Source of the DNA: an uncultured Bdellovibrionales bacterium
GTDB lineage: Bacteria; Bdellovibrionota_C; UBA2361; J135
DNA length: 46,474 nucleotides
Assembly (NCBI GenBank): GCA_964523015.1
Contig: CAZFXN010000006.1
Span: 21,211 to 67,684, forward strand
Direction: 5' to 3'
The notes under the pieces are model-generated. The model was not told where the DNA came from. It saw only the letters and a list, made by a program, of their open reading frames with translations, and made no database searches. Positions 1 through 46,474 of this stretch are shown here, piece by piece (positions within the stretch are counted from its first letter, which is position 1; every line of letters starts with the position of its first letter). Position numbers and translations under genes: made by a program.

Positions 1-364
1 GTATCAATCCCGCACAATCCAACCTTATTATTCTGTTTTAGATACTCCTCAAAGGTCATTTGAGCTCTATAGTTAGAGGTAGAATTTGTCAAGTTTCTAA
101 TCACGACACCGGTAACATGAACATCATGACTCTCAACATCCATCGAGTTACATCCAACATTTCCTATATGTGGATTAGTAAAAGACATAATTTGCCCAGC
201 ATAACTTGGATCTGTAATGATCTCTTGATATCCAAAGATGGAGGTATTAAAGACCACCTCTCCCCAGACTGGCTCAGTAAAGTCAGCAACATTACCAAAG
301 GCATACCCTTGATATGTTTTACCATCGGCTAATGTTAGAACTGCTTTTTCTAGGGTTTTTTTCA
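1..364 (-). CDS. carA: Carbamoyl-phosphate synthase small (glutamine amidotransferase) subunit. Only the N-terminal part is present; the C-terminus runs off the window start.
   Basis: The reverse-strand translation starting at the ATG (complement of 362-364) reads MKKTLEKAVLTLADGKTYQGYAFGNVADFTEPVWGEVVFNTSIFGYQEIITDPSYAGQIMSFTNPHIGNVG... This is the characteristic CarA N-terminal domain (compare the conserved CarA consensus ...GEVVFNTGMTGYQE..TDPSYAGQI..FTYP.IGN.G). It lies directly downstream of pyrC in the same orientation. The listed plus-strand ORF 60..332 is its antisense. Confidence 0.85.
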
Positions 365-386
365 TTACTTACTTTTCGTCTACTTT

Positions 387-1697
387 TTACCGCTTAATTT
401 TTTCAGCATACAAAGCTCCATCACTTACCTTAATAGATCCATCAACTATTACATGCTCAGCAACACCCTTCATTGACTTGCCAATAAACGGGGAGTTTTT
501 GCTTTTTGATACAATCTGATCAGAACCAAAGATCCATTCCTTATCTGGATCTAATATTGCAATATCCGCTAAAGCTCCCTCTTTTAAAGTTCCTCCATTA
601 ATACCAAACACTTTTGCTGGACCAGTTGATAGAATATCAATTGCCCGCATTGCTGAGATAGTCCTATCCCTAACAAAATCCAAAATTAATGGCAGGTTAG
701 TTTGAAGTCCAATAATTCCAAAACTTGCTTTGCAAAATTCTACACATTTTGTGTCATGATCATGTGGGGCGTGATCGCTTGCAATGGCATCGATAGTCCC
801 CTCTCTTAGACCTTCTCTAAGGGCAATAACATCCTCTTCAGACCTAAGTGGTGGGCTCATTTTTGATTTAGTATCGTATTCTCCGACATCTTCATCAGTT
901 AAGTGTAGATGATGTGGAGTAACCTCACAGGTAATATCAATACCATCATATTTAGCACGTCGAATAAGCTCTAAACTTCTGGCTGTTGAAACGTGACAGA
1001 TATGGACTCTACATTTTGTATATCGTGCTAACTCTATATCTCTAGCTACCATTACATCCTCAGCTACTGTTGGCATGCCGGGTAAACCAAGTCGGGCAGA
1101 TACTGGGGACTCATTCATAGCTCCGCCACGAGTTAGACATTTGTCCTCTTCATGGCAGGAGATGACTGCGCCCAACATTTTGCACCACTCAAGCGCTCGT
1201 CTCATAAGTCCAGAGTCATAAATTGGCTCACCATCATCTGAAAAAGCAATACATCCAGCCTCTCTAAGTTCCGTTAATGGGGCGAGCTCTTTACCAAGGG
1301 AGCCTTTCGATACTGCACCAATTGGTAAAACCCGTGCTAAATTAATCTCTCTAGATTTTTCTAAAATATAGCTAGTCACAATAGCTGTATCATTTACTGG
1401 CACAGTGTTCGGCATACAACACACCGTAGTATACCCACCAAGCACTGAGGCTTTAGAGCCTGACTCCACAGTTTCTTTCTTTTCAAACCCTGGCTCTCTA
1501 AAGTGGACATGTAGATCAATTAATCCAGGCACTACCCAGAGACCATCAGCATCAATGGTCGTATCAAATTTCTCAGATTCAAAACCCCCTTTCTTTCTTA
1601 TGCTTTCAATCCTATTGCCATGGATCGACAGATCACAGATCTCTTCTCGGTTTGTACTCGGATCGATTAGGAGTCCATCTTTAATTAGTATCTTCAT
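387..1697 (-). CDS. pyrC: Dihydroorotase.
   Basis: 436 aa. The metal-binding signature DLHVHFREPG is present, followed by ...GGYTTVCCMPNT..., the HxH...K...H...H...D pattern of cyclic amidohydrolases. Its 3' end overlaps pyrB by 4 nt (ATGA). Confidence 0.9.
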   Translation of the reverse strand: MKILIKDGLLIDPSTNREEICDLSIHGNRIESIRKKGGFESEKFDTTIDADGLWVVPGLIDLHVHFREPGFEKKETVESGSKASVLGGYTTVCCMPNTVPVNDTAIVTSYILEKSREINLARVLPIGAVSKGSLGKELAPLTELREAGCIAFSDDGEPIYDSGLMRRALEWCKMLGAVISCHEEDKCLTRGGAMNESPVSARLGLPGMPTVAEDVMVARDIELARYTKCRVHICHVSTARSLELIRRAKYDGIDITCEVTPHHLHLTDEDVGEYDTKSKMSPPLRSEEDVIALREGLREGTIDAIASDHAPHDHDTKCVEFCKASFGIIGLQTNLPLILDFVRDRTISAMRAIDILSTGPAKVFGINGGTLKEGALADIAILDPDKEWIFGSDQIVSKSKNSPFIGKSMKGVAEHVIVDGSIKVSDGALYAEKIKR

Positions 1698-2662
1698 GAC
1701 TCATTCACTGTAGTAAGTTTTTCTTTTGTTCCTGAAGTTAACAAAAATAGGACTGCCATCCTGACAGCAATTCCAATAGTAACCTGCCGATTAACATACG
1801 AACGAGTACCGTATGCAACATCACTAGCTACTTCAACTCCTCGATTCACAGGGCCAGGATGTAGCAGTACCGCTTTAGGACAAGTAGCTTTGATAATATT
1901 CTCTGTTAAACAAAAATTTTTAGAATACTCCTTTAATGACGGGACAAAGAATCCATCTTGTCGTTCCAATTGCATACGAAGTGCGATGATTGCATCGACC
2001 CCTTCAATCCCATCTTTTAAGGAATGATGAACAGTTAGGTTAGGATAATCAAAGGCACTCTTTTCAACATAATAATCAGGCAAGAGTGTTGGAGGTCCAA
2101 CCAATCTTATTTTATTACCAAGCAAACGGTGGGCAAAAATATTGCTTCTGGCTACCCTTGAATGAAGGACATCCCCAACAATTGCTATAGTTAAACCTCC
2201 ATAGAAGCGATCTCCATAAATCTGCCTCAAGGTCAAACAATCAATTAGTCCTTGAGTTGGGTGCTCGTGAGTACCATCTCCAGCATTAACAATTGAGGTG
2301 TTTTTTAAGTGTGTAGCAAGGAATCTATGAGCACCACTCTCTCTATGTCTTAACACAAGTACTGATGCTGCTAATGCTTCTAGCGTCTGAGTTGTATCTA
2401 AAAGATTCTCTCCTTTGTTTACAGAGCTATCTGACCCTGAAATATTAATCGTGTCGGCTGAGAGCCTCTTTGCTGCGATCTCAAAACTTGTCCTTGTTCT
2501 TGTACTTGGTTCCAAGAATAAATTTACAATCGTTTTTCCTCTAAGAGATGGAACTTTTTTAATCTCACGGGATGAAACTTCAACAAACCCCTCAGCGTTA
2601 TCAAGATAATTGACAAGCTCCGCTTTAGTAAAGTTTTCAAGTCCCAAGAGATGTTTTGCCAT
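1694..2662 (-). CDS. pyrB: Aspartate carbamoyltransferase catalytic subunit.
   Basis: 322 aa. The carbamoyl-phosphate binding motif STRTRTSFE is present, together with HPTQGLID and HPGP... motifs typical of ATCase/OTCase. It is tightly linked to pyrR and pyrC. Confidence 0.92.
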   Translation of the reverse strand: MAKHLLGLENFTKAELVNYLDNAEGFVEVSSREIKKVPSLRGKTIVNLFLEPSTRTRTSFEIAAKRLSADTINISGSDSSVNKGENLLDTTQTLEALAASVLVLRHRESGAHRFLATHLKNTSIVNAGDGTHEHPTQGLIDCLTLRQIYGDRFYGGLTIAIVGDVLHSRVARSNIFAHRLLGNKIRLVGPPTLLPDYYVEKSAFDYPNLTVHHSLKDGIEGVDAIIALRMQLERQDGFFVPSLKEYSKNFCLTENIIKATCPKAVLLHPGPVNRGVEVASDVAYGTRSYVNRQVTIGIAVRMAVLFLLTSGTKEKLTTVNES

Positions 2663-2667
2663 TAGAA

Positions 2668-3231
2668 TTACCTCTGTGACTTTTTGCTCATATAGACACC
2701 ATCAGGATATCCCTGCTCTCCAAGCCTTAAATGAACAGCCTCTCCCGGATTGGTAGGGAAGTTTTTGCCGATATAGTCAGGTCTAATTGGCAACTCTCGA
2801 TGCCCACGATCTACTAGAATTGCCAACTGGACACACTTTGGTCTACCAAAATCTACTATCGCATCTAAGGCTGCTCGAACTGTTCTACCAGTATACAACA
2901 CATCATCAGTAAGAATTATGGTACGACCGGTAATTGAAAAAGGGAGATCAGTTCCCCGCAAAATTGGTTGTCCATCAAGGGAGGATAAATCATCCCGATA
3001 CAGAGTAATATCAATAATACCAAATGGAATTTTTACGTTTTCAATCTTTTCTATTTTTTCTTGGATTCTTTTCCCTAAGAACTCACCTCCAGTTCGAATT
3101 CCAACGACCACAATATCTTGGATATCCCGATTCCTTTCTATTATTTCATAGCTGACTCTTGATATGGATCGCGCAATTGTTTCTGCGTCCATTACCATCT
3201 TCCAACCTTCAGGAACCGTTTTTTTTGCCAT
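2668..3231 (-). CDS. pyrR: Bifunctional pyrimidine operon regulator / uracil phosphoribosyltransferase PyrR.
   Basis: 187 aa. The PRTase PRPP-binding loop ILTDDVLYTGRTVRAALDAI is present. It is the first gene of the pyrR-pyrB-pyrC-carA operon. Confidence 0.9.
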   Translation of the reverse strand: MAKKTVPEGWKMVMDAETIARSISRVSYEIIERNRDIQDIVVVGIRTGGEFLGKRIQEKIEKIENVKIPFGIIDITLYRDDLSSLDGQPILRGTDLPFSITGRTIILTDDVLYTGRTVRAALDAIVDFGRPKCVQLAILVDRGHRELPIRPDYIGKNFPTNPGEAVHLRLGEQGYPDGVYMSKKSQR

Positions 3232-3398
3232 ATCTATTCTCGATTAAATATACGAAAGGCATAAATCTTTAATTTTAGACTTTAAGGATAGTTAACGATT
3301 TAAGATAGAAATGGAGAGTATCTCTGAGGTGTATGGCAATATGCAGCTCAATTAACACTTACAAGTAAATGTTAATTATTAAATTACCTATATTACGA

Positions 3399-3433
3399 CC
3401 ACCTTTGCGAACTCTCAGTTCCGCACTTAAAGG
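3399..3433 (-). promoter_or_regulatory. Candidate PyrR-binding anti-antiterminator stem-loop in the pyrR leader RNA.
   Basis: The minus-strand RNA reads ccuuuaagugcggAACUGAGAGUUCGCAAAGGugg. This resembles the PyrR-binding loop consensus (...UCCAGAGAGGCUUGCAAGG...) and is enclosed by a CCUUU/AAAGG stem. It sits about 170 nt upstream of the pyrR ATG. No canonical terminator hairpin with a U-run is obvious downstream. Confidence 0.3.
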
Positions 3434-3485
3434 TTACGCTCCTAAAGCGCAATTCATGGAAGGTTAGCACTCGCTTTAGTGGGAA

Positions 3486-3872
3486 TCAATACTTAGTTGT
3501 TACATCAATTTTAAAGGGGAAAACCCTAATAGTATGATCTTTTCCATCATAAGTAATAAAAAATTCCTCTTCATACTTCAGCATAACCCTTAACTTGTTT
3601 TCATATCTATTTAGGACCAAAGCTTCTGGTTTAGCCGGAATTCCAAGCTCTTTGATCCGTTCCAATAATCTTTTCCTAATTTCATCATCAGTCAGCTCAG
3701 ATGCTACCCGAGACACTGCATGAACCTGAGTTTGCATCTCATAGAAATAATAAAAGAAAGGTACAACTCTATATGCAGTATAAAGAGTTACAGCTATAAT
3801 GGTGCCAAAAACTAATATCGTTAGCTTTCCGACCCCGCGGTCATTACTACTAGTTTTGGATCTATCTATCAT
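3486..3872 (-). CDS. Small single-pass membrane protein (DUF4845-like).
   Basis: 128 aa. There is an N-terminal hydrophobic helix (LTILVFGTIIAVTLYTAY). It is followed by a soluble domain with a pattern (..EIRKRLLERIKELGIP... NRYENKLRVMLKYEE) reminiscent of DUF4845 proteins. Codon usage matches the host. Confidence 0.5.
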   Translation of the reverse strand: MIDRSKTSSNDRGVGKLTILVFGTIIAVTLYTAYRVVPFFYYFYEMQTQVHAVSRVASELTDDEIRKRLLERIKELGIPAKPEALVLNRYENKLRVMLKYEEEFFITYDGKDHTIRVFPFKIDVTTKY

Positions 3873-3921
3873 TCTGTGTCTATTATACTTATAAAATCAA
3901 AGAGGGAACAGTACGTATTCA

Positions 3922-4284
3922 ATGGCTTCAATACTAAAATATGCTAGTAAAAACCAAAAAAGGGGCCTTTTAATAGGTATTTCATTACTCCTACTTGGAA
4001 CTGCTAATATAATTTATGGCCAGTTTAAAATTGAGCAGTATATCGAGGTCCTAGATAATTCTACTGTAGTCCCTAAATCTCAGGTAGAAGATGTAACCCT
4101 ACCACTTCCTCAAAAATATCCATCATTAGATACTTATAGAGATCAGTTATCCAGAGTTAAAACTCGAATTGAGTTCTACGATCTAACAGTAGCTGGGGGA
4201 AAAGTTCTACTAGTCCTAGGCGGAATATGTCTTGTAGTAGTTATCTTATTCCTTGGAAGATTCTCAGAGGAAGAAGGATCCTGA
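3922..4284 (+). CDS. Hypothetical membrane protein with two transmembrane segments.
   Basis: 120 aa. There are hydrophobic segments at LLIGISLLLLGTANIIY and VLLVLGGICLVVVILFL. Composition matches the host. No recognisable domain. Confidence 0.4.
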   Translation: MASILKYASKNQKRGLLIGISLLLLGTANIIYGQFKIEQYIEVLDNSTVVPKSQVEDVTLPLPQKYPSLDTYRDQLSRVKTRIEFYDLTVAGGKVLLVLGGICLVVVILFLGRFSEEEGS

Positions 4285-4306
4285 CGATAGTTAAAGAACT
4301 TAAGAG

Positions 4307-5413
4307 CTAAAGGTTTTCAGAAATTTTCGAAGACTCAACAAAAAGTGTTTGAGTTGGATAAGCGAACCCTATTTCCATCTTTGTAAATTGAGCCAAAATC
4401 TCTAAATTGATATTCTGCTGAGCCTTCATGTAGATATTATAATCCTGACTTTTAACAAAATAAACTACTTCGAAATTTAGAGCTGACGCACCAAATTCTT
4501 TAAAATGACATCTATCAAATCGTACGTTCTCCTGATTGGATATTATTTGTTCTACAATTTTAGAGATCTCTTTTAATTTATCATGGGAAGTTTGGTAGGT
4601 AACACCAAATATAAAAAGTATCCTTCTCTCATTCATCCGCTTATAGTTTCGTATGCGACTATTTAAAAGATCAGAATTTGAAAAGATTAATTGATCTCCA
4701 TCAATACTTCTAAGTCTTGTTGTTTTAAGTCCTATTTTCTCAACAGTTCCTCTTAAATCCCCTACTACTATGAAGTCTCCAACAGCAAATGGACGATCTA
4801 GTACAATTGATAAAGAGCTAAACAGATCACCAAGGATGTTCTGTACTGCAAGCGCAATTGCGATACCACCAATACCAAGGCCAGTAACCAAAGCAGTGAT
4901 GTTAACCCCAATATTATCTAGAAATAACAAAAGGACGGCACCCCAAATAATTGCCTTGCTAGCGAATCGAAGAAGCTCTAGTGCTGAGATGACTGAAGGA
5001 TCTCCACCATGCTTTCTACGAACATAGTTCTCAATAAATTGAGTTACCGAAACGGAAGCCCAGATCCCTCCCTGAAACAATAATCCGAAGGTAAAAGCAA
5101 GTCTTAAGACTCGCTCGACTTCACTAGGCACAGAGATAGCCAAGGAGGCCACGTAGATAGATACGATAAAAAGTAAAAGTGAACTTGTTGTTTCAAGTAT
5201 TGAAAAGAAAAGTGCGCCGATATCCTCAGAGATTAGTTTGCTGTACTCAGCAATTTTTCGACCGATAAGTTTCTTAGCTACTATTAGGGTAGAGTAAACG
5301 AAAACAAAAAATACTAGGGCAACTATCCAACTAGATAGAGAATTGCCAAGCAAGTTATACTTTAAGAGTGGTAAAATTTTAGAAAGAGAATCAGAAGCAT
5401 TATTTAAAGTCAT
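4307..5413 (-). CDS. mscS: Small-conductance mechanosensitive channel (MscS family).
   Basis: 368 aa. Three N-terminal TM helices are present. The MscS pore and beta-domain signature is LVTGLGIGGIAIALAVQNILGDLFSSLSIVLDRPFAVGDFI.VGDLRGTVEKIGLKTTRLRSIDGDQLIFSNSDL. Confidence 0.85.
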   Translation of the reverse strand: MTLNNASDSLSKILPLLKYNLLGNSLSSWIVALVFFVFVYSTLIVAKKLIGRKIAEYSKLISEDIGALFFSILETTSSLLLFIVSIYVASLAISVPSEVERVLRLAFTFGLLFQGGIWASVSVTQFIENYVRRKHGGDPSVISALELLRFASKAIIWGAVLLLFLDNIGVNITALVTGLGIGGIAIALAVQNILGDLFSSLSIVLDRPFAVGDFIVVGDLRGTVEKIGLKTTRLRSIDGDQLIFSNSDLLNSRIRNYKRMNERRILFIFGVTYQTSHDKLKEISKIVEQIISNQENVRFDRCHFKEFGASALNFEVVYFVKSQDYNIYMKAQQNINLEILAQFTKMEIGFAYPTQTLFVESSKISENL

Positions 5414-5808
5414 GCTCTTTGATACTACTGATGCTGATACTTTGGCAAACCGTAAGAGATCCGCCCAAATTCACCGCTATAACTACTCCCACAGGCGAAA
5501 GGAAAAGAGAGATGGCTCTGGCACGAAGACAGTAGAGTGCCCTCGCCCTCTCTCTTTTCCTTTCTTGCTTCTTTTCTCTTTGTTTGACTTCCAGCGCTGG
5601 AAGTGAAGAAATTAGTGATAGTCCATTTCTTAATTTTCAACAAAATCCAAAATTAGATAGTGTTTCCTTTGTCTCACGCTAATATGGCGGTGGATATTTT
5701 GATTGATTAAAGAGCAGCTCGTTGACCTAAATTAAAAAAATTGAAAGCTATAAAGATTGGCGAAAGGAAAGGTAGAAAGAAACGAGGGTACAGATGAGAA
5801 AGAGTGGC

Positions 5809-5843
5809 GGCGGTCGAAGGTCGCTTGCGCTACTTCGACCGCC
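5809..5843 (-). terminator. GC-rich hairpin downstream of the island-A ORF; putative intrinsic terminator.
   Basis: ggcggtcgaag / cttcgaccgcc forms an 11-bp stem with a 13-nt loop. On the minus strand it is followed by a moderately U-rich tract (CACUCUUUCUCAUCUG). Confidence 0.35.
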
Positions 5844-5856
5844 CCACATCCTCCAA

Positions 5857-6165
5857 TCAGGCCTGCCCGAGTGCCGTGATCAGATCCTTGACGTTGCTGG
5901 AGAACATCATCAGATGATCCTCACGCCACCACGCACCACGATCGTACATCCGCGCCGTCAGTCGCCCCCTGAAGGCGTTGCAGTCCTTGGGGTAGACGTA
6001 GATGAGTCCCGTGTGAGGCCCTTGGGAAGTCGGGCTCGCTACCACGACCACGACATCCACCTCTTCACAGAGGTGAGATCTCGGATCCTCACCATGAGAA
6101 CTCTCGACCTGCCTGATCCTTTCAGGCCAAGCCAACTGAGTCATCGTACCAACCGTTCCGTTCAT
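5857..6165 (-). CDS. Hypothetical protein encoded inside GC-rich island A; possibly foreign in origin.
   Basis: 102 aa. Codon third positions are strongly G/C-biased (tac gtc tac ccc aag gac tgc aac gcc ttc ...), unlike the host genes. The SD GGGAGG lies 4 nt before the ATG. A GC-rich hairpin (5809..5843) sits 14 nt past the stop. The overlapping plus-strand ORF 5794..6222 is Arg/Pro-rich and looks like the wrong frame. Confidence 0.35.
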   Translation of the reverse strand: MNGTVGTMTQLAWPERIRQVESSHGEDPRSHLCEEVDVVVVVASPTSQGPHTGLIYVYPKDCNAFRGRLTARMYDRGAWWREDHLMMFSSNVKDLITALGQA

Positions 6166-6510
6166 ACCGCCTCCCGTAAGCTTTCGTTGTTGGGGACTGA
6201 AGTGTTTGACGAAAGCTCTTAGATGGTAAGCTTGTCTCCATCTAAGAGCCTTCGCCGACTAAAACCGTAAAGTATTGAGCTGCTCTCTTCAAAAAGCCGA
6301 TACTAATCCGACTGCTTTTTAAAGAGAGCAAATAAGAACTTCTACTATTATGGAGTTTGTAAAAGAGACTGCTTGAAGTACGATTCTAGCTGAAACAAAA
6401 ATCTTGTCATAGTGGATATTAAGCAAATTTGATAAGTATCATAACCTATTTACAACGTAACTATCTAAAAACAAACTACTATTTCCCGATAAAAACTTTG
6501 ATATTTAGCT

Positions 6511-8307
6511 TTACATAATTCCTTTTGCTTCATCAGGCCACAGAGATGGGGCATAATTCATGGCTTCTGTCTCACTTACAAAAGATTCATTTACAAGATC
6601 TTTAGTAATACCTTTTATAGCTCGTAACATATACTGGATCTTTCTTTTATATTCGCCATAATTCTTAGCGACCTGACGTGAATCCAATCCAATTCTAAGA
6701 ACATGCATTTCTTGACCTTCTATAGTATTAGCTATAATAGCTGGAATTGTTATTGGAAAATTATTCCATTCAGGGTCTCCTCCATTGCCTTCCCTCTTAG
6801 CCCCTAATCTATTTTTAAACTCTCCTCCCATTCCTTGGATAGGCTTTCTTAAAGTGAATGCAATAATACTATCTTCGTATTGTGCATTTCTGTTTTCAAT
6901 TACGGTAATTTCATCAATTGATCTTAAAGTATCGACGACTAGTTTCCTTAATTCCTTAATTTTCTCTCGAATTTCTATATAATCTGGCAGATCATTCATC
7001 GCAAAAACTAATGAGGCTAATTCAGGGGTATTTGCAACACCTGAAGCTACTTGGTTATATGCTGCAAGTCGATCTTTATCCCGAGTAACAAATCCATATT
7101 TTCGGGATCTGTAACATAAGTTAGAATCTTTGAAATCAAGTTGGTTAGAATGAAAACGTTCCTTATTAAATAAAACCCCACCAGCTCCCATAAGTGAGCT
7201 TACCATTTTTGCTCCAGTAAAAAACACTGCATCCGCATAATCCCAGATACTTTCTGATTTTCTACCAGTTGAGCATGTTAGATACTTCTGTGATGGCAAC
7301 CGACCGAGTCCCTGTGCATCATCTAAAACAATTACGGGGGCATAATCAGTATCTCTATACTTCTCTCGTATTGCAGATGCTATATCAACAAATTGCAACC
7401 TTCTCCCAGTACGGGTCACTGTATTAATAATAATAATTGAAGGCTTTGCATCCTCAATATTGGCAAGCATTAAGTCAAGAATTTCTTGATTTGAAGCAAA
7501 GTGCTCTGCCTCTGCTGAAATATGATCTACCTTAAAAGGCCCTATATTTTTTGCAGGTGATTCAATTTTTATATTACTCCATATATCTACATTCGGATTG
7601 AAATTTGATTTTAAAAAGCGTGGATTCTCTCCCTTTAAAGCATCGGGCATAACCCGGCCAGTATTATGAAACGCAAGAATACGACTTCCCTCTTTAAGAT
7701 CAAGACAGCCTAAGAATTGGAAAAATGCGGTAGTGGCATTGTCATCGAAAATAGCTTCTGTTAAATCAGGATTAAGATCTCCATAATGAGCACACATCTT
7801 ATGAAAGGCACTAAAGGAAGTGCTTGAGGCAACACTTTCTAATGTCACATGATCTCCTCGTTTCTTAGCCTCCATTAATATTTCTGCGACTATGCAAGCA
7901 GCACGTGCACCATCAACATTTGGGACACCAAATGTAGGATGATTGAAACTAAGAGTTGAAATCGCAGCAAATGGGACATAACGAACTCCCTTAGCTATCG
8001 CTTCTTCTCGATCTCTAATTAACTCACCTAGGACACCACCATCCCAGGTCAAACGACTTAGATCATATTCATTAAAATGACCTGTTATAATTGCGGAAGA
8101 ATCATGCAAGCATTTTTTCACACCTTCGATATGATGCGGATGAATATGGCCTACATACCAGGCAGTTTCTTTATCTGGAGTAATTTCTGAAAATAAATCT
8201 GCCTTAAGTGACTCATGCTGGGCGAAAGGAAACAACTTTTGAACCATCAAGTTGGCCCTAGGTAAGGACGGGTTATCACCCGAATTATCGATTGGCAAAC
8301 TAGTCAT
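6511..8307 (-). CDS. Class-V aminotransferase-fold PLP-dependent enzyme (cysteine desulfurase / epimerase-like) with an N-terminal extension of about 230 aa and unknown function.
   Basis: 598 aa. The central region carries the class-V signatures VIVLDDAQGLGRLP and ...FFTGAKMVSSLMGAGGVLF (the SGHK-like PLP-lysine motif). It lies 72 bp downstream of the giant cgs gene on the same strand. Confidence 0.6.
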   Translation of the reverse strand: MTSLPIDNSGDNPSLPRANLMVQKLFPFAQHESLKADLFSEITPDKETAWYVGHIHPHHIEGVKKCLHDSSAIITGHFNEYDLSRLTWDGGVLGELIRDREEAIAKGVRYVPFAAISTLSFNHPTFGVPNVDGARAACIVAEILMEAKKRGDHVTLESVASSTSFSAFHKMCAHYGDLNPDLTEAIFDDNATTAFFQFLGCLDLKEGSRILAFHNTGRVMPDALKGENPRFLKSNFNPNVDIWSNIKIESPAKNIGPFKVDHISAEAEHFASNQEILDLMLANIEDAKPSIIIINTVTRTGRRLQFVDIASAIREKYRDTDYAPVIVLDDAQGLGRLPSQKYLTCSTGRKSESIWDYADAVFFTGAKMVSSLMGAGGVLFNKERFHSNQLDFKDSNLCYRSRKYGFVTRDKDRLAAYNQVASGVANTPELASLVFAMNDLPDYIEIREKIKELRKLVVDTLRSIDEITVIENRNAQYEDSIIAFTLRKPIQGMGGEFKNRLGAKREGNGGDPEWNNFPITIPAIIANTIEGQEMHVLRIGLDSRQVAKNYGEYKRKIQYMLRAIKGITKDLVNESFVSETEAMNYAPSLWPDEAKGIM

Positions 8308-8379
8308 TTGAAAATAGTAAAATATGGGTGAAGAGAGTTATTAAGCTTTCTAATGAAAAGATATCATAGTCAATTATAA

Positions 8380-11300
8380 CTATAATTTACCCATAAATAC
8401 TTTGATATTTACCTCTTTTATCCCTTCAAAGCGGGCGAAAGATACCTCAGGAGTATCAGATTTTTGACCTTCAATCTCAATATATTTAACCCCTTTTTCT
8501 ACCTGTTCAGGGTTAATAACAGTAACCAGATATGTCACTTCAGCATGTCTAAAAGTGAAATCAAATTTATCCCATTTTTTTGGAATACAAGGGTTCACTG
8601 TAAAGTGATCGGCTTTTACCTTTAGTCCTACTATGTGCTCAATTCCAGCTACATAAAGCCAACCACATGATCCAGTATACCAACTCCAACCAGCTCGTCC
8701 CTCATGAGGTGGTTGAGAGTAGACATCCCCACACAGGACATACGGCTCACCTTTGTATTTATCTACACCTTTTGGATCACTAGTATGAGTTATCGGATTA
8801 AGCATGCTCCAAAGCTCCATAGCCTTATCTCCCTTACCGAGAAGTGCTGTTGCAATGACAACCCAACAAGCTGCATGAGTATACTGCCCACCATTTTCGC
8901 GAATACCTGGAAGATACCCTTTTATGTATCCTGGTTCTTGATCACTTGTATCAAAGGGAGGCGTTAGTAACTTAATAATTCTATTTTCATCATCGACAAG
9001 TCGATCAAAGACCGATTCCATAGCTTGTGCAGAGCGCGCCGGATCCCCTGCTCCAGACATTAAACTCCAACTTTGAGCAATCGAATCGATCTGACATTCG
9101 CTATTCTGTGCACTTCCTATTGGGGAACCATTATCAAAGTAGGCTCTTCGATACCATTCTCCATCCCAGCCGTGCTCTTCGATCGCGGATAACAGTTTAG
9201 TGGCATAATCAGAAAATTTCTGGGAACTTGCCTGATCGTTTCTTAATTCAGAGATCTGCGAGAACTTTCTTAAGTTGTCATACAAAAACCAACCCAACCA
9301 AACACTCTCGCCCTGTCCACCGGAACCAACCTCATTCATTCCATCGTTCCAATCACCAGCACCGATCAATGGTAATCCGTGTGATCCAAAAGTAAGTCCG
9401 TAATTAATGGCCCTAATACAGTGATTATAAATACTCTCTTTCTGATTAGAAGTATGCGGCACGATATATGATTCCATTTGATGCTTCTCTAGCGGAGCCG
9501 CATCTATAAAACCAACCTCTTCATCAAGAATCGAAGAATCTCCAGTCACTGAGATATACTTTTCAACAACATACGGTAACCAAAGATAATCATCAGAGAT
9601 CCTGGTTCTTACACCTCGACCAGTTGGTGGATGCCACCAATGCTGCACATCTCCCTCTAAAAACTGTCGAGCTGCAGCTCTTAAGATCTGTGCCCTAGTT
9701 AATGTTGGATCTAGGTAAAGTAAACTTAAGGTATCTTGCAATTGATCTCTAAAACCGTAAGCTCCACCACTCTGATATAGTCCGGACCGTCCCCAGATTC
9801 GACATGACAAGCACTGATAAATTAACCATCCATTCATCAAAATATCAAAGCTTCGATCCGGAGTATTAATAGTAATTCTTGAGGTAATTGAGCTCCAATA
9901 CTTATTAACTTGATCCAGTTCTTGAGCGTGAGCTACTGGAGATCTATATTTAACGGTTAGTTCACGGGCTTCTTCAAAATGGTAAGCTTCTCCCATAAAA
10001 AACGAGAGCTCTTTTTTCTGTCCAGGATTAAGTGTTAACGCAACTTTCAGCACAGCACACGATTCAAATCCGGCACCAGTTTTCTTTGACAACTGAACAA
10101 GCTTAGAAAACGATCCGATTCCAGCGATCGCTTTTATTGGGGAGACAGCTTGGGCAAGCGCGATTGGAGACTCAAATGAACCGTTCCGTCCGATAAACTC
10201 TAATCGACTAGTAGTATATGAATTAATTTCCGCACTAGATCCTAGATAAACTATCCGACCTGCAAATTCATTATTGTAGTAATTTATGGCAGTTAATATT
10301 TTAGCCCGCTGATCGAACCCTGTGTTAATAAAGGGAGCTGTTTGGTGTCTATTGATACCTAGCACCCAATCAACATATAGATAGAGCTCCAGTCGCTTTG
10401 GCTTGCTATCGTTGTTTTGTAAATTTAAATTCCAAAATTTTACTCGATCTTCAATTGAGCCAGAGACACAAAGGTGACTCTGGAGATTCTGATGCTCTGT
10501 CTTAAAAATAGAAGATCCAAAGTTATGTTCAACCTCAAACTCCTGATCCATAGAAGATGGCAATGGAGTTGCTGACCAATAATCACCAGTTAATCCATCA
10601 CGGATATAGATCGCTTCAGTTGGCGAATCAGATACTGGATCATTTGACCATCCACTAAGTCGATTCTCACGACTATTTTCAGACCAGGTAAAGCCTCCAC
10701 CAGTTTCACTAACTAAGAATCCAAAATTAGGATTAGCAATGACATTTATCCATGGCAGAGGAGTTAGTCGCGGGGTAAGACCTTGCTTCGAGAGCTTTAT
10801 GTAATATGACTTTCCTTTAGATGTGAATCCTCCATATCCATTAAAAAACTCACTCACTACAGCTGGAGCGGAGATAGGTCTTTCTTTAGTTATGCGAGCA
10901 GGATTATCAAAACGTTGATCCTTAAAGATATTATCTAGAAACCCTTTTTTATCATCTGAACTAAATTCATTATCCTCAAACACTGAGAGTTGTCGTGCCA
11001 AGGAACCTCTCTCCGCTATAAAAACTATACGTGCTGTGGCCATTAAAAGCGTTCTCTCTTCAGAAGAGAGTTGATGCATGGTTCGAACAAAAATCCCGCC
11101 CCTTTTATCAAGATGTCCTGCAGCATATCCCGATCTTACTACCTGATCTAATGCATCTTGAAAGTTCTGAATGTATCCTTCTGTATATTCGTTAAGAATA
11201 ATTAGATCAAAATCGATACGACGATGTTTTAGATATTGATGAGCTAAAATTAGCTCACTGACCTGCTTTAATTGTGTCTCGTCATTAACTTTGAGGACGA

Positions 11301-14300
11301 TAATTGGAAGATCTCCAGAAATTCCAAATCTCCAAAAACCACTCTGAGTTAATCTGTTCTGAGCAATCAGATTACTTGGACCTCTAAGAGTATCAACCTG
11401 AAAAAACAAGGCATTAGCTATTCTTTGAAAAATATGGCTCTGGGTGACGGAAATCTGCTCATGACGTAATTCAACGTTACTCTTACTCCAGGCCATTTCA
11501 AAAGCTCGGTTGACCGAGTGTGGGTCATGATATAATTGACCTATAAATAAAGCTTCTCCTCTATTTTTAGCTACTGCTGTGATAAAAGAGAGAGACTCTG
11601 AAGTGCCTGGCTCTATCTCAACCTTAACTCTTAGTGAGAAGATCGGATCAATGACTGGGCCAACTGTCCCAGTCAAATTACTGTTGTCATTAAAAACCTG
11701 AGGGTGATAGACATTAGATCCGCGCCCAATGAATTTCTCTCGACTTGTTTCATACTGTGTTTTTCCCCAAACCACATTCATTGCAATCATATGCAACAAA
11801 AATAACCCCTCCTCATGAGCAGATCTTGGTCGTCTAGAAAAAAGTAGCCCATCAATGTCACTGATAAACTCGCTTTGAATAAACATCTTATTAAATGCAG
11901 GATGAGAGATATCAGCGGCATTTGATCCAAGCGCTACTTCAGCAAAACTTGTGAATTCTAGAATTCTAGGCTGCAAGGAGAAATTAGTGATTGTGATCCG
12001 TCTAACCTCGACATCATCCTCTGGTGAAACTGTAATCTCAGTATGTAGTCCGATACCATAGTCGCGTCGTTTGTATTCTACTTTATCTGGACTAAATATT
12101 ACCTCATAAGCATCGGGTTCAACCTTAGTAGGCATATATGTTGTCGACCAAGTTTTATTACTTTCCAGATCACGAACATAGAAGTACGTGCCATAGCTGT
12201 TCGTTAGAGGATCCTCACGCCATCGAGTTAAAGAGGTGTCCCCTTTAAATCTACTAAAACCACTCCCAGCATTATCCAACATCACAGTATAGTTATCATT
12301 TGAGAGCACCCGCGTTCTTGGTACCTGGGTATGTGGAGTGAAGATAATCTCTCCAACTGTAGTTTTCCTAAGAGCCTCTTGCCTCTCAAGAAATGAGAGC
12401 TCTGCTTGATGAGGAATAAGGACTGTTACATTTTGTGGTACTCGCTCTTGCAATAATAGTTCGCTAGAGCGAATCAGCGGATCTCTATGAAACCTCTCCT
12501 GCATAATGCCATTGTTTAAGACATTATTGAGAGAGATTAATGTCATCCCCTGGTGATGAGCCAGGTAAGACTTTACTATATGATAATCCTCATCATCGCT
12601 AAGTCGATCTGGGGTATAATCAACAGACTCGTAAAAGCCTAGATCCCCTCTTAATCCAACTTTTTCTAATGCTGCTACATTTTGAATTGAATCAGAGGAA
12701 TTAACCATCATTGCCAAAAAAGTTGAATATGGCGAGACGACGATGTCGTCAGATAATCCTCTTTTTAATCCTAATCCTGGGACACCAAATGCTCGATACT
12801 GATAAGTTTGCTCAAAGTCAACACCACAGTATCCCGACTCAGACATACCCCACGGCACTTTTCGTTTAATTCCATAATTTTTCTGTGCACGAATAATAGA
12901 TCTGTAAGTGGCATGGAGTATTGTCTTTGGAAAATCCTTCATCACTAACAGTGGCATCAAGTACTCAAACATAGTACCGGTCCATGATAGAAGTGCTCGA
13001 CCACCTGATGTGTCTGTTAATCCTCGGCCAAGAGAAAACCAATGTTCCTGCGGTACAGATTTTGTTGCAATCGCGACTAAAGATGCGAGTCGTGCTTCAG
13101 ATGCTAGAAGATCGTAATGATTATTATCAAAACGTGCATCATCAACCCTAAAACCGATATAGAAAAGCTTCTTTTTCTTATCATATAGGAAATTAAAGTC
13201 TGCTTCATTTATAAATTTATCACAGTAATTGATAAGCTTGTCGTACTTCTTTTTATTTTGTGGATCGTCAATTGAGAATTCAATTAATGCATTCTTAAGA
13301 GAGATAAGATGTCCAACAAAATTACCACTATCTACTGTTGAGATATAGCGAGGACTAAGTGGCTGTTTAGTTCTTGTTTCATACCAATTGTAGAAATGTC
13401 CGTTATATCGCTCCAAAGTGTTTAAGCTATCAATTGTTTTCTGTAATCTATCAAGCATCTCTGATTTATCTATAAACTTCAGATCTACTGCAGTTACTAA
13501 ACTGAGGATCGATAAACTGATGTTAGTTGGTGAAGTTCGATGAGCAACAGTTTTTCTCGGAAACAATTGAACATTATCTGGCACTAGATAATTATTCTCT
13601 TCGTTCATATAGACAGAGAAGTATTCCCATGTATCTCTAGCTATCTCAACTAAGTCTTCCCTCTCTTTCTGGCTTATTTCATACTTATAATCCTGAGTCG
13701 GTCTTCCGGTAAAAAAAGCAAAAGCTGGAGCAAAAAGCCAAAGTGCAAGATAAGGACTCGCTCCAACTAATATTTTTAAATCTATATTAGCAATGAAGAT
13801 ACTTCCTAGTATCACCAAGACAGTTCCAGGCAACATTTCAAAGAGATAACTTGTAAATTTACTTCCAAGCCGTTGTTCAGCTTGATGAGCAGTCTCCCAT
13901 TCAAGTAAATACTTCTTAGAAATAAAAACTCGATAAAGAGTAATTAAAATTGCATGAATCATTAAGTAAGCTTGGTGCGGGAGAAATATAAAATTAAGAA
14001 CTGCTTGTACCAGATTACTAAAAAGATCTTTTCCTAAACCGGCAATAAAACTTCCGCGCAAAAGTCCAAGTGGTTCAAAGATAAAAGTGTTAATCAGTTG
14101 GGCAAACACAGGAAATGCAATGAACGCTAGAATTGTAAGTGTTGATACCAAGATAGAATCAGGTGCCACACTCCAGGTTAGGAGAAGAAAAAGGAAACTT
14201 GCTGGGGCGATTAAACTTCGGCGAAGATTATCAAGCAATTTCCATTGACCAAGCAAAGAGATCGGTGATTGGTAACGTTCTCCTTTTGCATTTGGTATCT

Positions 14301-16746
14301 TATTAAATATCCATGGAAGCAGTTGCCAATCTCCTCTAACCCATCGATGAAGTCTCTTAGCATAAACTGTGTACCGAGAAGGAAATTCGTCAATCAACTC
14401 GATGTCGACTGCCAATCCAGCACGAGCAAATAATCCCTCAAATAGATCGTGGCTAAGTAAGGCATTCTCAGGGACTCTATTATGAAGGGCTCTCTCAAAA
14501 GCTTTTACATCGTAAATAGCTTTTCCAATAAATGACCCTTCTTTAAAAAGATCTTGATAGACGTCAGACACTGCGGTTGTATATGGATCTAAACCGGCAT
14601 GTCCAGCAAATACCCGTGAGAATAATGATACGATTGAACTTGTTAGAGAGACCCCAATTCGTGGCTGTATAATTCCGTATCCCTCGACAACTATGTTTTT
14701 TTCATCATCAAAGTAAGCTTGATTTAATGGATGAGAGATCGTTCCGATCAATTTTATCGCACTATCTCGTGGTAAATGAGTATCAGCATCAAGAGTTATT
14801 ACATAACGGGTCTTTTTTAATAGCTCAAGGTCACCAACGACCACCTCCATATTGTGTGAGTCATCTCCTAAGATTAACCTATTAAATTCCTCTAATTTAC
14901 CGCGTTTTCTTTCCCAACATAAAAATTCACCTTCAGAAGGGTTCCAGATCCTCTTTCGAGTAATTAAGAAAAATCTCTTCGGCTTATTGGTGCAATATTT
15001 ACTATTTAGAACAGAGATCTTCTGGGCAGCATACTCAATTAACTCTCTATCTTCAGGTTCTGTTTCATTTTTCCCTTCGATTAAATCGCCTAACAGCGCA
15101 AACGAAATGTTAGGATCATAGTTTGCTATAAATCTAACTTCTAAGAAATCTACTCCGTTATCTATAACCTCCCGATCTCTAAGAATAGAATTAACCGCCA
15201 CCGTAGATCTACTTTCATCCGGCACTCCGAATTCATAATCCATCTTTGGTAGGACTCGTGGTGACGTGACCAGAGTAACTGCCCAGTTTACAATGTTAAG
15301 AGCAAAAGAGCTGGCTGGGAAAATAAAAAGAAGTGAGAGTATTAGTGCTACAAAAAAAGGAACACCTAAATTTAAGATAAATAGATAAGCTACTAAAGTT
15401 GAGAGCAAAGTTAGAGCACCTAGGCTTAAAAGATAAAACTCTAGTGGCCGCTTATCAAATATATATCCACTAATTTTTTCCCCAATCCCCTTTTGCCTTC
15501 CTAAGGTCTTATCTAAAACTTCTTTTCCTTTATCTAAGAGATAATACCCAACATGATAGAGCTTTACTTTGGCTTCAGCAGTTTCAGCTGCTGTTGTTTT
15601 AGCTTCGATAGCGATTTTTAAAACATGCTCTGCAATATCAATCTCAGTTTTCTTAAGTATCCTTGAGTATCCTTCGATTACTGAACGACAAGAATTCCTA
15701 GTTTTAAAATCAGATTTTGAAAATATCTGTGCCGGATCTCGCCTGAGAACTGCATCCACTTTACTGTTTTGCTCAAACCAATCTGGCCAGCTCATGCTCA
15801 AGATTGATTTTAGAGAGCTAAAGGAATTCCCAATCGATATCTGATTTGCTGCTTGACCATACTGCTCAGTTCGAATTATTTCATCCGCTGGTTGTAAGTT
15901 CTCAGCTAACCATTCTTCAAACCACCTCAGCGCTAACCCTCCTTTAGGTCCAGCAAGTCGCATACGTCGAACAAGGTGAGCAGCATAAGAGGGAAAAACT
16001 TCAGTAAATGTCTTAACTGTACTAGCTAAATCCAAAAGCAGATCAGTTGGATCTTTCTTTTCATTATCGAGAATCTTTCTACATAACTCTTCAGCCTCAT
16101 TTTCAGACTCTTTGGCATGAAGAGCTGTCAGGGCTAATCTTCTTAAATTCTCAAGAAGCGCAATTCGCAGCATAATTGGAAAAGCCCAGAGCTCTCCAAT
16201 TGTAAGAACCTGTATCGATTGATATGAGCCAATAAACCCACTTAGAAGTTCAGCATCAATCACAGCATCAGTATGTGAGGTTATCTCAAGGGCCAACCCA
16301 TATACTCTAGGTAGATCAACATACTCACCATCAATTAGTTTAGGGAGTGATCCATAATATCCTTTAGGCAAATGGTCGCGGATCTCTTTAACGTTTTGCT
16401 CAATAACGTGGTAATTATCTAAAAGCCACTCTCCACCAGGCGTTATTAATTCCCCCTCTTTTGAAGCACTAGCAAGGAGATAATAAGTTCTCTCTAAAAT
16501 TTTGAAGTTCTCTTCAAAACGATTCCGAATTCTACGCCAACCCTTAGCAGATCTTGTTACTCGATGCTCACTTGCCAAGCTTTGAGCGAGTTTGATCAGT
16601 CCATCCCGAGTTAAAATCTCAGCGCGAAGTGGTTTATCTACGGTAGATTGTGTTCGTCCAACCTGAACAACTCTAAGAACATCACCTGCTCTCGGTTTTT
16701 TTTTAATTTGGTTAACTTGATCACGACGGGTGGAAAAATTTATCAT
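8380..16746 (-). CDS. cgs: Cyclic beta-1,2-glucan synthase (Cgs/NdvB type). It has a family-84 GT-A glycosyltransferase domain, a multi-helix membrane region and a C-terminal GH94 glucan-phosphorylase-like domain.
   Basis: 2788 aa, comparable to Brucella Cgs at about 2.8 kaa. The GT-A DxD region is VITLDADTHLPRDSAIKLIGTISHPLNQ. Several hydrophobic helices follow. The C-terminal roughly 1000 aa shows GH94 features (cellobiose/chitobiose phosphorylase-like, ...GDWNDGMN..., WFLYDNL). Confidence 0.9.
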   Translation of the reverse strand: MINFSTRRDQVNQIKKKPRAGDVLRVVQVGRTQSTVDKPLRAEILTRDGLIKLAQSLASEHRVTRSAKGWRRIRNRFEENFKILERTYYLLASASKEGELITPGGEWLLDNYHVIEQNVKEIRDHLPKGYYGSLPKLIDGEYVDLPRVYGLALEITSHTDAVIDAELLSGFIGSYQSIQVLTIGELWAFPIMLRIALLENLRRLALTALHAKESENEAEELCRKILDNEKKDPTDLLLDLASTVKTFTEVFPSYAAHLVRRMRLAGPKGGLALRWFEEWLAENLQPADEIIRTEQYGQAANQISIGNSFSSLKSILSMSWPDWFEQNSKVDAVLRRDPAQIFSKSDFKTRNSCRSVIEGYSRILKKTEIDIAEHVLKIAIEAKTTAAETAEAKVKLYHVGYYLLDKGKEVLDKTLGRQKGIGEKISGYIFDKRPLEFYLLSLGALTLLSTLVAYLFILNLGVPFFVALILSLLFIFPASSFALNIVNWAVTLVTSPRVLPKMDYEFGVPDESRSTVAVNSILRDREVIDNGVDFLEVRFIANYDPNISFALLGDLIEGKNETEPEDRELIEYAAQKISVLNSKYCTNKPKRFFLITRKRIWNPSEGEFLCWERKRGKLEEFNRLILGDDSHNMEVVVGDLELLKKTRYVITLDADTHLPRDSAIKLIGTISHPLNQAYFDDEKNIVVEGYGIIQPRIGVSLTSSIVSLFSRVFAGHAGLDPYTTAVSDVYQDLFKEGSFIGKAIYDVKAFERALHNRVPENALLSHDLFEGLFARAGLAVDIELIDEFPSRYTVYAKRLHRWVRGDWQLLPWIFNKIPNAKGERYQSPISLLGQWKLLDNLRRSLIAPASFLFLLLTWSVAPDSILVSTLTILAFIAFPVFAQLINTFIFEPLGLLRGSFIAGLGKDLFSNLVQAVLNFIFLPHQAYLMIHAILITLYRVFISKKYLLEWETAHQAEQRLGSKFTSYLFEMLPGTVLVILGSIFIANIDLKILVGASPYLALWLFAPAFAFFTGRPTQDYKYEISQKEREDLVEIARDTWEYFSVYMNEENNYLVPDNVQLFPRKTVAHRTSPTNISLSILSLVTAVDLKFIDKSEMLDRLQKTIDSLNTLERYNGHFYNWYETRTKQPLSPRYISTVDSGNFVGHLISLKNALIEFSIDDPQNKKKYDKLINYCDKFINEADFNFLYDKKKKLFYIGFRVDDARFDNNHYDLLASEARLASLVAIATKSVPQEHWFSLGRGLTDTSGGRALLSWTGTMFEYLMPLLVMKDFPKTILHATYRSIIRAQKNYGIKRKVPWGMSESGYCGVDFEQTYQYRAFGVPGLGLKRGLSDDIVVSPYSTFLAMMVNSSDSIQNVAALEKVGLRGDLGFYESVDYTPDRLSDDEDYHIVKSYLAHHQGMTLISLNNVLNNGIMQERFHRDPLIRSSELLLQERVPQNVTVLIPHQAELSFLERQEALRKTTVGEIIFTPHTQVPRTRVLSNDNYTVMLDNAGSGFSRFKGDTSLTRWREDPLTNSYGTYFYVRDLESNKTWSTTYMPTKVEPDAYEVIFSPDKVEYKRRDYGIGLHTEITVSPEDDVEVRRITITNFSLQPRILEFTSFAEVALGSNAADISHPAFNKMFIQSEFISDIDGLLFSRRPRSAHEEGLFLLHMIAMNVVWGKTQYETSREKFIGRGSNVYHPQVFNDNSNLTGTVGPVIDPIFSLRVKVEIEPGTSESLSFITAVAKNRGEALFIGQLYHDPHSVNRAFEMAWSKSNVELRHEQISVTQSHIFQRIANALFFQVDTLRGPSNLIAQNRLTQSGFWRFGISGDLPIIVLKVNDETQLKQVSELILAHQYLKHRRIDFDLIILNEYTEGYIQNFQDALDQVVRSGYAAGHLDKRGGIFVRTMHQLSSEERTLLMATARIVFIAERGSLARQLSVFEDNEFSSDDKKGFLDNIFKDQRFDNPARITKERPISAPAVVSEFFNGYGGFTSKGKSYYIKLSKQGLTPRLTPLPWINVIANPNFGFLVSETGGGFTWSENSRENRLSGWSNDPVSDSPTEAIYIRDGLTGDYWSATPLPSSMDQEFEVEHNFGSSIFKTEHQNLQSHLCVSGSIEDRVKFWNLNLQNNDSKPKRLELYLYVDWVLGINRHQTAPFINTGFDQRAKILTAINYYNNEFAGRIVYLGSSAEINSYTTSRLEFIGRNGSFESPIALAQAVSPIKAIAGIGSFSKLVQLSKKTGAGFESCAVLKVALTLNPGQKKELSFFMGEAYHFEEARELTVKYRSPVAHAQELDQVNKYWSSITSRITINTPDRSFDILMNGWLIYQCLSCRIWGRSGLYQSGGAYGFRDQLQDTLSLLYLDPTLTRAQILRAAARQFLEGDVQHWWHPPTGRGVRTRISDDYLWLPYVVEKYISVTGDSSILDEEVGFIDAAPLEKHQMESYIVPHTSNQKESIYNHCIRAINYGLTFGSHGLPLIGAGDWNDGMNEVGSGGQGESVWLGWFLYDNLRKFSQISELRNDQASSQKFSDYATKLLSAIEEHGWDGEWYRRAYFDNGSPIGSAQNSECQIDSIAQSWSLMSGAGDPARSAQAMESVFDRLVDDENRIIKLLTPPFDTSDQEPGYIKGYLPGIRENGGQYTHAACWVVIATALLGKGDKAMELWSMLNPITHTSDPKGVDKYKGEPYVLCGDVYSQPPHEGRAGWSWYTGSCGWLYVAGIEHIVGLKVKADHFTVNPCIPKKWDKFDFTFRHAEVTYLVTVINPEQVEKGVKYIEIEGQKSDTPEVSFARFEGIKEVNIKVFMGKL

Positions 16747-16832
16747 GTAATGCTTATTATTTTTTCTAGGAATAAAACGTTGAAGTATGAACGAGGACTA
16801 TTTATATTTGAATATATGAGGTATGGTGCCTT

Positions 16833-18344
16833 ATGGCAAAGATATTATCAGGACCGCTAAAATTAAGAAATATCACAGATCAGGACTATCCTGCACTACT
16901 AAAACTGAACGGACTATGCAGACCAAATGGCACTTATTGGCGAGAAGAGCAATTTTTAGAACAACTAAAGATCTTTTCAAAAGGCCAACTATGCATTGAG
17001 TATCAAGGGGAGATTGTTGTCGCCTCTAATAGCCTTTTGGTAAAATACGATCACTATACGGATTGGAATAATGCAAAATTAGTTTCTGATAATGGCTATA
17101 TTAGGAATCACGATCCAAAAGGTGATACCCTTTGCTGTATCGATCTGATGGTAGCCCCGAAACTATCAGATCTAAGTCTTGAAAAGCGTATTTATAAATC
17201 ACTAAAAAAACTAGCCACAGTTCTTAATGTAAAAAAAATTATCATCGCTGGACCTACCCCTGGCCATCAAAAAAATGCATCTGACTTGAGTGAAGAGGAA
17301 TACCTAAAGCAAGTTTCAAAAAAGAAAATCGAAGACCCCATCGCTAAGATTCAGTTCTCCTCCGGATTCTCGATAACAAAGCCTCACTATTTAGCAGATA
17401 AAAGAGGAGGTCGGGTTTGGCTTGAATGGACCAACTCTGATTATGAAGAGGATTACGATGAGTTCATGAGTGAGCCAACTCAGGTTAGAATCTGTGTCGT
17501 TCAGTACAAGATGAGAAAGATCTCTTCATTTGAGGAATTTGTTACTCAGTGTGAATTCTTTGTCGATACAGCAGCCGATTATAAATCTGATTTTGTTCTC
17601 TTTCCTGAGCTTTTTACAACCCAGCTTTTATCTTTAATTGAACCTGTAGATTCTCAGTTAGCTGCAAAAAAGTTAGCTGAGTATACCCCTAGATATAAAG
17701 AGATGTTCACCCAGATGGCTCTGAAGCATGACGTTAACATCATTGGCGGCTCTCAGTTTGAGATTGTAGGGGATCATCTTTATAACATTGCATACTTATT
17801 CCGTAGAAATGGGACAATTGACCAGCAATACAAGATTCATGTAACACCAAATGAACGTCGCTGGTGGGGAGTATCTCCAGGTAACAAAGTAGAAGTATTT
17901 GAAACTGACCGAGGTAAAATTGCGATTGCTATCTGTTATGATATTGAGTTTCCTGAATTAGTCAGAGTAGCCGTTGCAAAAGGTGCCAATATTATATTTG
18001 TACCTTTTAACACTGATGAGCGATACGGGTACCTAAGAGTTCGTAACTGCGCTATGGCTAGAGCAATAGAAAACCAGATATACGTAGCTATCTCAGGATG
18101 CACAGGAAATCTGCCACAGGTAGAAAATACTGGAATTCACTATGCTCAATCTGGAATATTTACCCCATGTGACTTTCCTTTTGCCCGAGATGGAATAGCT
18201 TCAGAGACTAATCCGAACACTGAGACTCTCATTATTCACGATGTTGAGTTAGACCTGCTGCACAAGTCAAGACTTGCAGGCACTACTCAAAATTGGAATG
18301 ATCGAAGGACAGATTTGTTTGAAGTCGTATATAAAGGCACTTAG
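16833..18344 (+). CDS. Bifunctional protein: N-terminal GNAT-like acetyltransferase domain and C-terminal carbon-nitrogen hydrolase (nitrilase superfamily) domain.
   Basis: 503 aa. The C-terminal half carries the CN-hydrolase E-K-C triad context: VLFPELF (Glu), and IAIAICYDIEFPE (Cys) ...GANIIFVPFN. The N-terminal roughly 200 aa has a GNAT-like size and pattern. It is transcribed divergently from cgs, 86 bp away. Confidence 0.75.
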   Translation: MAKILSGPLKLRNITDQDYPALLKLNGLCRPNGTYWREEQFLEQLKIFSKGQLCIEYQGEIVVASNSLLVKYDHYTDWNNAKLVSDNGYIRNHDPKGDTLCCIDLMVAPKLSDLSLEKRIYKSLKKLATVLNVKKIIIAGPTPGHQKNASDLSEEEYLKQVSKKKIEDPIAKIQFSSGFSITKPHYLADKRGGRVWLEWTNSDYEEDYDEFMSEPTQVRICVVQYKMRKISSFEEFVTQCEFFVDTAADYKSDFVLFPELFTTQLLSLIEPVDSQLAAKKLAEYTPRYKEMFTQMALKHDVNIIGGSQFEIVGDHLYNIAYLFRRNGTIDQQYKIHVTPNERRWWGVSPGNKVEVFETDRGKIAIAICYDIEFPELVRVAVAKGANIIFVPFNTDERYGYLRVRNCAMARAIENQIYVAISGCTGNLPQVENTGIHYAQSGIFTPCDFPFARDGIASETNPNTETLIIHDVELDLLHKSRLAGTTQNWNDRRTDLFEVVYKGT

Positions 18345-18511
18345 GTGTCGAACTATTAGTGGTTTCTAGTAATTTTTACTCTCTCATTGTCAACTACTTA
18401 GTTAAACAAATCAGTTAGTTACATACCTTAAATGAGATTAAAAGCTCACCTACTCCTCCATCTACTCCTCCCTCTACTCCTCCCATAACCGAAGAAAAAA
18501 AACTCGAGATC

Positions 18512-18742
18512 GTGCCATACAAGCAAGGGAATCTTCAGCGATCCCTTGGCAACGCGATCCTCATCCTCGAACTGAGGCTCGACATCTCAAATTCGATGGA
18601 CAGTCTCCTGCCTGCGCTCGTTCTTCACAGAAATGAGCTCCTGGCTGAACTCAGGCAGAACTGGGAAGCAGCAGGTGGCAAGAGAGGAAACATCTTCGTT
18701 AAGGAGGTGGTGCATGCTTCTAGGCGACTAACACCCGCTTAG
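18512..18742 (+). CDS. Hypothetical small protein in GC-rich island B.
   Basis: 76 aa, starting at GTG. It has a C-ending codon bias (atc ctc gac aac ttc). The frame stays open upstream through a (P/S)T-rich tract. Coding status is uncertain. Confidence 0.2.
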   Translation: MPYKQGNLQRSLGNAILILELRLDISNSMDSLLPALVLHRNELLAELRQNWEAAGGKRGNIFVKEVVHASRRLTPA

Positions 18743-18951
18743 GAGCTACGCCGTGCCCTACTTTTCTCACTGAAACCTACACCAACTTTTTTTACTTGGT
18801 TACATTAAAAGGAATTTTTCGGTGATGAGCTTCAGTGATGGACTACACAGCTCAGTACGATTGTATCTGTCTTAAATGCTGGATTGAAATATAATGATCT
18901 TGTGTATTAAATGAGGATCCAGCTGAAACAAAAAGTGAGTAAACTTAATAC

Positions 18952-27953: not shown

Positions 27954-29444
27954 CTATTGAGGGCTAAGCGTCAAATATAACGTTGTCGACTGATCAGACG
28001 ATCGGGTGTCTATTCTTCGAACAAGTACCATAAATGGCTCTTTTGCACTTATGCTCTTAATCTTCTCATTAAAATCAACCGTATTGGCTATGCTTTGTAA
28101 GCCAGCACCCCTTAACTGGATCCCCTCAAGGATATCTCCCCTTAAAAACCCTGCCTTCTCAGCTAATGAGCCGGGTTTAACAGCATTAACTAGTACGTCC
28201 CCTGCTCCTTCAGGAATCTTAAGTACTGCCGCTAAATCCTCGGTTAGATCTTTTAATATTAGACCAAGATTATCGAATTTTTCTTCAACATCTACCGGTA
28301 ATTTGCCTGGATCACCTTTGTCCTCAAGTTGCTCAATCGTAGCATTACTAGTTACAGTTTTACGCTCTCTAATTAATTCAAGTTTAACGGATTGGCCAAC
28401 TTTTGTATTTGCAACAAGTAACGGCAAATCATCATTTTCTTTAACTGGTTTTCCATTGTATGAAACAATAACATCACCAACCTTGAAATCTGATTTAGAT
28501 GCTGGGCTCCCTGGTAGAACATGTGAAACAAGCGCACCATAAGGAGTTTTAAGATCCAACACCTTAGCGACATCGGGAGTGACAGGTTGAATAATGACTC
28601 CCAACCATCCTCGGGTTACTTTACCGACATCTTTTAATTGTCTAATAACACCTTTAGCTAGATTAATTGGAACAGCAAAACCAATTCCAATATTAAAACC
28701 AGTACCACCAAACTGACTTTTTCCAGGACTAAATATGGCAGTATTGATACCAACAACCTGCCCTTTGGTATTAAAAAGTGGGCCTCCTGAGCTGCCTGGG
28801 TTAATTGAAGCATCTGTCTGAATAAAATGATCATATGGTCCACCACGCGGCACACGGCGAGATTTCGCTGAAACGATACCGGCCGTTACAGTTTGGCCAA
28901 GTTGAAACTGATTACCAATAGCTAAGACCCAATCTCCAACATCTATCGATTCGCTATCTCCTAAGTAGACTGGCTGTAGCTCACGTCCAGCATCGATCTG
29001 AATTAATGCAAGATCAGTTTTTGAATCTACGCCGACAACCTTAGCTGTATATTCCTGTTTATCATCTAAAAGTCGAATTACGATCTTGCCGGCCTTTTCA
29101 ATAACATGATTATTAGTAACGATAAGACCATCTTTGTTTATAATAAAACCGGAACCAAGAGATGAAACATCTCCGCCACCCTTAAATTTAAATGGTAATC
29201 CAGGAATTAATTCCTCTCCTTCAGCATTCTCCTCTGCCTTTGATTCAACAGAGATATTTACAACTGAATTACCTAACTCATTAGCAAGCACAGCAAAGCT
29301 TGGTACTGGAGCAAATTCTTTCTTAAGACCTGGTTGGCCCTCTTGAAAAACACCTTCTTCAGCAATTGCAATTGGGCACAGTGACAATGTTCCGATAATA
29401 AGACTGTATCGGAGTGTTGTTTTAAGTAATCTGAAATTATTCAT
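27954..29444 (-). CDS. htrA: Periplasmic serine endoprotease of the HtrA/DegP (Do) family with two PDZ domains.
   Basis: 496 aa with a signal peptide. The catalytic triad context is TNNHVIEKA (His), DLALIQID (Asp) and NPGSSGGPLFN (Ser). Two PDZ-like segments lie in the C-terminal half. Confidence 0.9.
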   Translation of the reverse strand: MNNFRLLKTTLRYSLIIGTLSLCPIAIAEEGVFQEGQPGLKKEFAPVPSFAVLANELGNSVVNISVESKAEENAEGEELIPGLPFKFKGGGDVSSLGSGFIINKDGLIVTNNHVIEKAGKIVIRLLDDKQEYTAKVVGVDSKTDLALIQIDAGRELQPVYLGDSESIDVGDWVLAIGNQFQLGQTVTAGIVSAKSRRVPRGGPYDHFIQTDASINPGSSGGPLFNTKGQVVGINTAIFSPGKSQFGGTGFNIGIGFAVPINLAKGVIRQLKDVGKVTRGWLGVIIQPVTPDVAKVLDLKTPYGALVSHVLPGSPASKSDFKVGDVIVSYNGKPVKENDDLPLLVANTKVGQSVKLELIRERKTVTSNATIEQLEDKGDPGKLPVDVEEKFDNLGLILKDLTEDLAAVLKIPEGAGDVLVNAVKPGSLAEKAGFLRGDILEGIQLRGAGLQSIANTVDFNEKIKSISAKEPFMVLVRRIDTRSSDQSTTLYLTLSPQ

Positions 29445-29451
29445 AAAGTGA

Positions 29452-29901
29452 TCAACCTTTCTTACCTGCCGAAACTTTAACGAAGGTAATCCTTAAATTG
29501 TGAAGAATATCCTGTATTAGAGTTGATTCTCTCTGATCAAGATTCCCTTTTGTTTTAGACTCTAACATAGTCAAAATATCGATAGTTTGCTTGGCTGCCA
29601 ATATATCCTTTGGAATAGAGACCCCAGCTGGTGGAGCAATCTCTCCAAGTTGCATAAGTGCCTGTGTAGCAAAGGACATAGCAAAACTACTGAAATCTAT
29701 CGCTGGTAGATCTGAGGAACTATCATTTATATTGGCATCGGTCATTTTAGATGAATCCTTTGATCTCTCTGAGTCCTCACCTGTTGACCTCTCCTTACCT
29801 TCAGAATCAAAACGTCGTCGATCAACAATCTTTAATTCCTCTTTCTCTAGTTCCTTTTTCTCTAGTTCCTTTTTCTCCAATTCCTCTTTCTCACTGTCCA
29901 T
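29452..29901 (-). CDS. DUF1844-like protein with an acidic N-terminal (EKKEL)n repeat region.
   Basis: 149 aa. The C-terminal conserved block IDFSSFAMSFATQALMQLGE...LAAKQTIDILTMLESKTKGNLDQRE resembles DUF1844. The N-terminus is encoded by tandem codon repeats (29770-29900). It lies 8 bp upstream of htrA on the same strand. Confidence 0.5.
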   Translation of the reverse strand: MDSEKEELEKKELEKKELEKEELKIVDRRRFDSEGKERSTGEDSERSKDSSKMTDANINDSSSDLPAIDFSSFAMSFATQALMQLGEIAPPAGVSIPKDILAAKQTIDILTMLESKTKGNLDQRESTLIQDILHNLRITFVKVSAGKKG

Positions 29902-30033
29902 GATAGTTTCTTATAACTTGTTAAAAAGACATGTCTAACATATCGATTATCTTAGTTTCCTTACCTAAAGATAGTCAATACATTTGTTTAGAGTTCTTTT
30001 TATTGATTTTCATAAGATTTAGTTAGAACAAAG

Positions 30034-30816
30034 ATGATTTTAAAGATCCTTGGCTGTGGCACATCAACAGGGGTACCAATACCAGGGTGCAACTGTCGAG
30101 TCTGCACTTCAGGTAACCCTAAAAATTCACGAACTAGAACTTCCGCCATCCTGATGCTTGATGACGGAAGAGGAATACTAATTGATGCCTCAACAGATCT
30201 TAGGCATCAAGCTCTGCGCTGGAATATAAAAAGAGTAGATGCTGTTCTTTATACTCATAGCCACGCCGATCATATTTTAGGCACAGACGATCTAAGATGC
30301 TTTAATTTTGTGCATAAAAATATTATCCAATGTTACGGATCAAAAGAAACATTAAATAGAGTCAAAGAATTCTTCAGTTATATATTTGATCCAAATCCTA
30401 ATTATAAAGGTGGCATGTTAGCCCAACTTTCATTAAATGAGATTGATGAAGTAACACCTTTTACAGTATGCAATATTGAAGTAAGGCCTTTTAAACTTGA
30501 GCATGGTGACATCTCAGTTACTGGCTATAGATTTGGGGACGTTGCCTACGCAACTGATTGCAAAGTTATACCTCACTCATCAAAAGAAACCTTAAAAGGG
30601 CTACGCTACTTAGTGTTAGACGGACTTAGGTTTAAACCTCATTCTACACATATGACCATTGATGAATCAGTCAGCCTTGCTTTAGAGCTAGGGATTGAAA
30701 AAACATATTTAACACATATGACTCATGACCTTGATTATGATGATCTTAAAGACAAGCTACCAGCTGGGATAGAGCCAGCATTTGATGGGCTAGAGATTCC
30801 TGTTGCCCCTTATTAA
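30034..30816 (+). CDS. PhnP-like MBL-fold metallo-hydrolase (phosphodiesterase family).
   Basis: 260 aa. The N-terminus GCGTSTGVPIPGCNCRVC resembles the PhnP Zn-Cys cluster. The HxHxDH motif is YTHSHADHILG. The C-terminus AFDGLEIPV is like PhnP GFDGMEIGV. Confidence 0.7.
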   Translation: MILKILGCGTSTGVPIPGCNCRVCTSGNPKNSRTRTSAILMLDDGRGILIDASTDLRHQALRWNIKRVDAVLYTHSHADHILGTDDLRCFNFVHKNIIQCYGSKETLNRVKEFFSYIFDPNPNYKGGMLAQLSLNEIDEVTPFTVCNIEVRPFKLEHGDISVTGYRFGDVAYATDCKVIPHSSKETLKGLRYLVLDGLRFKPHSTHMTIDESVSLALELGIEKTYLTHMTHDLDYDDLKDKLPAGIEPAFDGLEIPVAPY

Positions 30817-30914
30817 TACCAATTTCTGACCAGCTAGTATTTGTATAAAAAAATCTGATACTTTTAATAATCGTAGCTTGCATGGTTTCCTAAGGACTGC
30901 AAATCTTCGGTCCT

Positions 30915-32123
30915 ATGGAACTACCTATACAGATAGAATTTATTATATTCGGATTGACTCTATTAGGAGTTGCTGCATTTCATCATAAAACGATGCAAGT
31001 TGCAGTTACAGGTCTAACAACACTTACTCTTTATAAATTCCTTTTTACTGATTTTAGTTTACTACATCATTTAGGTCATGAGTGGCAGATTCTAGTTAAT
31101 CTTTTAGGATTACTTCTCGGTTTTACAATTCTGGCAGATTACTTTGAGAAGTCAGAGATCCCTGCTCTTTTGCCACATCTACTCCCAGACGATTGGAAAG
31201 GTGGATTTGTATTACTGCTAATAGTAACGATTCTCTCTAGTTTTCTAGATAACATTGCAGCAGCGATGATTGGTGGAGCAGTTGCTGGAGTAGTCTTTCA
31301 ACATAAGATCCATATCGGATATCTAGCAGCAATCGTAGCAGCAAGTAATGCTGGTGGTGCAGGTAGCGTATTAGGCGATACAACGACGACTATGATGTGG
31401 ATAGATGGAGTATCCGCATTTGATGTTACTCATGCTTTCGTAGGGTCTATTGTAGCTTTTTGCATATTTGGGACAATCGCCTCACGACAACAACACGCTT
31501 TTCAGCCAATTTTAAGGGATGATATTAAAGGAGCATTTCTCCACTGGAGATATATCTTCGCAGTTTTTCTGATCCTTACTGGTGCCATTATTACAAATGT
31601 AACCCTTGAGTTTCCGGCTCTTGGGATCTGGGCTGCTATTATTTTGTGCATATCTTTCTGTAAAACTGATTGGAGTATTTTACCACCAGCCTTTAAAGGA
31701 AGCGTATTTTTACTCTCATTAGTACTTAGTGCTTCGATGATGCCGGTAGAGTCTCTGCCAACTCCTACCTGGATGACAACTCTGGGACTAGGATTTCTAT
31801 CTGCAATATTTGATAATATTCCCCTTACAAAGCTAGCCCTAGAGCAAGGTGGATACGATTGGGGGTTTTTAGCCTTTGCTGTTGGATATGGAGGTTCTAT
31901 GATCTGGTTTGGATCTTCAGCTGGAGTCGCAATTTCAAATCTTTATCCTGATGCAAGATCTGTCACAGCTTGGATTAAAGGGGGATGGCATATCATCATT
32001 GGCTATGTTGTCGGATTTTTTGCGATGCTATGGTTAGTCGGCTGGCATCCGCATCCCTCACATAAAGAGAGCACAGTATTAACTCCGATTAATGAAATCC
32101 ATTCTGAAATAGATCCTCACTGA
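30915..32123 (+). CDS. Polytopic membrane transporter (ArsB/NhaD/CitMHS-like ion permease superfamily).
   Basis: 402 aa with about 10-12 hydrophobic helices and internal repeat symmetry. No soluble domain. Confidence 0.45.
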   Translation: MELPIQIEFIIFGLTLLGVAAFHHKTMQVAVTGLTTLTLYKFLFTDFSLLHHLGHEWQILVNLLGLLLGFTILADYFEKSEIPALLPHLLPDDWKGGFVLLLIVTILSSFLDNIAAAMIGGAVAGVVFQHKIHIGYLAAIVAASNAGGAGSVLGDTTTTMMWIDGVSAFDVTHAFVGSIVAFCIFGTIASRQQHAFQPILRDDIKGAFLHWRYIFAVFLILTGAIITNVTLEFPALGIWAAIILCISFCKTDWSILPPAFKGSVFLLSLVLSASMMPVESLPTPTWMTTLGLGFLSAIFDNIPLTKLALEQGGYDWGFLAFAVGYGGSMIWFGSSAGVAISNLYPDARSVTAWIKGGWHIIIGYVVGFFAMLWLVGWHPHPSHKESTVLTPINEIHSEIDPH

Positions 32124-32150
32124 TCAGGCAATTTTAACTAGATTTTTTTC

Positions 32151-32861
32151 TTAATATTTTTTTCTTAATAATTGCTGAGCAATCTCTAGGTCAAGAGGTG
32201 TTGTGATCTTTATATTTTCTCTCTCCCCTTTTACTATTCTGACCTTATGATGCAACTCAACTAATGAAGCGTCATCTGTGGATCCTGTAGTATTTTTTTT
32301 GTGAGCTTCAAGCAAGATTGCTGCTTTAAAGACTTGTGGTGTTTGAATAGCCCAGAGTTTGTCACGATCCAAAGATTGGATCACGAAATGTTGATCATCA
32401 ACCACTTTAACACTATCAACCATCGGAACAGCGACACTGACAGCTCCATGGTGTTTAGCCGCCTCAATAGCTCGAAGAATAACTTCTTTAGTTATAAGGC
32501 ACCTGGCAGCATCGTGAACTAGAATTAAATCATCAGGACCAACTCTAGATTCAATAAAGTTAAGTCCTTTTTTTACAGACTCTTGTCGGGTGGCACCGCC
32601 CTCGACAATTACTATGTTTGGATAAAGTGTCTTAAGAAACTCGAACTCTGCTAGATACTCTTTTGGAGCCATGACTACAATTTGGTTAATTGCACCGGAC
32701 TCAGAGAACTCTTTAACTGTCCATTCAATAATTTTTTTACCACAGATTTCAAGCAATGGCTTAGGAATCCCGGCATTCATACGTGATCCAGAACCCGCTG
32801 CTGGAATAATTGCGGTAACAGTTGTTACTGGCTGGGTAGTCGATGGTGCAGTCGATGACAT
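32151..32861 (-). CDS. ispD: 2-C-methyl-D-erythritol 4-phosphate cytidylyltransferase.
   Basis: The N-terminal nucleotide-binding motif is AIIPAAGSGSRMNAGIPKPLL. The overall length is typical of IspD. I place the start at ATG (complement 32859-32861). The ORF track uses an upstream TTG at 32867. Confidence 0.85.
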   Translation of the reverse strand: MSSTAPSTTQPVTTVTAIIPAAGSGSRMNAGIPKPLLEICGKKIIEWTVKEFSESGAINQIVVMAPKEYLAEFEFLKTLYPNIVIVEGGATRQESVKKGLNFIESRVGPDDLILVHDAARCLITKEVILRAIEAAKHHGAVSVAVPMVDSVKVVDDQHFVIQSLDRDKLWAIQTPQVFKAAILLEAHKKNTTGSTDDASLVELHHKVRIVKGERENIKITTPLDLEIAQQLLRKKY

Positions 32862-32931
32862 AGTCAATGACTCATTTTAATGACATCGTCTAATGACATA
32901 GCCAAATGACATAGCCAAATGACTCAACTGC
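32854..32931. repeat. Six tandem copies of a 13-bp unit (minus-strand unit tggctATGTCATT) overlapping the ispD start codon.
   Basis: The plus strand shows aatgac at 32855, 32867, 32880, 32893, 32906 and 32919, a period of 13. Each minus-strand unit carries ATGTCAT. The last unit contains the ispD initiation codon. Confidence 0.55.
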
Positions 32932-33438
32932 CTAAGCAGCGATAATGTCAGATAACTCACCACGAATCTTTTCCTGTGTACGTGCCTTGGCGATCGCTAT
33001 CTCTGATACTAAAAGCTCTCGCACAGTATCAAACATTTTTTTCTCGCCGAAAGAGAGTTCTTTTCCGCGACCAAGAACTGAAAGATCCCGAAGAACTTCA
33101 GCCATTTCATAAACAGAGCCTGTTTTAATCTTTTGGGTATATTCACGATATCTACGGTTCCAAGTTTGGGTGACAACTTTGATATTTCTCTGCCCAAGAA
33201 TTTTATAAATCTTTGATATTGTAATCTTATCAATAACTTTTCTAAGCCCAACAGTATCAGCTTGTGCTGTTGGCACCATAATCCGCATCCCTGATTCAAG
33301 GACATTGATCTCATAAAATCTGTGCTCTTCAGCACCGATTGTCTTTACTTTGACTTCAGTTATCTCACCAACACCGTGTGCTGGGTAAACAACTTTATCT
33401 CCGGCCTTGAATTGTACGATCTTTTTTACTGTAGCCAT
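32932..33438 (-). CDS. carD: CarD/CdnL-family RNA-polymerase-binding transcription regulator.
   Basis: The N-terminal Tudor-like RNAP-interaction domain is FKAGDKVVYPAHGVGEITEV. The length is about 168 aa from the internal Met MATVKK, which has the SD GAAAGG 4 nt upstream. The carD-ispD synteny is conserved in many bacteria. The track ORF extends to 33558. Confidence 0.8.
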   Translation of the reverse strand: MATVKKIVQFKAGDKVVYPAHGVGEITEVKVKTIGAEEHRFYEINVLESGMRIMVPTAQADTVGLRKVIDKITISKIYKILGQRNIKVVTQTWNRRYREYTQKIKTGSVYEMAEVLRDLSVLGRGKELSFGEKKMFDTVRELLVSEIAIAKARTQEKIRGELSDIIAA

Positions 33439-34139
33439 GCACCTTTCCAAAGTAATGACAAATTTTATGATAGATAGATGGATGTAGGAAGAATTCGCCA
33501 AACTAGGACCCTCCAACGAGATCCGGCGGAAGTGGGAGTATACAGTATTTCTGCTCACTGAGCAAACCAGGGGCAGTTATTAACTTATTGGTAAAATTGA
33601 CCAAATTTTGCTCGCTTTACTGGGCTATATAGCAGTTGTCATAAAGATTGAGACACTAATGTGAGGGGTCATTAATACAGTTTGTTGCAAAAGTTTCTTG
33701 AAAAGCCTACCGGCTTTACATTTTTACTTATGACAACTGCTATTTATCTTAATGTTGAATCTGACGCTACGCTAGCTAGCGTCAGCAATGTTAGGCTCTT
33801 ATTGCACTTCGTGCTAAAGAGCCTCCCCACCCAAGCTTCGCTTGGGGGCCCCTTAAAGGGGCTACTATAGTAATTGTCTCAAACATTTTGACAATTACTA
33901 TATATTAGGGAATTGCGTCCATAACAGATTACGATAGACTCTAATATATCGTTCTATCTTAGTTCTTTCTTCGTTCTTTCTTTTCTCAATCAGCGTAGAT
34001 TTTTTACCTCTCATGCATGCTTGGTGGATAGCATTTTTTTAAAGATCCTAGCTCATCTCTAGCACCTCCTTACCTCCAGGCCTGCATGGGTGGTCCCATG
34101 AAGGTTCTTTTTTAGGCACACAACCCTCAGGAGGGGTAC

Positions 34140-34700
34140 ATGACGATCCCGTCAAGTCAGCGATTGGGCTTTGTGCTTCAACGCTACACGACAACACCGA
34201 TCTCAGAGTATGGGGAGATCCCCGTCCAGGGTCGAGCGTTCAACGAGACTGCTGTTCTTCGCACTGAGATGCGGCTTCGCCGTGCCGATCCCAATCTGGT
34301 CTTCTCCGGAAACTTCTGGTTCGACTTCCGTCAAAGTGACGGGATGCCGAAGTCTGTGAGGCGATTCTTCGAATCGTACCTCGCGGTCACAGGGACGACT
34401 GATCTCTCTCAACTCGAAGTTCTGAATCCGGCCCGGTTCACACAAGAACTTCACGGATTCGGTGGTGCGATGACGTACTTCGGAGATCGGAGCAACGAGG
34501 AGATGATTCAAACCTTCTTCCTCTCTGCTTCAATCCTCCATCCGCGCGGACGCAAGGAAGGCTCACCCAAACTGGGTAGCCTACTGCAAGTCTTCCTCGA
34601 TACCCTCGATGAGGACTTTCCTGGCAACACGTTGATGAGCGGGTTCGAGAAATTCCTGCAGCCTCGTCGACGCAAACAGCGGATTCACGCCAGCTTCTGA
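34140..34700 (+). CDS. Hypothetical protein encoded in GC-rich island C; likely recently acquired.
   Basis: 186 aa and a coherent sequence. The SD AGGAGG lies 5 nt before the ATG. Codon third positions are strongly C/G-ending (ttc atc ctc gac aac), very different from neighbouring genes. A 12-bp inverted repeat with a T-rich tail follows the stop. I recognise no family. Confidence 0.5.
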   Translation: MTIPSSQRLGFVLQRYTTTPISEYGEIPVQGRAFNETAVLRTEMRLRRADPNLVFSGNFWFDFRQSDGMPKSVRRFFESYLAVTGTTDLSQLEVLNPARFTQELHGFGGAMTYFGDRSNEEMIQTFFLSASILHPRGRKEGSPKLGSLLQVFLDTLDEDFPGNTLMSGFEKFLQPRRRKQRIHASF

Positions 34701-34916
34701 GTCCCCCGATCCCCTCTGTCGCGGCTAAGATCAATCCTATTTGGGAATGCTCTTATGCTGCGACAGAGGGGGACTTCTCTCTTCTTCTTTTTTCTCCGCT
34801 CTTTTATCCTCTCTTTTCTCCTGTTTTTAACAAATGTTTCTAGGATCACCTATGTAGAAATTCTCCACAATTTAACCTATAACAATTCGAAACACATTTA
34901 TGTTAAATAGAGCGAT

Positions 34917-35987
34917 ATGAATCTCTATAAACTTATCCGTCCTCTACTTTTTACCCTCGATCCTGAGACTGCTCATAAAGTTACGATGTCTCTCACTTGC
35001 GTTACAAAAATTCAGCCAGTTAAATCTCTAATCTCTTCCCTTTTTTATTTTGAAGATCCAAGACTAAATGTTGATCTTTTTGGCTTAACTTTTAGAAACC
35101 CTCTTGGATTTGCTGCCGGGATTGATAAAAGCTGTACTGCCCTAGAACTCCTTTCCTGCCTTGGACCCGGTGCTATCGAAGTCGGCGTAGTAAGTGCAAA
35201 ACCGCAACTTGGAAATGAACGACCAAGAATTTTTAGATTCCCTGAGCAAAGGGCAATAATTAACCGGATGGGAAATCCAAATATCGGTGCTGATGCTGCT
35301 GCTCTAAATCTCAAAGCAACGAGAAAGCTTAACCTTAAGTTACCGCATATCGGTCTCAATATCGGTAAAACAACAGCTACCCCTCTTGAAGAAGCCACTG
35401 CTGATTGTGTTTACACTTTAAAAACACTTTATGATTATGTTGATTATTTTATAATTAATGTCTCCTGCCCTAACGTAAAAGATTATTCAAAATTACAGGA
35501 AAAAGAACATCTTTTAGAATTACTTATGGGACTGCAAGAAGCAAACGTTAGAAACAAACCTCTCCTTGTAAAACTTGCACCAGATCTATCAGAGATTGAG
35601 GTAGATGATGCCTTAGAGTGCTGTCTTGATACCAAGTTAAAACATAAAATTGCCGGTATTATCGCTACAAACACTACCCTTACACGGGATGGACTTCCAC
35701 TTTCCGCTCCTAGTACAGGAGGTATGAGCGGAAAACCATTATTTGAAAAATCTCTTACAATGATCTCTTCTCTTTCAAAAAAACTAACTGGAAAGTTACC
35801 CATAGTTGGAGTTGGTGGAGTATCCTCCGCTGAAGACGTGATTACAATGTTAAAAGCTGGTGCTAGCTTAGTTGAATTCTATACAGCTCTAGTTTATGAG
35901 GGCCCAGGACTTGTCAAAAAGATTAAGCAAGATCTAATAAAGATTATGGATCAAGACGGAGTTAAAAAAATTACAGAGTATTGTTAA
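34917..35987 (+). CDS. pyrD: Dihydroorotate dehydrogenase (quinone), class 2.
   Basis: 356 aa. The N-terminal membrane-associated helix MNLYKLIRPLLFTL is present. The TIM-barrel FMN site motifs are GFAAGIDK, NxGxxNxG-like NRMGNPNIG and IIATNTT. Confidence 0.9.
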   Translation: MNLYKLIRPLLFTLDPETAHKVTMSLTCVTKIQPVKSLISSLFYFEDPRLNVDLFGLTFRNPLGFAAGIDKSCTALELLSCLGPGAIEVGVVSAKPQLGNERPRIFRFPEQRAIINRMGNPNIGADAAALNLKATRKLNLKLPHIGLNIGKTTATPLEEATADCVYTLKTLYDYVDYFIINVSCPNVKDYSKLQEKEHLLELLMGLQEANVRNKPLLVKLAPDLSEIEVDDALECCLDTKLKHKIAGIIATNTTLTRDGLPLSAPSTGGMSGKPLFEKSLTMISSLSKKLTGKLPIVGVGGVSSAEDVITMLKAGASLVEFYTALVYEGPGLVKKIKQDLIKIMDQDGVKKITEYC

Positions 35988-36006
35988 TACTCTTTCTAAG
36001 ACCCTT

Positions 36007-37245
36007 CTAAAATTCCTTCCAGGCACCATTTTTTATTAGCTCAATTGTCTTACCACTATAGGTTTTAGCTACGACATCGACCTCTTCTGATGAGATCATC
36101 ATATCAGTATGAACTGAACTCTCATTACAGCCTATGTTTTTAGCCTCACTAGAATCGAGGGTATCTCCCCCTTCTATACAAAACTTATAGGCCGATCCAA
36201 CAGCGATATGACAAGCTGCATTTTCATCAAACAAGATCTCTTCAAAGATAAGTCCAGTTTGATAAATTGGAGAATCAATACCAACGAGTGCTACTTCACC
36301 TAATCGTCTCGCTCCCTCATCGCTTGATATATATTCAGAGAATGTTTCAGCTCCACTCTCGGCTTTAAAATCAACGATGTTGCCATCTTTAAACTCCATC
36401 GTTAGCCCTTGGATTAATTTACCATTGATTAAAAATGGCCTTGTTGCTCTTACTTTTCCATTTGTCTCTCGATAATCTGGAGTTGTAAAAACCTCTTCGG
36501 TTGGAATATTTGGCTCAAACGGAACACCTCTAGGACTTATATCTGTACCACCTTTGAACTTCGATCTTTCATGAAGTCCAACTCTAAGATCTGTCCCTGG
36601 TCCAGTAAAATGTAGCTCTTTTAATTTTAGTTCATTTAGTTTTTTTGCTCTATTTGCAAGCAACGTATTGTGAGCTTTCCAAGCTTGCAAACAATCAGCT
36701 CTATCAACTCGACACATTGAAAATATATTATCCCAAAGTGCAGCGTAGGCATCCTCGGCAGATTTCTTAGGAAATATTTTTTTAGCCCAAGCTGGAGTTG
36801 CCGCGGCGGCAACTGTCCAATGTACCTTTGATTTACCGATCCCCTCATCATAAAAATACTGGATGGCTTGACGCTGATACATTCTTTGAATATTAATTTT
36901 TTTAGGATCTAAATCTGAAAGCAGATCAGGATCTTCTGGCCCTACTATTTTTAAATTTGCGCCAACCTCGTCCACTAATTCAGAATATTTGGAGGCTATA
37001 AATGATGGAACGTACTTAAGAGACTCCTCATTGGAATTTTCAATTCTGAGCTTTACCAACCGCATATCGGTCAAATCAACGTTTACAAATTTAGCCCCGT
37101 GTTTATAAGCTGCTTCGGCGACTAAAAGGGCAAAGTCTTTGTGAAACGGCTCTGTTGAAATATTTACAATCTGCCCAGGTTGGACATTTAGGCCATGAGT
37201 AGCAAGTAATTCAGCGTATGCTTTTTGCTTATCAAAGAGGGTCAT
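36007..37245 (-). CDS. Aminopeptidase, M29 family (AmpS/PepS-type).
   Basis: 412 aa. Throughout its length it resembles thermophilic aminopeptidase T/PepS (MTLFDKQKAYAELLATHGLNVQPGQIVNI...). Confidence 0.85.
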   Translation of the reverse strand: MTLFDKQKAYAELLATHGLNVQPGQIVNISTEPFHKDFALLVAEAAYKHGAKFVNVDLTDMRLVKLRIENSNEESLKYVPSFIASKYSELVDEVGANLKIVGPEDPDLLSDLDPKKINIQRMYQRQAIQYFYDEGIGKSKVHWTVAAAATPAWAKKIFPKKSAEDAYAALWDNIFSMCRVDRADCLQAWKAHNTLLANRAKKLNELKLKELHFTGPGTDLRVGLHERSKFKGGTDISPRGVPFEPNIPTEEVFTTPDYRETNGKVRATRPFLINGKLIQGLTMEFKDGNIVDFKAESGAETFSEYISSDEGARRLGEVALVGIDSPIYQTGLIFEEILFDENAACHIAVGSAYKFCIEGGDTLDSSEAKNIGCNESSVHTDMMISSEEVDVVAKTYSGKTIELIKNGAWKEF

Positions 37246-37375
37246 CTTCGTACCTCTGTTTTAAAACTATCAACTTTTAACACACAGTGGAAAAAGAGCA
37301 CAGGAAAAATGAGCTCAGAGATTCACTTACAGAGGCATTCACCACCTAGAGGGGCGATATACTGTGCAAATACTA

Positions 37376-37395
37376 ATGCGGAAGGGCTTCCGCAT
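37376..37395 (-). terminator. Perfect hairpin atgcggaag-gg-cttccgcat; putative terminator of the small-ORF / AAA-ATPase transcription unit.
   Basis: It has 9-bp arms and lies about 55 nt downstream of the small-ORF stop on the minus strand. It is nested in a larger imperfect inverted repeat (gaggggcgata...tatcccctc). Confidence 0.3.
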
Positions 37396-37450
37396 TAGTG
37401 AGGAACATAAGCGGGGAAGCGCTGATACTATCCCCTCTTACTATGAATAA

Positions 37451-37624
37451 TTAGCTGATAGTAATATTTGAAAGATCTTTATCTGAAATTTCATCTTCTA
37501 CTTGTCCACGCTCTTTTTGCTTAGATTCCTTTTTTTCCTTGCAGCATGTTCCCTTAACAGCAAGTGATATAAGCCTCATATCTGAAGCAATGTACTCAGT
37601 AACATCTTTTATTTTTAGATTCAT
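37451..37624 (-). CDS. Small hypothetical protein (57 aa) with a CC pair.
   Basis: It is below the cutoff of the ORF track. The reverse-strand ORF is MNLKIKDVTEYIASDMRLISLAVKGTCCKEKKESKQKERGQVEDEISDKDLSNITIS, with a strong SD AAGGAG 8 nt upstream. It lies downstream of the AAA ATPase on the same strand. Confidence 0.3.
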   Translation of the reverse strand: MNLKIKDVTEYIASDMRLISLAVKGTCCKEKKESKQKERGQVEDEISDKDLSNITIS

Positions 37625-37799
37625 CGCTCGAACTCCTTCTCGATGATAAACATTCCTTTGTCGAGCCGTAGGTTTTGCAAACCTGAATGTGGCCCTAACA
37701 TTGAATTCGTCTAAAACAAAAGATTACTGTCTAAAACGTGGCGAAATTTCTTTCTGATACTAAATTAATAGATTTTCGTAGGGATGCGTAGAAATGTTC

Positions 37800-38954
37800 C
37801 TAAAACTGATTCTCCATATCCTTTAGAGCCTGTGCACGTTTAGCCTCTTCAGGATCGGCGATGATCTTATCTAGAATAAGTCTACCGAATCGAGCATAGA
37901 TAACGTCCATCGGACAGTATCTTGAATCGTTAATTAACGGATCCATAAAATCAGGATGAAATCGCATCATATGCTCAAGTACTGCGCGATCATGTTCAGA
38001 TTTGGCTAAGATATTCCAGATATTCTTACCGATAAAGGTAAAATCTCTTGAGCCCCAATCAAGGAGTTGCTGAACATAGTATCCGGCAGCTAAAAGCTCT
38101 TCAGGAGCTGGTGGACGTTGAAATCTATATGAACCATCACTTGCCCGCATACGATCGGCCAGATCCACTAAGTTAGAAACAAGTTGAGGATTACAGTGAG
38201 GGGATAAGATATTTTTCTCTAAAGTTGAATCAAGATAGGTCATGGTTATCGGATGAACACGTCTTAAAAGTGCTTCATCAGGTACCCGATTAAAGTTCTT
38301 TGTAAATATAATTAAAAGATTATCGATGTTAGCACTAATTTCTGGTCGTGATTCTAACCAAATTATTCCATCCTGAATCGGACCCAAAAAGAAGGTATCA
38401 ATTGCCCCATCAGGCTTATCTAATTCGTCAACTAGTAAGATGACAGGCTGCTTTTGTGAAGCTAAAAAGGCTCTAGAAAGTATCCCTAAATTCATCATTG
38501 CACTTGGATCAGAGGCATCTTTTCCAGTCATGGCATTTACCATGGCTAACGTTGAAGGAGATTCGATTAAATTCTGGGTTGGCATCCCGGTATAGCAGCT
38601 AAGACACATGAACTCTGCCCCAGTGATCTTGGCCAGCGATTTAGCCATAAAGCTTTTTCCGCAACCAGATGGGCCCTCTAGCAATAATGTCCTAACTTTT
38701 TCTGATGGGGTATTAAGAACTAAAGCGATCTGAAATGAAATGAATTCTAAACACTGGTATCCAACAGTAGCTAATTTATCTACCAGTTCCTTTGGATTAC
38801 CAACAACCAATCCTGAAGTTTTACTTTGAGAGACTTCGATTGAAGCTGTATTTGTTTTTGTAGTTTTTGTAGTCTCAGGTTGAGGTTCTTTAACTGTTGC
38901 CCCAACATCTGCAACCTTAAGAGAAACCTGCCCTTGCTTCCTAAGTGGAATCAT
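37800..38954 (-). CDS. MoxR/CbbQ-like AAA+ ATPase.
   Basis: 384 aa. The Walker A is LLLEGPSGCGKSFMAKSLA and the Walker B is ILLVDELDKP. The N-terminal 70 aa are T/K/Q-rich and disordered. No partner VWA-domain gene is adjacent. Confidence 0.75.
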   Translation of the reverse strand: MIPLRKQGQVSLKVADVGATVKEPQPETTKTTKTNTASIEVSQSKTSGLVVGNPKELVDKLATVGYQCLEFISFQIALVLNTPSEKVRTLLLEGPSGCGKSFMAKSLAKITGAEFMCLSCYTGMPTQNLIESPSTLAMVNAMTGKDASDPSAMMNLGILSRAFLASQKQPVILLVDELDKPDGAIDTFFLGPIQDGIIWLESRPEISANIDNLLIIFTKNFNRVPDEALLRRVHPITMTYLDSTLEKNILSPHCNPQLVSNLVDLADRMRASDGSYRFQRPPAPEELLAAGYYVQQLLDWGSRDFTFIGKNIWNILAKSEHDRAVLEHMMRFHPDFMDPLINDSRYCPMDVIYARFGRLILDKIIADPEEAKRAQALKDMENQF

Positions 38955-39144
38955 ATCTACCTAATAAAACTCTGAAAAAGTGCAATTCAATTGCGTAACT
39001 ATTCAGTACTGTTATGACAGGTTGTGGCCTTTGGGTGACATTTATATAGGCCCAAAATAAAGGCTAATTAGCTAATCTTTCAAGAGTTTTTCTAGTATTA
39101 TTACTATACTTTCCTATCTGACCCTCTCCTCTTAAAAAATCCCT

Positions 39145-39162
39145 TACTTCTACGTAGAAGTA
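39145..39162. repeat. Perfect 18-bp palindrome tacttctacgtagaagta (copy 1), upstream of the HNH gene.
   Basis: It has 9-bp arms and sits in the divergent promoter region between the AAA ATPase and the HNH gene. It is near-identical to copy 2 at 40214-40231. Confidence 0.6.
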
Positions 39163-39491
39163 AAATGGAAAACTTTGTTAATATATTTATCTAAAGTTGG
39201 TGGCGGATTTTTATAATAGCTACACAGATAAAAATTAAAAAAGTTTTGAAATTCCAAAAGATGACTACTTTTCTCTTGACAGGATTTCTAGAGCATCCTC
39301 TTAAGCTAAGATCAAATCTAAATAAAGACCTATTAAACGCTTTACGATTCTCTATAAAAATTTTTTTTAAAATACCATCGCGATTTTTGGTAAAGATACG
39401 AGATCTCACCTCCTTGCCCCTCTAAGAGGCCCTCAAAAACCTATGATATGCTTATTATATAATGCGAAATATTTAAATCTTAGGAAGCGGT

Positions 39492-40160
39492 ATGGATATT
39501 AAAAATTTATCAGATAACGAATTAACCTCTCGAATAGATTTACTTAGAAGTAAGTAACGAGAGATCACTCTTAAATTTCTTATTCATCTTGGGGAATTTG
39601 ATAAGAGAAGATTATACTTAGAATTAGGGTTCTCGTCCCTTTTTGATTACTGTACTAGGAAACTCGGGTATTCTGATGGGAGTGCATTTAGAAGGTTAGA
39701 GAGTGCTAGATGCCTTAGAGAGAATCCTGAATTATCTAACTATATTCTATCTGGAAAAGTCTCTCTACCTAAAGAGGTTTATAATGAGCTTCAAATCCTT
39801 AGGTCTAAGCTATCAAATAAACTAGGATCAAATATCTCTATTGAGGCAGTCTTTCCTGAGTTAATTAAAAGTTACGATAAAAAAGGTAGGGCAACGATAG
39901 TAAGAAAATCAAACGAGAATAGTCGATATATTCCCGTCTCAATAAAGAGAGAGGTCTCCGATCGTGATGGATGTCAATGCAGCTATGTTTCCCCAAATGG
40001 AGTGCGTTGTACCCAGAATCATTATCTTAACTATGATCATGTAAGGCTGTTTGCATTAGGTGGGAAAACAAATAGTGATAATCTTAGACTTTTATGTCGA
40101 GCCCATAATCAGATGTTTGCTAGAATGACTTTTGGTGAGTTAGATTTTGCTCGGAAATAA
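39492..40160 (+). pseudogene. HNH endonuclease gene interrupted by a single in-frame TAA at 39555-39557.
   Basis: One continuous frame reads MDIKNLSDNELTSRIDLLRSK*REITLKFLIHLGEFDKRRLYLELGFSSLFDYCTRKLGYSDGSAFRRLESARCLRENPEL...REVSDRDGCQCSYVSPNGVRCTQNHYLNYDHVRLFALGGKTNSDNLRLLCRAHNQ. The second part carries the His-Asn-His nuclease motif. This is the widespread family of small HNH endonucleases. The SD AGGAAG lies before the ATG. There is no in-frame start codon after the stop until near the end of the frame. Confidence 0.7.
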
Positions 40161-40213
40161 TCAATCGAAATAATTTTTAATAAAGAGGAAATCTTGGGTA
40201 GTTTCCCTATTTT

Positions 40214-40231
40214 TACTTCTACGTCGAAGTC
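40214..40231. repeat. Near-identical 18-bp palindromic repeat tacttctacgtcgaagtc (copy 2), between the convergent HNH and Dam genes.
   Basis: 17 of 18 positions are identical to copy 1. The extended flank also matches (ccct[at]..ttacttctacgtNgaagtNaat). It lies between the two stop codons and could also act as a bidirectional terminator. Confidence 0.6.
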
Positions 40232-40265
40232 AATCTGTATTTATTTGGTTTACAAAGAGGATAAG

Positions 40266-41141
40266 TTAATAATTCATCACAAGATGCTCGGTAACGGCAC
40301 CGCGCTTATCAGCTTTTGAATTAATCATTCTAAGCATTGGAACATCAACTACTCTAAATCCAGAATAGAGCTCTTTGGTCAAATCGTGTCCAGCATTTGA
40401 AAGCATTAAGATTACACCACGTTTATCAAGATCTCTAAATAAAGAGGCTAATTCCTGCTGCTCTTCCATACCAAATCCACCCTTATCATAGGCTGTAAAA
40501 GATGAAGTTTTATTAAGTGGAATATACGGAGGATCAAAATATACAAAATCTCCCTCTCCAAACGCTTCCCAAGGGAGATCTTGAAACGGAATATTTTCAA
40601 TTACTGCACCCTTAAGTGCATCAGAGCAAGCCAAAATTCTTTCAGTATCTACAATAGTAGGATTAGTGTATCGCCCAAAGGGAACATTAAATATGCCCTT
40701 TGAATTAACCCGATAAAGACCATTAAAGCCTGTTCGATTTAAATAGATCATCCGTGCTGCCACCTCGACTTCTGTAAGTCCTGTTGGATCGATCGCCCGA
40801 ACAGAGTAGTAATAATCTTTATCGTAGTAGTGTCTTGAAAGTGCTTCAATTAAATCTCTTGGCTTATCGCGAACCATTCGATATGTAGTAATTAACTCAG
40901 CATTACTATCAGCTAAAAAAGAGGATCCCGGTTGGAGATGAAAGAAAAGTGCAGCCCCTCCTAGGAATGGCTCACAATACATTTTGAAATTTCGAGGGAG
41001 GTACTCTTTAAGACGGGGAATCATCCCCCTTTTGCCACCGGCCCATTTAAGAAATGGTACAGCATCAGCCGCTCTAAGACGAAGACGAGATTTTATTTTG
41101 GCAGTATTAGACACGGAGACAACACCTCTTAACGGAGGCAA
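40266..41141 (-). CDS. Dam-family (D12 class) N6-adenine DNA methyltransferase.
   Basis: 291 aa. The AdoMet motif I is FLKWAGGKRGMIPRLKEYLP...YCEPFLGGAALFF. The catalytic DPPY motif is FVYFDPPYIP. Confidence 0.85.
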   Translation of the reverse strand: MPPLRGVVSVSNTAKIKSRLRLRAADAVPFLKWAGGKRGMIPRLKEYLPRNFKMYCEPFLGGAALFFHLQPGSSFLADSNAELITTYRMVRDKPRDLIEALSRHYYDKDYYYSVRAIDPTGLTEVEVAARMIYLNRTGFNGLYRVNSKGIFNVPFGRYTNPTIVDTERILACSDALKGAVIENIPFQDLPWEAFGEGDFVYFDPPYIPLNKTSSFTAYDKGGFGMEEQQELASLFRDLDKRGVILMLSNAGHDLTKELYSGFRVVDVPMLRMINSKADKRGAVTEHLVMNY

Positions 41142-41187
41142 TTTACCCTGATTACGTTGCTATGAAAAGAGGTATCGGTAGGCCTCA

Positions 41188-42189
41188 TTAAGTGCCGGAA
41201 ATAGTGGAATCTATCTCTTTAGCTGGTGGTTTAGATGCTGTTTTCTCATCAGATTCAATCCTAGCTCGATTCTCTAAAAACCACTGGTATGTAACATCGA
41301 GTCCTAGTGGGAGAAGCACATTGGCTGAAAATGAGATCTCTTCCTTGGCTTTAGAAACATCAAGGCATCGTCGTGGCTGGCCATTTGGTTTTGTAGTATC
41401 CCAAGCTATTTCACCTTGAAAACCTGTAACTTTCTTAACTGTAGTAGCCAATTCTTTCATCGTAATCTCACGACCAGATCCTATATTCATTGGATCTGCG
41501 GAATCATACCTCTCAGCAGCTAAGCGAACAGCTAAAGCAGCATCCTCAACAAAAAGAAACTCTCGACTAGCACTACCATCTCCCCACAAAACTACTTTGC
41601 TATCTCCACGTACTTTTGCATCATGGAACTTTCTAAGCATTGCCGGTATCACATGTGAATTTTCTAAATGAAAGTTATCTTTTGGTCCATAAAGATTAAC
41701 CATCATTAAGTTAATTCCTTTAAAACCGAACTCTTTTAGGTAAGATTGAAGCTGAACGATCAACATCTTTTTGGCCAATCCATACGGAGCATTTGTCTCC
41801 TCTGGATAGCCATTCCAGAGATCGCTCTCTTTAAATGGTACTGGTGTAAACTTTGGATACGCACAGATCGTACAAACATTAACAAACTTTTTAATGCCAA
41901 CTTTGCGTGCCTCTTCGACCAACTGCACACCGATCATAAGATTTTCATAAAAAAATGTCCCGGGTTGTTTACTATTCGCGCCGATCCCGCCAACTTTTGC
42001 AGCTAAGTGAATTATTGTATCAGCAGGTTTGTCTTTCAGTAAGGCTTTGACTGCTTTAGCATCACATAGATCGTATTCACTTGATCTAAATGTAAAGATA
42101 TTTTTAATCGTTTTGCAGTTTAACTTTAATTCAGAAACTACATGTTGTCCCAAAAATCCATTGGCACCTGTAATAAGGACATTCTTCAT
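41188..42189 (-). CDS. fcl: GDP-L-fucose synthase (GDP-4-keto-6-deoxy-D-mannose 3,5-epimerase/4-reductase).
   Basis: 333 aa. The Rossmann motif is ITGANGFLGQHV. The SDR YxxxK context is APYGLAKK. The Fcl-like blocks are NLMMVNLYGPKDNF, HVIPAMLRKF and VLWGDGSASREFLFVEDAA. There is a C-terminal extension of about 25 aa. Confidence 0.85.
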   Translation of the reverse strand: MKNVLITGANGFLGQHVVSELKLNCKTIKNIFTFRSSEYDLCDAKAVKALLKDKPADTIIHLAAKVGGIGANSKQPGTFFYENLMIGVQLVEEARKVGIKKFVNVCTICAYPKFTPVPFKESDLWNGYPEETNAPYGLAKKMLIVQLQSYLKEFGFKGINLMMVNLYGPKDNFHLENSHVIPAMLRKFHDAKVRGDSKVVLWGDGSASREFLFVEDAALAVRLAAERYDSADPMNIGSGREITMKELATTVKKVTGFQGEIAWDTTKPNGQPRRCLDVSKAKEEISFSANVLLPLGLDVTYQWFLENRARIESDEKTASKPPAKEIDSTISGT

Positions 42190-42459
42190 GGCAAAAACCT
42201 AAATTTATTTAACCGTATCAGTGAACAAAGCTATGAGTTAATAGATGCCCAATAAATCTAAGAAGCTTCTGATATATATAGCCACGTTTTTTTGTATTAA
42301 TTTTAGACAGTTATGGGCTTTATATTTTGAATATTTATTTATTTTGTAATTAGGTTCTAAAAGGAGTGTAAATCCAGTCTTATTATCATAAATTTCTTTT
42401 AATCGCTTACCTATAACCTTATATTGTTAAGGATCGAAAATTTATAAGAGAATAATTTT

Positions 42460-43464
42460 ATGAAAGTTATCGGATATGCAACAACCTCTCCAGGAAAAAG
42501 ACTTGAGCCATTTTCATATGAACTAGGTAAGCTAAGTTCACATGAAGTTCGTATTCAAATTTCTCACTGTGGAATATGTCACAGCGATGTTCACCTTATA
42601 GATAATGATTGGCAGATCAGTAAATATCCCTTAGTCCCTGGACATGAAGTAATAGGTATTGTTTCTGAGATGGGAACAGAGGTTTCCACCCTAAGAATAG
42701 GTGATCGTGTTGGAGTAGGATGGCAATGTGGTAGCTGTTTAGAGTGTGAATACTGCGTTAAGGGGGACGAGAATCTATGTCAAGACAGTAGCTCAACCTG
42801 TGTTGGTCGCTATGGTGGATTCTCAGAGATGCTGCAAACAGATAGCCGTTTTGCATTTAAAATTCCTGATGGACTTGAGTCTGATTCAGCAGCTCCTCTA
42901 TTATGTGGTGGAATTACTGTTTATTCCCCACTTCGACATTTTGGTGTTTTACCAGGAATGCATGTGGGAGTAGTCGGTATTGGTGGTCTTGGTCATTTAG
43001 CGGTTCAATTTGCCCGAAATTTTGGTTGTCGAGTGACAGCTTTTTCTACTACGAAAAGTAAAGAGGAAGAGGCATTGGCACTAGGTGCTCATGCATTTAT
43101 TCCAAGTAATGATCTTGATGAGCTTGCTCATGCTGCCTATACGTTAGACTTTATTTTAGTCACGGCGAATGCAACTCTTGACTGGGAATCTTATGTTCGT
43201 GCTTTAAAGCCTAATGGAAAACTCTGCTTTGTTGGGGCAGCACCAGATAATCTAACAGTCAGCATCATGGAGCTTTTATCAAAGCGAAAATCAATCTGTG
43301 GGAGTCCAATTGGCGGAAGGCATACAATTAGAGAGATGCTCTCTTTTGCGGCGAATAACGATATTTATGCAAAAACTGAAGTTTTACCAATGAGTGAAGT
43401 AAACACGGCCCTTGATAAAGTTCGGGCAAATAAGGCTCGATATCGCATGGTTCTCAAAAATTAG
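42460..43464 (+). CDS. Zn-dependent NADP-alcohol dehydrogenase, cinnamyl-alcohol-dehydrogenase (YahK-like) family.
   Basis: 334 aa. The catalytic and structural Zn motifs are GHEVIGIVSEMG and GWQCGSCLECEYCVKGDENLC. The Rossmann motif is GVVGIGGLGHLAVQFA. Confidence 0.85.
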   Translation: MKVIGYATTSPGKRLEPFSYELGKLSSHEVRIQISHCGICHSDVHLIDNDWQISKYPLVPGHEVIGIVSEMGTEVSTLRIGDRVGVGWQCGSCLECEYCVKGDENLCQDSSSTCVGRYGGFSEMLQTDSRFAFKIPDGLESDSAAPLLCGGITVYSPLRHFGVLPGMHVGVVGIGGLGHLAVQFARNFGCRVTAFSTTKSKEEEALALGAHAFIPSNDLDELAHAAYTLDFILVTANATLDWESYVRALKPNGKLCFVGAAPDNLTVSIMELLSKRKSICGSPIGGRHTIREMLSFAANNDIYAKTEVLPMSEVNTALDKVRANKARYRMVLKN

Positions 43465-43546
43465 TAAACCTGCTATAACGCTTCTCCACTTACCTCTTAA
43501 CTACTCGTTAAGATCGTAGGTTTGCGTGTAATTTGAAGTAGTAATT

Positions 43547-45160
43547 ATGAATGACTCTGTAAATATATCCTCAATGATTGCCGCTGAAACTGCTCAGCGC
43601 AGAACATTTGCGATCATTAGTCATCCTGATGCTGGTAAAACTACACTTACTGAAAAGCTTCTTTTGTATGCCGGTATGATTCATACCGCCGGAATGGTCC
43701 GAGGCAGAAAAAATGCTCGTCAAGTAAGCTCTGATTGGATGAGCATGGAGAGAGAGCGAGGAATATCTATTACAGCTTCTGCGATGCAATTTAGATATAA
43801 AGATGTGGTCATTAACGTCCTTGATACTCCAGGTCATCAAGATTTCTCTGAAGACACTTATCGAACCCTTACTGCTGCTGATAGTGCAGTCATGGTGATT
43901 GATGCGGCAAAGGGTGTTGAAACTCAAACAAGGAAATTGTTTGCAGTTTGTCGGCTTCGAAACACCCCTATCCTTACCTTTGTAAATAAGATGGATATGC
44001 CAGGTAGAGATCCTTTTGATCTTATGTCTGAGGTAGAAAGCGTCCTTGGTATACAATCCTCCCCTGTTAATTGGCCGATCGGATCGGGCCGAGATTTTGT
44101 AGGAATAGTTAATATTCTAGATGGTGATTTAACCTTATTTAAAGAAACTGATGGTGGCTCTCATCGAGCAGCAATTGAGAGAGTGACTCTTGAAGAAGCC
44201 AAAAAAAGAGGAATCCTCTCTACAGAGCGAATTACCCAGTTAGAATACGAGCTCTCTCTTTTAAAAGAAGCAGGCACTCCGTTTAGTAAAGAGAGATTTT
44301 TAGCTGGTGAGATCACCCCTGTATTTTTTGGATCTGCTCTAACAAATTTTGGAGTTGAACCTTTCTTTGACAAGTTTGCTGAATTTGCTCCATGCCCTGG
44401 TCCTAGATTAGCAGATCTTGAGGACGGTAGTGGAGAGATTCTAATAGATCCGGTGAAGAATAAATTCTCAGCTTATGTTTTTAAAATTCAAGCCAATATG
44501 GATCCGCGCCATAGAGATAGTATGGCCTTTTTACGGGTCTGTTCCGGACAATTTGAACGCGACTTAGTAATTAAACACCACCGTTTAAATAAAGAGCTTC
44601 GATTATCAAGATCACACAGTATGTTTGGTGGGGAGCGAAGCACAGTCGACGCAGCGTACCCCGGAGATATTGTAGGTGTAGTAAATCCAGGTGTGTTTAC
44701 AATTGGTGACTGTGTTTCCCTAGAAGGCGGATTTAATTTTAAACCGATGCCAAAATTCTCTCCTGAGGTAATCGCCCGAATTCGACCGAGCGATGTTTTA
44801 AAAAAGAAAGCTTTTGATAAAGGTCTTTTACAACTTGGTAGCGAGGGAGCAGTACTTATGCTGCAACCAAGAGGTCATGTTAGCAGTGAATGTCTTGTAG
44901 CTGCAGTCGGACGACTCCAATTTGAAGTACTCCAACATCGATTAAGAGAGGAATACAAAGTTGAAACGAAACTAGAAGTTCTCTCTTATCAACATGGAGC
45001 CTGGCTCTTTGGTGATCCAGATCGATTTAAACCTCCATCAACCTCAATGTTGGCTACCGATCCTGCTGGTCGTACAATCTTGCTGTACGAAAATGAGTGG
45101 GAAAAAAGATACGCCCTAGAAAACAATCCTGGGTATGAGCTAAAAGATTTTATTGAGTAA
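43547..45160 (+). CDS. prfC: Peptide chain release factor 3 (translational GTPase).
   Basis: 537 aa. G1 is AIISHPDAGKTTLTEKLL, G3 is VLDTPGHQDF and G4 is NKMD. The overall architecture is RF3. Confidence 0.9.
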   Translation: MNDSVNISSMIAAETAQRRTFAIISHPDAGKTTLTEKLLLYAGMIHTAGMVRGRKNARQVSSDWMSMERERGISITASAMQFRYKDVVINVLDTPGHQDFSEDTYRTLTAADSAVMVIDAAKGVETQTRKLFAVCRLRNTPILTFVNKMDMPGRDPFDLMSEVESVLGIQSSPVNWPIGSGRDFVGIVNILDGDLTLFKETDGGSHRAAIERVTLEEAKKRGILSTERITQLEYELSLLKEAGTPFSKERFLAGEITPVFFGSALTNFGVEPFFDKFAEFAPCPGPRLADLEDGSGEILIDPVKNKFSAYVFKIQANMDPRHRDSMAFLRVCSGQFERDLVIKHHRLNKELRLSRSHSMFGGERSTVDAAYPGDIVGVVNPGVFTIGDCVSLEGGFNFKPMPKFSPEVIARIRPSDVLKKKAFDKGLLQLGSEGAVLMLQPRGHVSSECLVAAVGRLQFEVLQHRLREEYKVETKLEVLSYQHGAWLFGDPDRFKPPSTSMLATDPAGRTILLYENEWEKRYALENNPGYELKDFIE

Positions 45161-45163
45161 ACA

Positions 45164-46474
45164 TTACCAACTTTTCCTCTTACTAGATCCGCCCATAATA
45201 GATCCCATAATACCTCTAATAATCTGTCGTCCAACCTGAGATCCAATTGCTCTAGCTGCGCTAGTAATAAGGGCTTGTAGTGGGCTTTGAGCTTTTCTGC
45301 CTGGTTTTGAATCTGTAGTAGCTTTGGTATCTTTATGACCACCACCAACATCACTTAAAGATTCCTTTAAAGCATTCTCTCTCTTTTTTAATTTTTCATA
45401 AGCTGATTCGCGATCAACTAATTCCTCATAATGTCCAAAAAGGGTAGAGATTTTGATAAGTTCGGCTCTTTCATTTATGGTAAGAGTTCCTAATCTACTT
45501 CTTGGCGGGGCCATAAGTGTCCACTCAACAAAATTAGGTGCGCCTTTTAAGTCTAGTGTGGAGACTAACGCCTCACCAACACCTAATTCAGATATTGCTT
45601 TTGCAATGTCTATCGATCCATCACTTCTAAATGTTTCTGCTGCCGCTTTAATTGCTTTTTCATCCCGAGCACTAAAGGCTCTTAGAGCATGCTGGATTCT
45701 ATTTCCTAACTGACCTAGTACAGAATCAGGAATATCAGTTGGGCTCTGAGTTACAAAATATATCCCCACGCCCTTAGATCTGACTAACCGTACAACAAGC
45801 TCAATTTTCTCTATAAGGGCACTCGGTGCATTATCAAATAAAAGATGAGCTTCATCAAAAAAGAAGACAAATTTAGGTTTTTCTAAATCCCCTACTTCTG
45901 GCAGATGTTCATAAATCTCAGAAAGCAACCAAAGAAGTAGAGTTGAGTAAACTTTAGGTTGCTGCATTAATCTTGAAGCAGCAAGGATATTTATTGCACC
46001 TAAACCCCGACTGTCTGTTTGAATTAGATCGTTAATATCGAGCATCGGCTCGCCAAAAAACTGATCCCCTCCCTGCTCTGATAAAACTAAAATCCCCCGC
46101 TGAATCGCACCAATACTTGCTAAGGAGATGTTTCCATAAGAGCTAGTATATTCCTTAGCACTCTCCCCTACATGTTGAACTACCGCGTGGAGATCTTTTA
46201 GATCGATTAATAAAAGCCCATTGTCATCGGCAATTTTAAATACAAGGGTTAATACACCAGATTGAGTATCATTTAGATTTAGTAATCTACTAAATAGTAA
46301 AGGACCCATATCTGAAACAGTTGCTCTAATCGGATGTCCCTCTTTACCAAATACATCCCACAGAGTTACTGGAAAATACTCAGATTTATACTCTGCCATA
46401 TCAACGCTCTCAGCACGCTCTACTAATTTTTCTCCGGTAGCACCCGGTTGACTTAATGTTGCAAGATCTCCTTT
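45164..46474 (-). CDS. HerA-like / DUF853 (YjgR-like) ATPase. The N-terminus, including Walker A, lies beyond the window end.
   Basis: The open frame continues past the listed Met at 46399 to the window edge. The Walker B region is FVFFFDEAHLLF. The conserved YjgR-like blocks are FPVTLWDVFGKEGHPIRATVSDMGP, IYFVTQSPTDIPDSVLGQLGNRIQHALRAFS, etc. It is convergent with prfC, and the stops are 3 nt apart. Confidence 0.7.
   Translation of the reverse strand, partial: KGDLATLSQPGATGEKLVERAESVDMAEYKSEYFPVTLWDVFGKEGHPIRATVSDMGPLLFSRLLNLNDTQSGVLTLVFKIADDNGLLLIDLKDLHAVVQHVGESAKEYTSSYGNISLASIGAIQRGILVLSEQGGDQFFGEPMLDINDLIQTDSRGLGAINILAASRLMQQPKVYSTLLLWLLSEIYEHLPEVGDLEKPKFVFFFDEAHLLFDNAPSALIEKIELVVRLVRSKGVGIYFVTQSPTDIPDSVLGQLGNRIQHALRAFSARDEKAIKAAAETFRSDGSIDIAKAISELGVGEALVSTLDLKGAPNFVEWTLMAPPRSRLGTLTINERAELIKISTLFGHYEELVDRESAYEKLKKRENALKESLSDVGGGHKDTKATTDSKPGRKAQSPLQALITSAARAIGSQVGRQIIRGIMGSIMGGSSKRKSW

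Follow-up and report, generated by a model that had tools for sequence, protein, structure and literature searches.

The spacer studied here is 1.1 kb long and lies between mscS on one side and, on the other, a gene for a 598-aa protein that adjoins cgs. It contains a GC-rich segment of about 470 bp (5795-6262), designated islet A. The GC content of islet A was 56-61% (56.4% for 5790-6262), against 39% for the window, i.e. the whole 46-kb stretch of DNA that was analysed (mean 0.393, sd 0.051 over 150-nt windows). In 200-nt windows, the GC content was 0.49-0.61 within 5701-6300 and 0.30-0.42 on either side. The segment 5738-6213 was the largest GC excursion of the whole window. A previous sequence-only reading had described a GC-rich block of roughly 450 bp in an AT-rich window and had taken it to be foreign. 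The GC profile bore out the block, and its foreign composition was evident from the third codon positions (GC3 of 0.69, compared with 0.25-0.30 for the neighbouring genes). The features of the spacer are collected in Table 1.

Contigs of JGI samples L001, L004 and L005 covered both junctions of islet A at 99.9-100% identity. As three independent assemblies agree on them, the junctions are genuine, and an assembly artefact is ruled out. The metagenomes that yielded matching contigs were the runs SRR6448205 and SRR6448219 and the JGI projects 3300020596, 3300020180 and 3300015360. The sole SNP in the population, at 5855, fell outside the 102-aa ORF and was uninformative on constraint. The Pfam families listed for 20 other ORFs of the window, 25 out of 35 that matched, were all housekeeping. 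The chromosomal region around islet A is a housekeeping one, in an AT-rich bacterium of the Bdellovibrionota_C type.

Table 1. Positions of features in and around islet A and of the other islets in the window
Feature	Position	Strand	Remarks
Hairpin H4	5497-5564		Perfect 16 bp (5497-5512/5549-5564); imperfect 28-nt arms, 86%; outside islet
Pyrimidine tract	5537-5586	plus	3' arm of H4 and tail; from tract scan
Palindrome	5587-5604		Perfect, 18 bp, core CTTCCAGCGCTGGAAG; possible operator upstream of mscS
C/T-rich tract on ORF strand	5759-5788	minus	Shortly past H3, left edge of islet; plus-strand purine at least 90% over 30 nt
142-aa ORF	5794-6222	plus	Longest ORF; annotated gene in JGI record L001; judged a probable antisense artefact
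Stem-loop H3	5807-5845	minus	GC-rich; perfect 11 bp (5809-5819/5833-5843), 13 bp with 1 mismatch; 11-13 nt past stop
102-aa orphan ORF	5857-6165	minus	ATG start; preferred coding reading, from ORF list and codon periodicity
Shine-Dalgarno (SD) GGGAGG	6170-6175	minus	CCTCCC on plus strand; 4 nt ahead of ATG
Stem-loop H2	6210-6254	minus	17 bp at 94% (6210-6226/6238-6254); right edge of GC block, 44 nt upstream of ATG
Stem-loop H1	6270-6341	minus	AT-rich; 17-bp core at 94% (6281-6297/6314-6330), 28-nt arms at 79%; outside GC block
Candidate sigma-70-like promoter	6383-6410	minus	ATGACA-16-TAGAAT, 10/12, best match; upstream of H1
Islet B	18490-18790		GC-rich orphan islet
Islet C	34040-34810		186-aa orphan ORF, hairpin right after stop, C/T tract

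Two ORFs on opposite strands were considered as the gene of islet A. The 142-aa plus-strand ORF has the existing gene call in its favour, and NCBI, JGI and Logan sources all list its product. It is the longer of the two (the chance of an ORF of at least 142 aa at islet composition was P=0.09 in Markov simulations), and a GAGGG stands 5 nt ahead of its ATG. On the other hand, its GC1 exceeded its GC3, C was the commonest first base (C1 0.37), and the composition LLR of the frame was -15.7 bits. Its product would contain 13% Arg (R+P+S+G 38%) with a pI of 10.6, and the 13-bp GC hairpin H3 would take up codons 5-18. Neither a Pfam or NCBIfam family above noise nor a plasmid match by tblastn was obtained for it. 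That this ORF is the true gene is therefore very improbable. Its composition, pI, LLR and C1 all agreed with the earlier description of an Arg/Pro-rich antisense artefact, and an artefact is what it looks like.

In the 102-aa minus-strand ORF, the GC contents of the three codon positions were 0.58, 0.47 and 0.69. G occupied 0.36 of the first positions (purines 0.62), and A only 0.097 of the third positions (A3). The difference GC3-GC2 was 0.223 (simulated ORFs, 0.009 +/- 0.069; P=0.0007), and the depletion of A3 was similarly extreme (P=0.001). When three criteria were applied jointly, 0 of 3076 simulated ORFs passed. An SD-like motif preceded just 3% of the simulated ORFs. The spacer of 4 nt between SD and ATG is short. 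H2 and H3 lie just outside the minus-strand ORF, whereas in the plus-strand ORF they fall within the frame or on its stop codon. Of the two ORFs, the one on the minus strand is more likely to be coding.

This ORF had been put forward in the sequence-only reading as the credible gene, with G/C-ending codons and an SD of GGGAGG. Both of these particulars were found. The codon periodicity, the SD and the flanking hairpins speak for the proposal, but the length of the ORF was within chance and homologs were lacking. In 3000 first-order Markov simulations of islet composition, scored by the longest six-frame ORF, the mean was 99 aa, and ORFs of at least 102 aa occurred in 39% of the sequences (P=0.39).

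A word-indexed search of 5.8 billion clusters with the 102-aa product returned only itself. A full phmmer search of 1.84 billion representatives returned itself and repeat-inflated matches to FG-GAP_2 proteins. Among 15 billion catalogued proteins no homolog was found; this exhaustive full-library search was devoted to the 102-aa ORF of islet A. There were zero matches to Pfam (E<=1), NCBIfam, PHROG, PADLOC or PDB sequences. Plasmid tblastn on both strands, plasmid and phage blastn, and IMG/VR gave nothing for islet A. Membership in FG-GAP_2 (PF14312) was rejected: nothing matched in Pfam at E<=1, the E-values from phmmer (1e-4 to 1e-3) were sums over 3-6 repeats, and the best pairwise segment was 30 residues long (23 bits, E=0.002 as a single comparison). 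An unconserved 102-aa ORF had been named beforehand as a finding that would speak against the gene, and taken literally this was the outcome. The matches were identical copies from the same population only, and the case for a gene is accordingly one of intrinsic statistics.

The product has a pI of 6.0, and no signal peptide or membrane segment was recognized by eye. Its amino-acid composition score was neutral (-0.4 bits), and the AlphaFold single-sequence model was poor (pLDDT 48). The ORF is probably translated into a small soluble protein.

All of the hairpins named in the sequence-only reading exist. The 11-bp GC hairpin (H3) was perfect and started 13 nt past the stop instead of 14. The two strong leader hairpins placed in 6166-6300 were both found with 17-bp stems, but the outer one (H1) ran past 6300, to 6341. 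In a scan of the whole 46 kb, the 17-bp stems of H1 and H2 were the longest of 40. The fold of 5780-6350 on the minus strand had a z of -7.5. H2 and H3 lie within about 10 nt of the edges of the GC block, and H1 lies about 170 nt past the stop of the upstream 598-aa gene. H3 is followed by the C/T-rich tract at the left edge, without at least 5 T in 8, and the terminator scan gave 0 sites. In our interpretation, the ORF transcript has its putative 3' end or terminator at H3, and H2 is a likely 5'-UTR hairpin.

On the mscS side, the 16-bp stem (in H4) and the perfect palindrome of the sequence-only reading were present as well. H4 lies 84-151 nt upstream of the mscS start, with a T/C-rich tail next to it on the plus strand. 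These structures (5484-5605) had been counted as part of an inserted module. They stand 190-300 nt away from the GC block, and upstream features of mscS, or a plus-strand terminator-like element, would be a better reading of them. A shared boundary motif, GGCGAAAGGAAA, was considered and rejected. Exact copies occurred at 5494, 5759 and 8221, but 23% of the shuffles reached the mismatch-allowed count; the third copy is coding sequence.

The strong leader structures had also suggested a riboswitch or attenuator. In this case the leader, or a structured ncRNA, would be the functional element and the ORF incidental. The leader alone (6140-6376, minus) folded with a z of -4.8, with its two 17-bp stems. 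An alternative pairing is possible between AGCUUUCG, in the 3' arm of H2, and CGAAAGCU, immediately ahead of the SD; the SD itself is paired with UCCCC in the MFE fold. However, the leader had no Rfam match on either strand at E<=1, and its outer hairpin is AT-rich and host-like, outside the GC block. The stems form long, perfect hairpins of a simple kind and lack the multi-stem junctions and conserved loops typical of ligand-binding RNAs, and no U-tract follows either of them. Relatives for covariation were absent, the only copies being identical ones from the same population. The body of the ORF folded no better than shuffles (z = -1.1 on the minus strand, +0.13 on the plus strand). We regard an RNA element of this kind as very unlikely.

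In a cmscan of 4800-7000 at E<=1, the Rfam matches were limited to sub-threshold plant and animal miRNA-precursor models on H4 (25 bits versus a gathering score of 75). With Rfam 15 the whole window gave 0 matches at the gathering threshold, and ARAGORN found 0 tRNA or tmRNA genes. A tmRNA, RNase P or other housekeeping RNA was rejected from these negative results together with the unstructured body. In size and setting, islet A resembles the GC-rich RNA-gene islands in the spacers of AT-rich genomes (RNase P RNA, tmRNA and those of archaeal ncRNA screens). It differs from them in lacking Rfam, tRNA and tmRNA matches, in a body that folds like shuffles, and in its three-base periodicity. Islet A is very probably not an RNA gene.

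Besides islet A, the window carries islets B and C, which are likewise GC-rich orphans; the islets of the window are solitary, 12-16 kb apart. A further islet, M, was found in a relative (L006), the MAG MP7G1.125 of Bdellovibrionota_C/UBA2361 from Lake Vanda mats. Islet M has 52-57% GC and an unrelated 196-aa orphan, and lies directly 3' of the ortholog of the 598-aa gene. In genome and metagenome collections the 598-aa gene occurred in just one other lineage (L007 is the same sequence as L006), and its neighbourhood otherwise differs between the two species. An empty site for islet A was found neither among the relatives of the 598-aa gene, where synteny differs, nor among the MscS homologs, of which the nearest were about 53% identical and came from other phyla. 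Islets A, B, C and M had no shared sequence, no common end motif and no similar ends.

The suggestion that islet A is the end of a mobile element was not supported. Its ORFs contained no transposase or integrase domain (Pfam/NCBIfam), and neither the window nor the relative had another copy of the islet. Across its boundaries, direct and inverted repeats of at least 7 nt were absent, and there was neither a TIR nor a TSD. The attC core (GTTRRRY/RYYYAAC) was absent from both strands of 5450-6400. Integrases and recombinases were likewise absent from the Pfam families listed for the 20 window ORFs (25 of 35 matched), the neighbours being housekeeping genes. Islet A is genuine and odd, but it is very probably neither a riboswitch nor a recognisable mobile element.

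Several known systems nevertheless share some of its properties. Like an integron gene cassette, islet A has a small ORF with a hairpin close behind, and unrelated orphan cargo is found at different sites. Integron cassettes are promoterless ORFs with an attC, whereas islet A, which has an SD of its own and a long, structured leader, shows no core sites or cassette array and no integrase among the Pfam families listed. Hairpins near both edges (here within about 10 nt of those of the GC block), without TIR or TSD, are also a feature of IS200/IS605-type elements and their non-autonomous derivatives. In this case the difference is the absence of a Y1 transposase or TnpB domain in the frames tested; islet A is also a single copy, with ends unlike those of islets B, C and M. 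The likeness to ORFans and genomic islets of horizontal transfer is that islet A is short, taxonomically restricted, homolog-free and compositionally atypical, and lies between conserved genes. ORFans are reportedly AT-richer than their own genome as a rule. The present islets, on the other hand, are 15-20 points GC-richer, occur about once per 15 kb, and are each accompanied by homopurine tracts and strong hairpins.

The closest description is that of phage morons, which are single ORFs of deviant composition with their own promoter and terminator, placed between adjacent genes by an unknown insertion mechanism (PMC4378225). Islet A is likewise a single deviant ORF between two adjacent genes: one short ORF, unlike both neighbours in composition, with its own RBS and a 3' flanking stem-loop. 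Its target was a spacer between unrelated genes without a recognisable recombinase site, and different cargo occupies the equivalent site in the relative. The differences are that islet A lies in a housekeeping chromosome and not in a prophage, that its promoter and terminator are predicted ones (H3 has no U-run), and that its cargo is GC-richer than the host. Morons are by definition features of phage genomes. PHROG gave no match for any islet ORF, and no relatives were found in IMG/VR or GenBank phages.

We propose, with a probability of about one half, that islet A is a recently acquired, foreign, moron-type single-gene expression unit. In such a unit the 102-aa frame would be expressed as a small protein, and H3 with the C/T-rich tract behind it would end and stabilise the transcript. 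H2 would be a 5'-UTR hairpin, serving to protect the 5' end of the mRNA or to insulate it against read-through. H1, which is AT-rich, would be part of the host spacer and mark where the upstream cgs/598-aa transcript ends. The unit would have entered through illegitimate rather than site-specific recombination, the donors being an unsampled pool of about 55-60% GC, and the same process would have seeded other spacers, with islets B and C here and islet M in the relative. Prey-derived DNA in a predator, an appealing idea for a relative of Bdellovibrionota, was rejected as the source: donors living in the same well-sampled mats should turn up as homologs, yet none were found.

Islet A might instead be inert foreign GC-rich DNA, perhaps a fragment of a once-functional gene, now decaying, with hairpins that are leftover terminators of the donor. 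The chance length of the ORF, the lack of any homolog, the neutral composition score and the poor model of the product would all fit this. However, the codon periodicity and the A3 depletion were far outside the simulated range. This suggested that the sequence was shaped by translation in the 102-aa frame, at least until recently. The GGGAGG is also well placed, the frame is unbroken from the SD to the hairpin, and GC3 has not drifted to the host value. We consider decaying DNA unlikely. A cassette of an undescribed insertion system was also weighed, one in which lineage-specific recombination delivers hairpin-bounded, GC-rich single-ORF cassettes beside homopurine/homopyrimidine tracts. All four islets in the 58 kb from two species abut such a tract, and 6 of 7 tracts adjoin an islet, whereas shuffles gave 0.4 per window. 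Exceptional hairpin clusters accompany islets A and C, and the cargo 3' of the 598-aa gene differs in two species whose neighbourhoods otherwise differ too. Against this stand the lack of shared sequence, end motifs, TIR/TSD and attC cores among the islets, and the inconsistent orientation of the tracts relative to the ORF (on the 5' side in islets B and M, on the 3' side in islet A, on both sides in islet C). The absence of a recombinase among the Pfam families listed (25 of 35 matched) and the small sample of 58 kb weigh in the same direction. Such a system appears decidedly improbable.

Taken alone, the proposed expression unit is an orphan gene in an uncultured bacterium, and corrects the strand of an existing gene call. 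The wider interest lies in the pattern, in which several unrelated GC-rich, homolog-free ORFs stand in AT-rich spacers beside homopurine tracts and strong hairpins, with a different orphan in the corresponding place in a distant relative. Should the pattern prove genome-wide, it would offer a tractable case for the origin of ORFans and for the entry of promoter-plus-gene units without recognisable recombinases, a question shared with phage morons. It is a long shot that UBA2361 genomes acquire, at a density of about one per 15 kb, unrelated single-ORF cassettes that are GC-rich and stem from a pool absent from 15 billion proteins, their insertion being tied to the tracts and hairpin clusters. 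If true, this would mean an undescribed mechanism of gene capture or cassette insertion, or else a GC-rich parasite or mobile partner that has escaped sampling, and islet A would be one such cassette.

For the islet ORF of the relative, three strain variants differed at 7 sites in 8 kb, of which 2 were in the ORF, too few for dN/dS. The AlphaFold single-sequence model of the 186-aa product of islet C had a pLDDT of 36. The composition scores were positive for islets B, C and M.

GC content reached 56-61% at about 5795-6262 (islet A), against 30-38% on either side and a window mean of 39.3%, so that the GC-rich block named by the sequence-only reading is real and is the strongest GC excursion of the 46-kb window. 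Contigs from three JGI samples spanned both junctions at 99.9-100% identity, which ruled out an assembly chimera. The composition of islet A is foreign, and its junctions are real. No empty-site variant was seen. Two Logan contigs from independent assemblies (L003 and L002) ended at 5552 and 5820, inside hairpins H4 and H3. These ends fit coverage loss at hairpins or GC-rich sequence better than they fit structural variation.

Features of islet A, of the other GC-rich islets (B and C in the window, M in a relative) and of their surroundings
Feature	Position	Strand	Remark
A-102, 102-aa ORF	5857-6165	minus	ATG start
Overlapping ORF, 142 aa	5794-6222	plus	
SD GGGAGG	6170-6175	minus	4 nt before A-102 ATG
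H1, 17-bp stem	6281-6330		extendable to 6270-6341
H2, 17-bp stem	6210-6254		
H3, perfect 11-bp stem	5807-5845		13 bp with one mismatch; starts 11-13 nt past A-102 stop
H4, hairpin with 28-nt arms	5497-5564		perfect 16 bp
Perfect 18-bp palindrome	5587-5604		core CTTCCAGCGCTGGAAG; about 175-190 nt upstream of mscS start codon
Tract by islet	5537-5586		
Tract by islet	5759-5788		
Islet B (smaller)	18490-18790		53-56% GC
Islet B ORF, 76 aa	18512-18742	plus	GTG start; no family
Tract by islet, CUCC-rich pyrimidine	18453-18484		before islet B
Islet C	34040-34810		55-59% GC
Islet C ORF, 186 aa	34140-34700	plus	self-match only in 5.8 billion clusters
Hairpin, 15+8 bp	34700-34775		begins at islet C ORF stop codon
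Tract by islet, C/T, 58 nt	34772-34829		after the 15+8-bp hairpin
Intrinsic-terminator-like hairpin with T-run	34081-34115		just upstream of islet C ORF
Tract by islet	33957-33987		
Sixth tract	29866-29895		inside a gene
Perfect inverted repeat, 16 nt	33629-33644/33728-33743		in hairpin run
Perfect 13-bp stem	33866-33902		in hairpin run
Islet M	L006 7764-8424		52-57% GC; directly 3' of ortholog of the 598-aa gene
Islet M ORF, 196-aa orphan	L006 7782-8372	minus	unrelated to A-102; opposite orientation, overlaps ortholog's stop codon

The length of A-102 was within chance. When 3000 first-order Markov sequences with the island's composition were set between the genuine flanks, the longest ORF in any of the six frames had a mean length of 99 aa (P = 0.39 for at least 102 aa, 0.09 for at least 142 aa). 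The codon-position pattern of A-102 was above chance and showed frame-specific periodicity. Its GC1/2/3 was 0.58/0.47/0.69, its GC3-GC2 difference was 0.223 (P = 0.0007; simulated ORFs of 90 aa or more, 0.009 +/- 0.069), and its third-position A was 0.097 (P = 0.001 against simulated ORFs). None of 3076 simulated ORFs combined the three criteria, and only 3% had an SD-like motif upstream.

Because the minus frame and its antisense plus frame both carry this periodic signal, other evidence was needed to choose the strand. Codon-position bases, product composition and hairpin placement favoured the minus strand, as had been proposed. In the minus frame, GC3 > GC1 > GC2, G was the most frequent first base (0.36), and the product was balanced (pI 6.0) with a neutral composition score (-0.4 bits). 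In the plus frame, C was the most frequent first base (0.37), and the product (13% Arg, 38% R+P+S+G, pI 10.6) scored -15.7 bits. H2 and H3, the two GC-rich hairpins, closely flank the minus ORF; the plus ORF would carry a 13-bp GC stem in codons 5-18 and end within the other stem. Public gene calls conflict: the plus ORF is called on a 7.4-kb JGI contig (L001), and NCBI and Logan sources include its product too, and the minus ORF is called on two short JGI contigs. Our choice contradicts the L001 call and the 142-aa entry among NCBI-source proteins.

By sequence comparison, A-102 is an orphan. Its product matched only itself in a word-indexed search of 5.8 billion clusters. A full phmmer search of 1.84 billion representatives returned the self-match and five weak extras. 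These were judged spurious: all are repeat proteins (four FG-GAP_2, one repetitive without a Pfam match), whose whole-sequence scores add up 3-8 repeated matches of 20-50 residues, and the best pairwise segment with A-102 reached 23 bits. No family was found in Pfam at E<=1, and nothing in NCBIfam, PHROGs, PADLOC, PDB sequences or IMG/VR. Plasmid tblastn with both island ORFs and plasmid and phage blastn gave no match. A single-sequence AlphaFold model (pLDDT 48) was too poor for use.

All the elements listed by the sequence-only reading (ORFs, SD, stems and palindrome) were found, and H1 extends past 6300, the end of the region it described. The SD precedes A-102, and hairpins flank it. Across the whole window, 40 stems had 10 bp or more and no more than one mismatch; the 17-bp stems of H1 and H2 were the longest of these. 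The minus-strand fold of 5780-6350 gave z = -7.5 (leader alone, -4.8; trailer, -4.5), and the ORF body folded near its shuffles (z = -1.1 minus, +0.13 plus). Structure was confined to the ORF flanks. H1 is AT-rich and lies outside the GC block, about 170 nt beyond the stop codon of the 598-aa gene that lies upstream.

We interpreted islet A, with a probability of about 0.5, as a recently acquired, moron-like single-gene unit in a chromosomal spacer, from an unsampled donor pool. The unit would comprise the hairpin-bearing leader, the SD, the orphan ORF and, on its 3' side, a stem-loop followed by a pyrimidine-rich tail. A-102 would be translated, H2 may act as a 5' stabiliser or insulator and H3 as a terminator or 3' stabiliser, and H1 probably ends the upstream transcript. 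Acquisition would have been through illegitimate recombination. Such a unit works like a phage moron (PMC4378225) but sits outside any phage. Integron cassettes and IS200-type elements resemble it in terminal hairpins only, and islet A lacks their defining features. As an ORFan islet, islet A is unusual: most ORFans have a higher AT content than the genome that carries them, and this one is much GC-richer.

That the block is inert, decaying foreign DNA is unlikely, given the frame-specific periodicity and the SD. A real gene on the plus strand, as L001 has it, is the least probable reading given its product composition and the stems within it. Hardly more probable is a regulatory or non-coding RNA. 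The flanks are strongly folded, and on paper AGCUUUCG in the H2 3' arm could pair alternatively with CGAAAGCU just before the SD. Nothing positive supported the suggested riboswitch or attenuator: when 4800-7000 was scanned with Rfam 15 at E<=1, the sole hits were miRNA-precursor models below threshold, on H4 (5497-5564), the whole window had 0 matches at gathering score, ARAGORN found no tRNA or tmRNA, and the leader stems are long, near-perfect hairpins without U-tails. The suggestion of a mobile-element end fared no better. Neither island ORF had transposase, integrase or phage domains, no second copy was present in the window or the relative's locus, no direct or inverted repeat of at least 7 nt crossed the boundaries, and islet A had no attC core site.

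An undescribed cassette-insertion process linked to homopurine tracts and hairpins is also rather improbable. Similar islets do recur, in the window and in a relative. The window had six purine/pyrimidine tracts (>=90% over 30 nt), where shuffles predict 0.4. Of the six, five adjoin islets A, B and C, and the tracts do not keep one orientation with respect to the islet ORFs. The 598-aa neighbour occurs in one other lineage of the genome and metagenome collections (65% identity), MAG MP7G1.125, which has 37.5% GC, is classified as Bdellovibrionota_C; UBA2361 and comes from the microbial mats of Lake Vanda (PMC11080526). Gene order differs there (YidC-MnmE-594aa-SLT-GidA), and the sole >=85% tract of its 12-kb locus L006 (purine, 8389-8418) adjoins islet M. 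The islet products showed no resemblance to one another. Between carD/cdnL and islet C (33600-33960, +), about six consecutive strong hairpins form a 330-nt run (z = -8.5) with no Rfam match, which echoes the hairpins around islet A. The recurring pattern of islet, tract and hairpin may, as a minority possibility, reflect something new in the lineage.

An identical 14-mer, AGCTGAAACAAAAA, occurs at 6388-6401 and 18921-18934, each time in the AT-rich spacer that separates the islet (A or B) from the 3' end of the following minus-strand gene (blastn-short E = 0.1-0.2); this may be chance. A 12-nt exact repeat, GGCGAAAGGAAA, lies at 5494 and 5759, and a wider site family was not borne out. A dimeric regulator may bind at the 18-bp palindrome. 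H4 with its T/C-rich tail (5497-5586, +) is terminator-like and has no plus-strand gene upstream; a weak promoter-like site lies at 5332-5361 (+). Speculatively, these could delimit a putative RNA of about 200 nt, antisense to the start of mscS.

The neighbours of islet A are MscS and a GH94 cyclic-glucan-synthase-type protein. The nearest homologs of MscS (4307-5413) in 5.8 billion clusters were only ~53% identical, with names from unrelated phyla (Smithella, Zixibacteria, Acidiferrobacterales); mscS itself may have been transferred, or the lineage may be very poorly sampled. Among the matches listed, the Pfam families of 20 other window ORFs were housekeeping, including pyrimidine synthesis, RF3, IspD, sigma factor and protease. 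At 39490-40160, in a 1.3-kb spacer, an HNH-endonuclease-like frame is split into short ORFs. Its C-terminal 74 residues matched HNH_5 at E = 2e-5, short of the Pfam cut-off, and it is apparently a pseudogene.
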